A stretch of DNA of 64,000 nt from a virus (lineage: Duplodnaviria > Caudoviricetes): IMG/VR virus record IMGVR_UViG_3300020336_000481, positions 1 to 64,000 of that record; one strand, 5' to 3'. The position numbers and the translations under genes are program-made. Positions 1 to 64,000 of this stretch are shown here, in pieces; within the stretch, counting starts at the first letter, position 1; the number at the start of each line of letters is the position of its first letter. The notes beneath the pieces are model-generated. The model ran no database searches. It was not told the DNA's origin and worked only from the letters and a program-made list of their open reading frames with translations.

Positions 1-106
1 TTTCTTGGCTTACAACACTTTTATCAGCATTACCCCAATCGGTGTTTATATTGTCTCTAAAAAATTTATTTTCTTGTTGCACTGAATTAAAGATATAAAA
101 ATTCAT
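1..106 (-). CDS. N-terminal part of a hypothetical protein running off the left edge (MNFYIFNSVQQENKFFRDNINTDWGNADK...)
   Basis: ATG at 106 overlaps the TGA stop of 103..786 (ATGA coupling); frame open to the window edge. Confidence 0.6.
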   Translation of the reverse strand, partial: MNFYIFNSVQQENKFFRDNINTDWGNADKSVVSQE

Positions 107-786
107 ATTTTTCTTCCTTTAATATAATCTGCAAAAGTCTTATGACACTTTGGTCCTGGATGTAAGTTATCAGTACCTTTATCGAGATCATGTTTTATGT
201 TTCCTATACTTTTTACATTAAATTCTCTTTTTAAGTTTTCTAATTTATAATCATATTCACCCATCCAAACTGTAACAAACATTTCTATATTTTTTTGTTT
301 ACACAAGCTAAAAAATGTGTATATGTTCCAAAAATATTTTTGCCAAATAGTTTCAGACATTAACGTATTTGACCTAATAAAACTTTTGCGTAATTTAAGA
401 TTATCATTTAATAAATGCATGTCTCCTGGTACATATAAGTTGACATATTTTTCGTCATCTCTTACTACAACTTGCCTATGAGGATCACTTGCATACCAGT
501 AAAGTTTTTTTACATTATAATTATTTATTGCCCATGTAAGATTTAGTAATTGTACATCTATACCCGAACCAGGTATTGCGACATTCAAATAATTATCTCC
601 GTTAGCAATTAGGTATGGCCAAGACTGTTCTGCCTCAACACCTGTTGCATATGTTAAACTACATCCACCAAATAAAACAATTTCATCTGAAGTAGGTTCA
701 GGACCTCTAAATCCTAGACTGTTATTTTTATGATCAGTGTCATCAAACTTTATAGGAATATCTATAAGAAAACTAGCGGACATCAA
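103..786 (-). CDS. SGNH/GDSL-like hydrolase or acyltransferase
   Basis: block I-like LFGGCSLTYATG, block II-like NVAIPGSG, C-terminal DxxHP (DNLHPG). Confidence 0.65.
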   Translation of the reverse strand: MMSASFLIDIPIKFDDTDHKNNSLGFRGPEPTSDEIVLFGGCSLTYATGVEAEQSWPYLIANGDNYLNVAIPGSGIDVQLLNLTWAINNYNVKKLYWYASDPHRQVVVRDDEKYVNLYVPGDMHLLNDNLKLRKSFIRSNTLMSETIWQKYFWNIYTFFSLCKQKNIEMFVTVWMGEYDYKLENLKREFNVKSIGNIKHDLDKGTDNLHPGPKCHKTFADYIKGRKI

Positions 787-2056
787 ACATCTCTTTGATA
801 AACGGAAATATTTTAGGAGTTTCTTCTGCTCTAATTTTATCTAACCTGTGTGTCATATTTTGCATTTTAGGAATTTGATTAGTTTTATCTTCTTGATTCA
901 TATATGTAACTAAATTTCTAAAAGGGTCGCTTGGTATTTTATAAACTTTTTCTAATTCATCTGCATAAGCTAATAGTTTATCCGTAACTTGTTTTTTTAG
1001 ATGCGGTAATAATATTTGGCAGTTATAATATTCAGGCTGTATTAAATTATTTAAATGGAATGTTGTAAACCAATGATCATGTTTTTTATTTACATCTATC
1101 ATTCCTAGTTTAATACATTCTCTATGAAAGTCAGGCATATAATAGATATTCCAAAAACTTATAGTAGGATGTAATCCCCAATGCATATTTGGTCTTTCAA
1201 ATAATCCACTGTCCTTAAATTTACTGAAGTTAGCAACTACTTTATCCCAGTTGCCGCCTTTTCTTATATAGTTATAACGGTCACCCATATCATCTATACT
1301 TGCCATTAATTCAATGTGATCAAAATGTTTCCACATTTCTAATATATCATATTTTTTATATTTTAGTGCATTAAAGTTTGTACTGTAACGTAACCTAACA
1401 TCACTTCTACCTGCTTCTATTAACCTATCTAGTACTTTATAATGCTCGTCAGTAATTAAAGGTTCGCCTCCTGCAAAATGTATGTATTCTACTTTATCAA
1501 AAAATGTGTCAAAGTCTTTTTCAAACTCTAGTTCGTCAATCCAAATACGCTTAACTTTAGGTGGCGTACTAGGATGATTTTTATCTAGGTCCCAAAGTTT
1601 TATAAAGTCAGCATGCCACTGAGTACTAAATTCAATACCGCATGTTCTACATTTTTGATTGCACACATTACTAAATCTAAAATCCCAATGTATTAAATTC
1701 AGAGGATCAACACGGCCGTCTTCAGTTGTTTGTTCTACAATACCATAATGGTTTTCCAAATAACTGTCATTCATATGAGTACGTAAACTAGTAAATCCGT
1801 CGTTTTCTTTTTCGTAACATCTATAACAAAAATCAGGTCGTTCATTCCCTTCTAGCATATCCTTACGTAGTTGTTTCATACGATCACTATTCCAAATTTG
1901 CGGAATATCTTGATTGTTCATATTTCCTATTGTTTCATGTATAGGTGACAAACAACACGGATTTACATCTTTGTTTGGCATAAAATGCATGTGAGTCCAA
2001 GGAGCCATACAAAACACTTTTGATTTTTTTAAATCTTTTTTCTTCATATTATCCAT
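773..2056 (-). CDS. radical SAM enzyme with N-terminal twitch/SPASM-like Cys-rich domain
   Basis: CNQKCRTC (CX3CX2C), FAGGEP, N-terminal FCMAPW...PCC...IGN...IWNS...CYRC. Confidence 0.9.
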   Translation of the reverse strand: MDNMKKKDLKKSKVFCMAPWTHMHFMPNKDVNPCCLSPIHETIGNMNNQDIPQIWNSDRMKQLRKDMLEGNERPDFCYRCYEKENDGFTSLRTHMNDSYLENHYGIVEQTTEDGRVDPLNLIHWDFRFSNVCNQKCRTCGIEFSTQWHADFIKLWDLDKNHPSTPPKVKRIWIDELEFEKDFDTFFDKVEYIHFAGGEPLITDEHYKVLDRLIEAGRSDVRLRYSTNFNALKYKKYDILEMWKHFDHIELMASIDDMGDRYNYIRKGGNWDKVVANFSKFKDSGLFERPNMHWGLHPTISFWNIYYMPDFHRECIKLGMIDVNKKHDHWFTTFHLNNLIQPEYYNCQILLPHLKKQVTDKLLAYADELEKVYKIPSDPFRNLVTYMNQEDKTNQIPKMQNMTHRLDKIRAEETPKIFPFIKEMFDVR

Positions 2057-3419
2057 ATTGCATTTCCTTGTACAATTTTATAACTTTTGGTCGGTTATCT
2101 TTATTTAAGAATCTATTTCTATTACTTTCTAAAAATGGTTTAATTTTTTTAGCCATGTCTACACGCTGACCTATAGTCATTTTATCTAATCTGTCAATTT
2201 GGTCACATATCATATCAATTCTACTAGATAATTTTGCTACTCTATCATACGATTCGCTCCAAAATTCAGGAAAACTAAAATATCCTTCATTGTTTAAATA
2301 GGTAATTGTATCTTGAGATCCTAGTATTATAAACGGATGACCTATTTGAATAGGCTTCCATGTTTTTTCTGTAGTCCATAATACATTTATCTCGTCGTGG
2401 TATTCATACTCTCCTTTATCAATAATATCAGTTGCATATGTTTCTGTAACTAAACTTACTAGGCTATTTGCATAATGTTCTATATTGTGATATCTATCAT
2501 CTTTATATACATCGCCATCTTGTTTGTCAATAATAAGTCTTGCATTTTGTACATATTCCATCCATTTTAATTTTTCTTTTAAATATGCGTTAGATTTACT
2601 AAGATCAACAACACGGTTATCGTTAGTAGAAAATTGGCTACACGGTTGATCATACACATTATAACTAATATAACTTTTTTCTTGCAAATTACGTAAAAGT
2701 AACTCACTTACTAAACCTGCTCTATGTATTCTATTATTACCATTATAACTAAGTGCAACATTTTGCGGTTGCCATGTGTCTAAATTGTTTAACAACTTTT
2801 TGCGTTCTTTTTTTAGTACAGGTTTATCATAATTACGCAAACTTGTCCAGAGTAAATTTTCACCTGCCCTTGATTTATATGTAATTTGATGTTTTATCTG
2901 CCACCAATCTAAGCCAAATAACTTATAAGGATCTAAAAATTTTTTATATGCACAATTTATATCTCCTAATAATACAACTATATTGCTTTTAGGTACGCCC
3001 ATATGAACTAACTCGTCTGCTTGTTTTTTAACAAGAGCTATTGTTTGTATAGCAGCACCCTCTTCTTGATAAGTTAGTAAAATTTTAAATCTATTTTTTT
3101 TAGTCAAATATACAGTCTTTTCACTGACATATCTTGATATAGGTTTGCCACCATGAAAACTTAGTTCTATAGGATAGTAACAGTTTTTTATTCGCTGTTT
3201 TCCTGTTACAATATTAGGTTGTATTCCTATATATTTTAGTGTATTATATAACATTGTAACTCTATGAGTGCAACTATCATTATAAAACACGTCATCAGTT
3301 ATGTAAGGTATCTGATGTTTGTCTTTTGTAATATTAAAGTCTATACAAGCATTAGGAGCAGGATTTCCATTAATAATATTATCATAATAAAAACTAATAT
3401 TTTCCAAGAGGTTCTCCAA
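2049..3419 (-). CDS. hypothetical protein, possibly GT-B-type glycosyltransferase-like
   Basis: C-terminal SLVTET...TEKTWKPI..GHPFIILG...SESYD resembles the nucleotide-sugar-binding half of GT10-like folds; overlaps neighbours in the operon. Confidence 0.45.
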   Translation of the reverse strand: MENLLENISFYYDNIINGNPAPNACIDFNITKDKHQIPYITDDVFYNDSCTHRVTMLYNTLKYIGIQPNIVTGKQRIKNCYYPIELSFHGGKPISRYVSEKTVYLTKKNRFKILLTYQEEGAAIQTIALVKKQADELVHMGVPKSNIVVLLGDINCAYKKFLDPYKLFGLDWWQIKHQITYKSRAGENLLWTSLRNYDKPVLKKERKKLLNNLDTWQPQNVALSYNGNNRIHRAGLVSELLLRNLQEKSYISYNVYDQPCSQFSTNDNRVVDLSKSNAYLKEKLKWMEYVQNARLIIDKQDGDVYKDDRYHNIEHYANSLVSLVTETYATDIIDKGEYEYHDEINVLWTTEKTWKPIQIGHPFIILGSQDTITYLNNEGYFSFPEFWSESYDRVAKLSSRIDMICDQIDRLDKMTIGQRVDMAKKIKPFLESNRNRFLNKDNRPKVIKLYKEMQYG

Positions 3420-4839
3420 TGTTTTTATTATCAGGCTTTAGTATCCAGCCTTCTTTTTCTGCAAGTTCCATAATACTTGCATCTGTGTCTGGAATACTTT
3501 CAACCCAGTCTGTTAATATTTTAGGAAATACACTTAGACTCTTGTTTCTACGTACATCATACTGTGCATAAAATGTTTTAAAATCGCGCCACAGTGTAAC
3601 AGGATTACTTGTGCGTCTATGCGGTGCATCTACAGTTACTAGGTAATCTATTAAACGTTCAATACTTGCTTTTTCAAATTCGTGCCAGCCTGGCTTGTGT
3701 TTATTCTCTTCCCACCATGTGCTGAATTTATTATGTAAATGATCTTTAATATGATTAGGCAATGCTAACGGGCTTTGAAAACTTGGAAAACGCAATAAGT
3801 TTAAACTTACAGTTGGCGTTCTACTTTGTGTAAGTTCTTTTAGTTTATACACTTCGTCTAAAAATTCAGTAATACTAAACAAACACAAACTATTAATAGT
3901 CATCATAATATTAATGTTATTGCAGTTACCTTCTGTTAGCATACGTTTAATATTAGTAAGCCACTGTTCATAAACTAATCCGTCACGAATATATTCTGCT
4001 TGTTTACCAACTGCTTCACAACTAGTATACAAATCAAAATGTTTCATTCCTTGTGTTTTATCAATTAACTTGTCGATAATATCTTCTTTAGCAATTAGAT
4101 TACTGTTAATTGCAAAACGCATATTAGTTTCTTGTGCGTTAAACCAATCAAACAGTTTCCAAGTGTTGCCGCTCATTAAAGGTTCGCCACCTGTAACCCG
4201 CAGTTCTTCTAAACTATCAGCTAGGCCACTATCCCACCATTTCCAAAATGCTTGTATGTAAGGATTGTCTTCGTCATTTTTATAAGGTTGTGTCCAACTA
4301 CCGTCTTGCTTAAATGCACCAGCGCCATCACTTACAAGATTAGTGTATTCGCCATTCTTTTTAATATCTTTAGCCCATGTAGTTGAAAAACTTGCATTGC
4401 AATAGCTACACGCTAAATTGCATGTCCTATCAAAAGCAATTTCAAATGTTTTAAGATTAACATTATCATTTGCATCTGCTTCGTATGCACGTTGTAATTC
4501 TTCGTCTGAGTAAATAATACTTTTAAAAGTTCTGTCACTAACAGCATCTTTTTTCATATCTTCCATCTTCCAGCAATATTCACACTCAGCAGGTCTCTCG
4601 CCTTTTTGCATCATACGGCGCATTTCTTTTTTATGTGCAGTATTGTGTATTGCTGTGGGATTATCTTGAATCTCTACTAATGGTATTTTATGTGCAGGTG
4701 GGTGATGACAACTTGCAGTTGTGCCACTACCTAACCATGTAGTAGCATTATACCATTTAGCACCACAAAAACTTTTACTTTTTGTATCTAAAACTCTATC
4801 ACGATATTGCTGTAAATTTTCGTTATCTTTTTTAGGCAC
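3394..4839 (-). CDS. radical SAM enzyme
   Basis: CNLACSYC, VTGGEP; N-terminal FCGAKW..SCHHP..CEYCW auxiliary Cys motif. Confidence 0.9.
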   Translation of the reverse strand: MPKKDNENLQQYRDRVLDTKSKSFCGAKWYNATTWLGSGTTASCHHPPAHKIPLVEIQDNPTAIHNTAHKKEMRRMMQKGERPAECEYCWKMEDMKKDAVSDRTFKSIIYSDEELQRAYEADANDNVNLKTFEIAFDRTCNLACSYCNASFSTTWAKDIKKNGEYTNLVSDGAGAFKQDGSWTQPYKNDEDNPYIQAFWKWWDSGLADSLEELRVTGGEPLMSGNTWKLFDWFNAQETNMRFAINSNLIAKEDIIDKLIDKTQGMKHFDLYTSCEAVGKQAEYIRDGLVYEQWLTNIKRMLTEGNCNNINIMMTINSLCLFSITEFLDEVYKLKELTQSRTPTVSLNLLRFPSFQSPLALPNHIKDHLHNKFSTWWEENKHKPGWHEFEKASIERLIDYLVTVDAPHRRTSNPVTLWRDFKTFYAQYDVRRNKSLSVFPKILTDWVESIPDTDASIMELAEKEGWILKPDNKNIGEPLGKY

Positions 4840-6205
4840 TCCATGTCTCCATTAAGTTCTCGTAATCTTTAAAGGTTATATAAAAATCTTTACTACGCCT
4901 TTTATCATATTCGCTTATAAATTTTACAAAATCTTTTCTATGCTCTACAGCATTAGTCTGTGTTTTTAAGTATTCACAAAACCTTTTTATCTGATCCCAT
5001 TCTTCTAGATATAATCTAGCAAACTTTTCTGGACTATTATACTTTAACCAACTATTACAAATTGTTTCAATGTCATTTGCATACTTTACTCTCTCCTTAG
5101 TATCAAGTAAAGAACATTGTAAATGAGGTGGCCATCTTAAATAATTTACACTCAACGGAACACGATTATATTCAAACGAAGTATTGTGTTTTGCTCTTAA
5201 ATCCATAAGTGTTTTTATAAAATCAGTAAACGTTGGTAAACTTAGAATATTAATAGTAGTCATAATAGCAACTTTACTCTTAGTTAACTCTAATACTTTA
5301 TTTACATTGTCTAACCATTGCTTATAATTTAGTCCGTCACGTGCATATTCAGCTTGTTCGCCTGTGCTTTCAATACTTGTATAAATGTCAACATTTATGC
5401 CAACTTCTTGTAACTGATTTAATTTTTTAATTAGTTTATCAATTAGTACATCAGGTACTCCAAGATTACTATTAATTGCAATATCTATTTTGTATTGAGG
5501 ATTTTCTAATAGATAATCTAACACTTTCCAAGTATCTTTACTCATAGTAGGCTCACCGCCGGTTATTCTAAAAACTTTTAAATAAGGTAAAGCGTCTGGA
5601 AACCATTTCCAAAATGCCGTAACATAAGGATTATCCTCACTATGTTTATATGGATACTTTCCACTAGACTTTAAGTAGTCTAAATTATGAGCACCGTGCT
5701 TTGTAGGATATTGTCCATACTTGTTTATATCTTCCATCCACTTAGAACTAATTTCTGGTGAACAATATGAACATGCAAAATTACATGCATTACTAAAACT
5801 TACTTCCAAATAACTAGGATAAACATTTTTGTTTGGATCTGATTTTGCTATTTCTTCAAATCTGTCCCATGCCCATGTGTCAGATGTTTTGTAATGTCTA
5901 TCACTAAAGTATGTGTTATCTAAGTCTTCAATATTCCAACAATAATCACACTCTTTAGGACGTTCACCTTTTAACATTTTTTCTCGTTGTTCTTTTTTGT
6001 ATTTGCTATTGTGAAGTGCAGAAGGGTCCAACTCAATCTCTGCCAAAGGTATCTTGTGTGGAGCAGGATGATGACAGGAATGGTTGAACCCATTCTGCAA
6101 GTACAAAGTCGTTTGCAACCATTTTGCTGTGCAAAAGGAACAACTTACCTTGTTCATTTGTTCTCGTTTTATTTCAAGAACTTGTATTTTTTGTTCGTTA
6201 CTCAT
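4832..6205 (-). CDS. radical SAM enzyme, paralog of 3394..4839
   Basis: CNFACSYC, ITGGEP; N-terminal FCTAKW..SCHHP..CDYCW; shares NPY..AFWKW with the neighbour. Confidence 0.9.
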   Translation of the reverse strand: MSNEQKIQVLEIKREQMNKVSCSFCTAKWLQTTLYLQNGFNHSCHHPAPHKIPLAEIELDPSALHNSKYKKEQREKMLKGERPKECDYCWNIEDLDNTYFSDRHYKTSDTWAWDRFEEIAKSDPNKNVYPSYLEVSFSNACNFACSYCSPEISSKWMEDINKYGQYPTKHGAHNLDYLKSSGKYPYKHSEDNPYVTAFWKWFPDALPYLKVFRITGGEPTMSKDTWKVLDYLLENPQYKIDIAINSNLGVPDVLIDKLIKKLNQLQEVGINVDIYTSIESTGEQAEYARDGLNYKQWLDNVNKVLELTKSKVAIMTTINILSLPTFTDFIKTLMDLRAKHNTSFEYNRVPLSVNYLRWPPHLQCSLLDTKERVKYANDIETICNSWLKYNSPEKFARLYLEEWDQIKRFCEYLKTQTNAVEHRKDFVKFISEYDKRRSKDFYITFKDYENLMETWSA

Positions 6206-7101
6206 TTATTTCTAATAACTCTCGGAGTATTTGCATAAACAGTTTTAAAAAATTTACTTTGATCACTATTAAGAGACTTAACAGGTATTTCTATACCTAG
6301 TTCATTAACTAACTTTTCGCCCAATTCTTCAATTGAATCTTCTAAACCAGCTAATGATATTGTTTGTTCATTTTCTTTCCAAAAATTATTTAGGTACGTA
6401 AAGTCACGAGTTTGCACATGGTCCCAATCTGTACACATAGTCATATACGTACCTTGCCTAGCACCAAATATTGACCACTTACCGTTTTCTATATCAGCAC
6501 CTACAGACATCCAGATTAAAAGTCTATGGTAGTTTTGCCACCAGTTTGTTCTTAGGTCATCAACTTTTTTTCCTTGATCTAAACTCATTTTGACTCCTTC
6601 ACGAAAACCTGCTCTCCAGGCTTGTTGCGGAGTTGAACTTATTATACTAGTACTAAAATTTTCGTTAAGCTGATAGTAGTTGTCAAAGTAACAAAACTCT
6701 ATTTGATGACGATCTTCACCGTCTGTGTTTTCATGCGTTTTCATATTTTTTACAAAATCTTTAGTCCACATTTTTAAGCTACCATTGCCATATTTTAAAC
6801 CGTTTACATCTATATTACCACACCAACTAAATTGGTAATCATCATCAACTCCAAGTTTATCAAGATCCAATTCTTGTTTTAAAAAGTCAGGATGCATTTG
6901 AGTGTCACCGTCAACAGTAACAAAATGCTTAGTTTCACTTAATTCAGCACAGGCTTTATGGGCAGCATCTGAACCTTCTACTCCGTGTACACGTTTTGCC
7001 CAAGGAACCTTAGTTAGTAAGTCTGTGTAATTTTGCTCAGCATTAGGCTCGTCATAACTTAAAAATATAATATCTTGATCAATAATTTTTATCTTTGACA
7101 T
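6202..7101 (-). CDS. glycosyltransferase-like protein (GT-A)
   Basis: FLSYDEPNA, AAHKACA, VTVDGD (DxD); start placed at MSKIK (7101), just past the stop of the upstream gene, rather than 7173. Confidence 0.6.
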   Translation of the reverse strand: MSKIKIIDQDIIFLSYDEPNAEQNYTDLLTKVPWAKRVHGVEGSDAAHKACAELSETKHFVTVDGDTQMHPDFLKQELDLDKLGVDDDYQFSWCGNIDVNGLKYGNGSLKMWTKDFVKNMKTHENTDGEDRHQIEFCYFDNYYQLNENFSTSIISSTPQQAWRAGFREGVKMSLDQGKKVDDLRTNWWQNYHRLLIWMSVGADIENGKWSIFGARQGTYMTMCTDWDHVQTRDFTYLNNFWKENEQTISLAGLEDSIEELGEKLVNELGIEIPVKSLNSDQSKFFKTVYANTPRVIRNK

Positions 7102-7102
7102 G

Positions 7103-7648
7103 TTATTTCCTTCTATGATAATATGCATCAAAAACTTTGATACAGTATAAACTGGTATTTTTGTTTGATGCAATATTATTTTTAATTTTATATGTGCCGG
7201 TTTGTAGCAATTCGCTGATAGGTATACTCAATGTATCTATCAGGATATTAGGGTTATTTTTTTCAGTTATATAAACATATTGCATTTTATCTTTATAAAA
7301 ATTACTACTAGATAGAAAAGTTTTTAATGTGTTACTAATAGTAACTTCCCAAACTTTTTGTTTTATATCTTGTACAATTTCTACATAATTTTTACTATTA
7401 GGCTTTTTATCGACAAGTTTATGTATACTTTGATCTACATCAAACTCCATAAGATCTTTGTTTTTTCCTACAAGCTCAAACACCTTATCTTTAGTTGATG
7501 GTATTACTATATAATCTTGCATTAACTTTTTACCATCAATAAAATCTTTATATGTATCGCTGTCAACTTCAATAAAACTGCTATCAGGCTCTACGTTAGT
7601 AAATGATTTAATAGTACCTGTTTTTTGGTCAAAGTTAATATACAACAT
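7103..7648 (-). CDS. hypothetical protein
   Basis: 181-aa ORF coupled to both neighbours; no motif recognised. Confidence 0.7.
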   Translation of the reverse strand: MLYINFDQKTGTIKSFTNVEPDSSFIEVDSDTYKDFIDGKKLMQDYIVIPSTKDKVFELVGKNKDLMEFDVDQSIHKLVDKKPNSKNYVEIVQDIKQKVWEVTISNTLKTFLSSSNFYKDKMQYVYITEKNNPNILIDTLSIPISELLQTGTYKIKNNIASNKNTSLYCIKVFDAYYHRRK

Positions 7649-8472
7649 TATGCAGACTCCAACTGTTTAATAATTTCGTTAGATAAGAAATTATCTTCTA
7701 CATAATGAAATGGTTTTGTTTGTAAAAAATTTCCAATCATAAGTGAACCATCTGTTTTTAAATATTTGCCTATTGCTTTTGTCCAACTTGAGGGAATATT
7801 ATTCCAGTGCTGAATCTTAGGTTTCATATGTACAAAATTAATAAAACTATTTGTATTTGTTATTTGTGTTTCAATTCCTAAAATTTTACAAGCAATCGCG
7901 GCACTCATATCAATACTGCACCATTTTTGAAATCTTTCTTTTGCAAATTTTGTATAAAATAATTCCCAGTTGTTAACAACTATTTCTAACATAGTATAAA
8001 ACTCTTTTGCTTCATTGCACTTTTTAAAATAATGTATTGTAGAATATAACATAGGTAGATCATTTGCAATAAAAGTTTTTCTATGTGCGTTTCCTATTGG
8101 TTCGTTTCTATAAGTTGTTGGGTTAGTTACAAAAAATAAATTATATTTGTTTAGTTCTTTCCACCAATGATTAATGTTCTGTAAAAATAGTACGTCAGCA
8201 TCACATACAATGGTTTCGTCGTATGGTGTTACATGATATATTTTCCATCTATTTTCAACTTTCCAAGTTGATTCTTGTGCTTGGTCGTCCCAAGGAATGT
8301 CTATAATTTTGTCAAATACTTTTTTATACTTTGCAGATACTTTATCGTTTGTAATTAAACTAATTTTTGCATCTGGATTAAATTTAATAATACTTAATGC
8401 ACACGCATACGCTTGTCTTACATAGTCAGTTGTTTTGTTATTTTGTGCAAGTATACAAAAGCCTTTATTCAT
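7648..8472 (-). CDS. GT-A glycosyltransferase-like protein (GT8-like)
   Basis: TPYDETIVCDADV (DxD), N-terminal GFCILA..DY...A, C-terminal FHY. Confidence 0.65.
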   Translation of the reverse strand: MNKGFCILAQNNKTTDYVRQAYACALSIIKFNPDAKISLITNDKVSAKYKKVFDKIIDIPWDDQAQESTWKVENRWKIYHVTPYDETIVCDADVLFLQNINHWWKELNKYNLFFVTNPTTYRNEPIGNAHRKTFIANDLPMLYSTIHYFKKCNEAKEFYTMLEIVVNNWELFYTKFAKERFQKWCSIDMSAAIACKILGIETQITNTNSFINFVHMKPKIQHWNNIPSSWTKAIGKYLKTDGSLMIGNFLQTKPFHYVEDNFLSNEIIKQLESA

Positions 8473-9325
8473 TTACAAACTCCTTATCTATGTGTCTGTT
8501 TAAACTAAACTTATTCATTAGATGTAAGTTACAATCTTTAACAGTGTTTATTGTATAATGGCCCATCCAGTGTTTTTTATCAAGTAAGATATAAAATTTT
8601 TCATCTTTATATTGATGTAACACATCTCTGTCAGTTGTGAACCATAGATTACCTGGCGGTTGCTTTGGCCAATGTTGTTTTGTAAATCCGTTTAAAATAT
8701 GTATTGCTATACTAAAAGCAAAATCATTCCTAAAGTTCTTTGTTGGTATTTGATATATTAATCTATAGTAATGCCAATTTTCTCTAATATGTTTTACTAG
8801 ATCAAAATAAAATTTTGTTTCATCTGTTTTTTTAAAATAAAATATTGTAGCCCAATACATATCTATTGACCTGTCACTGATTCTTAAATATTCTTCTTTG
8901 TCTGGTCTGTCGGGATTAATGTCATGGATTGTTTTATAAATTAAAAAATCTTCGTTATAATTAAAACATTCTAATAATTTATCATTGCTTACAATAATAT
9001 CTGTATCCATTACTATTGTTTCGTCAAATGGTGATACTTCGTAGCAATCTGATCTATTATGATTTTTCCAAGGCAATGTTCTATTAGCCATAGACCCGTC
9101 GTAAAATATACGAGTTTGTTTTGTTTCAGGAATTGACGCTTCGATTACGTGTGTAATATAATTTTTATAAAAAGGATACGTTTTCTTTAGGTAAGGGATG
9201 TTATCAGTGCAGACGGCTACATCAAGATTAAGAAATTCCTTAATCCTTTTTGCACAATAAACTGCCTGTTTTAAATAATCAACGGACTGGTTATTATAAG
9301 CAAATAAAAGTACGCCTTTGCTCAT
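8465..9325 (-). CDS. GT-A glycosyltransferase-like protein, paralog of 7648..8472
   Basis: SPFDETIVMDTDI (DxD), FRNDFAFSIA, HLMNK. Confidence 0.65.
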   Translation of the reverse strand: MSKGVLLFAYNNQSVDYLKQAVYCAKRIKEFLNLDVAVCTDNIPYLKKTYPFYKNYITHVIEASIPETKQTRIFYDGSMANRTLPWKNHNRSDCYEVSPFDETIVMDTDIIVSNDKLLECFNYNEDFLIYKTIHDINPDRPDKEEYLRISDRSIDMYWATIFYFKKTDETKFYFDLVKHIRENWHYYRLIYQIPTKNFRNDFAFSIAIHILNGFTKQHWPKQPPGNLWFTTDRDVLHQYKDEKFYILLDKKHWMGHYTINTVKDCNLHLMNKFSLNRHIDKEFVNE

Positions 9326-9669
9326 AAATCAACAATACCTTCTATTGTACGCTTTGTTTTTATTTTACTATATTCTGTAAAATATGCATTTATATTTGTA
9401 AAATAAATGTTAAGCAAAGTGTCATTGAATTTTTGTAAATCTTCAATTTCAATAGGGGTATTATTGTCGTCAATTAAAACAGTTTCAGTTTGATTATTTT
9501 GTAATAACGTATTGCAAAAGTTTAACAATACTTGTGTTACTGAAAATTTTCCACCGTTAATGTAGTGAACAGAATTTTCAAGGAATTTCTCGTGTAACAA
9601 CCTTTTTTGATTGTTAAGAGTAATCATATGGTTGGAAAATTCCAACGCTTTTTCTAATCTTTCATCCAT
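9322..9669 (-). CDS. hypothetical protein, first gene of the enzyme operon
   Basis: GGAG RBS at 9682-9679 favours ATG 9669 (MDERLEKALEF) over 9684. Confidence 0.7.
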   Translation of the reverse strand: MDERLEKALEFSNHMITLNNQKRLLHEKFLENSVHYINGGKFSVTQVLLNFCNTLLQNNQTETVLIDDNNTPIEIEDLQKFNDTLLNIYFTNINAYFTEYSKIKTKRTIEGIVDL

Positions 9670-9697
9670 TATAATATGCTCCAATACCTATTATAAC

Positions 9698-9726
9698 AGT
9701 ATATATTAAAAAGTTAGCGTTGTCAA
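9698..9726 (-). promoter_or_regulatory. sigma70-type promoter TTGACA-N17-TATACT for the glycosyltransferase/radical SAM operon
   Basis: -35 at 9726-9721, -10 at 9703-9698, 17-nt spacer, intergenic. Confidence 0.85.
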
Positions 9727-9739
9727 GTGTTTTTGTGGC

Positions 9740-10840
9740 TTACGACCAAGCACTATTGGTAAATGATGCACTATTAACCGAAACATAAGACCCTGATGCT
9801 GTTTTATCTGTAACAGTAACAGTTAGTGAATCGTCTGCATGTATCAGCACACCTTCGTCTTCGCCTGGGCCTGCTGGAGTAACAGTAGGAGTATCGCCTT
9901 CTTCACCACCGCCGCCTGTATCTGATCCTGCTTGTTGGTCTCCTGCGTCGTTGTCATTTAAGTATACCGTAATTTTAAATGCTACTGTTGATGTTGTAGT
10001 GACTGTTACAACAACTCTATATTCGTTTTCTGCATAGTTGGCAGCACTACCTGCTTTAAGATATGTTAATAGTCCAGAACTTGCATTGTTACGCAAATAT
10101 TCTGCTGTATATGTTGTTACGGTACCGCTACCTGTAGTTGTTACTCCACCTTTACCAAAAGTAACTGTACCTGCATTTGACAAAAGTGTAATCCAGTCCG
10201 ATTCTTTGGAAGACGCTGCCGCTGAACCTTTTGCTGCCGCAGTACTAATTGATATAGTGCCGCCGGCATTCCAAAATGCTCTATAATGAGCAAGACTACT
10301 AAAAGTTGCAATACTATCAATTTGTACATTTGCCCCATATGTTGCTGAAGAATTACCCCAAGCACCTACAGTTGCAGTTCCTGTAATACTAGGTGTTAAT
10401 CGTGTTGTGGTTGTTGCTTGAGTAGGGTGAACAATATCTTTGTTTGTTTCTATACTTGTAGTTTCTGTTTCATAATCATTAAAACCACCGTAAGGAAAAT
10501 TACTATTCATTGTAACAGTGCCGTTGGCATTTAGTACAACGTTAGGGTCTGTTGCTGGAATTGTTGCGTTGGCACCTATAAACATGCCTGCAGAGATATC
10601 ATGTAAATTACCATCAACATTTAACTGATGTCTTTTACATTTAATTATATCTGTTCTAAGATTATCCATTTGTGCAGCTGTAACATTTTGTGTTCCTGCT
10701 ACTGCTGATGATGACATACCCATTGCGTAACCCGAAGAATCACTAGGTGTGCCACTAGGGCCTACTAAAATACTTTCAACTCTAGTTCTTAATCCGTTGT
10801 AATCACTTGCACTAATTGTATCGCCAACACTTACAGCCAT
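9740..10840 (-). CDS. virion structural protein (tail/baseplate-associated)
   Basis: Ser/Thr/Gly-rich; paralog of 10889..11779 (AANYAENEY vs AANYSENIY, NDAGD); late promoter upstream. Confidence 0.6.
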   Translation of the reverse strand: MAVSVGDTISASDYNGLRTRVESILVGPSGTPSDSSGYAMGMSSSAVAGTQNVTAAQMDNLRTDIIKCKRHQLNVDGNLHDISAGMFIGANATIPATDPNVVLNANGTVTMNSNFPYGGFNDYETETTSIETNKDIVHPTQATTTTRLTPSITGTATVGAWGNSSATYGANVQIDSIATFSSLAHYRAFWNAGGTISISTAAAKGSAAASSKESDWITLLSNAGTVTFGKGGVTTTGSGTVTTYTAEYLRNNASSGLLTYLKAGSAANYAENEYRVVVTVTTTSTVAFKITVYLNDNDAGDQQAGSDTGGGGEEGDTPTVTPAGPGEDEGVLIHADDSLTVTVTDKTASGSYVSVNSASFTNSAWS

Positions 10841-10861
10841 TATTATATTACTCCTATAATG

Positions 10862-10868
10862 TATTTAT
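10862..10868 (-). promoter_or_regulatory. T4-type late promoter ATAAATA
   Basis: intergenic, 22 nt before ATG 10840, with GGAG RBS between. Confidence 0.7.
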
Positions 10869-10888
10869 TATAACAGTTGTTACGGATT

Positions 10889-11779
10889 TTACAAGTTTGA
10901 AGTGTTTGCATATGCGGGACTCGTTACTGCAACAAAACTGCCTGTTGCACGTTTTTGTTTTATAGTAGAAGTTAAAGTGCCGCCAATATTTTCATCAAAA
11001 TTAGGATCGCCTGCGTCGTTATCTTGAAATTCTATTTTAAACTGTAGCTGTGCAGATGAAACTTCTTTTGCTTGTATTCTATAAATGTTTTCAGAATAGT
11101 TTGCAGCACTACCGTTCTTTTCAAATATTTTTTGATAACTTGTAGTAACATTATAGTTACCTACTGCTTGTGATGTTCCTGTGCCTGTGTTAGTTGTTGC
11201 ATTTTTTTGGAATTTAATTATTCCTTGATTAACAAACATTGTGTTCCAATCTTGGGCTTTTGCCGTTGCATCGCCTGTAATATTTGCTTCTAACCACACT
11301 TCGCCGCCTGTATTAAAAAAATATCTTCTGTGGTTAGCATCATTAAATGTTACTGTAAATGTATGTGTAACAGTACCGTTCCATTCACTTGTTCTACTAC
11401 TAGTTATAGCAGGTTCTACTGTTGATTGTGTTCCGTCTACTAAATTTTGATTAGCTTCTAATATTTCAACACGGCTTAAAAATGCATTAAATCCTGCGTT
11501 TGTGTCGCCATCACTAGCATTTGCACCAATAGTATCTCCTGTTGTAATAACACTTAATGTTGTGTTAGAACCAAATATATGTCCGTTAACATTGTTGATA
11601 TCATCAAGCAACGTAGTCATATGTGCTGCTGTAATAGTAGTTTGTGCTGATACAGACGAACTACTTAATGATTGCCCGTATCCGTTTTGTCCATTACCTG
11701 TTCCTAGTACGGAGTTTACTCTACTTTGTAAAGTATTATAGTTTGCTGCTGTGATGTTATCGCCACTGTTGACTGCCAT
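10889..11779 (-). CDS. virion structural protein (tail/baseplate-associated)
   Basis: paralog of 9740..10840; RYFFNTGG motif; late promoter upstream. Confidence 0.6.
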   Translation of the reverse strand: MAVNSGDNITAANYNTLQSRVNSVLGTGNGQNGYGQSLSSSSVSAQTTITAAHMTTLLDDINNVNGHIFGSNTTLSVITTGDTIGANASDGDTNAGFNAFLSRVEILEANQNLVDGTQSTVEPAITSSRTSEWNGTVTHTFTVTFNDANHRRYFFNTGGEVWLEANITGDATAKAQDWNTMFVNQGIIKFQKNATTNTGTGTSQAVGNYNVTTSYQKIFEKNGSAANYSENIYRIQAKEVSSAQLQFKIEFQDNDAGDPNFDENIGGTLTSTIKQKRATGSFVAVTSPAYANTSNL

Positions 11780-11810
11780 TACTATTTTTCCTCATTAAGT
11801 GCGTATATAT

Positions 11811-11817
11811 TATTTAT
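11811..11817 (-). promoter_or_regulatory. T4-type late promoter ATAAATA
   Basis: overlaps the stop of the upstream gene, precedes GAGG RBS and ATG 11779. Confidence 0.6.
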
Positions 11818-13295
11818 ACTTTTAACACACACTCTATTAATTTTTCTTCTTCAGAGGTACTAGTTTCTAAAGCAACTCCAACAAGTGCGTTTGCTTGAAT
11901 TGTTCCTGCAACACCATCTTTCCAGGCATATACAGCCATTCCTTTTGAAACAGGACCTATAACTCTAACAGGTACACGACCTTTTAGTGCTAGAGCTTGG
12001 CCGTCTGCTTCAGCATTCATTAAGTATGCTGGGTTTTCACTGATAACACCTACAGCAATATCTCCAACATTTGCTGGTCTTGTTTCAGCTTCGCCGCCAA
12101 CTGCCATTACTGTGCCAACCGGTTGATCTTCATTTGTTGTATATTTTTCAGCTAAGTCAGCATATTGAGCAGCTGTTGCTGTGCCTCTAAATAAAGTTGC
12201 GTATAAATCACCTGATGCATCTCTAACTGCTACTGTATTTGCTGTTGCGGCTGTATCACCGTTTCTAACGTTGCCGCCTACAACTAATGCACTGGCTTTT
12301 TCTGAAAGTCCTGTAAAGTTTGTTGCATACACGTTTGTATATTGTCTTGATGTTGAACCTAAAGATACTACTTCAGTAGTTACATTATCTGATTGTAGAC
12401 CTGGTTCAATACTATTTGCAAAAATTCTTAAACTATTTTTTTGAATACCACCAGAGTCTTTTGCTGAAAGTTTAATCATTGTGCCAACTTCGTTAGCAAT
12501 TAACCCTTGATTATCATTTTCAATTTTAATTTTTAAATCGTTGTTGTCACCAACTGCAATACCTGCATCAGCAAAACTAACTAGTGTACCAAACGATGCT
12601 GAGCCTGTTTGTACAAAACTACCTGCAGCAATGCCTCCTAATTTATCAGCATTTGACGCTGTGCCATGGAATCTATGGTCTGTACTTGTTACTCCGCCAT
12701 TAGCATTTAGTGTATTTTTAAGTGTTAAACCTTTTCTTACTCTATCAAAACCTGGAATTGCATTGTTTGCATCACCTGTGTCAATAGTAAAGTCTGTTGA
12801 ACTTATAATATAAACAACTTCATCGTTTACAACAGCCTTAATAATTGGTTGAGATACGTTACTTGTGTCTCTAACTGTTGCACTAAGAATTTGTGTTTGT
12901 CCTGAACCTGCACTTTGCGGACCAACTAATACGAAAGACGTTCCGTTATATGCATAAAGCTGTTCATTTCCTGTATCCCACCAAAAATCACCTTGCTTTA
13001 AACCTGCAGGTGAAGCTGAACTTACTTCTGCTCCTCCTGTTGTACGCCATTTTGTACCATCGTAAAATTTTAACTTACTATTTGAACTATCAAACCATAC
13101 TTGCCCACTTAAAGCTCTAGGAGGTGCAGATGTTCCTGCAAAGTTCTCCAGTAAAAAGACCATGTTTTCGTTTTGAATTTCACCATAACCAGCATAATTT
13201 TTACCGACTAATTTAATATCGGTTGTCTGATCAATAGTTCCGTCTTCGACTACTGTTAACTGAGCATTGTTATATCTATTAATTGTATATGCCAT
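11814..13295 (-). CDS. tail fibre/baseplate protein with C-terminal intramolecular-chaperone-like domain
   Basis: shared N-terminal module GKNYAGYGE..NEN..LLENF..P..GQVWFD; C-terminal YADLAEKY..GVISENPAYLMN..ALKGRVPV. Confidence 0.7.
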   Translation of the reverse strand: MAYTINRYNNAQLTVVEDGTIDQTTDIKLVGKNYAGYGEIQNENMVFLLENFAGTSAPPRALSGQVWFDSSNSKLKFYDGTKWRTTGGAEVSSASPAGLKQGDFWWDTGNEQLYAYNGTSFVLVGPQSAGSGQTQILSATVRDTSNVSQPIIKAVVNDEVVYIISSTDFTIDTGDANNAIPGFDRVRKGLTLKNTLNANGGVTSTDHRFHGTASNADKLGGIAAGSFVQTGSASFGTLVSFADAGIAVGDNNDLKIKIENDNQGLIANEVGTMIKLSAKDSGGIQKNSLRIFANSIEPGLQSDNVTTEVVSLGSTSRQYTNVYATNFTGLSEKASALVVGGNVRNGDTAATANTVAVRDASGDLYATLFRGTATAAQYADLAEKYTTNEDQPVGTVMAVGGEAETRPANVGDIAVGVISENPAYLMNAEADGQALALKGRVPVRVIGPVSKGMAVYAWKDGVAGTIQANALVGVALETSTSEEEKLIECVLKV

Positions 13296-13323
13296 TTGTA
13301 TTATACCCCTAAAGTGTTACATG

Positions 13324-13330
13324 TATTTAT
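13324..13330 (-). promoter_or_regulatory. T4-type late promoter ATAAATA
   Basis: intergenic upstream of ATG 13295. Confidence 0.7.
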
Positions 13331-13338
13331 CTTATCCA

Positions 13339-15210
13339 TCAAAGTACAGCGGTGTTAGACCAAGTCCAAGACCCTCCTGAAACTACAAACGTCATATTTG
13401 CCCTTGTTGGTGTGAATGTTGCTGTACCACTTGCTGTTGTAAACGATATATCTTGCACTACAGACTCATTCTGTGTGCCATTACTGTCTACGCTTATGAA
13501 ACTTTTACTTGCAGCTGTTCCAATATCAATACCTGACACTGTAGTATTAATATATTGAGTCACATGTACCCTTGCTACTGTGCCGTTTTGTTTACTACTT
13601 GCTGGAAATAAAAAGTCTAATATTCCTATAACGGAGTTATATGGTCCTCCACTTGATAAATTAGCTGAAGGAGCCGTTAAACCTGTTATATCTAAATGTG
13701 TTGTTATTGGTTCAAGGTCAATTTGTGTGTCTACATACGTTTTATTTGCTGCATCTGCATTTCCTGTTGGATTTGCAACGTTTGTAATCTTTTGTGACGA
13801 AATATCTAGGTCACCTGTTGAAGAAAGTGTTAATCCGCCACTAGCATTACTAATTGTACTTCCATTAATGTTGATATTATCAACATCTAAGTACTGTAAT
13901 GTACCTACTCTTGTTAAACCTAATGCAGTTTGCACTGTAGAACTTAGTGTGTTTAGATTAAGTATTGATGAACCGCCTATTTTATATTCTTTACCGGTAG
14001 CTACATCAAAATTTTGATTACTTGTCCATGAATCTGTACTTTGCGACCATGATAAGTCTTTTGAGCCATCTGAACTTCTAACAATTACGCCAGCACCATC
14101 AACTTGTGCATCATTTCCTTCTGTGCTATCATTTAATAACCCTAGTTCTATGTGTTTATCTTCAACACGTAATGTACCTACGTTTAAATATGTTGTATCA
14201 CCACTAACTAGTAAATTACCATCAACTTCTAAATTACCTGTAAACCTACCATTACCAGTAACATCTAAACTTTTTTGTGGTGTACTGTTCCAAACACCTA
14301 AATATTTTGAACTTGCATCTGCATATATTGCTGCAACCTGTGAGTTACCACTTCTTACCCTTAGATGGAAGTCTTGATTTGCACGTTGGAGATCTAAAAA
14401 CGTTGTTTCTCCAACTATTTTTAATATTGCGTACTCAGTATCTCCAACTCCAACACTTACACCTGAACTATTTTTAATTCTTATACTACCTGTAGTAATA
14501 GCATTAGCATCACTTGGTAAAAAGTTTTCAGCACTTTTTGATACACCTGCTTGGTTAACAAGATTTCTTGCATTTCTTGCAGTTCCTTGCCACCAAAAAT
14601 TTGAACCTCCTGGGTTAAAACCTACTCTTAATATTTGTCTTTGTGGTACATTAGTATCATCAGGATCTACTGGAAATCCTGGAATGTTAACGTTTGGTCT
14701 AAATTCAGCTTTGCTCCAAATGCCTTGTAACAGTCCGCCTATATAAAGTTTTAATACTGTTTGGTCTTGGTTAGCTGTATCAATTACACTTACAACTTCA
14801 AAACCTGTTTTACCTTGTGTAGCACTGTATTCTGGTCCTACTAATACTAAATCTGTACCGTCAAAGAAGTACATTTTATTATTTTCATTGTCGATCCAAA
14901 TATCACCTGTAACCATTGTAGGCTGTGTATTGCTAACAATTGGGCCGCCGGCACTTTTAAATGTTGAACCTGTATATATTTTTAATCTCTGTTCGCCACT
15001 GTCAAACCAAAGTTGTCCTGTCATTGGATTACTTGGTGCAGCTGTATTACTAAAGTTTTCAAGCATTTTGATGTAGTTTTCATTTATAAACTCACCAAAC
15101 CCTTTATAATTTTTTCCTACTAAAGTAATATCTGTAGTTGCTGTATCTATTTGACCATCAACAAGATCTACTAAAAGCTCGCCGTTTGTTTTATTAAGTT
15201 GATAACTCAT
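13339..15210 (-). CDS. tail fibre/baseplate protein
   Basis: same N-terminal module (GKNYKGFGE..NEN..MLENF..GQLWFD); fibre-type repeats LDVTGNGRFTGNL, DAANKTYVD. Confidence 0.7.
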   Translation of the reverse strand: MSYQLNKTNGELLVDLVDGQIDTATTDITLVGKNYKGFGEFINENYIKMLENFSNTAAPSNPMTGQLWFDSGEQRLKIYTGSTFKSAGGPIVSNTQPTMVTGDIWIDNENNKMYFFDGTDLVLVGPEYSATQGKTGFEVVSVIDTANQDQTVLKLYIGGLLQGIWSKAEFRPNVNIPGFPVDPDDTNVPQRQILRVGFNPGGSNFWWQGTARNARNLVNQAGVSKSAENFLPSDANAITTGSIRIKNSSGVSVGVGDTEYAILKIVGETTFLDLQRANQDFHLRVRSGNSQVAAIYADASSKYLGVWNSTPQKSLDVTGNGRFTGNLEVDGNLLVSGDTTYLNVGTLRVEDKHIELGLLNDSTEGNDAQVDGAGVIVRSSDGSKDLSWSQSTDSWTSNQNFDVATGKEYKIGGSSILNLNTLSSTVQTALGLTRVGTLQYLDVDNININGSTISNASGGLTLSSTGDLDISSQKITNVANPTGNADAANKTYVDTQIDLEPITTHLDITGLTAPSANLSSGGPYNSVIGILDFLFPASSKQNGTVARVHVTQYINTTVSGIDIGTAASKSFISVDSNGTQNESVVQDISFTTASGTATFTPTRANMTFVVSGGSWTWSNTAVL

Positions 15211-15211
15211 A

Positions 15212-17260
15212 TTATGCCCTACCTGTGTAAATTATATAGTTCATACTTAATGTTGGATTCATTGCATTTAAAGGTTGTCCAACTGATGAATCACTAATTA
15301 TGCCACCACTGTTAGGCAATGCTTGTCCGTTTCCTGTTCCTGTAGGAGCATCATATACGATTGCTTCTGAATCTGCTGGTGTACCTGTAACATCTCTAAT
15401 TGCATAATATTGATCTAAACTATCACCACGCATATTGTGTTTGTGTTCTGGAAGATTATTAGTTAATATTGTTTTATTTTCAGAACCACCTACACCGCCT
15501 ATTGTGTCTGCATAACTTGCAGTTACAGTATCTGCACTAGTGCCTCCCATATTATCCATACCCATTGGCAATCTGCCTCTTAAGTCTGGAACTCTAAAAA
15601 ATCCTGAAGCAACACTAGATTGCGGAGCAAAATTATAACCAATTGTTTGGAACAATGCACTATAGTTTGCAATAGATACTAATTGTCCATCACATAATAA
15701 CCAATTTGTTGGTGCAACTAGTCCTGCAAATGGTAAAACAATACCTGGAGGATTAATCGGAACTGCTTTTAAAAGATTTGATCTTGATATTTTAAATAAT
15801 CCAGGGTCATTAACATTTACTCTATTGAATAAAAATTCATCATCAATCTGTGATTCTGTTTTATTTACTTTTCCTGCTACAACATCATTTGATAGTGTAA
15901 CATTAAATACTTTTAGTAGTGGTGTTTCACTGTTTGCTTGATCAACGTATTGTCCATCAAATACAATATCTCTATCGGCACTTACGTCACCGCTAATTCT
16001 AAATGTAGTTGCAGTTGTTAATTTGTCTGCACTACCTGCTCTACCACTAACTGTACCACTTACGTTACCTGTTAAGTTACCAATAAATGTAGTTGCATAT
16101 GCATTTGCAAATTTTGCTGTAGAACTACCAAAGTTTCTTGTGTTGTTACCATCAGGTAATATGTTTGCAGTAGTAAGTACTCCAGTAAGTTGCGTTGCGC
16201 CACCAACATTTAAATTTTTAGCAATACCAATACCACCTAAAGTTTTTATACTTCCTGTACTAAACGCATCACTTTGTGTAAGTGAAGTTACATTTATATC
16301 TCCACTTGTTTTAATATTACCTGTAACATCTAATGCTTCATCCGGTGCTTCGTTGTTAATTCCTATACGTAAATTACTATCAACTCTTAAAACAGTTTTG
16401 GTTGATCCTGCATTTTTTACACGTAAATCAATATTGGATCCTTCAATTTGATGTTGAATTATACCTGCTTGGGCTTCAACACCAATATTAAGTTCAGCAT
16501 TTACACCGTAATTAATACCTGAGTTATTTTGTATGCTTATTGGAAATAAAGATGTACTAGCTACGTCTTTTCTTAAAAACTGTGAAGCAGAAACATTTAC
16601 ATTATTTACAATTAAATTTTCTGCTTTTTCTGCTGTACCATAAAACTTGCCAGCGCCATCGCCGCTAATATTTCTTATACTTAAATTAAATCCTGGCTTA
16701 ATTTCTGTAAATCCAGGAATAACAGTTTTTGGTGTAAAATTTTGTGTAGCAATAATTGCAACAATATTTGCATCTACTTCTAATTGAATTGCTTTGTATG
16801 TTAGATTATCTGTACCAATAATACTAACTGGAGTTGCTCCCGTAACAAGACCATCACTAAATGCAGGTCCAACTAATATCCAACCAGAACCTGTAAATAG
16901 GTAAAGTTGTTGATTATCAGTGTCAGCCCATAGATCACCAATTTGGCTTTCTGCTACGTTAGGTTCACTGTTTGCTTTCTTTAGACCGCCTGCTGGAACC
17001 CATCTAGTTCCGTCATACACTTTAAGGACTTCTGATCCAATAGTACTGTCATACCATAATTGTCCTTCAACTGGCCTAACAGGTTCTGTATTACTAGCAA
17101 AATTTTCTAATAAATGTAAAAAGTTTGTGCCAATTGCTGTTCCGTATCCAGTTGTGTTTTTACCTGGGATACTTAAAGTAGTTTCGTTGTTAATATCATT
17201 ATCTTGGACAGTAATGCTACCTTTGTTTACAGAGTCAGTATATTGTATTGTATATGGCAT
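15212..17260 (-). CDS. tail fibre/baseplate protein with tail collar domain (gp10/gp12-like)
   Basis: same N-terminal module; collar motif PGIVLPFAG..P..WLLCDG...LF..IG...FRVPDLRGR; C-terminal HKH and MNYIIYTG. Confidence 0.8.
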   Translation of the reverse strand: MPYTIQYTDSVNKGSITVQDNDINNETTLSIPGKNTTGYGTAIGTNFLHLLENFASNTEPVRPVEGQLWYDSTIGSEVLKVYDGTRWVPAGGLKKANSEPNVAESQIGDLWADTDNQQLYLFTGSGWILVGPAFSDGLVTGATPVSIIGTDNLTYKAIQLEVDANIVAIIATQNFTPKTVIPGFTEIKPGFNLSIRNISGDGAGKFYGTAEKAENLIVNNVNVSASQFLRKDVASTSLFPISIQNNSGINYGVNAELNIGVEAQAGIIQHQIEGSNIDLRVKNAGSTKTVLRVDSNLRIGINNEAPDEALDVTGNIKTSGDINVTSLTQSDAFSTGSIKTLGGIGIAKNLNVGGATQLTGVLTTANILPDGNNTRNFGSSTAKFANAYATTFIGNLTGNVSGTVSGRAGSADKLTTATTFRISGDVSADRDIVFDGQYVDQANSETPLLKVFNVTLSNDVVAGKVNKTESQIDDEFLFNRVNVNDPGLFKISRSNLLKAVPINPPGIVLPFAGLVAPTNWLLCDGQLVSIANYSALFQTIGYNFAPQSSVASGFFRVPDLRGRLPMGMDNMGGTSADTVTASYADTIGGVGGSENKTILTNNLPEHKHNMRGDSLDQYYAIRDVTGTPADSEAIVYDAPTGTGNGQALPNSGGIISDSSVGQPLNAMNPTLSMNYIIYTGRA

Positions 17261-17263
17261 CTA

Positions 17264-17878
17264 TTACCCCTCGTTAAACCCTGTTAAACTTTGAATCCTT
17301 ACTGTATAATCAATTTGAATAAGTCTATTCAAACTTTTTTGTACTGGATGGAATATTACATGAGTAAGCAACATTGGTGTGCCACTTGCTGAGTAACTTA
17401 ACAATCCTAATTCATCAAAGACATAAGATGCATTATTATCTGTAGCAGTATCAAAAGCATCTTGTCCGTTTGGTTCACCATAATCAAGTAAACAACTTAC
17501 AAACACATCAGTATAATTTGTTCCGCTTACATGGCGTGTTTCAATTTTATTTCTTACAGGATCAACATTACTAATACTTCTATCATCTACAACCTTAGTA
17601 TAAGTTTGATTATATAAACTGGCATTTGTCCCTGTACTGTTTGGTGTTAGATATGTTATAATACCTGTTGGATCTACTGTTGTGCCGCCATTACCAAATG
17701 CCATTGCATTTATCCAACTTTCTCCTGAATTACCTAAACTTTCTGCTAGTGCAATACTCATGTTTTCATAATGTATTGCATTTCTTTTGTTGATTAGGAT
17801 TTCACCAGACTCAGGGTCATGTATTTTAATATGGCCTTGTATGTGTATACCGTTTATATCTTTTAAATTATCTGTCAT
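17264..17878 (-). CDS. baseplate-associated structural protein
   Basis: lies between the giant wedge gene and the fibre genes; FDELGL..LLTHVIFHPVQK; late promoter upstream. Confidence 0.6.
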   Translation of the reverse strand: MTDNLKDINGIHIQGHIKIHDPESGEILINKRNAIHYENMSIALAESLGNSGESWINAMAFGNGGTTVDPTGIITYLTPNSTGTNASLYNQTYTKVVDDRSISNVDPVRNKIETRHVSGTNYTDVFVSCLLDYGEPNGQDAFDTATDNNASYVFDELGLLSYSASGTPMLLTHVIFHPVQKSLNRLIQIDYTVRIQSLTGFNEG

Positions 17879-17898
17879 TTTGTTTTATCCTATGCATG

Positions 17899-17905
17899 TA
17901 TTTAT
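17899..17905 (-). promoter_or_regulatory. T4-type late promoter ATAAATA
   Basis: overlaps the stop of the 5051-aa gene, precedes AGGA RBS and ATG 17878. Confidence 0.6.
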
Positions 17906-20900
17906 CTGGGCAAATCTATTGTTGACGCTAGTAAGAAGCTAGAAATGTTATTATTTGCTTTTGCAAGTCTAGTTCCTGGATCTGACCACAATCTCCCTTC
18001 TTTTTTGACGACATTTACTATTGTATTTTCACTTGCCGGCATTGCTAATACAAGATTATTACCTGTAAACGTATATTGTGCAGGTAAAGTTTCGTCACCT
18101 TCTGGTGAATCTTGTGCAATACTACTTGTAGTAACTCCGCTTATAATTTGTTCAAACTTATATGCTTGAACGCTATCTTTTCTTAGTCTTTTACCTCCAA
18201 CAAATACTTCAACTTGATCTTTGTAAGATGCATTTGGATTAAAAGTAAAATCTGTTATACTAAATGTATTAGAAGTTCCGTCACCTACAAATGATTGCGA
18301 AACAGTAACATCTCTATATGGCATATTAGTATCAATACTTTGATCAAGTACCGTTGTACCTTCTGTGTATATATCCTTTGTACCAGTACCTAACGTACCT
18401 CTTCGAAGTTGCTTCAACTCCGTATCAGTTTTAACTAGGTATTCAATACGTTCGCCTTCAATAAACACAACACCTGGTAATTTTTTAGTTGCATCTGGAT
18501 CAGGTAAATCTTTAGTACTATTTAACTTAATGCTTTGATCGTACCAATTTAAATTAGATGTAAGTATAAATTCTTTTCTATTATCTAATCGCTTGTAGTG
18601 ATCTCTGTTTAAGATATCTTTAAACTGTCTCCAGCCAAATTTTTCTTCTACTTTGTCTGAACTAAAGTGTATAAGATCTATTACATCATCTTTAGCTAAT
18701 TCTACAATAGTTTTAATATATTTTTTATTTTCTGTTAAGTAGTAATCTCTATTTGGTGTTAACCAAGTACCATTTTTAGCAATCCAAACATATTCACTAT
18801 CAACCGCAAGTTTTCTTAAAGGTATTAACCCACTACGCAATAATCTAAATTCATAAAATTCGCTACTACCTACATTGAAGCTGGTACGCTCTACAACATC
18901 AAAGTTTTGTCTTTCAATTTTTTGAACATCATGATTACTAAATTGATATACTGTAATCTTTTGGTTTTGTGCATATGCAGTGTCAAAGTAAATTATAGGC
19001 GTTGTTGAATCTTCACCTGCTGTTGAAATAAAATCATCACTACTATCGTAATAACCAAATCTATATTCTCCGTCACTAATTATATGTACACGTAACTCGT
19101 CACCTGCTACACCAACTCCGTCACGCAAGGTTATTGTACTTCCTGGTTGATCTTGAGCTGTTGCATTTGGATTATAAGTTCCTGCACCTTCATATTCCCA
19201 TTCAACGATATACGTAAGTCTTCTACCATTTAAATATAATTCAATATCTTTTGCACCAGTAGTTGCTACTGGTATTTGATATAATCGTAACTGATATTGA
19301 CGCACTGAGCTAACTACAAAAGTTTCACTATACCCGGCATTTAAAATATTATCTCCTACTGTAACTACAGTATAATATGCCGCAGGTTGTTGTGCAAATG
19401 GTGCTTTACTTAATTCATATGCTGTTGATGTTCCATCTGCTACCAAGTTATCAATAGTAACTTGACTAAACGTATCTGTATTTCCTTGGAATATACCGTA
19501 ATTAATTATAGCATCTGTTTTTGGTGCTGATGCAAATTTAATAACAATATTTCCTGATGCCGCATAACTTGCATCTGATTTTTCAAAACCTACATCAGTA
19601 TATGTTCCGTCTACTGTTACTGTATAATTAAAATTATCAATCCATCTAACATTTGTTAAAAACTCTACTGTACTTCCGTCACCGGTAAATGTATCTATAT
19701 CTAAAATTTGTGCGCCAGTAAGCGACAAGTGACTTAAATTAATGCCTGCTCCTAATGCAGGTGCTGTAAAAAATACAAGTTCATTTGTATCATAATCAAT
19801 TCTATAGTCAGTATCTTTTTCTTTTACATCATAATTAACTTTTACAAAAACGTTACTAAAACTAAACGGCACAGTTCCTAATGGAAACTTTAATGTTGTC
19901 CCGTCACCGGTATAGTTTCTAGAATAAATTTTACTACCGCCAGACGTAGGTCTTTCAAAGACTGTTATATCTAATGTGTCTTGTACTTGTCCTGGTACAA
20001 TTTCCTCAGGTCCTTTTGCAGTTGTTTGTGTAACAAATCCATCGCCGTCAATATTAATATCTGAAGCTTCAATACCAGTGGCATTACTGTAAAGTAAATT
20101 TCCGCCGTCTAGTTGTGTATCATATTCTAAACTGTCTGGTAGTAAGGAACCGTCACTTGTAATTTTTCTAATAATTAAAGTATCATTATTTGCTAGTGAA
20201 AACGCCGCAGTATCAAGTGAAAAAGTAGTTGTTGTTCCATCTCCTGTAATTGGAAGCATAACTGCATATGGATTAGTTTCAACTGTTGATCCGTCATAAC
20301 TAGGATCGTCTCTACGTACATTTAAACGTTGTCCGTCAATTAGTGTTTTTGTATAAACATTGTATGTAATATTGTTTTCTAATGCTGTCGTCAAGTTTAC
20401 ATAATTGCTTACTGCTGTTGGAATTGCAACAGCATTTGTTGTATTTTGAATTCCTTTACCAAATGAGCTTAATAATGTACTGTCATCAAACCTAACTTCG
20501 TTTGTAGTATTAAACACTGTACTAAAGTCAGTGTCTAGTACAACAGAGGTTCCTGTTGTTTTTGCAATAACAGTACCACTTGCTCCTGTGCCGTCTTGAA
20601 TAATTACTTCTCCAGCATCTACAGTAACAGTGCTACTGAATGTAAGTGTAACTTTTTTCTTTAAAAATATTTCGTCTTCAAATGAGTCGTCAAATGTATC
20701 CCAAGGCTTACTATACCAACCGTCTACATCCCAACCTTCTTCCTGACCAAACTCGAAACTCTTAACTTCAACTCCACCATAATCAACACCATCCATAAGC
20801 TGTGCAATATCTTTTGCATACTGCCCTGTAGTTGGATTATAAATTAAATTAATTCTATCTTGTGCTTCAAGTAAATCTGTTGATTTTTGATAAGAAACAA

Positions 20901-23900
20901 CTATTGTGCTGTTTAGTTTAGGTGGTGTATTAAAGGTAATACGTCCATAATACCTATCGTATCCCTTTGTAGTGTCTAAAACATTTTCATATGTGAAATC
21001 ACTTGACAGCAATAATAGATTATCGATTGTAATACTAAAACTAGTATTTGATAAATCCATCGGCCATGTTAAATCAAATTTACTTATTGTTCCTGTGCCA
21101 GTAAATGTTTGAGACTCATTTAGTTTTGTTATTAGATATAAACCAGAAACTCTGTCAAATTTTACTTTTGTTAATATAGACCTTGTTAAACCATTACCTA
21201 GTTTTGCTGTAAGTTTTCCGTGTTTACCTGTATCACTTATTGTTCCATTTAATGTAACTGTTGGTGTTGAAATATAACCCGACCCTGGATTTGTTATAAC
21301 TACATTGGTAATCTTTCCGTTAGCACCTATACTTGCTTCTGCTGTTGCGCCGGTTCCGCCGCCGCCTGATATAGTAATTTGTGGACTACTTAAATATCCT
21401 ATTCCAGAATTACCTATAAGTAGTGATTCAATACTATAAGTTGCGTTATCAATCCAATGTTTTTCTGGATATGTATCAAAACCTGTTCCTGTACCAACTA
21501 TTACTCCGTCTACAACTTTTGCACTACTTGGAGTAATATTATTTTCTTGGGAATCAAATTTAGCAGGTAAATCAAAATCTGTAACTACACTTCTCGAGTT
21601 ATCTGTTTTTTCATATGTACTTAGATATTCACGTAGTTTTGTTTTAAAAGGTTTAACTTCATTTAAGTATTTTTCGTAACTAGGCAAACTATCATTTTGA
21701 AACGTAATTTTTTGTGATAACTGCCCTGTATTATGTTTCGCTTTTACAAAGCTAGTTTTAAATGCCCAGTCAACATAAAGTTGCTCTGACAAAACATATT
21801 TTAAACTTGCAAAGAATAATTTATTGTATTCATTTTCAAGATCATCTACAAGAATATTGTTCTTTATTACATTTAATATTGTTCTAATTTCATTAATAGG
21901 TTGACTATCAAAAAACTGTGTATCAAAACTTTGTGCGTCAAAACCTACTTGACTTGCAGTTAAGTTATATAATGAAGATTTAAATTTAATTGTTCCGTTT
22001 TGTTTGCCAACAGTTTTATAATTTACAGTGTAATCTGTAGTATCAGTGTTACTAGTCTTTTCAAGCAACAACCAACCGCCGGAACCAATTGTAGAAATTT
22101 TTACAATTTCACCAATTGAATCATTAAGTCCTTGTAGCTCATAACTTTGATCAATTAGATAATCAATTTTAGTTTGTTGACTGTAACCTGTTGCATACCA
22201 ATCTGCATAATCCCAAAACAAAGCTGTATTATATGACTGAGAAGTTTTTCTTGACCACGTTAAACTTTCAGAAAGTCTTTCATAAGTGGCCCACTTACCG
22301 TTGATAGTTTCATCAGCAGCAACTAACGCTATAAACCTTCTTACAGTTATTGTAGTATCAGCAGTATATCCATTACCTTGTTCTAATACGGTAGCAGTTG
22401 TTACTTTACCTAAACTATCTATAGTAAGCTGAATATTGACTCCAGTTCCACCTGTTGACGTTATAGTGTAAGTAGGAACAACACTATAGCCTTGTCCACT
22501 ATCAACAATTACAACACGAGTAATTTTTCCATCTTCAATAACAGGTTGTAATACACATCTTCTTGCTTTAGCAACACCAACAAACGCGAGGTCTGCAAAC
22601 GTATCAATTTTTGTGTCGTATTCTCTACTAAACGCAGTTGGTTCTGGATCCCTAGTTGATAATAAACTAATATCACTGTTATCAACAATTAAATTATCAT
22701 TCATTACTGAATTAACACGTTCAATAACTTGTTTTAACGCTTCTGTTCTATTAACAAACCAACTTTGTCTTGGAGTATTAAGGGCACCATATTTTTCTTT
22801 TATACTTAAAGAAGGATCTGGTACAGGTCTAAATGCAACATCATAACCGACTAAACTATCAAACCATTTGTTTTCAACATCTTTACTAGGTTTACTTGTA
22901 CCTAATCCGTCAGTTATAATTTGGTATTGATTATGAATATTTTTTTGTTGGTCTTTAATTGTCCAATATTGAATTCCTAACACTACATCACTATCTTCAA
23001 TTAGTGAATCACAGTTGTGTAACACAAAACTATTTGGAGTTTGTAATTCTACATACGGATATGATTGGTTATTAGGATCTGAAATGTATTTAGAAACATC
23101 AGCAACACTAAATGATCTTGATTCTATATCTGGAATTGTCTTTTTGTCTTTTACCCAATAAAAATATTTGTTTGTGAACTTTTGCCCAACTTTATCAAAT
23201 ACTTGTTTTGTAACATAAGTTGTATTATTATACCTTGGTAACCCGCTTATACCTTTTGTTATACCTTGTTCAGTATCAGCAATAGTAGACCATTCTGCAG
23301 GAGTTAATGTTGTTTCAACCCATTCATAAACATCTATTGTATTAGAATCAAATAATGTATTCCAAGAAGAAGTTCTATTAATAATATTGCCTTGATAAGG
23401 ATTAAGGAATTTAGCATTTGTTAAGTCCCACCAAACTTGACCAACTTGTGCTTCGCCCCAAGCCATTTGTGGGTTAATATTAACACCCGAGCCACCGTTA
23501 GTATAAAAAGCAGGATCGTAGTATGTTTTATATCTTATTTCTTGATCTGCAATACCTGCAATTTTTCCTTGTAACGGATCAATATAGTCTAAATATTTAA
23601 GTATGACTTGTGTTCGCTTGTTATAAAGTATTGCACGTTTTATTTTGCTTACGTCAACAGTATCAATTGGCGTTCTTAAACTTTGCCAAACATTATTTGC
23701 TTCAGGACGTCTAAAGTCTTGTACGTATCCTCTTAAAGAACTATCACTTGCATTTAAGTTTGGTAATCCTACATAAACATGATTACTACTTGCATGAATA
23801 TTTTCCCCAAAGTCTGAAATTAATTCATTATTTCCAGAAAGTACTTGAGCAAATACTAACGTGTTATCTATCTTTTCATACACATAAACAACACCACTTA

Positions 23901-26900
23901 CATTATCTACATCTGTAAATCTTGTAAAGTTATTATCAAAAGTAGTAAGGTCGCCATCAAACGTGTAATCTTCTAATAGTCCGTTGCCACCCCTGGCACT
24001 TACATATAAAGTTTCGCCGTCAAACTCTAAGTTGCTGCCAAAAAATTCTGCTATTTTATTTTGTTTACTTTTTAGTGTTTGTGATAATACAAATTGTCCG
24101 TTAACTTGTTTGTAAACAAAAACAAGTCCTTGGTCGTTAGCAATAGTGTCATCATTAGGAGCACTTACTGCTATTAACATTCCGTCATTGCTTATTGAGA
24201 CTTTTTTACCAAAGTTTAATGTGTCATTAAACTCTCCGTTGTTATGTTGTGCAAAAATTTCTTGATCTAATAAAAATTGTCCGTTGAATGATCTATATAC
24301 CGCAATCTTTTTTGCTGACGGTCTTGCAGAATCTGTACTTGTTGCTGATGTTACTAGTACGTCTCCATTTGTTGATACATCAAAAGAATCACCAAATGCT
24401 GTTAGTTTAGTTTGATCTATTGTAACACTATCATCTGATGTAAGCACTAGTGAAGTATTGTTTGGAATATAACCTACATAGTCTGTGTAGTTAGTTAATA
24501 ATGTCCAAACTTCTGTATTAAATGTTCCTGCACTTATATTAGTAATTGCTTTATATAAATTACCACTATAAAAAATAATGTCATTCTCTAAATATGTATG
24601 AGCAGATGTAAACTCTCCTCTATATCGAGGATCTTTAGCAATTGACCAATCATATATCTGTCCGTCAACACTTGTTCCTTTATTAATAAAATAAATTTTT
24701 CCTGGATTAGCATCTGCATGAATAAATGTATTGTACAAAGAACCAAACTTAGTAATTTTTATTGCTGATCCAAATTTATTATTACTAGCTTTATCCGGAA
24801 CAGTAAATCCGCCAACTGAGCTATAATTACTTGAACCTGTTCTTTGGAATATAGTAGCAAATCCCTCCTGTGTATTACCATCAGTAGTACCAGTTGAATC
24901 TGTAAAGATTCTGTTAACTAGTTCCCAATCATTATTACCTACTGTAGGAATATTTGCTGCTCTTGGTATACCATTTACTGTTCCTTCTTTATAGAAATAA
25001 TATTCCGCATCTGTAATAGAATCAGTTGTTCCAAATGCAACATTATTTCCATCATTTGGAACAGTGAAGTTTGAATTGTGTTGTATAACAATAAGTTTAC
25101 CAATTCCTAAGCTGTCATTACCTAAACTTGTACTTTGTATTTGACCCATTACCCTGTCTACTTGATAGACTGGATCAGCATCACTAGGTACTCCTAAAAA
25201 TCTTATTTCACTATTGTTACCATATAAGTCACCTAAACTCCAGTTACCAGTTTTTCCTTTGATAAAAATTGTTACATCATTCAAAGACCTTTGATAACGT
25301 GTAACAATACCAGTTGCTCCAGTTGTAACATCTTGTACAGTAGCACCAACTCTGGGTTCAAAAGGATCGCCTGACAGACCAAACTTTGTAAATTCAAAAT
25401 TAATATAACCGTCCCAAAGATCGTAAACAGTTTGACGCTTATTTGTTATTGCATATGTTAAATTAATATTTGTTATGTCAGGATAACTATTGTCTGAATA
25501 TTTTGGTAACTTGTTAACATATAAATCAAATGTATCCGAAGCTGTAAGAGTATCTGTAAGTGCTTTAGGTGCCCTGACAACATACAAGTCACTCAGTTGT
25601 GGATCGAGTGAGTTATTTGGTCCTGGATATCCTCTTGTACTTAAAACACGCAATAAACTATTTTGATTATTTAAACTGTTTACAGTCGTTGTTGCAGTAT
25701 CGTTTATGTTGTAATAATATCTATTTGGGTCTGATACCCCTGAAGGTACAACGTCTTTATATACTAGCCCTCTACCCTCATCGTAATTAGTTGTGCCAAC
25801 ATTATAATTAGTTGTGTTAACAAACCAGTATCCGTCTAAGAAATTTGTAGCATCTACAGTCTCATCAGGTCCAGCTCTATTATATTCGCCAACAAATTCT
25901 CCACTACTAATTTGTACTGAGCCACTTGTTGCAAACGTTCCGTTTACGTTTTCAACATAAATTGTTGCTGCACCTTCTACTGCAAAAGTGTATGCTACTG
26001 TACCAAATGCATTTTGCGTTTGTATAATTTCACCTATTTGTGGTAAAGTAGTAAAACTAGGAACACTAAGTATTGCATCAATCTTTTTACTAATTGTAAA
26101 TCCGCTATTAATAAACGCTTCATTAATACCTGTAATAGTACCGTTAAAAGGTTGTCTTACTGTGTATGTAGTTTGATCCTGATTAGCTGTTGTTACTGTA
26201 TTCCATTCTAGTTTTATAGAATCACCTATTCCACTACCTTCATACATGTCTTTAGGAGCTCTTATTAATAAATGATCAACTCCGGTTAAATTTTTAAACG
26301 GATAATTTCCTGTCAATATAGTTTTAATTTTTGGATCGCCTTGAGCAAGAATACCTAATGACTCAATAATATTAGATACTGCCTGAAAACTTCCAAATTG
26401 AATATTTGCTTCTTGGCCTTCTACATTAGTTACTGTTCTCCAAAGCAATTCTTCGTACTGAACTATTTCACCTTGGGGATAATCTGTTGTTAGTTGATAT
26501 GCACCTTTATATTTTGTTTTAACGTTAGACGCATTAGGAGATCCAACTAGTATATATTCGCCATCTGGAGATATTGCAACACTACTACCAAATTTTTGAC
26601 CTGGATCACAAACAGTTGTGTCAGCTTCAATTGTTTGTATTAAGTCTAAGCCAGTTACACTGCTAGGTCTTTGATAAACATATACTTTTCCGTCTCCGTC
26701 TTCTGGAGCACCTACCACAACAATGCCGTTTCTATCATCTGCGGCTATTGAACTTCCGTAACTTCCAAAGCCGTCGCCTAGTTCATTGCTAATAGTATCA
26801 TTAAGTTTGTAGCTTTGATTATTTTTTAATACTTTCCATTTACCTTGGTCATCACTGTCTACCCAGTAAATATCATTGTTATCTAAATTAGTTTGTGAAA

Positions 26901-29900
26901 TGTCATTAAGTGTGTTTAGTGTTGGAGTTCTAACACTAATAAATCTTGTAATAATAACATGCTGATTTAACATTTCTGCAGGAGCACTTGTAGTTACGCA
27001 TTCAATTAAATTGTTTGATACTGATGCAACTTTATAGTACCCTTCGAGTCCTGTAACATCTTTAATACCAATAACATCATTTTTTACAAAATCACTAACT
27101 GTAGAATTAAATTCAATGTAAAAATTATTACTACTTCCGCCTACTGGTTTAATTGCTATTCCGTTTTGTTTATATGCTACATGCTTAAACACATTCCAAC
27201 TAAGATTATCGTTACCTACCCAGAAATAATCACCGTTATTGATTGTATTAATATCTTTGCTTAATATTGCATCTGAATCTGCAACGATATACTGGACATC
27301 TTCTTGATTAACATATCCAGCATCTTTTACATACGGCTTTGTTACATACTTTGCTGGAAACGGATTACTATTATAATCTTTTGGTTTTAAATAAACTTGA
27401 TAAGGTAAAATTCTATAAATTAAATCTTTTTCTTGTCCAGTTACTGAATTTGTTAATTCTATAGGCTGTGGCTTTAATTTAAATTTTGTTTCATCTAATA
27501 CAAACTCTACTTCATTGAAACCTGCACTTGCACCATACTGGCCACTTTTTATAGCCCATTCTTCGTAAAACTCTAAACTATCTTTATCTGCACTACCAAG
27601 TACATCAAACAACTTTGTTAATGCATTTTTAGTACCTTTGTCTTGAATAAATCCTTGATAAAACTTATATTGACTAACATCGTCATTAATAATATTTGAC
27701 AAGTAATCACGTTTTTGATAACCAATTAAATGCTGTGCAAGTTTTTGTTGATCAGCTTCAAAGTTATCACTGTCTAAATCATAAAAATCAGCAAACTGAT
27801 TTGTTTTATAATCAAAGTTTGCTATAAGACCTGCTTCGGGTTTTCCGTCTAACTTTCTCCAATTTGCTGTTTGAAAATTTGCTGCTCCAGCAATTTTTGC
27901 ATTTGCACTATAATAAAATTCCTTGTACTTTATTAAGTCGCCAAGTTTATAATCTGTCCACGGTTGCCATTCTGTTATTTCAGCTTTGTCGTATATAAAG
28001 CCGGGAATATTGAAACTACCATTCCATTCATCAGTTCTATAACCAAGTATCTTAATTCTTTCTTGTCTATACCCTGGTGCAATATCATATATAATATCAT
28101 TAAACACTGTAACATTATCAATTAGTACTACATGTTCTTTTTGCACTAACGGTAACGTAATAGAATATATTCCGTCAGCAGTATTTTTTGTACTTACTTT
28201 AAACTGATTATCATCAGATCTATTAATAGTTACAAATTCACTGTTTAATTTTTTGCCGTCTGCTTTAAACAAACTATAACCATAAAAACTATCAAACACA
28301 TTGCTTACTACAGAGTAAGAACTATTATAAGTAAGTTCTTCAGCTGCAGGACTTAATGAGATAACACTTCCTGGTGACCAATTTTGTGTGGTCCAAAACA
28401 TAAGTTCTTTAGCACTTGTTGACCAGTCTTCAACTAGTCCTACACTATTAGTTTTTTCATATGTAAATCCTAAGGATTTATAATAATGTTCTAAGCCCAG
28501 TAAAAAATCTATAACTGCTTGAACTGATGTAAATTGCGTTCCATATGGAATTCTTGTAGCATTTTTTTCAAACTCACGTGTACTGAATATACCATCTCTA
28601 CCGCCTACTAAGGGGAGCTCAGCTAATCTAGTAAATTTAGAATCATCAAACGTTGATGAACTTGTATGATTTTCTTTTACAACATAATATATTGTATTAA
28701 ATTCTACATATTGTCCTTGTCTATAAACTTTGTTTTGGTCCCAAGTTAGATAAGATTCACTAACTCCACCAATATTAATTACAGGATCATCAGCTAGTCT
28801 TATAGGTTTAAAATAATCAAAATATGGATTGCTATTACTATAACCTCTAATAACATATCCTGAACTTAATTTTTCTACAATAACACCTGAATAAGAAACT
28901 GTTTGGATAGGCGAACTTGTATTTTCAAAAACTGTAAAGTTTTCATCTGGTATAAAGACATTCCCCTCATTTGTTGGCGTTCTACTATCAAGTATTAGTT
29001 TAAATTTACTTTTATCTGTAAATCCTCCTAATTTTAATCCTAATTGATTTTGTAGATTTTTTATATTATCTTTATAAGTGTCATATGTCGTTGTTACATC
29101 AGACGACATATAATCTGCAATATAACCACAAAGTCCGCTTGTAAAAATCTTTTGCGGGAAAATAGTTGTTGGAGGAAATATTAAATTATTTAAATGTATA
29201 TGTGTACTAGTTTCTTTGTATATAATTTGATCTGTTAAATTTTTAATCTGACGTGTTCTATCAAACGCTCTACTAAACACATGATGAGGTTGATTAATTA
29301 CATAACTTGTTATTAAACTAAATGCATATTCTGAACTATTTCTCCAGGCTGTTTCTACAGGTCCGTGATCGCCAAATAACCATATCTTATCTAAATTAGT
29401 AGAATCAAATCCTTGCACATATCCTGAATTATTAGGACTTAATAAATTGCCTTGATCATCGACAGGCAAATGCTTTGTTAAATTTGGTCTAATATATTTT
29501 TTATTAATAATAAATGCTTTATTTGGTTCAGAAATTTTTCCTTCTTCAATGTCTTGCCACATTATTAAATTATCTTTAGTATAAGGAGAAGGTCCGTATT
29601 TTGTTTCCCACCAAGTAGGCTTAACACTAAAGCCTAGCATTTCCCAAGGATGTGTATGTGGACGATCAGTATCATATGCATGTTTGTATACTGCTCTCCA
29701 AAAACCTGGAAGTATATTTAAACTGCGATCGTTCATACCCGCATAATTAAAAGTGAAACTTTCTGATCTATCAAATGTAGTATTTTCTGTGTAATCGTCT
29801 TGTACTAAATTTGTCCATTCGATAAAATCACTTAACATTGGTGCATTTACTTCTGATAATGAAAAATTAGTTTTTCTTTTTTCAGATGGAGCAAAATCTA

Positions 29901-32900
29901 AAACATCAAATATAGTTTGATCATACTGTGTTTTTATATTATTATAAATTCTTTTTTCTAATTCTAAAAGCAGATTATCTCTAAAATCGTTGTATGCTAT
30001 AGTTCTACTTCCATCATGTCCTTGAATAACATTAACTGGATTAACATAAGTGGTGTCTAGGTAAATCTCAGGTTCGTATTTAGGATATAACCCTAATTTA
30101 CTTGGTGTTGCAGGAACATAACTTCCGTTTGTAGTTTCATATTCATAAATTTCAACAATGTCGTCAAGTACTACTTGTTTTGTAATTCTTACAAATCCTT
30201 GATTGTTAAAAGTATAGTCTTTTCCGTAAGTAAGTTGTACTTGATTTAAGTATACTGCAACTGCTTTATCAGACGGTGTTGCTATATCAAATATTGCACT
30301 TAAGGCATAAAATTCGTCATTTGGATTTATTACAGTGTGTAATGTTTTCTTACTTGCAGTATATGGGACCATATCTGAAAAATAAAACGATTGTGTATTT
30401 GTTTTATCTTTGTTAATACTGAATAAAATTTTATCTACATGTTCTTTTACAGGACCTTCAAATCCTATCTTATCTGCTGTTTGTATAAACAGTCTTTTAA
30501 ACTTTGCGTATTCTTTTCTTGAATATTTTAGTGATTTAATAATGTTAGCATCTTTATCAAGTAAATGGTATAATGCTAAATTAAATGGTCCACTATGTTT
30601 TAAGAATCTATTTCCGTATCCACTTAGTTTGTCTAAGTCTCTTAAATTACTTGATCCTGGGTATGTGCCTGAAAAGTCTGTTGTTTCTTCAACAATAGTT
30701 GCTACATGATCATTTACTTCGCCTAGTGTAAAATCATTTAGGTCTGAATTATTTGGATTCTTTTCTAAGTTTGATGCTATCTCATAATAACCATTATTGT
30801 TTTTTTCAGTGGATGATTTGGTTTTTAGAATAACAATGTCGTTTTCATTTAGAGTATTTACAAATACAACTTCTTTATTTCCTTTTGCATTATCAATTAC
30901 ATTATAATCTGTTGTTTCAAACTGTAAAGTATTATTAACAAATACACGCAGCCACAAGTCAGTAACTTCGCTAGAAGAATCATAAACATCTATTTCAAAT
31001 CCTGTACTTGTTAGATCATTTATATACTGTCTGATAATTGGTTGATCACTAAATTGTACTTTTTTACACCAACCGTTAGTACTTGTAAACGTTGTTAAAT
31101 CAGAATACTTCCTAGCATATCCTACTTTAGTATATTTTTGATATTGCTCATTATTAAGTTGATATGTTATACTGTCAGTGTTTAAATTAAAATTAAAAGT
31201 AATATCACCTACGTTACTAATACTTCTGTACTTTAAAGGAAATCCTAATTCAGTGTCATTTGTTCCTGTGCCTTCTGCATAGCTGTAAAATTTTGTTCCT
31301 GGAAAGGTGTTTGCTGGATACGTAGTAGTGTCACTATAACTTTTACCAGCATTATCAAATATATCAAAGTACGGTGGTTGATTTACTTTTGTTTTTTCTT
31401 GACACTGTTTCCATTCAGTACCGTCAAAGTACCACAACTTGCCTCCAAATTGTGTGCCTTGTTTTACAAGCACAACTTCATTTTCTGCTGGTTGTGCATC
31501 AGTAACTTCTACAAGACTAAGCTGTCTGTTTGTTGTTTGACCATCTGCAAAATTAAAAAACTTTACTTCGAATATTCTACCATTTACTAAAGGATCAGGA
31601 TCTTTAATAAACATAACACGCATGCCATTGGTAAGATCAATGCCGTCTATATTATAACCTGTTTTGCCTTCAATGGTACTAAACGCATCAGTAGTATAGT
31701 TGTCAATTAAATTAACGTCTACTTTACTTTTTGTGCCAAACTTGTGTAATTTTAATCCTGCATCAAATTCAATAATAGGGCGTCTTGCTCTTTGAGATTG
31801 ATCAACTAATATTGGTTGGTTGTTTATGTTAGCTGATTGTTCAATAACAGACTTATGGAACCATCTATTATATCTGCTCCATAAATTTCCATCTGGACTT
31901 GCACGATTAATTACAATATAATCTTTATCTTGAGGATAACCTATTGCTTCACTAAACGGTAAATTATCAAATCCTATTGAATCAAATTTTACATTTAAGT
32001 TTTCTGCAAACGCAGTACCAATACTTAAATCTTCTTCAGCAATTAGTTTAATTTTATCTCCAACGCCTTCTACATACCAACTACCGTTTGCATATTTGCT
32101 AGGAGTAACTTCGCCTTGAAAAGTAATTTTCATTCCATTACTTAGAGTAACGTTTTCACCAGTAGTATAACTTTTCTTACCCAAAACTTCTGCTTCAACA
32201 TCTATTGACTTTGCATCTGTTTGATCGTATACCCTAATGACTCCGCCGGCGTTTATTTCATCATCGCAAAGATAATATAAAATATCAGGACTGTCACTTT
32301 CTAACTTAATTGTAATAGTACCTGTTTCAATACTGTTATTTGTTACGCCATTAGTATATAAAAAGTTTGAATCTGTATCATTTTTTGTTTTAATTGACAC
32401 AGGAAGTCCTGGAGTATTAACATCTATTTTATATTCAACCCCTCTATATAAAACAAGTGTAGGGTTTTGTGTAAGTCCGTTAGGAGTAAAAACATATCCA
32501 TAGTTGTCACCGTTGTTCACTAAATCTAAACTATAAGTACTTTTTATATCTATAGATGTTTTGCCTGTGATGCCAATAGTTTGTGGGCCGCTCGGAAGCC
32601 AATAATATTCTCTAAAATTGCTAAACTTATCCCAGTTAATTTGAGGATCCCAAGCATATGATTCTTGACTATTTGTTTTACTATGGTCGTTAGTACTAAG
32701 ATTAAAATTTTGCAACTGATTCATAAAGTCGTTATAGTCTTTATAGAATGTTACATTGTCTAAGGAGTCTTTAATAACTGCTGCTGGCTCTAACTGATAA
32801 TCAGTACGTTGTTTTGTAACATCAGTAAGATATGTGTCATCACTGCTAAACGCCTTTGCTGATTCTCGTCCAACATAGCCGTTTAATTTTTCTACTACTC

Positions 32901-33057
32901 CTGGTTGAATCATTTGATCCAACGTTGCAGCTAAAAATTTATTATTTTTTGTAGTTCTAAAATATTTTGGTAAGTGGTAGGCACTTCGTCTTTTATTAGA
33001 CTTATCTTCGTTGCCAGCTGGCAACGGAAATTCGTTTTGATTGTCATCGTAAGACAT
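17902..33057 (-). CDS. giant (5051 aa) baseplate wedge/virion structural protein, positionally gp7-like
   Basis: uninterrupted 15.2-kb ORF coupled to gp6; FG-GAP-like repeats, W..Y..G..V.Y carbohydrate-binding-like motifs, C-terminal FTGDG repeats. Confidence 0.75.
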   Translation of the reverse strand: MSYDDNQNEFPLPAGNEDKSNKRRSAYHLPKYFRTTKNNKFLAATLDQMIQPGVVEKLNGYVGRESAKAFSSDDTYLTDVTKQRTDYQLEPAAVIKDSLDNVTFYKDYNDFMNQLQNFNLSTNDHSKTNSQESYAWDPQINWDKFSNFREYYWLPSGPQTIGITGKTSIDIKSTYSLDLVNNGDNYGYVFTPNGLTQNPTLVLYRGVEYKIDVNTPGLPVSIKTKNDTDSNFLYTNGVTNNSIETGTITIKLESDSPDILYYLCDDEINAGGVIRVYDQTDAKSIDVEAEVLGKKSYTTGENVTLSNGMKITFQGEVTPSKYANGSWYVEGVGDKIKLIAEEDLSIGTAFAENLNVKFDSIGFDNLPFSEAIGYPQDKDYIVINRASPDGNLWSRYNRWFHKSVIEQSANINNQPILVDQSQRARRPIIEFDAGLKLHKFGTKSKVDVNLIDNYTTDAFSTIEGKTGYNIDGIDLTNGMRVMFIKDPDPLVNGRIFEVKFFNFADGQTTNRQLSLVEVTDAQPAENEVVLVKQGTQFGGKLWYFDGTEWKQCQEKTKVNQPPYFDIFDNAGKSYSDTTTYPANTFPGTKFYSYAEGTGTNDTELGFPLKYRSISNVGDITFNFNLNTDSITYQLNNEQYQKYTKVGYARKYSDLTTFTSTNGWCKKVQFSDQPIIRQYINDLTSTGFEIDVYDSSSEVTDLWLRVFVNNTLQFETTDYNVIDNAKGNKEVVFVNTLNENDIVILKTKSSTEKNNNGYYEIASNLEKNPNNSDLNDFTLGEVNDHVATIVEETTDFSGTYPGSSNLRDLDKLSGYGNRFLKHSGPFNLALYHLLDKDANIIKSLKYSRKEYAKFKRLFIQTADKIGFEGPVKEHVDKILFSINKDKTNTQSFYFSDMVPYTASKKTLHTVINPNDEFYALSAIFDIATPSDKAVAVYLNQVQLTYGKDYTFNNQGFVRITKQVVLDDIVEIYEYETTNGSYVPATPSKLGLYPKYEPEIYLDTTYVNPVNVIQGHDGSRTIAYNDFRDNLLLELEKRIYNNIKTQYDQTIFDVLDFAPSEKRKTNFSLSEVNAPMLSDFIEWTNLVQDDYTENTTFDRSESFTFNYAGMNDRSLNILPGFWRAVYKHAYDTDRPHTHPWEMLGFSVKPTWWETKYGPSPYTKDNLIMWQDIEEGKISEPNKAFIINKKYIRPNLTKHLPVDDQGNLLSPNNSGYVQGFDSTNLDKIWLFGDHGPVETAWRNSSEYAFSLITSYVINQPHHVFSRAFDRTRQIKNLTDQIIYKETSTHIHLNNLIFPPTTIFPQKIFTSGLCGYIADYMSSDVTTTYDTYKDNIKNLQNQLGLKLGGFTDKSKFKLILDSRTPTNEGNVFIPDENFTVFENTSSPIQTVSYSGVIVEKLSSGYVIRGYSNSNPYFDYFKPIRLADDPVINIGGVSESYLTWDQNKVYRQGQYVEFNTIYYVVKENHTSSSTFDDSKFTRLAELPLVGGRDGIFSTREFEKNATRIPYGTQFTSVQAVIDFLLGLEHYYKSLGFTYEKTNSVGLVEDWSTSAKELMFWTTQNWSPGSVISLSPAAEELTYNSSYSVVSNVFDSFYGYSLFKADGKKLNSEFVTINRSDDNQFKVSTKNTADGIYSITLPLVQKEHVVLIDNVTVFNDIIYDIAPGYRQERIKILGYRTDEWNGSFNIPGFIYDKAEITEWQPWTDYKLGDLIKYKEFYYSANAKIAGAANFQTANWRKLDGKPEAGLIANFDYKTNQFADFYDLDSDNFEADQQKLAQHLIGYQKRDYLSNIINDDVSQYKFYQGFIQDKGTKNALTKLFDVLGSADKDSLEFYEEWAIKSGQYGASAGFNEVEFVLDETKFKLKPQPIELTNSVTGQEKDLIYRILPYQVYLKPKDYNSNPFPAKYVTKPYVKDAGYVNQEDVQYIVADSDAILSKDINTINNGDYFWVGNDNLSWNVFKHVAYKQNGIAIKPVGGSSNNFYIEFNSTVSDFVKNDVIGIKDVTGLEGYYKVASVSNNLIECVTTSAPAEMLNQHVIITRFISVRTPTLNTLNDISQTNLDNNDIYWVDSDDQGKWKVLKNNQSYKLNDTISNELGDGFGSYGSSIAADDRNGIVVVGAPEDGDGKVYVYQRPSSVTGLDLIQTIEADTTVCDPGQKFGSSVAISPDGEYILVGSPNASNVKTKYKGAYQLTTDYPQGEIVQYEELLWRTVTNVEGQEANIQFGSFQAVSNIIESLGILAQGDPKIKTILTGNYPFKNLTGVDHLLIRAPKDMYEGSGIGDSIKLEWNTVTTANQDQTTYTVRQPFNGTITGINEAFINSGFTISKKIDAILSVPSFTTLPQIGEIIQTQNAFGTVAYTFAVEGAATIYVENVNGTFATSGSVQISSGEFVGEYNRAGPDETVDATNFLDGYWFVNTTNYNVGTTNYDEGRGLVYKDVVPSGVSDPNRYYYNINDTATTTVNSLNNQNSLLRVLSTRGYPGPNNSLDPQLSDLYVVRAPKALTDTLTASDTFDLYVNKLPKYSDNSYPDITNINLTYAITNKRQTVYDLWDGYINFEFTKFGLSGDPFEPRVGATVQDVTTGATGIVTRYQRSLNDVTIFIKGKTGNWSLGDLYGNNSEIRFLGVPSDADPVYQVDRVMGQIQSTSLGNDSLGIGKLIVIQHNSNFTVPNDGNNVAFGTTDSITDAEYYFYKEGTVNGIPRAANIPTVGNNDWELVNRIFTDSTGTTDGNTQEGFATIFQRTGSSNYSSVGGFTVPDKASNNKFGSAIKITKFGSLYNTFIHADANPGKIYFINKGTSVDGQIYDWSIAKDPRYRGEFTSAHTYLENDIIFYSGNLYKAITNISAGTFNTEVWTLLTNYTDYVGYIPNNTSLVLTSDDSVTIDQTKLTAFGDSFDVSTNGDVLVTSATSTDSARPSAKKIAVYRSFNGQFLLDQEIFAQHNNGEFNDTLNFGKKVSISNDGMLIAVSAPNDDTIANDQGLVFVYKQVNGQFVLSQTLKSKQNKIAEFFGSNLEFDGETLYVSARGGNGLLEDYTFDGDLTTFDNNFTRFTDVDNVSGVVYVYEKIDNTLVFAQVLSGNNELISDFGENIHASSNHVYVGLPNLNASDSSLRGYVQDFRRPEANNVWQSLRTPIDTVDVSKIKRAILYNKRTQVILKYLDYIDPLQGKIAGIADQEIRYKTYYDPAFYTNGGSGVNINPQMAWGEAQVGQVWWDLTNAKFLNPYQGNIINRTSSWNTLFDSNTIDVYEWVETTLTPAEWSTIADTEQGITKGISGLPRYNNTTYVTKQVFDKVGQKFTNKYFYWVKDKKTIPDIESRSFSVADVSKYISDPNNQSYPYVELQTPNSFVLHNCDSLIEDSDVVLGIQYWTIKDQQKNIHNQYQIITDGLGTSKPSKDVENKWFDSLVGYDVAFRPVPDPSLSIKEKYGALNTPRQSWFVNRTEALKQVIERVNSVMNDNLIVDNSDISLLSTRDPEPTAFSREYDTKIDTFADLAFVGVAKARRCVLQPVIEDGKITRVVIVDSGQGYSVVPTYTITSTGGTGVNIQLTIDSLGKVTTATVLEQGNGYTADTTITVRRFIALVAADETINGKWATYERLSESLTWSRKTSQSYNTALFWDYADWYATGYSQQTKIDYLIDQSYELQGLNDSIGEIVKISTIGSGGWLLLEKTSNTDTTDYTVNYKTVGKQNGTIKFKSSLYNLTASQVGFDAQSFDTQFFDSQPINEIRTILNVIKNNILVDDLENEYNKLFFASLKYVLSEQLYVDWAFKTSFVKAKHNTGQLSQKITFQNDSLPSYEKYLNEVKPFKTKLREYLSTYEKTDNSRSVVTDFDLPAKFDSQENNITPSSAKVVDGVIVGTGTGFDTYPEKHWIDNATYSIESLLIGNSGIGYLSSPQITISGGGGTGATAEASIGANGKITNVVITNPGSGYISTPTVTLNGTISDTGKHGKLTAKLGNGLTRSILTKVKFDRVSGLYLITKLNESQTFTGTGTISKFDLTWPMDLSNTSFSITIDNLLLLSSDFTYENVLDTTKGYDRYYGRITFNTPPKLNSTIVVSYQKSTDLLEAQDRINLIYNPTTGQYAKDIAQLMDGVDYGGVEVKSFEFGQEEGWDVDGWYSKPWDTFDDSFEDEIFLKKKVTLTFSSTVTVDAGEVIIQDGTGASGTVIAKTTGTSVVLDTDFSTVFNTTNEVRFDDSTLLSSFGKGIQNTTNAVAIPTAVSNYVNLTTALENNITYNVYTKTLIDGQRLNVRRDDPSYDGSTVETNPYAVMLPITGDGTTTTFSLDTAAFSLANNDTLIIRKITSDGSLLPDSLEYDTQLDGGNLLYSNATGIEASDINIDGDGFVTQTTAKGPEEIVPGQVQDTLDITVFERPTSGGSKIYSRNYTGDGTTLKFPLGTVPFSFSNVFVKVNYDVKEKDTDYRIDYDTNELVFFTAPALGAGINLSHLSLTGAQILDIDTFTGDGSTVEFLTNVRWIDNFNYTVTVDGTYTDVGFEKSDASYAASGNIVIKFASAPKTDAIINYGIFQGNTDTFSQVTIDNLVADGTSTAYELSKAPFAQQPAAYYTVVTVGDNILNAGYSETFVVSSVRQYQLRLYQIPVATTGAKDIELYLNGRRLTYIVEWEYEGAGTYNPNATAQDQPGSTITLRDGVGVAGDELRVHIISDGEYRFGYYDSSDDFISTAGEDSTTPIIYFDTAYAQNQKITVYQFSNHDVQKIERQNFDVVERTSFNVGSSEFYEFRLLRSGLIPLRKLAVDSEYVWIAKNGTWLTPNRDYYLTENKKYIKTIVELAKDDVIDLIHFSSDKVEEKFGWRQFKDILNRDHYKRLDNRKEFILTSNLNWYDQSIKLNSTKDLPDPDATKKLPGVVFIEGERIEYLVKTDTELKQLRRGTLGTGTKDIYTEGTTVLDQSIDTNMPYRDVTVSQSFVGDGTSNTFSITDFTFNPNASYKDQVEVFVGGKRLRKDSVQAYKFEQIISGVTTSSIAQDSPEGDETLPAQYTFTGNNLVLAMPASENTIVNVVKKEGRLWSDPGTRLAKANNNISSFLLASTIDLPR

Positions 33058-36000
33058 TAGTAACTGTATCCTCCGCCACTAGAACTACTACTGCTTGATG
33101 TACTTGTACTTGTACTTGTATTTGTACTTGTATTTGTTGTAGTTGTTTCTGATACATATTCAGCACTTTGAATACCTGTGTTTGTACTTGCAGACGTTGT
33201 TGTAATAACACCTGATGCTTTTAATTTTGTAGCTGTTACTGCATCAATTATTTCAACATCGTCAACTGTTGCACCACTAATAAAGATTTCATCTGTTTCT
33301 GATTTAATTTCAAATAATGATCCAAACGCTTGGCTTTCTTGCGTTGGTACAATAACAAAAGTTACTAAGTCTGGTGCTAGTTGCCCCATTACATAACTAG
33401 ACATTTCTGTAAAATAAAACTTTTCTCCAAAGTCCCAGTTATCAAGAGCAAAATATTGATTGATTGCACTAACAATTCTAGTTTTTATATCATTATCGTT
33501 TAACACTAAGTCTGGATTTTTTACAACTTTAAATCTTGCCTGCAAACCTGTCTCCGCTTTAGTACCAAACAGTACTTTATACTTAACTGGATGATAAATT
33601 ACTTCATCACTAAGTGATTTAATTTTGTTAATATCTGGTCCGTAACTAATTGCAAGTGCATCTGAACTTGCAGGTAAAGGTTTTGTTGCAACTACATTGT
33701 TTAAATATTTTCTGTAACTGGTGTCGTATGTTTTTGTTAACACATATAAGTCTATAATATTACTTGCTGAGGGATCTATCCTTGAACTATCATCTGCAGC
33801 ATGGATATATTGAAACTTAATAGTGTCTCTTCCTAGTCTTGCTTTATAATCGCTTATTACACTATAAGTTCCCGTACTTTTAGTAAACTTTTCAAATATA
33901 TCTTCTTGTATATAATAAAATACTTGTCCGTCAGTATTTTTACTTGGAGCATTAGTGAGTTCGGATTTATTTCCAAGTACTGTAATGTTAGTTGTGCTAT
34001 CATAATTAAAATCTTCTACACCATCATCTGTTATTACTTTTTTAAAGAATATATATTTTGTACTTGCATTAGTTGTAGGAGCAACTATTTGTTCAAATAG
34101 ATCTGGATCGTCTACAACTCCATCTTCATCTTCATCAAAGAAACTGATTTGTATTTTTTTACTATCAATATAACCTTCTGCATCTCTATATTCTTCAACA
34201 ACTTCCCAATCCCAATCAGTTGTAAACGGTGTTAATACGTCAGGTTTTTTATTAATATCTAATATAGAAATTTTATCTTTAACAATTTTTCCTGTAAGGT
34301 TATTATAAATTTTATCACTAGAGTCATAATAAAATCTTACTTCTTGATCACTTTCAAATACATATCTCATAGATCTATATGTAATATTATATGTTTGACC
34401 GTCCGTTTCAAATAACAATATCCAACTTGCATCAAGTTGCTGATTTGTTGTATCTCCAGTTTTACCTGTACTAAATCCACTATACAAGTTTAAATTGTTT
34501 TCTGTAATTAAACGCCAGTTTCCTAAATCAATATCAAAACGTAAACCAAAAGTTCTATAATTAAAAATTTGATCTGTTACTTGTGTGTTAACATCATTTT
34601 GTAAAGTGTTAGATAAGTACGGAAGTATCTGTGTTAGTTTTGCACCTGATGGAATAATATCATTAAGTTGTATAGCACCTAATCCTGCATCAGTTTTTAC
34701 TGTGCCGTTACCTTCAACACTAACTATTTTTGTCCATTTGTAAGTTACTGCATTTGTGTGGTCTGCTGATCCTGTCATAAGTTTATGAGAATCGTCAGCC
34801 ATAAAGTGTTGCCCTGCTGGTGCTTCAAATTTTACTAAAGCGCCAGGTACAATTAATTTTAAATTATTACCCGTAAATGAACCTACAAAAGATTTTATAT
34901 CTCCTTTTTGGAAATATCCTGTATTTTGATTTGTATCTGTTGTTTCAGATAACCATGTCACACCCAAGTCGCCTACAAGTTTTTTAGGAAATGTATCGTA
35001 ATAATAATTTCTTACATTCTTACTTGCTAGTATAGGTTCAACTGTGTTTAAGATTGCTCCTTGTACATCAGTTTTTGTAGTAAAAGTAAAACTTTCTTTA
35101 GGGTTTAAATATTCTTTATATATTACACCGTCATTTCCATAAATGTTTGTTTTACTGTATTTGCCTGTAGCATCTAATAAATCAAAGTATCTGCTAATTC
35201 CGCTTGTAGTTCTATTAACAGCTTTAGCTTTAATAATTTCTTGATTAATACCTAATGGACCAACTTGATAGTCTTCGCCGGTTATTAATCTATTTTGTGT
35301 ATAATATGTGCTTGGAGCATTCTTTTTAATACTTGCACTAGTTTCACTTGTGCTAGAGTTATCAACTGTGTATTTTAATTCTAAACTAAGTGTAATTTCT
35401 TCTTGCTTTCCTTGTTTTGACAAATAAGGAATAGTGACGCTAATACCACGCATACCTTCTGGAGTTACAATAACTCTGTCTGCTCTACTATTTCTATAAT
35501 ATGTTCTAAAACTACCTTTTGGCAAGTTACCAAAAACACCATCTGAAAATATAAAACTAACTCTATCTTCTGCTCTTGTTAATACACTATAAATATTTCT
35601 AATTTTTTTGTTTACAGAATTATAAATTATATTATTGCCTTCTACAGCATCAACTTTTGTCCATAATTCTTCTTCGTTGCCTAGTGTGTCTAACTTGTAT
35701 AACCAAACATCGCTGTTGTTAATGTTTGTACTATCAATTGCAACTATTTGGTTTGTGCTAGGACTTGCTATTGTAAATTGTCCACTATCTAATGCACCTT
35801 GTTTGAACATACAGAAAAATCCGCTATTAGAACTTGCAGATCCTCTACCATCATTTCTATATAAAAATGCAAAGTTATTTCCAGGGTATGGTGCTTCTTC
35901 TACTATATCTCCGTCTACGTCTGTAGACACTACTTCAAATCTTGTTGACCTTCCGTCAACATTTTTTGTAAATCCAAAAGCAGGTACTTCTGTGTTAGTA

Positions 36001-36572
36001 CTATTAAGTCTATACTGTTCTGTTGGAATATCATTAACCGTTTCTTTTTTAACTGGTTTGCCAAATGCATTATTAACAGGTAATGCAGAATTTAATACTT
36101 TAATAAATTGCTCATACCAGTCTGGGTTACTAGGATCATTCCATATAATAGTTTGATCTTCTAAATTTACGCCATTAGCATCAATAACTTCTTCTGATGA
36201 CCGTATAGATTCTATTTTTAGCAATCCGTTTGCGTTTCTTACTCGCTTAGGATTGTATGACAGTAAACGTGCTAATCGTAGAACACTTTCTCTACGTTCA
36301 GCTAATTCTAGATAATTTTCTCTAGCATTTAGATCAATCCTAAACGCTATGTTTTGTCCAAGATATGCAATAAGATCAATTAGTGCAAGATACTCTGAAC
36401 TTTCAACATAATCATTAAAATCTTCAGGATAATTTTCACGCAGATAACTAATCATAGTTCTACGTAAATTGTCAAAGTCATAGCTCTGGAAGTCTGCGTT
36501 TCTAAAAGTTTGATATACTCGCTTCCAGTCTTCTGCTAGTAATAACCTATTTTGTCTATCTGTTGACGACAT
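33057..36572 (-). CDS. gp6: baseplate wedge subunit
   Basis: N-terminal YDFDNLR..M..YL...YPEDFNDY..SSE..ALID..AY...LAERRESVLRLARLLSYNP; follows gp25. Confidence 0.85.
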   Translation of the reverse strand: MSSTDRQNRLLLAEDWKRVYQTFRNADFQSYDFDNLRRTMISYLRENYPEDFNDYVESSEYLALIDLIAYLGQNIAFRIDLNARENYLELAERRESVLRLARLLSYNPKRVRNANGLLKIESIRSSEEVIDANGVNLEDQTIIWNDPSNPDWYEQFIKVLNSALPVNNAFGKPVKKETVNDIPTEQYRLNSTNTEVPAFGFTKNVDGRSTRFEVVSTDVDGDIVEEAPYPGNNFAFLYRNDGRGSASSNSGFFCMFKQGALDSGQFTIASPSTNQIVAIDSTNINNSDVWLYKLDTLGNEEELWTKVDAVEGNNIIYNSVNKKIRNIYSVLTRAEDRVSFIFSDGVFGNLPKGSFRTYYRNSRADRVIVTPEGMRGISVTIPYLSKQGKQEEITLSLELKYTVDNSSTSETSASIKKNAPSTYYTQNRLITGEDYQVGPLGINQEIIKAKAVNRTTSGISRYFDLLDATGKYSKTNIYGNDGVIYKEYLNPKESFTFTTKTDVQGAILNTVEPILASKNVRNYYYDTFPKKLVGDLGVTWLSETTDTNQNTGYFQKGDIKSFVGSFTGNNLKLIVPGALVKFEAPAGQHFMADDSHKLMTGSADHTNAVTYKWTKIVSVEGNGTVKTDAGLGAIQLNDIIPSGAKLTQILPYLSNTLQNDVNTQVTDQIFNYRTFGLRFDIDLGNWRLITENNLNLYSGFSTGKTGDTTNQQLDASWILLFETDGQTYNITYRSMRYVFESDQEVRFYYDSSDKIYNNLTGKIVKDKISILDINKKPDVLTPFTTDWDWEVVEEYRDAEGYIDSKKIQISFFDEDEDGVVDDPDLFEQIVAPTTNASTKYIFFKKVITDDGVEDFNYDSTTNITVLGNKSELTNAPSKNTDGQVFYYIQEDIFEKFTKSTGTYSVISDYKARLGRDTIKFQYIHAADDSSRIDPSASNIIDLYVLTKTYDTSYRKYLNNVVATKPLPASSDALAISYGPDINKIKSLSDEVIYHPVKYKVLFGTKAETGLQARFKVVKNPDLVLNDNDIKTRIVSAINQYFALDNWDFGEKFYFTEMSSYVMGQLAPDLVTFVIVPTQESQAFGSLFEIKSETDEIFISGATVDDVEIIDAVTATKLKASGVITTTSASTNTGIQSAEYVSETTTTNTSTNTSTSTSTSSSSSSSGGGYSY
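33060..33145 (-). repeat. low-complexity Thr/Ser tail of gp6 (TTTTNTSTNTSTSTSTSSSSSSSGGGYSY)
   Basis: tandem TGTACT/TGTATT hexamers on the plus strand. Confidence 0.8.
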
Positions 36573-36591
36573 TCATTTATCCTCTTTTTAG

Positions 36592-36598
36592 TATTTAT
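36592..36598 (-). promoter_or_regulatory. T4-type late promoter ATAAATA
   Basis: intergenic upstream of gp6 with GAGGA RBS. Confidence 0.7.
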
Positions 36599-36625
36599 TA
36601 TAAACGATTAAGTGCGTGGTTAATT

Positions 36626-37072
36626 CTATGTTAAAAACCCGGCATCTTCATCAAATTTAAGTTTTATACTTTCGCTTATGTTATAGGGCAAATAAGTTAA
36701 GGTACACTCTATTTGTATACCTGACTCATATTGATCTACTGTAATATTATCTACACCTACACGTGGATCATAGTTAATGACCCTAGTTACATTTTGTACT
36801 ATTGCATCTCGCATACCGTCAGTTAACGGTTCAAAAATAGCGTCCCAAATAATTGTTCCAAATTCAGGATTACTTAATTTTTCACCTTGTCTTATATGAA
36901 AGTGATTAATAATATCTTGTTTTATTAATGCTATGTCATAAAGAACAGGATCGTTACTCTCTGGATTTACTGTGCTAAATCCTCTGTAAGCCCTTGGAGA
37001 GACATCTTCAGTATTTTTTACATTACTTTTTACTGTAACTTGTTTGTATAAATTTTTTTCTAAAGTGCTCAT
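36626..37072 (-). CDS. gp25: baseplate wedge subunit / sheath initiator
   Basis: IKQDIINHFHIRQGEK..NPEFGTIIWD.IFEP..YDPRV. Confidence 0.9.
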   Translation of the reverse strand: MSTLEKNLYKQVTVKSNVKNTEDVSPRAYRGFSTVNPESNDPVLYDIALIKQDIINHFHIRQGEKLSNPEFGTIIWDAIFEPLTDGMRDAIVQNVTRVINYDPRVGVDNITVDQYESGIQIECTLTYLPYNISESIKLKFDEDAGFLT

Positions 37073-37076
37073 ACCG

Positions 37077-37082
37077 TATTTA
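37077..37082 (-). promoter_or_regulatory. T4-type late promoter TAAATA
   Basis: GGTAAATAC ending 4 nt before ATG 37072. Confidence 0.55.
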
Positions 37083-37089
37083 CCTTAAT

Positions 37090-38481
37090 TTATGTCTGCT
37101 TTTTAAATGTGTCAAATATTGTAGTACTTGTTGCAGTAGGTTCAGTTGCTCCAGTTGATGACACAGTTTTGTCTGGTGTAAACTCTGCAGGATTTAAATT
37201 TTCATGTCCTTGCCACGGTTCGTGCTGTGGCACTCTATTAGGAGATGTTGCATCAGTTGCAATGGCTGCTGTTGGTCCGTTCATATGAATATTATCTGGA
37301 GCGGTCTCAGTATGTGTTTTAGCATTAATATGCGTTCCGTTAGCAGCGGTTAGTTTACCATCTACTCCTGCTTTGACTTCCCAATTTGCTCCTGTTTTTT
37401 GAAATATATTCTGAGCTGATATCATATTAATGTTATTACCTGCTTCAATATTAATATCTCTATCTGCTTTTAAATTAAAATCATTACTTGTGTGTATACT
37501 TACACTGTCTTGTGCAAAGATATCAATCTTACCATTACTTGTCATTTCTAACCAGCTAGTTCCTTTAGCATTGCTTATGTAAATTAAATCTTCACTGTTG
37601 TGTAAAAGTATTTGATGGCCTGTTCTAGTTCTAAGTCTAATTAATTCATTAGCAGGAATACTAGGATCTCCTCCTGTGTCACCTGCTTCTATATTTGCAT
37701 ATGTTGGACCAGTTGTAGATGCTGTACCTTTTCGTAATAACGAAGCATCTCCGTCGTCCATAACAAAACTACTTCCACCAAGCCTACTAAAAGGCACATC
37801 ACTTTGAGAACCTTTGGTTCCGTATTTTACTTTAGGTTTTCCGGATCTTTTATCTGCAGGTCCTGGAGTACTCCAACCAAAAACCATACTAGGTGCTTCT
37901 CTTCTAGCACTGCTAGTATTTGATCCTCTAATTTGATCTTCAAGTAATCCCTGTGTTTCTAAAATAGAGTATTGAAGATCGTTATGCGGTTTAATAAATT
38001 TTGTAGGATCTCTTCCTTTTGCAGTTTCTTGTTTTTTATTATATTCTGCTACAGGCAATGATTTTGTAGAATCTTTGTCATTAAATGTTGTACTTGCATT
38101 TCCTGGTACTGAAAAATTCATATACTCGTCTTGTATACAACCTATCCAAAATCCCTTGCCTGCATTACCTTCTACAAATATTACAAGTACCTTAGTTCCT
38201 ACATCAGGCGGTATTGCCCACATTCCATATGCTTTTTGAGTAAAGTCATATCCGTCATTTTTTGTTAGACCTCTAAAAGGTGTTACTCCATAAAATGGAC
38301 TTAGATATTGACATTCAACAATTTGTCCGGTAGTTTCTGATAAGTTTCCACTTTCTGTAATTTTTAAAAGTTCTACTTCTACTGCACCGCTAAATTTTGG
38401 ATCAAGATGATTTACTATTTTTCCTATAAATGGTCCTGAATTTGGCTTAGGTTGTGTAGCTGTTCTTTTATCTATACTCAT
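37090..38481 (-). CDS. gp5: baseplate hub/central spike protein, no lysozyme domain apparent
   Basis: OB-fold DP..G.VEV..YGMW..PPDVGTKVLV.F..G..GFWIGC; RTRTGHQI; beta-helix repeats; RVPQHEPW.GHE C-terminus. Confidence 0.8.
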   Translation of the reverse strand: MSIDKRTATQPKPNSGPFIGKIVNHLDPKFSGAVEVELLKITESGNLSETTGQIVECQYLSPFYGVTPFRGLTKNDGYDFTQKAYGMWAIPPDVGTKVLVIFVEGNAGKGFWIGCIQDEYMNFSVPGNASTTFNDKDSTKSLPVAEYNKKQETAKGRDPTKFIKPHNDLQYSILETQGLLEDQIRGSNTSSARREAPSMVFGWSTPGPADKRSGKPKVKYGTKGSQSDVPFSRLGGSSFVMDDGDASLLRKGTASTTGPTYANIEAGDTGGDPSIPANELIRLRTRTGHQILLHNSEDLIYISNAKGTSWLEMTSNGKIDIFAQDSVSIHTSNDFNLKADRDINIEAGNNINMISAQNIFQKTGANWEVKAGVDGKLTAANGTHINAKTHTETAPDNIHMNGPTAAIATDATSPNRVPQHEPWQGHENLNPAEFTPDKTVSSTGATEPTATSTTIFDTFKKQT

Positions 38482-40916
38482 TACGTTGCGCCACCTTCAC
38501 TACTATTCGTTTCAGTAATTTGATTTTCTTTATCACCTGAAGTAATAAGTTCTTGAAATAACTTACTACCTTTAAGTTTATTATCTGTTTCTTGATTACG
38601 TCTTCTAACACATTGCAAGTCTTGTTGGAATATACCTTTGTCAAATTTATTTTCTACCATTACAACTTGATACAAACCACTAAATGCTCCAACAGGAGCA
38701 AATCCGCCATCCGGAAAATGCATGTTGCCGTCACCTTGATAATCAATTGGTGTTCTAAAGTTTATTATAATATCTGTTTCACTACTTTGATAATTTACAC
38801 TTCCGTCTTTTGTAATATTAATAAAAGTTGGGTCGGGCTTTGATGTATAATTTCCAATTCCACTATCAGCAATATAATAAGGATCTCCCATAATAGTAAA
38901 GTTTACTACAACTAAATCTGCTGGACTATTGACGATAGCTTCATTTACATCTCTTGCAACTTGTGTTTGTGGATCTTCTAAGGCTCCGTCGCCACCAACA
39001 GTTTTTTTAGCACCAGTAGTTGTTTTTGTTTGTGTAGTTCCTGAGGAACTTACTGAGTTATCACCATCTGCTTGTTTTGTTACAACGTCTGCATCTGTAG
39101 TTGCCATTTGTCCAGCGGCACCTTCTTTACTTGCAAGTGAAGCTTGACCACGCATGTCTTGAATAGCAAGGAAAAATGCTGTATTAATTTCTATATCAAA
39201 TTCTAATATATCTTTATTTTCACCTGTGTATATGTAATTGTATATCTTTGCTGCTTGTCCTAATTGTTGTTTCCAGTTTGCCATAGGCTTTGACGGAGGA
39301 CTAAATCTAGAAGCACTTACTTTGTAAGGTACTATTCTATATACATAAACTTTTGGCGGAGCGCCTGTAGCATCTACAGTTTCACTGCTTGAAGCATTGT
39401 AAACATGTGTTTCTATCATAAACCAAGGTATCATGTTATTTTCATCTGGCACTGCTTGGCTTAACTGTCTACCATAATCACTGATAAGAATTAATTCTTC
39501 TATTATTTCTTGTATTTTTGTACCTGCAACAAAAGTTAATTTTGAACCTTCGTCAGATATAGTAAGTTTACCTCTTTTAAATGAGCCTGGGCTATCTTCA
39601 ATTTCTGAAAACTTAGCTTCACCAAATGGAACTTTTCCACCTTTAAGGTAATCTTTTACTACTTTAGCTTTACCAATGTCATTTATATTTTCTGGATTTT
39701 CAGCATACTCACGAACTGCTTCTCCTAACTGGCTTCTTTTTACTACTACTCCTAAAATTTCACTTACTTTAGCATCAAAGTCTGCGGGTATTTTTCCGTT
39801 TTGTATTCCTGTTAATGAATCATACAATTTTTGTTTTTGTTCTTCTGATAATTCTCGTTGTCCAGAGGATGATTCTGTTGTTGCTCCTGAGTCGCTTTCG
39901 CCTCCGGCTAAAACATTTTCTTCAGCAGTACTTTCTTTATTAGGAAAGACAAATACATAGTTGTCTGCTTTAGCAATTTGTTTTGCTTCTTCTAATGCTA
40001 AGGCTTTTGTGTTTAATATTGCAGATAAACTAGATGCACCTGATTGCAACAATTCTTCTATTGTTCTACCTTGTAGTACAATATCGTTTTTTGTAGTTTG
40101 AACATTATCTGTTAGAGCTTGATGGTTCCAAGGAATAGCATCAACATCATATGTGCTGCCTCCTTCAGTAACATTAAAGGAACTATTAATTATTTTAATT
40201 GGAAAATATCTTTTTGTTCCGGGGGCACTTACTATACGTCCTGAGCTGTCGTAACCTTTAAATTCTAAAGTTAATATGAATGGTGCTTGTATATAATTTT
40301 TATGCCCTGCTTGAAGTGCGGCTAACTGTAATGTTTGTAAAAACATTCCCATACTGTAAGGTTCAAGTACTTTAAAATTAAAAGATACTGCATTAGTTTG
40401 TCTTGTTTTAGGAGTTGGCGTAAGTACTGTGCCAATGTTGACATCTTCTATAAAAAATTCACAAGCGCCTTCGGTTTCATATTGTGTTAAAACTTTTTTT
40501 CTGCCACTGCCGCCACTTTTTAAAATTACAACACTTGGTCCTTTTACTCTGTATGTTTTGTCAGGATTATTTATTTCATCATCAGTTAGGCATCCTAAAG
40601 TGAAATTATAATTATAACTTGCAAATTTTTCTAATGTATTTGGCCAAGGAGGGAACCCTTGAAAACTACTAATTACTCCACCTAAACTTGTGTTTAGTGC
40701 AGCTTCAACTTGACTGTTAATTTTTCCTAAGGCACTTGTTAACGGTGATGCTACTGCATTTACTAAATCTTTTACGCCGCCTTCAACTGCTGACGCTACT
40801 CCGTTAATATCAATGTTTGAAGAATTAGCTAAAGTTGTGGCTGTTTTTTTAGCTTCTACAGATATATCGCCAACTGCATTTTTTCTTTCAGCAATGTTTT
40901 GAATATTAGGATTCAT
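38481..40916 (-). CDS. baseplate hub protein (gp27-like)
   Basis: lies between gp53 and gp5; C-terminal FTIMGDPYY...FSGLYQV..VENKF..G.F.Q.L. Confidence 0.6.
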   Translation of the reverse strand: MNPNIQNIAERKNAVGDISVEAKKTATTLANSSNIDINGVASAVEGGVKDLVNAVASPLTSALGKINSQVEAALNTSLGGVISSFQGFPPWPNTLEKFASYNYNFTLGCLTDDEINNPDKTYRVKGPSVVILKSGGSGRKKVLTQYETEGACEFFIEDVNIGTVLTPTPKTRQTNAVSFNFKVLEPYSMGMFLQTLQLAALQAGHKNYIQAPFILTLEFKGYDSSGRIVSAPGTKRYFPIKIINSSFNVTEGGSTYDVDAIPWNHQALTDNVQTTKNDIVLQGRTIEELLQSGASSLSAILNTKALALEEAKQIAKADNYVFVFPNKESTAEENVLAGGESDSGATTESSSGQRELSEEQKQKLYDSLTGIQNGKIPADFDAKVSEILGVVVKRSQLGEAVREYAENPENINDIGKAKVVKDYLKGGKVPFGEAKFSEIEDSPGSFKRGKLTISDEGSKLTFVAGTKIQEIIEELILISDYGRQLSQAVPDENNMIPWFMIETHVYNASSSETVDATGAPPKVYVYRIVPYKVSASRFSPPSKPMANWKQQLGQAAKIYNYIYTGENKDILEFDIEINTAFFLAIQDMRGQASLASKEGAAGQMATTDADVVTKQADGDNSVSSSGTTQTKTTTGAKKTVGGDGALEDPQTQVARDVNEAIVNSPADLVVVNFTIMGDPYYIADSGIGNYTSKPDPTFINITKDGSVNYQSSETDIIINFRTPIDYQGDGNMHFPDGGFAPVGAFSGLYQVVMVENKFDKGIFQQDLQCVRRRNQETDNKLKGSKLFQELITSGDKENQITETNSSEGGAT

Positions 40917-40917
40917 T

Positions 40918-41220
40918 TTAATATCCTAATAATTCTGCAAGACTTTCACCTTTAGGCAAATATATTTCTGTGCCTGCTACAAAGTCATATACTGGGTCTT
41001 TAAGTATACTTAAATTTCTTTGTGCAAACACCCACCATAATTTTTGATTGTCATATAAATCATATGCTAGTAGATCTGGTCGGTATGTGTATTGTGGTTC
41101 AATTGTATAAACAATGTCATCTGATTCTGCAGGGACCGGACGTATAGTTAAAATATCTAGATACTGATCATTTACAAACGTTGTGCTAAACCATGGACTG
41201 TCTGCATTATAGTTTGCCAT
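40918..41220 (-). CDS. gp53: baseplate wedge LysM-like protein
   Basis: RPDLLAYDLYDNQKLWWVFA.RN..DP...G.EIYLP. Confidence 0.85.
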   Translation of the reverse strand: MANYNADSPWFSTTFVNDQYLDILTIRPVPAESDDIVYTIEPQYTYRPDLLAYDLYDNQKLWWVFAQRNLSILKDPVYDFVAGTEIYLPKGESLAELLGY

Positions 41221-42122
41221 TATAAAAATCCTTTTTCGTCTATTAGATAATCACCGCGTACAAATTTATCTAACTTAAATTTACCAACAGTTGATCTACT
41301 GTAAATTGGTTGTACTACAACGGATATTGTACATCTTGTTGGTGCCCATGTTCCGTTGGGTCCAATTTGACACTTAATATAATCTACATCGTTTGGTAAT
41401 TCAACTGTAAACATTTGTACTGCGACTGGAACATTCTTAAATACATAATCTCCGTAACCGTTTAGTTGTACTATTGGAGGCGGTGTTCCTTGGTTTGCAG
41501 TATTTTCACCATATGCCATTTTAGTAACACTTCTTAAGTAGTGTACTGCTGCAACCCAATATTCTGCTTCTTTTGCATTTTCTATATAAAAGTCTCCAAC
41601 TATAGTCATTGCGTTCACTTGTGAGTTCTGATATGCAAAAAAAGGATAATTACTATGTACAGGTTGCATTGTGTTATAGTTAGCACTTTGCTCAATTACA
41701 ATTTGGGGCGTATAAGGAAAAACAAAACCATTGGTTTCAGCAAGAGGTAACAAAAGCGGACTTCCTGCAAACGTTGCTGGCATAGATAGTTTAACACGCC
41801 AGTCGTTATCGTTTGAACTTCCCCAATTAGCATCTGAAAATTTTGGAGATAGCGGATTGGCCCCAGTTAAAAGATTTACTGCTCTCAGAGCTTTACCAAA
41901 ACCTGTATCACTAACAAAACTCTGTATATTGTCTTTAGCACGAGTAATTGCACCACCAGTAAGACCGTCACCGACTTTCATTGCTGAGCCTAAAAAGTTG
42001 TTTACTGAAGAAGCAGCAATACTTCCGTTGGGTTTACCAGGAACATCTGCTCGTGGACTAGATGAAACACCTTGGTTTACTCCATTTCGTGACACTATTC
42101 CGTTTTTAAAGACTGTTGGCAA
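41220..42122 (-). CDS. baseplate tail-tube initiator/cap-like protein (gp48/gp54-like)
   Basis: FPYTPQI, PPPIVQLNGYG..VF.NVPV tube-fold pattern; TTG start with GGAGA RBS. Confidence 0.55.
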   Translation of the reverse strand: MPTVFKNGIVSRNGVNQGVSSSPRADVPGKPNGSIAASSVNNFLGSAMKVGDGLTGGAITRAKDNIQSFVSDTGFGKALRAVNLLTGANPLSPKFSDANWGSSNDNDWRVKLSMPATFAGSPLLLPLAETNGFVFPYTPQIVIEQSANYNTMQPVHSNYPFFAYQNSQVNAMTIVGDFYIENAKEAEYWVAAVHYLRSVTKMAYGENTANQGTPPPIVQLNGYGDYVFKNVPVAVQMFTVELPNDVDYIKCQIGPNGTWAPTRCTISVVVQPIYSRSTVGKFKLDKFVRGDYLIDEKGFL

Positions 42123-42144
42123 AATTATCTCCTTTTATATAAAG

Positions 42145-42150
42145 TATTTA
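42145..42150 (-). promoter_or_regulatory. T4-type late promoter TAAATA heading the baseplate block
   Basis: intergenic at the strand switch, upstream of RBS and start 42122. Confidence 0.6.
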
Positions 42151-42151
42151 G

Positions 42152-42180
42152 TTGACAAAATTATCAGAGTATATTATAAT
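42152..42180 (+). promoter_or_regulatory. perfect sigma70 promoter TTGACA-N17-TATAAT for the late sigma gene
   Basis: -35 at 42152-42157, -10 at 42175-42180; AGGAG RBS before ATG 42204. Confidence 0.92.
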
Positions 42181-42203
42181 AGAACATAAACCTAGGAGAA
42201 ACG

Positions 42204-43028
42204 ATGAAAAGAGTAAATTATCTTAACAACAAAGACATACTTAAAGAGATACACAAGTCAAAAAGTAGTTTTTGTAGTTATACTGACCCTGAATACCATC
42301 AATTTGACATTATATTGCCAGATGTTGATAAAATTAACATTAGAACAATAGCTGAAGCAAAAAGAAATAAAGCAAAAAGGTTGCAAGTTACGGACTATGA
42401 TGCAAAAAAGGCTGCAGGTATGAAAGTAAAACAAGCAGAGTGTTTTGTTGATTATAAAAAGATTACAAAAGAAGAACTAATTTTTAGAATCATGACGTTT
42501 GACCATATACCTGAAGAACCAGGACGTAAGAAGAACCCAAAAACAGTGGCCGATACTAAAGAAAAATTAAATTTTCCTCCTTTTCAACATTATAAGTTTA
42601 ACGATGCTGGAGAATTAATTTGTGTAGGCAAAAGCCATTGGGTTGGTGGTATGGAAAACGGATACTTTGACAAAAAAGCAGGTACAGCAACAAATAAACT
42701 TGCTATGATGTGGATGAAATTATGCGATAGGTACGCTACACGTGGTAATGTTCGCGGATACACATACAATGACGAAATGCGTGGCCAGGCAATACTACAA
42801 CTAGCACAAATTGGCTTACAATTTGACGAATCTAAGTCACAAAATCCATTTGCTTACTATACTGCGGCTGTAACTAATAGTTTTGTTAGAGTTATTAACA
42901 TTGAGAAGCGAAATCAAAACATTAGAGACGATATCTTAGAAATGAACCATATGAATCCAAGTTATACTCGTCAAAGTCAAGGCGAATTTGAAGCTGCTAA
43001 AAAACGAGCAGAAGAAAACTTAAAATAA
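42204..43028 (+). CDS. gp55: late-transcription sigma factor
   Basis: NYLNNKD N-terminus; YTYNDEM...QFDESKSQNPFAYYT..V.NSF.RVI..EK; upstream of gp47/gp46 as in T4-like phages. Confidence 0.88.
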   Translation: MKRVNYLNNKDILKEIHKSKSSFCSYTDPEYHQFDIILPDVDKINIRTIAEAKRNKAKRLQVTDYDAKKAAGMKVKQAECFVDYKKITKEELIFRIMTFDHIPEEPGRKKNPKTVADTKEKLNFPPFQHYKFNDAGELICVGKSHWVGGMENGYFDKKAGTATNKLAMMWMKLCDRYATRGNVRGYTYNDEMRGQAILQLAQIGLQFDESKSQNPFAYYTAAVTNSFVRVINIEKRNQNIRDDILEMNHMNPSYTRQSQGEFEAAKKRAEENLK

Positions 43029-43039
43029 TCACATTGTGG

Positions 43040-43068
43040 TTGACACATGTACATTTTTAGTATATACT
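43040..43068 (+). promoter_or_regulatory. sigma70 promoter TTGACA-N17-TATACT for gp47/gp46
   Basis: -35 at 43040-43045, -10 at 43063-43068. Confidence 0.85.
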
Positions 43069-43095
43069 TTAACAGTATAAAATAAGGATTTTAAT

Positions 43096-44106
43096 TTGTT
43101 TAAGAAAGCAGCTGTTTTTACAGACATCCATTATGGACTGAAAAGCAATAGTAAGGTTCACAATGATGATTGTGAAGAATTTGTTGATTGGTTTATCGAA
43201 CAAGCCAAAGCTAACGGATGTGAGACTGGTATTTTCTGTGGTGATTGGCATCATAATAGGAACAGTCTTAATCTAACTACTATGGATGCTACAATTCGTA
43301 GCTTAGAAAAGTTAGGTCAAGCATTTGATAAGTTTTATATGTTTGTAGGTAATCATGATCTATATTATAAAGACAAGCGAGATGTAACATCTACTATATT
43401 TGGAAAACATATTCCGGGTATTACTATTGTTGACGAAATATATGAAGAAGAAGATGTTGCACTAGTCCCGTGGCTAGTTGGTGATGAATGGAAAAAGATA
43501 CAAAAATGTAAAGCCAAATATATGTTTGGTCATTTTGAGTTGCCACACTTCTATATGAATGCAATGGTGCAGATGCCTGAGCACGGGGACTTAAGAGCAG
43601 AGCATTTTGAAAATCAAGAATATGTTTTTAGTGGACATTTTCACAAACGTCAAGTTAAAGGTAAAATACACTACATTGGCAATTCGTTTCCACACAACTA
43701 TGCAGATGCATGGGATGATGAGCGTGGCATGATGATTCTCGATCGAGAAAATAACAAAGAACCTGAATATCTCAATTGGGGTAATTGTCCAAAATACAGA
43801 ACAATTAAACTAAGTCATTTATTAGATAAAACTGACGAAGTAATGAAAGCAAAAATGTATCTAAGAGTTACATTAGACTTGCCAATTAGTTTTGAAGAAG
43901 CAAGTTTTATCAAAGAAACATTTTTTAAAGATTTTAAATGCCGAGAAATTACACTCATTCCACAACAAACCATTGACGAAATTGATACTGAATTAGATAT
44001 TTCAACCTTTGAAAGTGTTGACGAAATAGTGTCAAAAGAAATAAGTGCTATTGACAGTGATACTTACGATAAAAAAATGCTATTAGATATCTATAAAGAG
44101 TGTTAA
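43096..44106 (+). CDS. gp47: recombination nuclease subunit (Mre11/SbcD-like)
   Basis: metallophosphoesterase motifs DIH, GD, GNHD, GH, SGHFH. Confidence 0.95.
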   Translation: MFKKAAVFTDIHYGLKSNSKVHNDDCEEFVDWFIEQAKANGCETGIFCGDWHHNRNSLNLTTMDATIRSLEKLGQAFDKFYMFVGNHDLYYKDKRDVTSTIFGKHIPGITIVDEIYEEEDVALVPWLVGDEWKKIQKCKAKYMFGHFELPHFYMNAMVQMPEHGDLRAEHFENQEYVFSGHFHKRQVKGKIHYIGNSFPHNYADAWDDERGMMILDRENNKEPEYLNWGNCPKYRTIKLSHLLDKTDEVMKAKMYLRVTLDLPISFEEASFIKETFFKDFKCREITLIPQQTIDEIDTELDISTFESVDEIVSKEISAIDSDTYDKKMLLDIYKEC

Positions 44107-44110
44107 TTAA

Positions 44111-45883
44111 ATGATAAAATTAAAAGATTTAACCGTTAAAAATTTTATGAGTGTGGGCAATCAAACCCAGGCTGTTGACTTTAATAAGCAACAGTTAACA
44201 CTAGTGCTTGGAGAGAACATTGACCAAGGTGGTGACGACAGCGGATCACGTAATGGTACGGGCAAGACTACTATTATTAATGCTTTATCTTATGCATTAT
44301 ACGGGAAAGCACTTACAAATATTAGAGCAAACAACTTAATTAATAAAACTAACAGCAAAGGTATGTTAGTAACATTGCATTTTGAAAAAAACGGCGTTGA
44401 TTACCGTATTGAACGTGGAAGGTCTCCTAATGTGATGAAGTTTTTTATTAACGGCCAAGAACAAGAAATGATAGACGAGTCGCAGGGCGACAGTCGTAAA
44501 ACACAAGAGTCTGTAAAAGACCTGTTGAATATGAGTCACGACATGTTCAAACACGTTGTTGCACTGAATACATACTCTGAACCGTTTTTAAGTATGCGAG
44601 TTAATGATCAAAGAGCAATTATCGAACAACTTCTTGGTATTACTATTCTTAGTGAAAAAGCACTTAACTTAAAAGAGCAGGTTAAAAGCACAAAGGATGC
44701 TATTACTGAAGAAACTGTTAAAATAAATGCTATGCAAAATGCAAACGAAAAGATTCAGTCTACAATTACTGATCTTAAGGGTACACAAAAAGCATGGCTT
44801 TCAAAACGTACTAACGATGTTTTAAAATTAAAAGAAGCCATTGACGAGTTAGAGCATTTAGACATTGAAAGAGAGCTAGAAGCTCACGAAAAACTTCAAA
44901 ATTGGACTGAGCGTAATAACTCTATTTTGGCTCTTAGAAAAGAATTAGGCACATTGGAGCCAGCATTAGTACGTGCTGACAACAGCGTAGAAAAAGCGTC
45001 TAAAGATATCGAAGATTTAGATGATGCTAAGTGTTATACTTGCGGACAAGAGCTACAAGCTGATAAAAAAGTTGAGATTGCAGAACGTAAAACTAAAGAA
45101 CTTGAAGATGCTGTTGCATATCAAAAAGAGATATCCAATAAACTTGTAGAGGTTACTAAGGGTCTTGAAAAGATAGGAGATATCAACGGGAAGCCTACAA
45201 CATTTTATGAAACTGCAAAAGAAGCATACGATCATAGAAGCAATGTTGACAAGTTAAAACAGGCCTGGGGGAACAAAAAAGAAGAAGTTGATCCTTATGA
45301 GGAACAAATTAATAAACTAGAACAAGAAGCACTTCAGGAAATTAAGTGGGACAGTGTAAACGAGCTTACTAGTTTTAAAGATCATCAAGAATTTTTATTA
45401 AAACTGTTAACAAATAAAGATAGCTTTATTCGTAAGAAGATTATTGATCAAAACTTGGCATATCTTAACAATAGGTTAACATATTACTTAGATAAACTAG
45501 GACTCCCGCACCAAGTACAATTTCAAAATGATCTAAATGTAGAAATTACACAACTAGGACAAGACTTAGACTTTGATAACTTGTCAAGAGGTGAGCGTAA
45601 CAGACTTATATTAGGTTTGTCGTTTGCGTTTAGAGATGTTTGGGAAAGTTTATATCAAAACATTAACTTGTTATTCATAGATGAGCTTATTGATAGCGGT
45701 ATGGACACAGCAGGAGTTGAAGGATCACTTGCTGTTCTTAAAAAGATGGGTCGAGAGCGTGAAAAGAATATCTTCTTAATTAGTCATAAGGATGAACTAA
45801 TTGGTAGGGTAAACCATGTATTGAAAGTTTACAAAGAAAATGGTTTCACAAGTTATGAGAACGATATTGATGTAGTAGAATGA
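44111..45883 (+). CDS. gp46: recombination ATPase subunit (Rad50/SbcC-like)
   Basis: Walker A NGTGKTT, zinc hook CYTC, signature LSRGE, Walker B LLFIDE, ISH. Confidence 0.95.
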   Translation: MIKLKDLTVKNFMSVGNQTQAVDFNKQQLTLVLGENIDQGGDDSGSRNGTGKTTIINALSYALYGKALTNIRANNLINKTNSKGMLVTLHFEKNGVDYRIERGRSPNVMKFFINGQEQEMIDESQGDSRKTQESVKDLLNMSHDMFKHVVALNTYSEPFLSMRVNDQRAIIEQLLGITILSEKALNLKEQVKSTKDAITEETVKINAMQNANEKIQSTITDLKGTQKAWLSKRTNDVLKLKEAIDELEHLDIERELEAHEKLQNWTERNNSILALRKELGTLEPALVRADNSVEKASKDIEDLDDAKCYTCGQELQADKKVEIAERKTKELEDAVAYQKEISNKLVEVTKGLEKIGDINGKPTTFYETAKEAYDHRSNVDKLKQAWGNKKEEVDPYEEQINKLEQEALQEIKWDSVNELTSFKDHQEFLLKLLTNKDSFIRKKIIDQNLAYLNNRLTYYLDKLGLPHQVQFQNDLNVEITQLGQDLDFDNLSRGERNRLILGLSFAFRDVWESLYQNINLLFIDELIDSGMDTAGVEGSLAVLKKMGREREKNIFLISHKDELIGRVNHVLKVYKENGFTSYENDIDVVE

Positions 45884-46095
45884 TGGACGATACACACGAC
45901 AAACTAGTTAACGCATACTTAGAATACTTTAAAGCTAATGAAAAGTTTGAACAAAGGCTTTCAGTGAGAACACATAGAACTAGTAGACGTTGGTTAAGAG
46001 AAATACGAACACTAGCAAAGGAAAGAATGGAAGAAATACACAAAAAACATATAGAAATTAAAGGCGAAAACCAAAACGAAGACGATTCCATTTAG
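45880..46095 (+). CDS. hypothetical protein
   Basis: 71-aa helical ORF overlapping the gp46 stop (ATGA). Confidence 0.7.
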   Translation: MMDDTHDKLVNAYLEYFKANEKFEQRLSVRTHRTSRRWLREIRTLAKERMEEIHKKHIEIKGENQNEDDSI

Positions 46096-46113
46096 TACTA
46101 GGTAAGTACCTAG

Positions 46114-46548
46114 ATGGAGTGGACATATAAAGGCAAAATTATTAAAGAGCTTCCTTCGGATTGCGAAGGATTTGTTTACTTGATCACAAATACTACTAAT
46201 AATAAAAAGTATGTAGGCAAAAAATTAGCAAAATTTAAGACCACAAAGCCACCACTCAAAGGCAAAAAAAATAAAAGACGCGGCACTAAGGAAAGCGATT
46301 GGCGAGATTACTGGGGATCTAGTGATAAGTTAAACGCAGACGTTGCCGAAATAGGCAAAGACAAATTTACTAGAGAAGTATTATACTACTGCACTGGTAG
46401 AGGTGAAATGTCATATCTTGAGGCAAGAGAACAATTTGAAAGACGTGTACTTGAAACAGATGAATACTACAACGGTATTATCAATGTTAGAGTTGGTGGA
46501 TCAAAAGTTCTAAGAGAAGCACTTAAAGGCAAACCAAGCAACACTTAA
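46114..46548 (+). CDS. stand-alone GIY-YIG-family endonuclease
   Basis: GFVYLITN..N.KKYVGKK, YWGSS, F.RE.L, conserved E in YLEAREQ, YYN; no appended DNA-binding domain. Confidence 0.8.
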   Translation: MEWTYKGKIIKELPSDCEGFVYLITNTTNNKKYVGKKLAKFKTTKPPLKGKKNKRRGTKESDWRDYWGSSDKLNADVAEIGKDKFTREVLYYCTGRGEMSYLEAREQFERRVLETDEYYNGIINVRVGGSKVLREALKGKPSNT

Positions 46549-47057
46549 GGTTAGCGGGCCGGTTTATAATCCCGCTGTGGAAAAGCCTATAGGAATATAG
46601 GACACGTACATATTGATTGACACACCAGAGTGTGGAAGCCATCAAACAAATTGGGCTTACTAGTTGATATAAGTTGAATGTTGCCAGCTGAAAAACACAA
46701 CATAGTTCATAAAAACCCTTAGCACTAGGAACGAAGCGGGGGATAGCGAAGAAATCCGCGAAGCGGTAAAGCGGTTTTGCAAATTTTTTCGTAATGTCGA
46801 CGTAGGTTGGGAAAGGTCAGAGCCCATTGAACTAAGTGTATAAACAATTACCTACTTCCAAGTCTCGGCTGTGACGGACTCACATAAAGTCAAGATTAGA
46901 TGGAACCAGCGATTAGGTTCCGTCTGACTGAAACAATCTACATAAAGCAATTACATTATTACTTCGTAATAATGCTTTAATTCATATCTACTGCTTAAAT
47001 CAAAACGAAGTAATAGTTTGAGCGTAAGCGAAAACTTGAGTTAACGAAGTTAACTCA
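46549..47057 (+). ncRNA. candidate large structured non-coding element (ncRNA, or single-stranded origin-like DNA)
   Basis: no long ORF, GC-richer than flanks, at least ten helices readable by eye, several with G-U pairs on the plus strand. Confidence 0.55.
47037..47057. terminator. perfect hairpin TGAGTTAAC-GAA-GTTAACTCA between convergent units
   Basis: 9-bp inverted repeat ending 1 nt from the stop of 47059..47247; U-tract weak. Confidence 0.4.
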
Positions 47058-47058
47058 T

Positions 47059-47247
47059 TTAATGTAAATCAGGATCACGTCCAAATCCAGGTTTAACTGA
47101 ACTAACATTAATTGTTTCTACTTCAAAATGTTCATAAGGTTGCTGATCTTGCATATGTGCAATATATTGTTCTACTTCTTCTAAACTATTAAGAACATCA
47201 ACTTGTTGTTTATCAGACATTCTGATAATCTTATATTTTATAACCAT
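47059..47247 (-). CDS. small hypothetical protein
   Basis: 62 aa, AGGA RBS, TAAATA at 47270-47265. Confidence 0.65.
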   Translation of the reverse strand: MVIKYKIIRMSDKQQVDVLNSLEEVEQYIAHMQDQQPYEHFEVETINVSSVKPGFGRDPDLH

Positions 47248-47264
47248 AGTGTTTCCTAATAGAA

Positions 47265-47293
47265 TATTTAATTTCCTTTAGAGAGCATAAATA
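47265..47293. promoter_or_regulatory. divergent late promoters (TAAATA minus 47270-47265; ATAAATA plus 47287-47293)
   Basis: each precedes an RBS and ATG on its strand. Confidence 0.6.
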
Positions 47294-47315
47294 CTATCAG
47301 TTAAAGGATTTATCT

Positions 47316-48959
47316 ATGCAAATACACGAAGTCATTAGTTTTGAACCGCAAAAACAACGCCTAGACGAAATTGCGTTTCTAGCTCTTGTTCCTATAGCTG
47401 CAAAATTTGCCATTGGCCTTGGCGCAGGTTATCTTGGCGCAAAAGCTGCTAATGAAGTAGCAAACCAAGTAACTCGGATTTTAAATGCAATTAATTTTAC
47501 ACCCGAGTACGGAAATTTTCCTAAAGGTGGGATAATTCGAGTAGGCGATGGTGGGAAATATTTTAAATTTGTAGGCGGTAGTACTTTCGAGTCTGACGGT
47601 ACATTGCGTAATCAGTGGTTAGAAGTTGACAAAAACGGCAAACAAATTGCTATACCAATAAAAAATGTACCTCAAACTAAAGGACAACAATCATTTAACT
47701 TTGATCAAGAAATACCAAAGCAATCATATTGGCCATATGATAAATCGGACTTTATTGACGAGAATGGAAACAGAAAAAAGTACGATGAAAATAAAAGAGC
47801 AGAACTTAAAAAACGTGGGGCCAAAGTCCAAACTGAAGCTGTTAAACGTGCAGTTGTAAAACAAGGTGGACCTGCTTGGCAAAAAGCAACTAAAGCTACT
47901 AATATGGGTCGCTGGATTATCTTTGACAATGTTGACGAAATAGATTTGCAAAAGGCTGTTTGGAAAAGTGCAAAATATCAACAAAGACTTGAGAAGTCAA
48001 CTTCATTCAAAGCTCTACCAACTGACAAACAAAGATATAGTAGTCTTGATATGGCATTTGAAGATGAAATGAAAAAAATGTCATCATTAAACGCTGATGA
48101 TTATGAAAAACAAAGCGACAAAGACAAAGTTAAAAATATTAAAAAAAGTTACAGTGAAATTCGAAAATATGCAAAAGAGGCAGTAATCAGCAAAAAAACA
48201 GGAATGATTACTGCATTGAATTTAATTGCTCCAGCTTATATGATGTATACTGCTGTAACTCTTAAAGCATTATACCAAAGACAACTTACAGATGGGTATA
48301 GTCACTCAAATATAAATCAAGAATACACTGTTAAAGAATATGACAATGACATGCGTCAACTTAAAGAATTATTAAAATCAGCATTTGCAGTATCACTTGC
48401 AGGAATATCACTTGCGGCTCTTTTTGGATTTCTTGGGTCTCTGCAAAAAAAGAAAAAGTACGGGGGCAAACTAGTAAGAACGTTACTTGCTTGGCTTCCT
48501 GCAGGAAGAATGGCTGACATTTTTGTTAAAAGTGGATACAGTATTGCATTAATAGTAGGATTTATAGGGGGAGCAACAACAACATTATTATCAAAAGCAC
48601 CATGGATGGACAAACTAGCTGGACAAATGTCAGCTGAGTTTGTTGATAGTTCATTTGATGAACCTTTTAGCGCCATCAATATCATATCTTGGTATTATAA
48701 TTTTGTTGATGCTACAGTGGGTATAATTTTTAAATTTATCGAACTTAACTGGAATGATGTTGCTAATAGCATTCCGTCAATTACATGGAACGATGATCCA
48801 AAGGCACTGGCTCCAGGCGATGTGAATACTAAAAGTGTAGATAAAATGAACAACCAAAATGATGTTAAAAATAATTCATCAGGTTCAAAGTCACGACAAG
48901 GTAGTGGAAATTCAGGTAACAAAAATGACGTCAACTTAGACGCTTTATTTTCAGATTAG
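47316..48959 (+). CDS. hypothetical late protein with several hydrophobic segments
   Basis: 547 aa; AAAGGA RBS; hydrophobic stretches IAFLALVPIAAKFAIGLGAGYLG, AFAVSLAGISLAALFGFLG, YSIALIVGFIGG. Confidence 0.75.
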   Translation: MQIHEVISFEPQKQRLDEIAFLALVPIAAKFAIGLGAGYLGAKAANEVANQVTRILNAINFTPEYGNFPKGGIIRVGDGGKYFKFVGGSTFESDGTLRNQWLEVDKNGKQIAIPIKNVPQTKGQQSFNFDQEIPKQSYWPYDKSDFIDENGNRKKYDENKRAELKKRGAKVQTEAVKRAVVKQGGPAWQKATKATNMGRWIIFDNVDEIDLQKAVWKSAKYQQRLEKSTSFKALPTDKQRYSSLDMAFEDEMKKMSSLNADDYEKQSDKDKVKNIKKSYSEIRKYAKEAVISKKTGMITALNLIAPAYMMYTAVTLKALYQRQLTDGYSHSNINQEYTVKEYDNDMRQLKELLKSAFAVSLAGISLAALFGFLGSLQKKKKYGGKLVRTLLAWLPAGRMADIFVKSGYSIALIVGFIGGATTTLLSKAPWMDKLAGQMSAEFVDSSFDEPFSAINIISWYYNFVDATVGIIFKFIELNWNDVANSIPSITWNDDPKALAPGDVNTKSVDKMNNQNDVKNNSSGSKSRQGSGNSGNKNDVNLDALFSD

Positions 48960-49175
48960 TCCTGGATTTTTAGAATTTTTTGCTGTTTCAATATTTTCTT
49001 TAATAATTTTACCAAGAATATCTATATCAGTTATATCGGTTTCGTACATAAGCCTATGAGCATCTACGCCACCTCGCATAAACCAAGTGATCTTGTATAC
49101 CTCATATTTGAGTCTTTTAACTTCGTTGTCTAATTTTGATGTATAAGATTCTAACTCAGAATCCGGGGTGTTCAT
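48951..49175 (-). CDS. baseplate hub assembly protein (gp51-like)
   Basis: small ORF coupled behind gp26; WFMRGG motif; assignment mainly positional. Confidence 0.5.
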   Translation of the reverse strand: MNTPDSELESYTSKLDNEVKRLKYEVYKITWFMRGGVDAHRLMYETDITDIDILGKIIKENIETAKNSKNPGLI

Positions 49176-50014
49176 AAGTGTTTGACGAAAAAATTTGAGT
49201 AGTCCAAATCCATAGGTAACTCAAATTCAGCTTTACATTCTTCGTTTGTACACTCAACATTCATTGATGGTATATCCATTGCTTTTTGATTAGCAATAAT
49301 AACTTCTTCTATAGCTTTATAATACTCTTTGTCGTTATCTTGTAACCATTGCACTATTAAATTATGATTAGTTTCTTCTTCTCCGTCAATAACAATTTTT
49401 TCAATTTGTTTTGATACAGCTTCTACTCTTATTTTTGCTAACTGATCATAACTATCTTGGAAAACTTTTCCTTTTTCTTCTTCATCAGTAATTTTTGGAC
49501 CTTGAATAATCATTTGACGTGTTATAATAAAGTTTCTACGTGCTAACTCACTATGCTCTTTAAATGTAAGCGGCCTTAGAATAGCTTCAATTTGATCAAC
49601 TACTACACTGTTTTTAAATTCAATATTTTTAAAATGATCAATAAGTTTTTGTAGTTCTAACTCATAAGAACTTTCTGTAGAACATTTAGGACATTTAGTA
49701 TTAAAAGTAATTTTATTTCCGTAACTTGCAAGCCTTACTGATGCCAAACAAAACTGCACGTCTAGCATTGGCATAAGGTGTGGATTTTTTAAATCTGGCA
49801 TACACCTTTTTAGTATTTCAGTAGATGCGAGTCCAGTATACAACGCATCAGGTGTATTAGCAGTCATTTCATCACGAGCAGTCATGCTATAGACTGCTAA
49901 TTCATTTGCTTTCGATAGTAAACCTGGTGCGTAATAGTTGCCTCCGCTAGGCAAATCAACATACAGTTTAGGCTCACGTTTTATTTTATTCAGCGGACTG
50001 TTTTCAAAGTTCAT
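49172..50014 (-). CDS. gp26: baseplate hub subunit/assembly chaperone
   Basis: YVDLPSGG, MTARDE, R.ASYG, CPKC and second C..C pair, LRPLTFKE. Confidence 0.8.
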   Translation of the reverse strand: MNFENSPLNKIKREPKLYVDLPSGGNYYAPGLLSKANELAVYSMTARDEMTANTPDALYTGLASTEILKRCMPDLKNPHLMPMLDVQFCLASVRLASYGNKITFNTKCPKCSTESSYELELQKLIDHFKNIEFKNSVVVDQIEAILRPLTFKEHSELARRNFIITRQMIIQGPKITDEEEKGKVFQDSYDQLAKIRVEAVSKQIEKIVIDGEEETNHNLIVQWLQDNDKEYYKAIEEVIIANQKAMDIPSMNVECTNEECKAEFELPMDLDYSNFFVKHL

Positions 50015-50027
50015 ACATTGTCCTTAC

Positions 50028-50056
50028 ATAAATACATTATATACAATTATATTTAT
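50028..50056. promoter_or_regulatory. interleaved late promoters ATAAATA (plus 50028-50034; minus 50056-50050)
   Basis: in the 69-nt gap between divergent gp26 and tape measure genes. Confidence 0.65.
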
Positions 50057-50083
50057 GACCTTAAAATCTTGGAGATTTAGTAA

Positions 50084-52336
50084 ATGGCTGAAGATGAAAA
50101 AAAAGTAGCAGATCAATACGAAACCCTGGCTAAAACTCTTCTGAAAAGTACTCAAGGATTAGCAACGTTTTCAGCTACCCTAGCTTTAACTAAACCTGGA
50201 TTAGACGATTTTGGCAAACTAGCTGAAGTTGTTCCTGCGTTAGGCCCTGGGCTTAAAGCAATGCTTGGTGTTTTAAGTAAGCAAACTCAAGCATTCCAAG
50301 CATTATCATCGAGCGGAATGACCTTTGACGGTAATCTACAAGATATGGTACAAAGTGCTACCGCCGCTGGTATGACACTTGATCAACTACAAAGTTTTAC
50401 ATCATCAAACAGTCAATCATTTGCTATGCTTGGTGCTTCAATGGGCAAGTTTGGCAGCACTGTTGAATCAGGTGGCAACGCATTTTTAGATGCAACAGCA
50501 GCATTTTATCAAGATAAACGACTAAGCCAAGGATTAAGAAATCTTGGAATGAGTTTTGAAGAAATTAATGACAACTTAATGATGAATGCTCGTATAAGTG
50601 CATTTACAGGAAGAGTAGATCAAAGATCAGCCGCTCAAAGAAATGCATCAGCAGCTGAATTTGCAGAAGAATTACAAATTATAGCAAAACTTACAGGTAA
50701 GCAGGCAGACGAACTACAAGCAGAAATGGCCGCTAGACAACGTGAAGGTGATTATAGAGCTATGATGCTACAAAAAACACCTGAACAAATGGCGGCAATA
50801 GAAAAAGCTATGGCCCAAGCAGATGCTGCTGGTTTTGGCGACTTGTTAAAAGATTATTTAATAAGAGGATTTCCTAGCAAAGATCAAGCAATGGTTGCAG
50901 GTATGTCAGGCGATATGGTTCAACTTTTTGAAAACATGACAACTAATCTCGAAGGCGGTGCATCAGGACTAGCTGAATTTAATAAACAAACCGATCAGAT
51001 ATCAGGAGTTGCAGCAAAAACAGTTAGTGATCCTAGTTTCTTAGCAATAGCATCACTAGGTGATCTTAATAGTGCAAGTGCCGCAGCATCAAGAACACTA
51101 TCATTAATGGGTGAAGCACAATTTGGTGTAATAGCAATACAACGTGAAGCGGCTGCAGAAGGCAGACAAATTACTGTAGAAGAAGCAAAAAAACTAGCAG
51201 AAGAAAGAATTGCAGCAGCAAGAGAAGACCAAGACACTCTTAAAGAAAATGCTACAGAAGGTGGCAAAGCCTTAACACAAGCAATGCTAAGAGCTGAAGA
51301 AGCACTAATGGATACAGCTATTGCAGTACAAAAAACAGCAACAAATGATTTTTATAATATGCTATCTAACGAAGCAGATGGATTTATAAAGAGCTTACAA
51401 AGTGCTGGCGTAAAAATTGGCACCCTAGCAGATCAGATATCAACGGGACTTGGTGGTATTTTTGGTGATGACGCTACTTTTCAAGGAAACCAAAAATTAG
51501 AAATTCTAGCACTTGCTAACGAATTAGAGAAAAGAAATCCAGATGATCCTGCAGCTAACGAAAAGATGGATGCTTTAGCTACAAACATAAACGCCTTAGT
51601 AACACAAATAGAAAGTGAAGGTAGTCAATCTAAGAGAGAAGATTTATTAAAAACATTAAAAGTAGCAATTCAAACAGGAATGCAAGAACTTAAAGCAGAT
51701 GATCCTGATGAATCATTTAGTACTCCGTCAGGATTTGAAACTCCAAAATTATCTACAGGCACATTTGGTGAATTAGGAACAGCATTTGCAAATTTTGGAA
51801 ATGAAACTATAGCGGCACTGCACGGAACAGAAATGGTTGCTACTCCGGATCAAGTGGACAAATTACTCAGTGGAAGCTATAATATGGGGTTGACTTCTGC
51901 TACAAATGAGCTTAAAATGTTAACTAAATCAGGAAACAATATGGCCAAAACAGATGTAATACAAGTAGGAGATATGTTAGAAACAGGATTTGCTACAGTA
52001 TCTTCAGGATTATCAAAGGCAGCACCTTCTATTGACGACGGTATGAAAAGTTTAGTCTCGAATAATGCCTCAACCATGCAAGGTATGATAAGTAATATGA
52101 GACCTGCTGTAGAATCTGTTAACACAGAAATGCAAAAAATTGACTTATCAGGTATTGCAGATAGTATTAAGACTGCATTACCAATGGACAAACTATTTGG
52201 AGATTTAAAAGTAAGCATGGACGGAGTTAAAACTAGTGTTGACATGACAGGATCAAAACAAATATCTAACCAAGCCAAACAACTTAGACAAGGCAAAAAC
52301 ATGTTAGGTGATTTAACTAGGGGAACTGGTATATGA
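50084..52336 (+). CDS. tail tape measure protein (gp29-like)
   Basis: 750 aa, Ala/Gly/Leu/Gln-rich helical composition; C-terminal ALHGTEMVATP motif typical of tape measures; next to gp26. Confidence 0.7.
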   Translation: MAEDEKKVADQYETLAKTLLKSTQGLATFSATLALTKPGLDDFGKLAEVVPALGPGLKAMLGVLSKQTQAFQALSSSGMTFDGNLQDMVQSATAAGMTLDQLQSFTSSNSQSFAMLGASMGKFGSTVESGGNAFLDATAAFYQDKRLSQGLRNLGMSFEEINDNLMMNARISAFTGRVDQRSAAQRNASAAEFAEELQIIAKLTGKQADELQAEMAARQREGDYRAMMLQKTPEQMAAIEKAMAQADAAGFGDLLKDYLIRGFPSKDQAMVAGMSGDMVQLFENMTTNLEGGASGLAEFNKQTDQISGVAAKTVSDPSFLAIASLGDLNSASAAASRTLSLMGEAQFGVIAIQREAAAEGRQITVEEAKKLAEERIAAAREDQDTLKENATEGGKALTQAMLRAEEALMDTAIAVQKTATNDFYNMLSNEADGFIKSLQSAGVKIGTLADQISTGLGGIFGDDATFQGNQKLEILALANELEKRNPDDPAANEKMDALATNINALVTQIESEGSQSKREDLLKTLKVAIQTGMQELKADDPDESFSTPSGFETPKLSTGTFGELGTAFANFGNETIAALHGTEMVATPDQVDKLLSGSYNMGLTSATNELKMLTKSGNNMAKTDVIQVGDMLETGFATVSSGLSKAAPSIDDGMKSLVSNNASTMQGMISNMRPAVESVNTEMQKIDLSGIADSIKTALPMDKLFGDLKVSMDGVKTSVDMTGSKQISNQAKQLRQGKNMLGDLTRGTGI

Positions 52337-54078
52337 GTTGGAAAAAATATTTTACACCTGTAGACGCACAAGGACAACAAGTTGGAAGCATGAGTCCTTT
52401 GAGTGGAGCAAACAACAGTGGTAAAGGACCAGCTAGTGCAAACTATAGTTCTTATCTACCAGATGTATACGTAGGAAGCCCCAACCGTATAGAACGCTAC
52501 GGACAATATAATACAATGGACAATGATAGTGAGGTAAATGCCGCACTAGATATCCTTGCTGAATTCTGTACACAAGAAAACGATCAAAACAAAACTAATT
52601 TTAAATTTACCTATCATAAAAAAGCAACAAATTCTGAAATTACAATATTAGGACAATACCTACAACAATGGTGTAAAAATAATATGTTTGAAAGACGTAT
52701 GTTTAAAATCATACGTAATACATTTAAGTATGGTGATGCATTCTTTGTTAGAGATCCCGAAACTGGAAAATGGTTTCATGTTGATCCAGCAAAAGTTACA
52801 CGTATTATTGTTAACGAATCAGAAGGCAAAAAGCCTGAACAATATGTAATTAGAGACTTTAATGTAAACTTTAGAGACCTAGTAGCAACAACACCGTATC
52901 AAACAAACGGAAATGTTACTGGTGGAGGCGAAGGATATATTACAGGTGGCGCCAAAGGAATGGTTGGAGGTAATTATCCTAAATCATCTGGAGGAAGATT
53001 TCATCAAAATGACGGTGAAGTTGCAGTTGATGCACAGCATGTGGTACATCTAAGTTTAAGTGAAGGACTAGATAATAATTATCCTTTTGGTAATTCATTA
53101 CTTGAAAGTATTTTTAAGGTATACAAACAAAAAGAACTATTAGAAGACGCTATTATTATATACAGAGTGCAAAGAGCACCTGAACGTAGAGTATTTTACG
53201 TTGATGTGGGTAATATGCCATCACATCTTGCTATGCAATTTGTAGAGCGTGTTAAAACCGAAATTCATCAAAGAAGAATCCCATCGGCAACAGGTGGAGG
53301 ACAGAATGTCGTAGACTCAGCATACAATCCCCTGTCAATTAACGAAGACTACTTTTTCCCACAAACAGCTGAAGGACGTGGTTCTAAAGTAGAAACACTA
53401 CCAGGTGGTACTAACCTAGGCGAAATTGATGACTTAAAATACTTTACTAATAAACTAGTAAGAGGTTTACGTATTCCAAGTTCTTACTTGCCAACAGCAG
53501 CAGATGACGGACAAAGTCAATTCAATGATGGCCGTGTAGGAACAGCATATATTCAAGAATTAAGATTTAACAAGTACTGCGAACGTTTACAAAATTTAGT
53601 TTCTGAAAACTTTAATGCAGAATTCAAAAGTTATTTGCTTAGTAAAGGTGTAAACATTGATGTTTCAATGTTTGACTTAGATTTCCAACCACCACAAAAC
53701 TTTGCAAGTTACAGACAAGCTGAACTAGACAATCAACGTATTCCAACATTTACACAGTTGCAACAAATACCATTCATGAGTAATAGATTTGCAATGAGTA
53801 GATATCTTGGTCTTAGTGAACAAGAAATTGCCGAAAACGAGCGTATGTGGCGAGAGGAGAATGACGAAAATCTTGCTCCACCACCCGCAGATGCTTCAGG
53901 TGAGATGAGAGGTGCTGGAATTAGCAGTGCTGGAATCAGTGCTGATTTATCAGGTGCTGAAGATATTATCGGAGATGAAGAAGCGCCAATTGAAGGCGGC
54001 GCCGATGCACCTCCAGAAACTACAACAGACACAGCTGGAACTGGCGCAGGTCCTACACCCGACGAAAGTCCAATTTAA
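52333..54078 (+). CDS. gp20: portal vertex protein
   Basis: LLEDAIIIYRVQRAPERRVFYVDVGNMP, EDYFFP..EG.GSKVETLPGG.NLGEIDD..YF. Confidence 0.97.
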   Translation: MSWKKYFTPVDAQGQQVGSMSPLSGANNSGKGPASANYSSYLPDVYVGSPNRIERYGQYNTMDNDSEVNAALDILAEFCTQENDQNKTNFKFTYHKKATNSEITILGQYLQQWCKNNMFERRMFKIIRNTFKYGDAFFVRDPETGKWFHVDPAKVTRIIVNESEGKKPEQYVIRDFNVNFRDLVATTPYQTNGNVTGGGEGYITGGAKGMVGGNYPKSSGGRFHQNDGEVAVDAQHVVHLSLSEGLDNNYPFGNSLLESIFKVYKQKELLEDAIIIYRVQRAPERRVFYVDVGNMPSHLAMQFVERVKTEIHQRRIPSATGGGQNVVDSAYNPLSINEDYFFPQTAEGRGSKVETLPGGTNLGEIDDLKYFTNKLVRGLRIPSSYLPTAADDGQSQFNDGRVGTAYIQELRFNKYCERLQNLVSENFNAEFKSYLLSKGVNIDVSMFDLDFQPPQNFASYRQAELDNQRIPTFTQLQQIPFMSNRFAMSRYLGLSEQEIAENERMWREENDENLAPPPADASGEMRGAGISSAGISADLSGAEDIIGDEEAPIEGGADAPPETTTDTAGTGAGPTPDESPI

Positions 54079-54093
54079 AAGGTAAATACTAGC

Positions 54094-54342
54094 ATGATAC
54101 TACGTGAACTATTTTATTTTGATAAAGAAACACTCGAAGCAATTGAAGATGACAGCTACGATCCATCTTCAGATAAATTTATCATGAAAAAAACAGACAC
54201 AAGAAAAACACGTCTTACATTAGCCCAGATAAACAGAGCAAGATTAGGTGCTGAACTACATAAAGAAGAACAAGCTAAAGAATTAGAGTTTGTTAGACAA
54301 ATGTACGGATTAGCAGGTCAGGCGGCTGCAGCTGGTGTTTAA
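54094..54342 (+). CDS. small head-module protein
   Basis: 82 aa between portal and protease; TAAATA at 54083-54088. Confidence 0.7.
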   Translation: MILRELFYFDKETLEAIEDDSYDPSSDKFIMKKTDTRKTRLTLAQINRARLGAELHKEEQAKELEFVRQMYGLAGQAAAAGV

Positions 54343-55091
54343 TGGCAAAAATAGATAAATCCCAATATACAAAAGAAGAATGGCGTAAAATAAAACATGA
54401 ACGTCAATTAGCAAAAAGAAAAAGAAGAGCAGACAAGGCTCTAAAAACTAATAAACATTTTGTAGAAAATTTAAAAAAACAAACTAGTACTAGAACTAAA
54501 AGTAAAGTCGCCTTTGTAATAGGTAACGGCACTAGTAGACAAGGTATAGACTTAGAAAAACTACAGCAATACGGTCCAGTATATGCTTGTAATGCAGTAT
54601 ATAGAGATATGGATCCTGATTATCTAGTTGCTGTAGATGTTAAAATGGTTTTAGAACTTAATAAAGCAGGATATCAATATAAAAATCCAAACGTATGGAC
54701 TAATCCTAATAAAAGTAGTCTTACTATGAAAGGATTTAATTATTTTCAACCTAGCAAGGGTTGGAGTAGTGGGCCAACAGCATTATGGTTAGCTAGTCAA
54801 CACGGATATGAAAAAATTTATATCTTAGGATTTGATTTTAAAGGTATTGGAACAGACTTAAATGCTTTTAACAACTTATATGCTGACACAAATAATTATA
54901 AAAAATCTACAGACGGTGCAACATTTTTTGGAAATTGGTCCCGTCAAACAGTGTCTGTAATAAAGGATACAGTAAATGTTAACTTTATTAGAGTAATATT
55001 AGCTGATAATTATCAGCCAGAAGAACTAAATAATTTTGCAAACTTTAATGCAATACACAAAGAGGATTTTATTAAAATCTTCCAAATCTAG
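54342..55091 (+). CDS. Maf/DUF115 (MptE-like, sialyltransferase-like fold) protein with basic N-terminal extension
   Basis: AFVIGNGTSR, YACNA.YR..PDYLVAVD, WSSG..A, IYILGFD. Confidence 0.65.
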   Translation: MAKIDKSQYTKEEWRKIKHERQLAKRKRRADKALKTNKHFVENLKKQTSTRTKSKVAFVIGNGTSRQGIDLEKLQQYGPVYACNAVYRDMDPDYLVAVDVKMVLELNKAGYQYKNPNVWTNPNKSSLTMKGFNYFQPSKGWSSGPTALWLASQHGYEKIYILGFDFKGIGTDLNAFNNLYADTNNYKKSTDGATFFGNWSRQTVSVIKDTVNVNFIRVILADNYQPEELNNFANFNAIHKEDFIKIFQI

Positions 55092-55152
55092 GCTCATAAT
55101 CTATAAATGGGCCGTTTTTCGCCTATATCTACGTATATATCCTGTGTTTAAG

Positions 55153-55158
55153 TAAATA
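55153..55158 (+). promoter_or_regulatory. T4-type late promoter TAAATA for the head operon
   Basis: intergenic, followed by AGGAGG RBS and ATG 55201. Confidence 0.65.
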
Positions 55159-55200
55159 CAACTGACAGCCTTACCAATATTAAATCACAGGAGGTACAAA

Positions 55201-56142
55201 ATGGCAGATCAAAATAAATTTGAACAAATGCTTGAAAAGCTGATTGCTGAAGATAAAGCAGGAGCTGAAGAGCTTTTCCACGAAATTGTGGTAGAAAAAT
55301 CAAGAGACATTTATGAAAACTTACTTGACGACGATGTTGAGATTGATGAAGCGGATAGCGATTCAGAAGACAAAGACGTTGAGGAAGCATCTAAAGACGA
55401 TGACGAAGCAGTAGACGAAGCATCAAAAGATGATGACGAAGCAGTAGACGAAGCTAAAGACGAAGACGAAGACGTTAAAGAAGACTTCGATTTAGACGAA
55501 TTTGAAGTTGAAGGCGAGCCAGAAATGGGCGGCGATGCTACTGACGACATGATGGGTGACATTGAAGGCGGAGACGACATGGATATGGAACCAGCAGGTG
55601 ATGAAGACGCAGAAGACGTTGAAGACCGTGTTACTGATCTTGAAGACGCTTTAGATGATTTAAAAGCAGAATTCGAACAAATGATGGCAGATCAAGATGG
55701 TGAATCTGATGATGAACCAGCTGATGAGCCTGAAATGGATATGAGTGACGAAGAAGACGAAGGCGAAGAAGAAGAAGAGCCTGAAGAAGAAGTTGCTTAT
55801 GAAGAATCAGACGAAGTTGAAGCAAAGGCTACAACTGACCCTGTAGAGCAAATGCGTGAATATGTTGAAAAAATTACACCAAAAATGGGTGAAACTGGTA
55901 CAGACAGTACTAAATCACCAGTAGCTGGTGCTAACAACATGGGCGGAGATGCTTCAAACTTAGTACAAGGTGGTGAAGAAGCAGGTGGTAAAGCACAGGC
56001 TCCTAAAGAAGACAACGCAGGGAACGTTAACGTACCAGGCGGAAAAGCTTCTAAATCATTATCAGGTACTAAAGGCCACGGCGCTGAGAAAAAAGGCGCA
56101 GGCGAAACTGCTGACAATAAGAAATCAACTATTGGCAGCTAA
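55201..56142 (+). CDS. highly acidic prohead core protein
   Basis: Asp/Glu-dominated 313 aa directly upstream of gp21; strong RBS; many [ILV]-x-E sites. Confidence 0.7.
   Translation: MADQNKFEQMLEKLIAEDKAGAEELFHEIVVEKSRDIYENLLDDDVEIDEADSDSEDKDVEEASKDDDEAVDEASKDDDEAVDEAKDEDEDVKEDFDLDEFEVEGEPEMGGDATDDMMGDIEGGDDMDMEPAGDEDAEDVEDRVTDLEDALDDLKAEFEQMMADQDGESDDEPADEPEMDMSDEEDEGEEEEEPEEEVAYEESDEVEAKATTDPVEQMREYVEKITPKMGETGTDSTKSPVAGANNMGGDASNLVQGGEEAGGKAQAPKEDNAGNVNVPGGKASKSLSGTKGHGAEKKGAGETADNKKSTIGS
55384..55461 (+). repeat. 33-nt in-frame tandem repeat (EASKDDDEAVD x2 plus a partial third)
   Basis: units 55384-55416 and 55417-55449 differ only at synonymous sites. Confidence 0.9.
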
Positions 56143-56162
56143 TTTATACGAGGAAGTTATAG

Positions 56163-56786
56163 ATGCTTAACTTACGAGAGAATTTGACATTCGACCAGGC
56201 TAAAATGGTTGTTGAAACCGCTAATGAAGGTAAAGATCTTTTTATGAAAGGAATTTGCATTCAAGGTGGAGTACGCAATGCTAACCAGCGTGTGTATCCT
56301 GTTAATGAAATTGGCAGGGCTGTCAAAACTCTAAATGATCAGATAACTGGAGGATACTCAGTTCTCGGCGAAGTTGATCATCCAGAAGGCCTCAATATAA
56401 ATTTAGACCGAGTGTCGCACATGATCACAGAAATGTGGATGGAAGACGCTAATGGATATGGGAAATTAAAAATATTACCAACCCCAATGGGGCAGCTAGT
56501 TAAAACAATGCTTGAAAGCGGAGTTAAATTAGGTGTCTCATCCAGGGGATCAGGAAATGTAAGCGAAAGCGGTAACGGTGAAGTTTCAGAATTTGAAATT
56601 ATTACAGTTGACGTTGTTGCTCAGCCAAGTGCTCCAGGGGCTTATCCAACTCCAATCTACGAGCATCTAATGAATACTCGTGGCGGGTATAAGGCATATG
56701 AACTTGCACAGGCAACAAGAAACGACACAAAGGCACAAAAATATTTAAAAGAATCGTTGATAAACATTATCAACCGACTCCAATAA
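56163..56786 (+). CDS. gp21: prohead protease
   Basis: NANQRVYP, LGEVDHP, RVSH, TPMG, LGVSSRGSG, DVV.QPSAP.AY. Confidence 0.97.
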   Translation: MLNLRENLTFDQAKMVVETANEGKDLFMKGICIQGGVRNANQRVYPVNEIGRAVKTLNDQITGGYSVLGEVDHPEGLNINLDRVSHMITEMWMEDANGYGKLKILPTPMGQLVKTMLESGVKLGVSSRGSGNVSESGNGEVSEFEIITVDVVAQPSAPGAYPTPIYEHLMNTRGGYKAYELAQATRNDTKAQKYLKESLINIINRLQ

Positions 56787-56799
56787 AAGGAGAATTAAT

Positions 56800-57894
56800 A
56801 TGTTGGATGCACTAAAAACACTTTTTGAAAACGATGTAGTTTCTGAAGAAGTGCGTACACAAATTGAAGAGGCTTGGAATAGTAAAATCGCCGAAAATCG
56901 CCGTGAGGTGACTGCTGAACTACGTGAAGAGTTTGCTCAAAAATATGGGCATGATAAAGCACAAATGGTTGAAGCAATCGACACAATGCTATCTGAAAGA
57001 CTAACAGCTGAACTTACTGAGTTCGCTGAAGATAGAAATCAGTTAGCAGAAGCAAAAGCAAAATATGCTGTTGCTATGCGTGAAAATTCGGATTTGCTAA
57101 AGAAATTCGTAGTTGAATCTTTATCCAAAGAAGTTCGTGAACTTCATGAAGATCAAAAAGAAATGGCTACTAAATTTACCAAACTTGAAGAATTTGTTGT
57201 AGAAGCACTTGCAAAAGAAATTGCAGAATTTCAAACAGATAAAAAAGATCTAGCAGAAACCAAGGTAAAACTTGTACGTGAAGCTAAATCTAAATTTGAA
57301 GAAATTCGTAAGAGTTTCATCAACAGAAGTGCAAAGTTAGTATCTGAAACAGTTGGAAAAGGGCTTAACAAAGAACTTACTCAACTTAAAGAAGATATTG
57401 AATCTGCACGTAAAAACGACTTTGGACGAAAATTATTCGAGGCTTATGCTTCTGAATATGCTCACAGCTATCTCAATGAGAAGTCAGAGACAGCTAAATT
57501 AATGAAGGTTGTGAAACTTAAAGACTCACAACTTGCAGAAGCCAAAGCTGCCGCAGATGAGAAATCTAAACTAGTAGAAAGCAAAGATGCTGAAATTAGT
57601 AAAGTAAAAAACGCGGCAACGAGAAATAAAATAGTCAATGAACTTATTGCACCTTTGAGCAAGGATCAAAAAGATATCATGATGGACTTACTGGAATCGG
57701 TTCAAACAGAAAAACTTAGTTCTTCTTTTGATAAGTACCTACCAGCAGTGATTGATGGTAAATCTCCAGAAAAGAAAAAGGCGAATTTAACAGAAGGCAA
57801 AGAAATTACAGGCAACAGAGAAGAAAAAACAATTAGTTCTAAAGCAGACGAAAATAATGTTATTGACATTAAACGTCTAGCTGGATTAAATTAA
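56800..57894 (+). CDS. gp22: prohead scaffolding protein
   Basis: Glu/Lys-rich coiled coil between protease and capsid genes. Confidence 0.85.
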   Translation: MLDALKTLFENDVVSEEVRTQIEEAWNSKIAENRREVTAELREEFAQKYGHDKAQMVEAIDTMLSERLTAELTEFAEDRNQLAEAKAKYAVAMRENSDLLKKFVVESLSKEVRELHEDQKEMATKFTKLEEFVVEALAKEIAEFQTDKKDLAETKVKLVREAKSKFEEIRKSFINRSAKLVSETVGKGLNKELTQLKEDIESARKNDFGRKLFEAYASEYAHSYLNEKSETAKLMKVVKLKDSQLAEAKAAADEKSKLVESKDAEISKVKNAATRNKIVNELIAPLSKDQKDIMMDLLESVQTEKLSSSFDKYLPAVIDGKSPEKKKANLTEGKEITGNREEKTISSKADENNVIDIKRLAGLN

Positions 57895-57905
57895 GGAGAA
57901 AAACT

Positions 57906-59072
57906 ATGTCAGAACTATTAGAAGGACGCTGGCAGGATACCAAAAGTGCTCTACTAGAAGGATTACAAGGTACTAAGAAAAGTGTAATGGAAACTACACT
58001 TGAAAATACCCGTAAGTACTTGTCAGAGAGTGCAACAGCTGGTGCAACATCTGCCGGTAACGTCGCTACATTAAATCGTGTGATTTTACCAGTTATTAGA
58101 CGTGTTATGCCAACTGTTATTGCTAACGAAATTGTTGGTGTTCAGCCTATGACTGGCCCTGTGGGACAGATTCACACACTAAGAGTCCGTTATTCGGAAT
58201 CAAATGATAACGTAACAGCAGGCGATGAGGCACTTAGCCCATTCAAAATTGCTACTGCGTATTCAGGTACAGGTACTGATCCAGATGGTAAAGCTAACGC
58301 AACAGCCGCACTTGAAGGTTCAGCTGGTAGAAAACTTTCTATCCAGATCCTAAAGCAAACTGTAGAAGCAAAAACCAGAAAGCTATCAGCAAGATGGACT
58401 TTTGAATCTGCACAAGATGCTCAATCACAGCACGGTATTGATATCGAAGCTGAGATTATGGCAGCTCTTGCACAAGAGATTACCGCTGAGATCGATCAAG
58501 AAATTCTTGGAAGCCTAAGAGGGTTAGCAGGAACTATTGAAACTTACGATCAAGCAGCAGTAAGTGGTACAGCTACTTTTGTTGGTGACGAACATGCAGC
58601 ACTTGCAGTTCAAATTAACAGAACAGCGAACACTATCGCTCAGCGTACAAGAAGAGGTGCAGGTAACTTTGCAGTTGTTAGCCCATTTGCGTTAACAATC
58701 CTACAAAGTGCTACTACTTCAGCTTTTGCTAGAACAACAGAAGGTACTTTTGAAGCACCTACAAACACTAAATTCGTTGGTACATTAAACAACGCAATGA
58801 AAGTGTATGTTGATTCATATGCAGCTGATAATACACCAGTACTTGTTGGTTACAAAGGTTCAAGCGAATCAGACGCAGCAGCGTTTTACTGCCCATATAT
58901 TCCATTAATGAGCAGTGGAGTTGTACTTGACCCAGCAACATTCGAACCTGTCGTGAGCTTCATGACACGTTACGGATATGTTGAGTTGTCAAACACAGCG
59001 TCATCACTTGGTAACGCAGCTGATTACTTAGGTGAAGTTGCAATTACTTCAAGTAATGTAAGCTTCAGCTAA
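57906..59072 (+). CDS. gp23: major capsid protein
   Basis: RRVMP..IA.EIVGVQPMTGPVGQI, EAKTRKLSARWT.E.AQD, AFYCPYIPL, FMTRYG; probable gp21 site L-S-E41. Confidence 0.97.
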   Translation: MSELLEGRWQDTKSALLEGLQGTKKSVMETTLENTRKYLSESATAGATSAGNVATLNRVILPVIRRVMPTVIANEIVGVQPMTGPVGQIHTLRVRYSESNDNVTAGDEALSPFKIATAYSGTGTDPDGKANATAALEGSAGRKLSIQILKQTVEAKTRKLSARWTFESAQDAQSQHGIDIEAEIMAALAQEITAEIDQEILGSLRGLAGTIETYDQAAVSGTATFVGDEHAALAVQINRTANTIAQRTRRGAGNFAVVSPFALTILQSATTSAFARTTEGTFEAPTNTKFVGTLNNAMKVYVDSYAADNTPVLVGYKGSSESDAAAFYCPYIPLMSSGVVLDPATFEPVVSFMTRYGYVELSNTASSLGNAADYLGEVAITSSNVSFS

Positions 59073-59093
59073 TAAGCTAAGTTATACTAACTT

Positions 59094-59123
59094 AAAAAGG
59101 GCGGCTTAGGTCGCCCTTTTTTT
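59094..59123 (+). terminator. intrinsic terminator after gp23
   Basis: GGGCGGC-TTAG-GTCGCCC followed by T7 and preceded by A5. Confidence 0.9.
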
Positions 59124-59151
59124 ATGACTAAAACCCTAACCGAAAGGATTT

Positions 59152-59298
59152 ATGGCTCGTGTTAAATTTAATCCAACCCTAGAAGCACATGAATACACAA
59201 AAAAGAAAACATCAATAGGCGGAGGAAAACATTCCAAAACTATGATGAATAAAAGTAAAAGAAGAAGCTACAAAAAGTATAATGGACAAGGAAAGTAA
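59152..59298 (+). CDS. 48-aa very basic protein (MARVKFNPTLEAHEYTKKKTSIGGGKHSKTMMNKSKRRSYKKYNGQGK), not in the ORF track
   Basis: AAAGGA RBS at 59143-59148, ATG 59152, TAA 59296-59298. Confidence 0.7.
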   Translation: MARVKFNPTLEAHEYTKKKTSIGGGKHSKTMMNKSKRRSYKKYNGQGK

Positions 59299-59325
59299 TT
59301 TTTTTAAATTTTGGTAAAAAAGAGG

Positions 59326-59354
59326 TTGACTTCTGAATAAAAGTTTGCTATATT
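59326..59354 (+). promoter_or_regulatory. sigma70 promoter TTGACT-N17-TATATT with extended -10 TG
   Basis: -35 at 59326-59331, TGc-TATATT at 59346-59354, AT-rich upstream tract. Confidence 0.8.
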
Positions 59355-59360
59355 AAGTAC

Positions 59361-59577
59361 ATAAGCAATAAAAGAGTAATTAACTTTTATTTGTAGTGCA
59401 TCGAAGAGGCCTTTACCAGAAGGGCTTAAGATGACTAGCCAGGGGTGGTACCCAGGGTCTGTAGTAGAAATACGCAGGTTCACATCGCAGTCACTAGCGG
59501 GGTTAGGTTGTACAGAAACAGAATGGTATTCCGGACTGTGCTTGTAGGTGAAACCGAGTCCTACCTACTTTGCTTAT
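59361..59577 (+). ncRNA. unclassified ~217-nt structured small RNA
   Basis: bounded by promoter and terminator; ends pair (ATAAGCAA/TTGCTTAT); several internal hairpins; no ORF with an RBS. Confidence 0.75.
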
Positions 59578-59583
59578 CTTTTT

Positions 59584-59617
59584 AAAAGCCCTAGCATTTA
59601 TTTGTTAGGGCTTTTTT
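59584..59617 (+). terminator. intrinsic terminator closing the small RNA
   Basis: GCCCTAGCA-loop-TGTTAGGGC followed by T6. Confidence 0.88.
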
Positions 59618-59625
59618 CTCTTTTG

Positions 59626-59632
59626 ATAAATA
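59626..59632 (+). promoter_or_regulatory. T4-type late promoter ATAAATA
   Basis: immediately after the terminator, ~93 nt before ATG 59726. Confidence 0.7.
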
Positions 59633-59634
59633 CA

Positions 59635-59708
59635 TATGTCAATATTTAGTGTACCGCTGACAACGGTGGACTTATGCGGAAACCAACCGCGTATGACATA
59701 GAACGTCA
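59635..59708 (+). promoter_or_regulatory. structured 5' leader of the downstream structural operon
   Basis: hairpins TACCG/CGGTG and TATGCGG/CCGCGTA enclosed by TATGTCA/TGACATA. Confidence 0.5.
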
Positions 59709-59725
59709 ATAAAAAGGAGAAAAAA

Positions 59726-60085
59726 ATGGGAAGACCAATTAATAAAAAATATTTTGGTGTTGTCGGCGATAACACACAGCCAACAATAGCAATTAGATAT
59801 CACGATGGATCAGCTACTAGAGAAGGTTATATACTTTCTCAAAGAGGCACAAACAAATTTAACTGTGACAGTGCAGCTGGCTCAGCAAAAGTTTGTAGAC
59901 TTGTTAATGAGACTGCACCTAACGCTGAAGGCGAATGTTCTTTAGTAGGTTACGCAGACGGTGGCACAGCAATTATTCTTAAGAAAATGTTCAATAGAAC
60001 AGCAATAGACTGGAATAGCAATCGTTACAAGTGGACAGTTGAAGACGATTCAACTCAATCATTAATTAGATTAACAGCTATCTAA
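59726..60085 (+). CDS. putative virion protein
   Basis: AAGGAG RBS, late promoter, first gene of a structural run. Confidence 0.7.
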   Translation: MGRPINKKYFGVVGDNTQPTIAIRYHDGSATREGYILSQRGTNKFNCDSAAGSAKVCRLVNETAPNAEGECSLVGYADGGTAIILKKMFNRTAIDWNSNRYKWTVEDDSTQSLIRLTAI

Positions 60086-60106
60086 ATTATATAGGGGTAA
60101 CATTCA

Positions 60107-61363
60107 ATGGCAAGAGTAGTTAGGGTTTCTAACAGTAATTACAAAATAGCTGTTCAGTCAGGTGGACAAATAACACTTGATACTGGAACAACTAGTAATG
60201 AGACTAGATCGATATCTGGTGCTACTCAAGCCAACCCTGTTGTAATTACAACATCAGTAGCAAATAACTTTTACGATAAACAAAGGATAACTATTACTGG
60301 TGTTGTAGGTATGACTCAGTTAAATGATAATAGCTATTACATCAGAATATTAACTAATCAAACTTTTGAACTATACAGCGACCCGTCACTTGCAACCAGT
60401 GTAAACGGTACAGGATATGGATCATGGGTAAGCAATGGTGTTGTTGAAGGTAGGTTTGGTAATGTAGTAGTAATAGGTAACCTTGAAGTACAAGGTACTA
60501 CAACTACTGTAGACAGTACAACACTAACTGTTGCAGATAATATTATTGTACTTACTAAAGACAATATATCTGCAGGTATTCCAAGTTCATTAGGATATCA
60601 AAGTGGTATTGAAGTAGAACGCGGAAGTTTACAAAATAGTAAATTAGTATTTGATGAACAAATTGCTTGGACATTAGGTGGAACTTCAGGACAAGGTACT
60701 TGGACATTTTTAAAAGGCACAGATCTTTTACCAATCAAAACTCCGGGTATTGTTGCAGGTGGAAATTTATACGTAAGTACAGGTAACGGTGTTATTAGTG
60801 TCACAGGCACAACAGATTATGAAGAAAAAGTTTTTGGATATACCGGCGGAACAATTAACGGAACAGTTATTGATGATGATGCAGTACCAAACGCAAAAGC
60901 AGTTGCAGATTACGCAACATATGTAATTCAAAATTCATTCCAGTCAGCTATTGCAGAAGGTGATACTAAAGCAGAAGTATATGACTTTAGTGTAACTGGA
61001 AGTGAAAGTAATTTTAATATTGCAGTAGACGGTATATCAAACACAAATTTTTACCCTAACCGAGTTGAATTTCCTAGTGTTAAAATTCAAGAAAACGAAA
61101 TAAGCACATTAGATAGTAATAAAGATTTAATTTTATCTGCACCTGGTACAGGCTCAGTAAAAGTAAAAGATGTATTAAGTTTAACAACTCCGCTATACGA
61201 TGACGATTTATCTAATGATCCTAGTGCACCAGCAGATGGAATTAAAGTTTATTCTAAAACCCAGGCACAAGGACAAACAGGACTATATTTTGTAAATAGT
61301 AATAATAAAAGCGGAGAACTAGTAAGCAAAAACCGAGCATTATTGTTTGGTATGTTGTTTTAA
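60107..61363 (+). CDS. virion structural/fibre protein
   Basis: ISGATQANPVVITT..G..GMTQLN small beta module, GNLEVQGTTTTV fibre repeat. Confidence 0.65.
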   Translation: MARVVRVSNSNYKIAVQSGGQITLDTGTTSNETRSISGATQANPVVITTSVANNFYDKQRITITGVVGMTQLNDNSYYIRILTNQTFELYSDPSLATSVNGTGYGSWVSNGVVEGRFGNVVVIGNLEVQGTTTTVDSTTLTVADNIIVLTKDNISAGIPSSLGYQSGIEVERGSLQNSKLVFDEQIAWTLGGTSGQGTWTFLKGTDLLPIKTPGIVAGGNLYVSTGNGVISVTGTTDYEEKVFGYTGGTINGTVIDDDAVPNAKAVADYATYVIQNSFQSAIAEGDTKAEVYDFSVTGSESNFNIAVDGISNTNFYPNRVEFPSVKIQENEISTLDSNKDLILSAPGTGSVKVKDVLSLTTPLYDDDLSNDPSAPADGIKVYSKTQAQGQTGLYFVNSNNKSGELVSKNRALLFGMLF

Positions 61364-61375
61364 TAAGGAAAAGAA

Positions 61376-61732
61376 ATGGCGATACAGAATGCACAACTAA
61401 CAACAACGCAACTTGATCTTGTTACAGTTCCATCTGATAAAAGTTATGCTATAACAAATATTATGGTATGTAATACTTTTGACCCTAATGACGGAGCGGC
61501 TGCATCAAATGGTGCAAGTTTTGATATTCATTTAATAAAAAGCGGACAAGCATTAAGTAATAGTATTACATGTGTAGTAAGAGAATTAAGTCTTCCTGCA
61601 GGAGAAACATTTACGTTTGACTCTGAAAGAATTGTTTTAGAGCAAGGTGATAAAGTAAGTTTTGTTGCACAACCTAATACAGGTTCAGGTAATACAAACT
61701 TATCAGCAGTTGTAAGTTATTTGGAAGTGTAA
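61376..61732 (+). CDS. putative virion protein
   Basis: 118-aa beta-rich ORF with AAGGA RBS in the late operon. Confidence 0.65.
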   Translation: MAIQNAQLTTTQLDLVTVPSDKSYAITNIMVCNTFDPNDGAAASNGASFDIHLIKSGQALSNSITCVVRELSLPAGETFTFDSERIVLEQGDKVSFVAQPNTGSGNTNLSAVVSYLEV

Positions 61733-61735
61733 AAA

Positions 61736-62539
61736 ATGAGACTTTTAAAAGGTCAAAATACTAACCTAAGAAACATTTACGGAAAAGGCGTAAAGTATGA
61801 CGTAAATGATCAAGTTATCATGGATAGTGATAACGCTGTTCTTGTGCCTAAAGGTACAACAGCACAACGTCCGACCACTCCAGTTAACGGACAATTTAGA
61901 TACAATACAACAGATAATGTATTTGAACAATACGAAGCTGGCCAATGGCGCCAAGGAAGATATGCAGAACCTGTTAGAGTAGGCATAATACAACAAACAT
62001 TAGGTTATGGCGATGCTGTTGAAGTTTATTTTGGACCACTAGCAAGTGGAGATTCAAACTTTCCTAATCCGGCAGCAGCACAAAACATTTTAGTATTTGT
62101 AGAAAACGTCTTTCAAATATCCACTACTAACTATGTGTTAGAACAAAATCCTGCAAAAACAAACACAGTTTCATCTGTAGTAAGCGTAGGGGCAACTACA
62201 GTAATTCAAACAACTACAGCACACGGATACGCGGCGACAGACCTGGTTTATATAGAAGGTATAAATGCAAACGGTGATGCTATTGAAAACATAAACAACG
62301 GTGACAGTTCAAGTCCAACCAGTCATGACGTTGTAAGCATTCCAGCAGCTAATCAAATTGAAATTGCTGTTGATACTTCAGGCGGAAATACAGGTACATA
62401 TAATACTTCAAATCTTGCAACAATTAAAAGAGCAAGTTCCATCGACGGACAGTTTTATGCAGACGGCTATTACCTTAAATTTAATTCAGCTGTTGATTTA
62501 AACAAAGCAGTTACAGTTCTTCATAACTTTGACAAATAG
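61736..62539 (+). CDS. virion structural/fibre protein
   Basis: VPKGTTAQRP..P.NGQFRYNT...FE.Y...W repeat typical of fibre proteins; TTTAHG module. Confidence 0.65.
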   Translation: MRLLKGQNTNLRNIYGKGVKYDVNDQVIMDSDNAVLVPKGTTAQRPTTPVNGQFRYNTTDNVFEQYEAGQWRQGRYAEPVRVGIIQQTLGYGDAVEVYFGPLASGDSNFPNPAAAQNILVFVENVFQISTTNYVLEQNPAKTNTVSSVVSVGATTVIQTTTAHGYAATDLVYIEGINANGDAIENINNGDSSSPTSHDVVSIPAANQIEIAVDTSGGNTGTYNTSNLATIKRASSIDGQFYADGYYLKFNSAVDLNKAVTVLHNFDK

Positions 62540-62545
62540 ATTTTA

Positions 62546-62552
62546 ATAAATA
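62546..62552 (+). promoter_or_regulatory. T4-type late promoter ATAAATA
   Basis: intergenic, before AGGAG RBS and ATG 62572. Confidence 0.7.
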
Positions 62553-62571
62553 CTGTGTCAGGAGATAATTT

Positions 62572-64000
62572 ATGGCACAAGTAGGTAGAATATCCGGTCC
62601 GTTATTAGAAGCAAATTTAGAAAGAAACGGCAAAAATCTTTCTTTTCGTAACGACTTAGATACCACACAATTATTATTATTAGACGTAGTAAATGGCAAA
62701 CTAGCAGTAAACTACGCTACACCTAGCCGCGAATTAGAAATTGCAGGCACAACAAGATCAACCAACTATCTCTCTACAGATTCCACACTTGCAGATATTA
62801 TATTTGATAATAATGAAATAAAAAATATTTCAGGTAATATTAATTTTAATGCTACAACTGCTATTGTATCACCAAACATTGAAACTGACAATATAAGAAT
62901 TACTGATAATACAATATCTACACATAGAAGTAATGCAAACTTAGAATTACGCCCTTGGAGAGATTATCAACTAGTTAACGGTGATCCGTATACGACAGAA
63001 TTGCTTGCCGGACTTACAGCGGCGTCATCAGGTGGATCTCACACTTACAAAGCATTTTGGGAAGTAGTTTTACCAAGCGGATTTGCAAGAGGAGATGTAA
63101 ACGAAAGTGGTGGTATTGACATTGACGATGTTATGGCGTTCCTTAGTGTAGCTAGAGGAATTACTACATCAGGCAGTACATACGACCGCAGTGTAGCAGC
63201 AATTGAAGCAAGTTTACCTACATTGGAAGTTAAAAGCAATTTAAATGTAGATGGAGCAATTAATGCTACCGGCAATATTACAATGGACGGTAATATTACA
63301 ATAGGTGATAATCAAGCTCAAGATACTGTAGATTTTAATGCAGAATTTATTAGTAACATTGAACCAGATGTTACTTATACATACAACATAGGAAGTTATA
63401 ACGATCGTTGGTTACGTCTTGATACTAATCTTGTAAACGGACAAAAAGTAATTGCCGGTAATTATATTGCTGGCGGCGTTGACATAGCACAACGACAAGG
63501 AAATATTTTTTATGTTAGTGTTAACGGTACAAACACCAATAGTGGAGAACATCCACAATCACCTTTTAAAACAATTAAACATGCTTTAGACGCTGTTGAT
63601 GCTAGTTCAGCAGGCCCTGTAACTATTCACGTTTATCCAGGAGACTACGAAGAACAACTGCCGTTAACAGTGCCATCTAATGTTACAATACAAGGACATG
63701 ATTTAAGAAATACTGTAATTAGACCAGATACTAGCAGCCAAAGCGAAGACGTATTTTTACTTAACGGTGAAACAACAATTAAGCAACTTACAATTAAAGA
63801 CTTTTATTACGACAGTGGAAATAATAAAGGACATGCATTTAGATTTGCAAATAATGCTGTAATTACAACACGTAGTCCTTACATACAAGATGTAACTGTA
63901 ATTACACAAGGTACAACTACAAGTGCAAGTGATCCAAGAGGTTTTGCAAGTGGAGATGCAGGTAAAGGCGCTTTAATAGATGGTGCAGTAGTACCAGCTT
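62572..64000 (+). CDS. tail fibre/spike protein with pectate-lyase-like beta-helix (partial, runs off the right edge)
   Basis: MAQVGRISGPLL start, frame open to the end; FYVSVNG...G....PFKTIKHAL, IHVYPGDYEE.LPL.VP..V.I.G. Confidence 0.8.
   Translation, partial: MAQVGRISGPLLEANLERNGKNLSFRNDLDTTQLLLLDVVNGKLAVNYATPSRELEIAGTTRSTNYLSTDSTLADIIFDNNEIKNISGNINFNATTAIVSPNIETDNIRITDNTISTHRSNANLELRPWRDYQLVNGDPYTTELLAGLTAASSGGSHTYKAFWEVVLPSGFARGDVNESGGIDIDDVMAFLSVARGITTSGSTYDRSVAAIEASLPTLEVKSNLNVDGAINATGNITMDGNITIGDNQAQDTVDFNAEFISNIEPDVTYTYNIGSYNDRWLRLDTNLVNGQKVIAGNYIAGGVDIAQRQGNIFYVSVNGTNTNSGEHPQSPFKTIKHALDAVDASSAGPVTIHVYPGDYEEQLPLTVPSNVTIQGHDLRNTVIRPDTSSQSEDVFLLNGETTIKQLTIKDFYYDSGNNKGHAFRFANNAVITTRSPYIQDVTVITQGTTTSASDPRGFASGDAGKGALIDGAVVPA

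Follow-up and report, generated by a model that had tools for sequence, protein, structure and literature searches.

A manA-Family RNA Gene of a Jumbo Phage and Its Proposed Self-Association

ROOL and GOLLD are large noncoding RNAs of phages and prophages, for which the cryo-EM literature of 2024-2025 describes RNA-only multimeric cages, i.e., closed homo-oligomers. The pRNA of phage phi29 is likewise phage-encoded; it is transcribed from an early promoter and forms a pentameric or hexameric ring via intermolecular loop-loop pairing.

The manA RNAs (RF01745) were rated as cis-regulatory elements and probable riboswitches by Weinberg et al. 2010 (PMC2864571). Five manA RNAs were resolved by cryo-EM as octamers, decamers, and a 60-subunit icosahedral cage, with construct A0F1 occurring as 60-mer, 67AA, pho_A28C, and pho34_A767 as decamers, and 6FAB as octamer/decamer (bioRxiv 10.64898/2026.07.01.735769). 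A pentamer is common to these assemblies and is held together by intermolecular L5-L7' and L8-L9' or L3-L8' kissing loops, by GNRA contacts of L6 with P6', and by L1-L1' contacts. The multimers were obtained in vitro, in 10 mM Mg and following annealing at 50 C, and are described in this one preprint (bioRxiv 10.64898/2026.07.01.735769).

The window analyzed here comprises 64,000 nt (IMG/VR record IMGVR_UViG_3300020336_000481, positions 1 to 64,000) of an uncultured jumbo T4-like myovirus. Between the capsid gene and the next late gene, a manA-family RNA, its promoter, and its terminator form a self-contained cassette. We consider it likely that the product is a free RNA and one that, somewhat more probably than not, associates with further copies of itself. 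Transcription by the sigma-70 RNA polymerase of the host would start at approximately position 59361 and stop near 59617, resulting in a transcript of ~255-260 nt. This transcript would fold into the nine-helix manA core (P1-P9), with an extra helix, P0, clamping its 5' and 3' ends, and would act as a free RNA and not as leader of the neighbouring gene.

Assignment to the manA Family

The RNA body extends from 59361 to 59577 on the plus strand (~217 nt) and comprises the Rfam core (59369-59574) and the clade-specific closing helix P0. A permissive Rfam scan of the region yielded a full-length match to RF01745 at 59369-59574, covering model positions 1-192 of 192 with 54.7 bits (E 3.7e-13); across the whole 147-kb source record, where the RNA occurs as a single copy, the match has an E value of 1.7e-14. 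The curated gathering score of RF01745 is 55.2 bits. Due to the 0.5 bit by which the window copy falls short of this score, it is missed by default annotation, and the sole report of the default Rfam scan of the window is freshwater-2 (RF02980) at 59653-59728.

Related viral contigs were gathered via the capsid protein and via the protein of 119 aa encoded downstream, and syntenic homologues were tied to the window copy by nhmmer. manA matches were observed at the syntenic place in 12 out of 50 related records, of which seven exceed the cut-off (55.5-79.9 bits). Due to the full-length match close to the cut-off and the homologues above it at the same place, the window element is identified as a manA-family RNA, i.e., by its sequence it is a member of an already catalogued family, with which it also shares the nine helices and a phage-borne, aquatic origin. 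The sequence-only reading had recognised no family and had named a match to Rfam as the result that would remove the novelty. Such a match was in substance found (manA, 54.7 versus 55.2 bits, with syntenic homologues above the cut-off), and the reading as an unrecognised family is not supported.

Our own covariance model, R1, has one match in the window (214 bits). The subclade of the window scores 44.7-60.8 bits, on either side of the Rfam cut-off, and about half of it is missed by standard annotation. A blastn search of 50,697 cultured phage records with the element gave no match. Weak Rfam E-value matches at the terminator (VrrA, Spot 42, RsaE, and others) were rejected as terminator look-alikes far under their cut-offs. 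ARAGORN, which applies a cloverleaf criterion, predicted 0 tRNA genes in the window, in agreement with the earlier statement that the element is not a tRNA.

Promoter and Terminator

A sigma-70-type promoter was located by consensus scan at 59326..59354 on the plus strand. It consists of the -35 element TTGACT (59326-31), a 17-nt spacer, and the TG-extended -10 element TATATT (59349-54), with 10 of 12 consensus matches, and the predicted transcription start is A59361. The intrinsic terminator of the RNA gene (59584..59617, plus strand), also found by consensus scan, has a 13-bp stem, a 6-nt loop, and a T-run, the hairpin itself covering 59584-59615. Promoter, predicted start, and terminator lie where the sequence-only reading had placed them.

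Immediately upstream of the RNA, GGTTGAC-N17-(TG)nTATAnT is present in all 28 homologous loci of a first set, with 7-9 nt between promoter end and fold in each of them, and in 59 out of 68 loci of a wider set. A terminator in the same position, within ~10 nt of the fold, was observed in 21 of 25 homologous loci, with stem sequences that differ from locus to locus; in the remaining 4 of the 25 a detectable terminator is missing. Fold and terminator are separated by 2-8 nt and do not overlap. Together with the late promoter box of the next gene (see below), these observations bear out the earlier description of a self-contained transcription unit for a structured noncoding RNA with a host-type promoter. 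The promoter type suggests early expression; the ends, abundance, and timing of the transcript are predictions from the sequence.

The terminator hairpin of the window (59584-59615) is nearly identical to that of a related locus (L046:3634-3665), with one compensatory stem change (CCC/GGG versus CTC/GAG), and yet the manA bodies of both loci belong to different subclades. This likeness across subclades suggests a mosaic exchange of cassette parts.

Secondary Structure and Covariation

The minimum free energy of the window RNA differs only modestly from that of shuffled sequences (z = -2.03), and the case for the structure is therefore made on comparative data. In a structure-blind MAFFT alignment of 23 homologues, 79% of the pair cells are paired, compared to 66% in shuffled and 36-48% in slid controls, and 47 pairs are changed on both sides. 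For 69 distinct sequences, which were drawn from contigs sharing the 16-mer AGGGGTGGTACCCAGG and aligned with model R1, 90% of the cells are paired versus 73% (shuffled) and 35-51% (slid), and compensatory changes occur in 52 of 66 pairs. A homologue search had been proposed along with the sequence-only reading, and the 69 distinct relatives show a conserved structure with compensatory changes.

Mapping of the Rfam alignment revealed the complete nine-helix manA architecture in the window, with all helices on the plus strand. Helix P0, a perfect 8-bp pairing of 59361..59368 with 59570-59577, is lacking in the Rfam model and shows changes on both sides in 8 out of 8 pairs, with 83% of the cells paired among the 69 homologues. 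The P1 hairpin (59369..59389) carries the loop L1, AGUAAUUAA (59375-83), which contains the palindrome UAAUUA (59377-82). The outer multiloop stem P2 (59392..59396 with 59565-59569) has all five pairs changed on both sides in the covariance-model alignment and three of five in the MAFFT alignment; a pseudoknot reading of the Rfam '[[[[[' at P2 was rejected, as this is the WUSS notation for a nested multiloop stem. Within the P2 multiloop lies P3 (59399..59433), which is composed of P3a (59399-402/59430-33) and P3b (59408-14/59420-26) and is closed by L3 (UACCAGA). The P4 domain (59435..59506) has a stem, 59435-40/59501-06, with compensatory changes in 6/6 pairs and 99% of the cells paired among the 69 sequences, and encloses the hairpins P5 (59442-53; L5 GUGGUA), P6 (59455-82; GNRA loop L6, GAAA), and P7 (59485-500; L7 AGUCACUA). 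P8 (59510..59541) is formed by 59510-15/59536-41 and 59521-23/59529-31 with L8 UGGUA (59524-28), and is followed by the P9 hairpin (59544..59564) with L9 UGAAACCGAGU (59549-59).

Most helices proposed from the sequence alone reappear in this architecture. The perfect pairing of the RNA ends is P0, the helix 59368-74/59384-90 corresponds to P1, the GTA-GAAA-TAC arm is the tip of P6 with its GNRA loop, and GTACAG/CTGTGC and GTAGG/CCTAC are P8 and P9, respectively. In case of the proposed fold around GCCTTT/AAGGGC, the surrounding CATC/GATG stands as P3, except for the outer TAGT/ACTA (59394-97/59434-37), which shows no compensatory change, equals shuffles, competes with the covarying P2 and P4, and was rejected. 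The proposed fold also placed base 59368 in two helices and omitted P2, P4, P5, P7, and the inner P8.

Conserved elements shared with the manA family are GUG after P2, UAAG-U-GA after P3, the UUG-GGU...UCC-ACC segment at P9, complementary L5/L7 and L8/L9, and the signatures GUGGUR in L5, GNRA in L6, and an ACC-type L7, which read GUGGUA, GAAA, and AGUCACUA in the window. Compared to Rfam manA, the window RNA possesses the end-closing P0, a longer P6, a P3 internal loop shortened by 5 nt, a 9-nt palindromic L1 loop instead of a GACG tetraloop, and an L8/L9 duplex of UGGU/ACCG instead of CUGUA/UACAG. Helices and loops are numbered in the manA RNAs solved by cryo-EM in a way that maps one to one on the window RNA; those constructs lack P0 and the terminator hairpin. 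The window RNA is not among the constructs.

Loop Complementarity

Loops of the window RNA are complementary in the combinations for which contacts were resolved in the manA multimers (L5-L7', L8-L9', L3-L8'), and the GNRA loop L6 is present as well. L5 and L8 are both of the UGGUA type, and L3 (UACCA), L7 (ACUA), and L9 (ACCG) are complementary to them, with L5/L7 forming UGGU/ACUA and L8/L9 UGGU/ACCG; L7 is an ACUA variant that pairs through G-U. All 59 of 59 relatives have GUGGUA as L5, and their L6 is nearly always a GNRA loop, with GAAA or GAGA in 48/59. Complementarity between L8 and L9 is preserved via at least six duplexes (UGGU/ACCR, GGUA/UACC, AGGA/UCCU, AUGA/UCAU, GAGA/UCUC, and GUGG/UCAC), and the mean run with the own partner amounts to 3.35 compared to 2.59 with shuffled partners, a value reached in 0 of 2000 shuffles. 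L5 and L7 are complementary throughout the relatives as well, although here the comparison of own with shuffled partners does not discriminate (454/2000).

In the subclade of the window, L1 is a loop of 7-9 nt with a Watson-Crick palindrome; in the other subclade it is a tetraloop, GACG or GAUA, as in the Rfam consensus. Among 59 distinct relatives, the palindrome is UAAUUA in 26, UAGCUA in 8, AUUAAU in 2, and UUAAUUAA and UUAUAA in 1 each. Constructs 67AA (UGAUCA) and 6FAB (AGCU core) have a self-complementary L1, too. Since a palindromic hairpin loop has no partner inside one molecule, the paired substitutions that retain it are most readily explained by contact with a second copy of the RNA. 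For the other loops, the sequence is compatible with intra- as well as intermolecular pairing, and since L8 is able to pair with L3 or L9, the contact network is ambiguous. Taken together, the covarying L8/L9 and the alternative L1 palindromes fit the intermolecular kissing contacts of the manA cages.

Genomic Context

The neighbouring genes form a T4-type head module with a gp21-like protease, a scaffold protein, and gp23. The capsid protein of the window is nearest to those of jumbo myoviruses, with 67-72% identity to Phosso, Vibrio 2.275.O, PA5oct, and GAP32, so that the host of the RNA belongs to the GAP32/PA5oct/Vibrio 2.275.O capsid lineage, whereas the manA family is known from T4-like cyanophages. 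CheckV estimates the completeness of the source record at 42%. In the four cultured capsid relatives, ~100 nt follow the capsid gene, which leaves no room for the RNA, and no match to model R1 was found there.

Out of 79 capsid loci, 26 carry the RNA cassette. The loci in which the 119-aa gene has its closest relatives (L003, L007, L009, L010, and L050) lack it, and there the capsid terminator is directly followed by the same late box, leader, and gene. As this order is kept without the cassette, the window is interpreted to carry an insertion of ~500 nt that consists of a 48-aa ORF and the RNA cassette. The 48-aa ORF (59152-59298) is very basic and has a weak match to phrog_17967; tblastn revealed no homologues of it in 114 related loci. 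The capsid gene has a strong terminator of its own at 59094-59123 (GGGCG-loop-CGCCC followed by a T-run), which was unlisted by the consensus scan and is kept in relatives, e.g., as AGGCCCTACGGGGCCT followed by a T-run.

Outside the RNA gene, a late-promoter box, GATAAATAC, is located at 59625..59633 on the plus strand and precedes the freshwater-2 leader (RF02980; 59653-59728, plus strand; 61.6 bits), a 5' leader of ~90 nt, and the late gene of 119 aa (p119; 59726-60085, plus strand), which is the next gene after the RNA cassette. The box sequence ATAAATAC occurs in the window at 10861, 13323, 17898, and 36591 on the minus strand and at 47287, 50028, 59626, and 62546 on the plus strand, and all 8 of 8 sites are situated 15-95 nt upstream of a ribosome binding site and start codon on the same strand. 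The count alone is not enriched over shuffles and only the positions are informative; due to these, the box behaves as the T4-like late promoter of the phage, and by its position the copy behind the RNA cassette drives both the freshwater-2 leader and p119. Relatives keep late box, leader, and gene whether or not they carry the manA cassette, which is consequently dispensable for the 119-aa gene in them. In the wider set, the RNA is followed next by a p119 homologue in 15 out of 47 loci, and the other neighbours differ. Further downstream, a 418-aa protein (60107-61363) has a weak match to an E1_FCCH-like domain, which at 28.5 bits narrowly misses the cut-off, and is otherwise unannotated.

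manA in Other Phages

A sigma-70 promoter directly upstream of the RNA is a feature which the window shares with marine A0F1-type manA loci, where it ends at most 25 nt from the fold in 47 of 54 cases; a Shine-Dalgarno sequence and ATG within 70 nt downstream were observed in 5 out of 60. In loci of this type (L256-L335), the -35 element TTGACA of the manA promoter often falls within the terminator hairpin of the preceding gene, either in its stem or in its loop (GGGTTGACACCCTC, then a T-run), and many of them contain a recurrent downstream element, AGACCTAAGATGCAAC...GGGCAGATGGTCT. An exact-word search of the viral contigs for P1 of construct 6FAB gave no match. In Synechococcus phage S-CREM1 (L133:1633-2144), manA occurs inside a run of tRNAs and wcaG and abiF RNAs. 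It is placed between tRNA-Leu and tRNA-Asn with a gap of 1 nt on one side and an overlap of 1 nt on the other, which suggests that this manA RNA may be released by the tRNA processing enzymes.

Proposed Function and Alternatives

Palindromic L1 loops, covarying loop pairs, and the contacts seen by cryo-EM in manA RNAs favour a free, early-made RNA that associates with itself. That the copies associate by loop-loop pairing into closed multimers, as other manA RNAs do in vitro, appears somewhat more probable to us than not. Three kinds of loops are candidate contacts: L1, which is self-complementary, those of UGGUA type (L5 and L8), and those of ACC/ACU type (L3, L7, and L9). Early synthesis and assembly would take place in the infected cell, where the assembly may serve as scaffold, container, or decoy. 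ROOL and GOLLD resemble the window RNA in being phage-associated and free-standing, a likeness that is an analogy and not membership, as they are three to four times longer, have a different fold, and gave no sequence or model match in the Rfam scans of the window.

Alternatively, the RNA could be a riboswitch or cis-regulatory leader, which senses a ligand and thereby controls whether transcription continues past its terminator into the late genes behind it. This is in line with the published rating of manA (PMC2864571) and with the order of promoter, aptamer-sized fold, terminator, and gene, which is the layout of a transcriptional riboswitch; the manA RNA of P-SSM2, located 16 nt upstream of a purL-like CDS, agrees with the older leader model as well. 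A terminator that competes with the aptamer was, however, not recognized, since the two are set apart by the short gap, the terminators vary while the fold is conserved, and the terminator arms form duplexes with the RNA body that do not differ in energy from those of shuffled arms (mean z over 21 loci: 5' arm -0.25, 3' arm -0.85), i.e., no anti-terminator pairing was found. Unlike in the original description of manA, the RNA is not positioned as a 5' UTR, but is separated from the next ORF by terminator, late promoter, and leader, and this downstream unit is unchanged in relatives lacking the cassette. A single class of downstream genes is not observed either, given that p119 homologues share this position with various other genes among the 47 loci, and a ligand pocket would not be expected to show palindromic L1 loops and covarying loop pairs. 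The late promoter and leader of the next gene, the absence of the cassette from the closest relatives, the varying downstream genes, and the lack of an anti-terminator favour a free noncoding RNA, and we regard a riboswitch as improbable.

A free RNA could also act as a monomer, either as a small RNA base-pairing with host or phage mRNAs or as a protein decoy or sponge, with the loop pairs representing intramolecular tertiary contacts. Promoter and terminator of its own are typical of bacterial sRNAs, and the L5-L7 and L8-L9 complementarities could in principle close within one molecule. We nevertheless think this unlikely, since a long conserved single-stranded seed is lacking, the conserved bases being nearly all located in helices or complementary loops, since the solved manA structures place these loops between molecules, and since an L1 palindrome conserved in five variants needs a second copy. 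Even less can be said for a chance fold or a small protein gene with a short overlapping ORF as the real product. ORFs of 38-59 aa do exist in the window, and the stretch is overlapped by short ones at 59304-59483 (minus strand), 59431-59547, and 59445-59585 (both plus strand), but no ORF is conserved across 27 homologues, in which the longest one shifts in frame, strand, and length (25-62 aa), and the substitutions in the helices are compensatory and not codon-patterned. This coding reading is effectively refuted, and the unit is devoid of a protein gene, as had been noted before.

It is tempting to speculate about a link between a self-associating manA RNA and the phage head, in which a pentamer-based assembly would take a pRNA-like or cargo role; this would explain the fixed site behind gp23. 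The link is drawn from the position of the gene in the head module, no similarity to phi29 pRNA being expected, and we rate it as highly improbable. T4-type packaging motors are not known to need an RNA.

Implications for the manA Family

For 16 years manA has been an orphan riboswitch candidate, and the 2026 preprint provides RNA-only cages in vitro but no biology. The locus in the window and its ~90 relatives present manA as an autonomous, insertable gene with a host-type promoter and a terminator of its own, and they do so in jumbo myoviruses, a phage lineage in which manA had not been described. Moreover, exactly those contacts by which the cages are held together, both loop-loop and self-complementary, are preserved across natural variation, which argues that manA assemblies may be selected in nature. 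Extended to the family as a whole, the view that manA RNAs are early-transcribed phage RNAs which multimerise in infected cells and are not riboswitches, with L1 palindromes and swapped L8/L9 duplexes as the footprint of intermolecular contacts, is put forward tentatively, its chances falling slightly short of even. If the multimerisation reading is true, the L1 and L8/L9 footprint would be the first support with relevance in vivo for RNA-only cages occurring in nature.

Follow-up and report, generated by a model that had tools for sequence, protein, structure and literature searches.

The manA motif was described in 2010 as a riboswitch candidate, drawn with a tentative pseudoknot, and its sources at that time were marine metagenomes, cyanophages and two gamma-proteobacteria (Weinberg et al. 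2010, PMC2864571). The 2010 alignment already includes free-standing copies that adjoin tRNA genes. Cryo-EM of five manA RNAs, reported in an unreviewed preprint of July 2026 on in vitro material in 10 mM Mg and on family members other than the one studied here, found closed homo-oligomers in every case: decamers, an octamer and a 60-subunit icosahedral cage, with a pentamer unit common to the decamers and the 60-mer (Ren et al., bioRxiv 10.64898/2026.07.01.735769). The cage was presented as the first natural RNA-only icosahedral cage, observed in vitro only, with constructs taken from metagenomes and Photobacterium (bioRxiv 10.64898/2026.07.01.735769). The loop contacts are intermolecular kissing loops in all of the solved RNAs, so that the UGGN:NCCA-like pairing seen in manA is an RNA–RNA contact between protomers (bioRxiv 10.64898/2026.07.01.735769).

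The solved RNAs differ in the loops that they use (bioRxiv 10.64898/2026.07.01.735769). An L5-L7' contact is common to the four structures with a four-way junction; the short-P6 RNAs manA_A0F1 and 67AA add L8-L9', whereas the long-P6 Photobacterium RNAs A28C and A767 have L3-L8' and a contact of the GNRA loop L6 with P6' instead. L1-L1' is also present in the 60-mer, and an L3-L5' contact is reported in none of the structures. The published constructs carry GUGGUG in L5 and ACCA in L7, the L7 of manA_67AA being UUACCA. The family has thus been known since 2010 and oligomerisation through these same loops was reported in 2026; what we add here is the assignment of three loops of a giant-phage RNA to L3, L5 and L8, tests within clades that find covariation of L3:L8 and L8:L9 but not of L3:L5, and the observation of a clade in which two interfaces share one UGGUA/ACC code.

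The RNA is encoded in a 64,000-nucleotide stretch (the window) that is part of a 147-kb IMG/VR record, IMGVR_UViG_3300020336_000481, from an uncultivated giant T4-like phage. This phage's major capsid protein, encoded at 57906-59072, shares about 70% identity with its counterparts in PA5oct, GAP32 and related jumbo phages. A first-pass annotation of the window had described three hairpin loops within a small RNA, without recognizing the manA family: TACCA at 59414-59418, and TGGTA twice, in GGGTGGTACCC at 59443-59453 and in GAATGGTATTC at 59521-59531. All three motifs lie at these positions, and all three pentamers prove to be apical loops of helices that homologs support. In manA numbering they are L3 (UACCA), L5 (GUGGUA) and L8 (UGGUA). 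The pentamers by themselves are common, as any given one should occur about 125 times on the two strands of 64 kb, and the significance of the loops therefore has to come from homologs.

A default Rfam gathering scan of the window misses manA and reports only a freshwater-2 RNA. In a permissive scan of 59250-59700, 59369-59574 aligns to positions 1-192 of manA (RF01745), the full model, at 54.7 bits (E 2.2e-13 and 1.7e-14 in two scans), which is 0.5 bit under the gathering score of 55.2 bits, an operational cut-off and not a biological feature. Relatives in the same genomic slot lie above this cut-off (L004, 79.9 bits; L233, 69.2; L007, 56.4; L008 and L309, 55.5 each), and an nhmmer profile connects them with the window RNA, which is 74-75% identical to L007 and L008 (73-75% across the relatives that pass the cut-off) and 88% identical to L077. 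Because relatives with 74-75% identity pass Rfam's own cut-off, the window RNA is, by homology, a member of the manA family, at the edge of the current model. The manA architecture is complete, with a P1 hairpin, a closing P2, P3a/P3b, a four-way junction of P4-P5-P6-P7, P8 and P9 (Table 1), and the conserved loop features (L5 GUGGUR and a GNRA L6) and the complementary loop pairs of the family (L3:L8, L5:L7 and L8:L9) are present. The T-box, pRNA, ROOL and GOLLD models give no match to 59250-59700 at E values up to 10. A blastn search of 50,697 deposited phage genomes with the RNA found nothing, and no cultured relative among them thus has a close copy.

Table 1. Features of the manA-family RNA gene and its surroundings (window positions, except in the last row, which gives positions in the loci of relatives).
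Feature	Position	Strand	Remarks
48-aa ORF (phrog_17967)	59152-59298		slot between capsid gene and manA RNA
sigma70-type promoter, TTGACT-17-TATATT	59326..59354	+	TG extension; 10/12 matches; predicted start near 59361
manA-family RNA gene	~59361-59615	+	about 255 nt; own promoter and terminator
Outer closing helix	59361-59368 / 59570-59577	+	5' strand AUAAGCAA, 3' strand UUGCUUAU
P1 hairpin	59372..59388	+	L1 UAAUUAA 59377-83
P2	59393-96 / 59565-59568	+	GUAG / CUAC; closes manA core; RF01745 alignment; G to A with C to U in relatives
P3a	59400-02 / 59430-32	+	
P3b and L3	59408-14 / 59420-26	+	stem GC to CG in 3/7
P4	59435-40 / 59501-06	+	four-way junction 59435..59506, enclosing P5, P6 and P7
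P5 and L5	59442-44 / 59451-53	+	L5 GUGGUA 59445-50, first UGGUA
P6 and L6	59455-66 / 59471-81	+	about 11 bp with one bulge; L6 GAAA 59467-70 (GNRA)
P7 and L7	59486-88 / 59497-99	+	L7 AGUCACUA 59489-96
P8	59510-15 / 59536-41	+	large apical region; inner hairpin GAA-UGGUA-UUC 59521-31
P9 and L9	59544-48 / 59560-64	+	11-nt L9 UGAAACCGAGU 59549-59
Intrinsic terminator	59584..59615	+	13-bp stem, then T run; RNA 3' end
freshwater-2 RNA (RF02980)	59653-59728		61.6 bits; leader of 119-aa gene
119-aa gene	59726-60085	same strand as RNA	downstream
RF01739 aptamers in relatives	L008:3972-4021, L009:4234-4281, L004:4233-4280, L031:4236-4282		

Homologs were collected by three routes: from loci coding for a related capsid protein, by scanning for an exact pattern that included two of the loops, and by a pattern scan on the junction sequence that required no loop. 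Iterated nhmmer profiles then yielded 200 full-length copies. The 141 unique sequences among them fall into the clade of the window RNA (the window's clade, 77 sequences) and a sister clade (64 sequences, 56 of them in alignment A3). The capsid-gene route, with no loop requirement, accounts for a set of 17 full-length homologs. RNAalifold on a global MAFFT alignment of all 141 sequences recovered only part of the fold, owing to misalignment, and was replaced by analysis of each clade separately.

The fold is well supported. A 261-nt stretch is more stable than 200 of 200 shuffles (z -3.9), and double changes occur in 26 of 63 predicted pairs among seven close sequences and in 33 of 58 named pairs among the 56 sister-clade sequences of A3, in which 94.4% of cells are paired, versus 32-44% with the partners slid by one to three columns. 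Compensatory changes fall in P3b, P4, P6, P7, P8 and P9 in the seven-sequence set and, in the sister clade, in all helices except the invariant P2 and P3a; P4 (columns 90-95/160-165) is 99% paired in A3, with three compensatory pairs. The stems of two of the three hairpins noticed at first show compensatory substitutions. The third, P5, is invariant in the first seven sequences and changes from GGG/CCC to GGC/GCC in L061-type relatives. An outer helix, which lies outside the Rfam model, joins both ends of the RNA, and its pairs 2-7 with 218-223 are kept in 5-7 of 7 sequences.

Within this fold, the L3 loop proper is ACCAG (59415-19), with U59414 of UACCA in a weak closing pair. L5 matches the manA consensus loop GUGGUG, L6 is GAAA, GAGA or GCGA in nearly all 141 homologs, and L8 is the second UGGUA (59524-28). 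L1 holds a 6-nt palindrome, UAAUUA (59377-59382), which is found in 28 unique sequences of the window's clade, with UAGCUA in 12 and AAUUAAUU in 7; canonical manA RNAs and the sister clade carry a GACG or GAUA tetraloop in place of the enlarged L1. Such a palindrome would suit an L1-L1' contact, for which it is only suggestive, and it is not significant, as 28% of shuffles of this AU-rich loop also give a 6-nt palindrome.

The RNA has transcription signals of its own. In 116 of the 131 homologs with enough flanking sequence, a promoter with at least 9/12 matches stands upstream at a constant distance from the RNA, and a hairpin followed by a T run lies 3' of the RNA in 81 of 131 by a crude test. 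Two ORFs overlap the RNA (59304-59483 on the minus strand and 59445-59585 on the plus strand), and the substitutions follow the pattern of paired RNA helices. Together, the predicted promoter and terminator show the RNA to be a free-standing gene with separate transcription signals. The position in a 5' UTR that goes with the Rfam type 'Cis-reg', which is an annotation of RF01745 and not a structural criterion, is not what we find, given this promoter and terminator and a downstream gene with a separate leader.

The gene occupies a constant place. The capsid gene lies upstream on the same strand in 103 of the 123 loci with room upstream (median gap 240-390 nt), placing the RNA directly behind a capsid gene in more than 100 giant-phage contigs. 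In the window, the genes downstream are phage structural genes. A 119-aa gene starts about 140 nt 3' of the RNA in homologous loci; in the window, an ATAAATA late-promoter-like box stands between the manA terminator and the freshwater-2 leader of this gene. At least nine related giant-phage loci likewise have a freshwater-2 leader (54-77 bits) ahead of their copy of this gene, which suggests that this motif is a conserved late-gene leader in related giant phages.

The slot between the capsid gene and the manA RNA varies. In several relatives it contains a glutamine riboswitch aptamer (RF01739, 43-55 bits); RF01739 has no match in the window at the gathering score, and there the slot holds a terminator and the 48-aa ORF. 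A strong hairpin with a T run (AAAAAGGGCGGCTTAGGTCGCCCTTTTTTT) follows directly on the capsid stop at 59073-59125; it resembles a terminator of the capsid operon and is missing from the list of the promoter and terminator scan. In L233 the gene immediately upstream of the manA RNA encodes a two-piece (permuted, alpha-type) tmRNA (L233:5282-5613), and in L055 the one immediately downstream encodes a tRNA (L055:4499-4570), which indicates that the manA gene can belong to clusters of small-RNA genes.

In the window's clade, L3, L5 and L8 hardly vary and permutation tests within the clade are flat, so that covariation has no bearing on the loop pairings there; the invariance is in part an effect of ascertainment, given that the first pattern scan required two of the loops. 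The variants that exist are L8 UGGCA in some sequences and, in a few, L3 GACCA or UACCU, which are uncompensated. Two apparent signals in this clade were set aside. Matches of L9 with the 5' internal loop of P8 (GGUUAU:AUAACC and similar) were lost on permutation (z 0.1), and a nominally significant preference of L3 for the 3' flank of the P8 apex (z -3.3 in dG) is not relied on because two or three subclades account for it and it runs into stem strands. Among the 17 homologs found through the capsid gene only, L3 UACCA occurs together with L5 UGGUA in seven, three of which have UGGUA in L8 too, and none of the three pentamers occurs in eight, in which partner loops have changed together.

In the sister clade the loops do vary. 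We used a permutation test on loop letters only, within the clade, in which partners are permuted among distinct haplotypes (64 sequences); it replaced an earlier version with fixed apex windows, in which stem letters had inflated the self-self and L5:L8 signals. Complementarity is significant for L3 with the 3' part of the P8 apex (z 9.0, p 0.0002) and for L9 with the P8 apex (z 5.8 to 6.9, p 0.0002), and not significant for L3 with L5 (z -0.1) or for L5 with L7 (z 0.5). The pairing of L3 with P8 is spelled ACAGA:UCUGU, UAUAGA:UCUGUA, GUAGA:UCUAC, GUAGU:GCUAC, GUAAG:CUUAC, GCAAC:GUUGC, GUAGAG:CUCUAC or ACAAA:UUUGU, and that of L8 (the 5' part of the P8 apex) with L9 is spelled AGGAU:AUCCU, AUGAU:AUCAU, GAGAG:UUCUC or CUGAU:AUCAG. 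Covariation in the sister clade is seen for L3:L8 and L8:L9 and is absent for L3:L5.

Alignment A3 gives a similar picture. L8:L9 (helix 12) has double changes in three of four pairs, with 94% of cells paired, and L3:P8 has double changes in four of five pairs, with only 68% of cells paired, owing to a MAFFT register slip in two subgroups. L5:L7 (helix 7) is 94% paired with one-sided variation and zero double changes; of the 141 homologs, 112 can form a 4-bp L5:L7 match and 29 cannot. The covarying sites for L9 and for L3 are adjacent in the P8 apex of the sister clade (for example, in L018:4735-4976 and L318:4919-5160), and sister-clade RNAs appear to keep on L8 both the L3 and the L9 site, which the preprint describes as alternatives (bioRxiv 10.64898/2026.07.01.735769). 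Both patterns raised in the first-pass annotation, an invariant UGGUA and one that covaries with UACCA, thus turn up in different clades: UGGUA is invariant in the window's clade and is replaced together with its partner in the sister clade.

In the window itself, the most stable loop duplex predicted by RNAduplex is L3:L8 (UACCA:UGGUA, 5 bp, -5.4 kcal/mol), followed by L3:L5 (UACCA:UGGUA, -4.7 kcal/mol). L5:L7 reaches -4.1 kcal/mol, best as GGUGG:UCACU, with an alternative register UGGU:ACUA (59493-96) of 4 bp including a G-U, and L8:L9 reaches -3.4 kcal/mol, best as GGU:ACC, or as UGGU:ACCG (59553-56) of 4 bp with a terminal U-G. The ACC-type loops L9 (ACCG 59553-56) and L7 (CACUA 59492-96), which the first-pass annotation overlooked, compete for the same UGGU. 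The window's L8 UGGUA corresponds in the alignment to the sister clade's L9-binding site and not to its L3-binding site, and the window's L3 (UUUACCAG) carries what is the L7 sequence in canonical manA. As read from these alignments, two interfaces have collapsed in the window's clade, and both now use one UGGUA/ACC code.

We consider it probable that this manA-family RNA uses L3, L5 and L8 as sticky ends to build pentamer-based homo-oligomers. The three loops would pair with neighbouring copies of the same RNA, neither within one molecule nor with tRNA, and the pairing between copies would produce closed assemblies with the pentamer as their unit. The partner of L5 would, by homology, be L7' (UGGU:ACUA); L3 would most likely pair with L8' (UACCA:UGGUA, 5 bp); and the GAAA loop of L6 may dock on P6 of a neighbour. 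L3-L8' is favoured because P6 is long and ends in GAAA, a combination shared with the Photobacterium manA RNAs, and its combination with L5-L7' is favoured because L3:L8 covaries in the sister clade and L3:L5 does not; the L3:L8 pairing is carried over to the window's clade by homology. We infer from analogy with the solved relatives that the contacts of the window RNA are intermolecular, and the L3 partner is proposed on the same footing; any role in infection would be conjectural for the family as a whole. The suggestion in the first-pass annotation that the loops kiss and oligomerise is thus supported by membership in the manA family, by cryo-EM of relatives and by loop covariation in the sister clade. 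The idea of both UGGUA loops as candidate partners of one UACCA loop is not borne out by homology, which assigns each a partner of its own.

The same oligomer logic could act through other partners, with L8-L9' (through ACCG) as in manA_A0F1 and 67AA, together with L3-L5', and with L7 free or weakly engaged. The alignment of the window's L8 with the L9-binding site and the covariation of L8:L9 in the sister clade speak for this arrangement, as do the canonical L7 sequence in L3, the loss of ACC from the window's L7 (AGUCACUA) and the greater predicted stability of L3:L5 than of L5:L7. We nevertheless regard it as unlikely: sister-clade L3:L5 complementarity is no better than permuted, the cryo-EM structures are without any L3-L5' contact, a long P6 accompanies L3-L8' in the preprint, and the window's L8:L9 is just 4 bp with a G-U. 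A different reading, in which the loop pairs are intramolecular pseudoknots that lock a monomer, for example a ligand- or protein-binding RNA, goes back to the tentative pseudoknot and the riboswitch candidacy of 2010 (PMC2864571) and fits the covariation equally well, as covariation cannot separate contacts within a molecule from those between molecules. That the contacts run between protomers in all solved manA RNAs, and that the outer helix, promoter and terminator indicate a free RNA and not a leader, makes a locked monomer decidedly improbable.

A regulatory role in cis, in which the RNA would be a riboswitch or leader that controls read-through of the terminator into 59726-60085, agrees with the cis-regulatory type given to manA in Rfam and with the terminator and same-strand gene that follow the RNA. 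The downstream gene has its own conserved freshwater-2 leader and the ATAAATA box, however, and the terminator is outside the conserved fold of an RNA whose ends are closed by its own helix. The RNA's own promoter and terminator, the separate leader downstream, and the tRNA or tmRNA gene that is a neighbour in some relatives argue against a riboswitch for a fixed downstream gene, and we hold such a role to be very unlikely.

UGGN:NCCA pairing is established for T-box antiterminators, and the first-pass annotation had likened the first TGGTA context, AGGGGUGGUACC, to the T-box and proposed, as one of two alternatives, that the loops capture uncharged tRNA ends. On this reading they would bind the 3' NCCA in T-box fashion and so sequester or sense tRNA. 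At the level of letters the likeness stands, with GGGUGGUACC matching the T-box core and the same pairing logic available, and the RNA gene adjoins a tRNA or tmRNA gene in some relatives (L055 and L233). The segment sits in a 3-bp hairpin and not in an antiterminator bulge, however, and the region 59250-59700, in which RF00230 finds no match at E up to 10, has no specifier stem, nor is an amino-acid gene found downstream. The sister clade replaces both UGGUA loops by unrelated sequences that match other loops of the same molecule and not CCA, the family's own L7 or L3 supplies ACCA, and no tRNA or tmRNA genes were found in the window or in the 147-kb record. Capture of uncharged tRNA ends is accordingly extremely unlikely, and nothing ties the RNA to the stringent response, which had been brought in with it.

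If copies of the RNA do associate through L3-L8', L5-L7' and the self-complementary L1-L1', a closed RNA shell could form in infected cells and serve in the phage cycle, perhaps as a scaffold, a sequestering compartment or a packaged component. The RNA gene, immediately behind the capsid gene, would be transcribed from an early promoter of the host type. We put this forward as a long shot; if true, it would be the first biological setting for the manA cages assembled in vitro.

The roughly 200 related contigs make up a large natural collection of manA RNAs, which are plainly encoded by independent genes at a fixed place beside the major capsid gene. Their loop–loop interfaces have been recoded many times and yet remain complementary, which is evolutionary support for the view that kissing contacts matter in nature. 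The natural interface variants, including L8 regions with both L3 and L9 sites, form a panel in which the choice of interface could be related to oligomer size. The idea of tRNA capture gives way to a more ordinary contact between RNAs.

Among known systems, the T-box (RF00230) shares with the window RNA the ten letters GGGUGGUACC and the UGGN:NCCA pairing logic. It presents them in an antiterminator bulge rather than a hairpin loop, and in the window RNA, which is without a specifier stem or a regulated amino-acid gene, the ACCA partner would be another RNA loop. The phi29 pRNA, ROOL and GOLLD are phage RNAs of which identical copies form rings or cages by intermolecular loop–loop pairing, as is proposed by analogy for the window RNA, to which they have no relationship in sequence or fold; pRNA acts on the packaging motor.

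The Photobacterium RNAs A28C and A767 are closer. They have a long P6 with a GNRA loop, nearly the same P9/L9 sequence (UUGUAGGU...AGUCCUACCU) and a 5-bp L3:L8 complementarity, which is UCAGC:GCUGA in these RNAs and UACCA:UGGUA in the window. They are unlike the window RNA in L1 (GACG), L5 (GUUGUG) and L7 (GACAU), and in their L8, an open loop of 12 nt, the L3 site directly adjoins the 3' strand of P8, whereas in the window a small inner hairpin presents the UGGUA of L8 at a distance of 7 nt from this strand. With the manA family as a whole (RF01745), the window RNA shares the order of its helices (P1, P2, P3a/P3b, the P4-P7 four-way junction, P8 and P9), L5 GUGGUR on a 3-bp stem, a GNRA L6, the complementary L5:L7, L3:L8 and L8:L9, and an occurrence in T4-like phages. 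It differs in an L1 of 7-9 nt that holds a 6-nt palindrome and takes the place of the GACG tetraloop, in an L7 that has lost ACC, and in the recoding of L3 and L8 to UACCA and UGGUA, which leaves two loops with the same pentamer. Where manA has been presumed to be a 5' leader, the window RNA is a predicted free gene with an end-closing helix, a promoter and a terminator, in a fixed place behind the capsid gene of giant phages.
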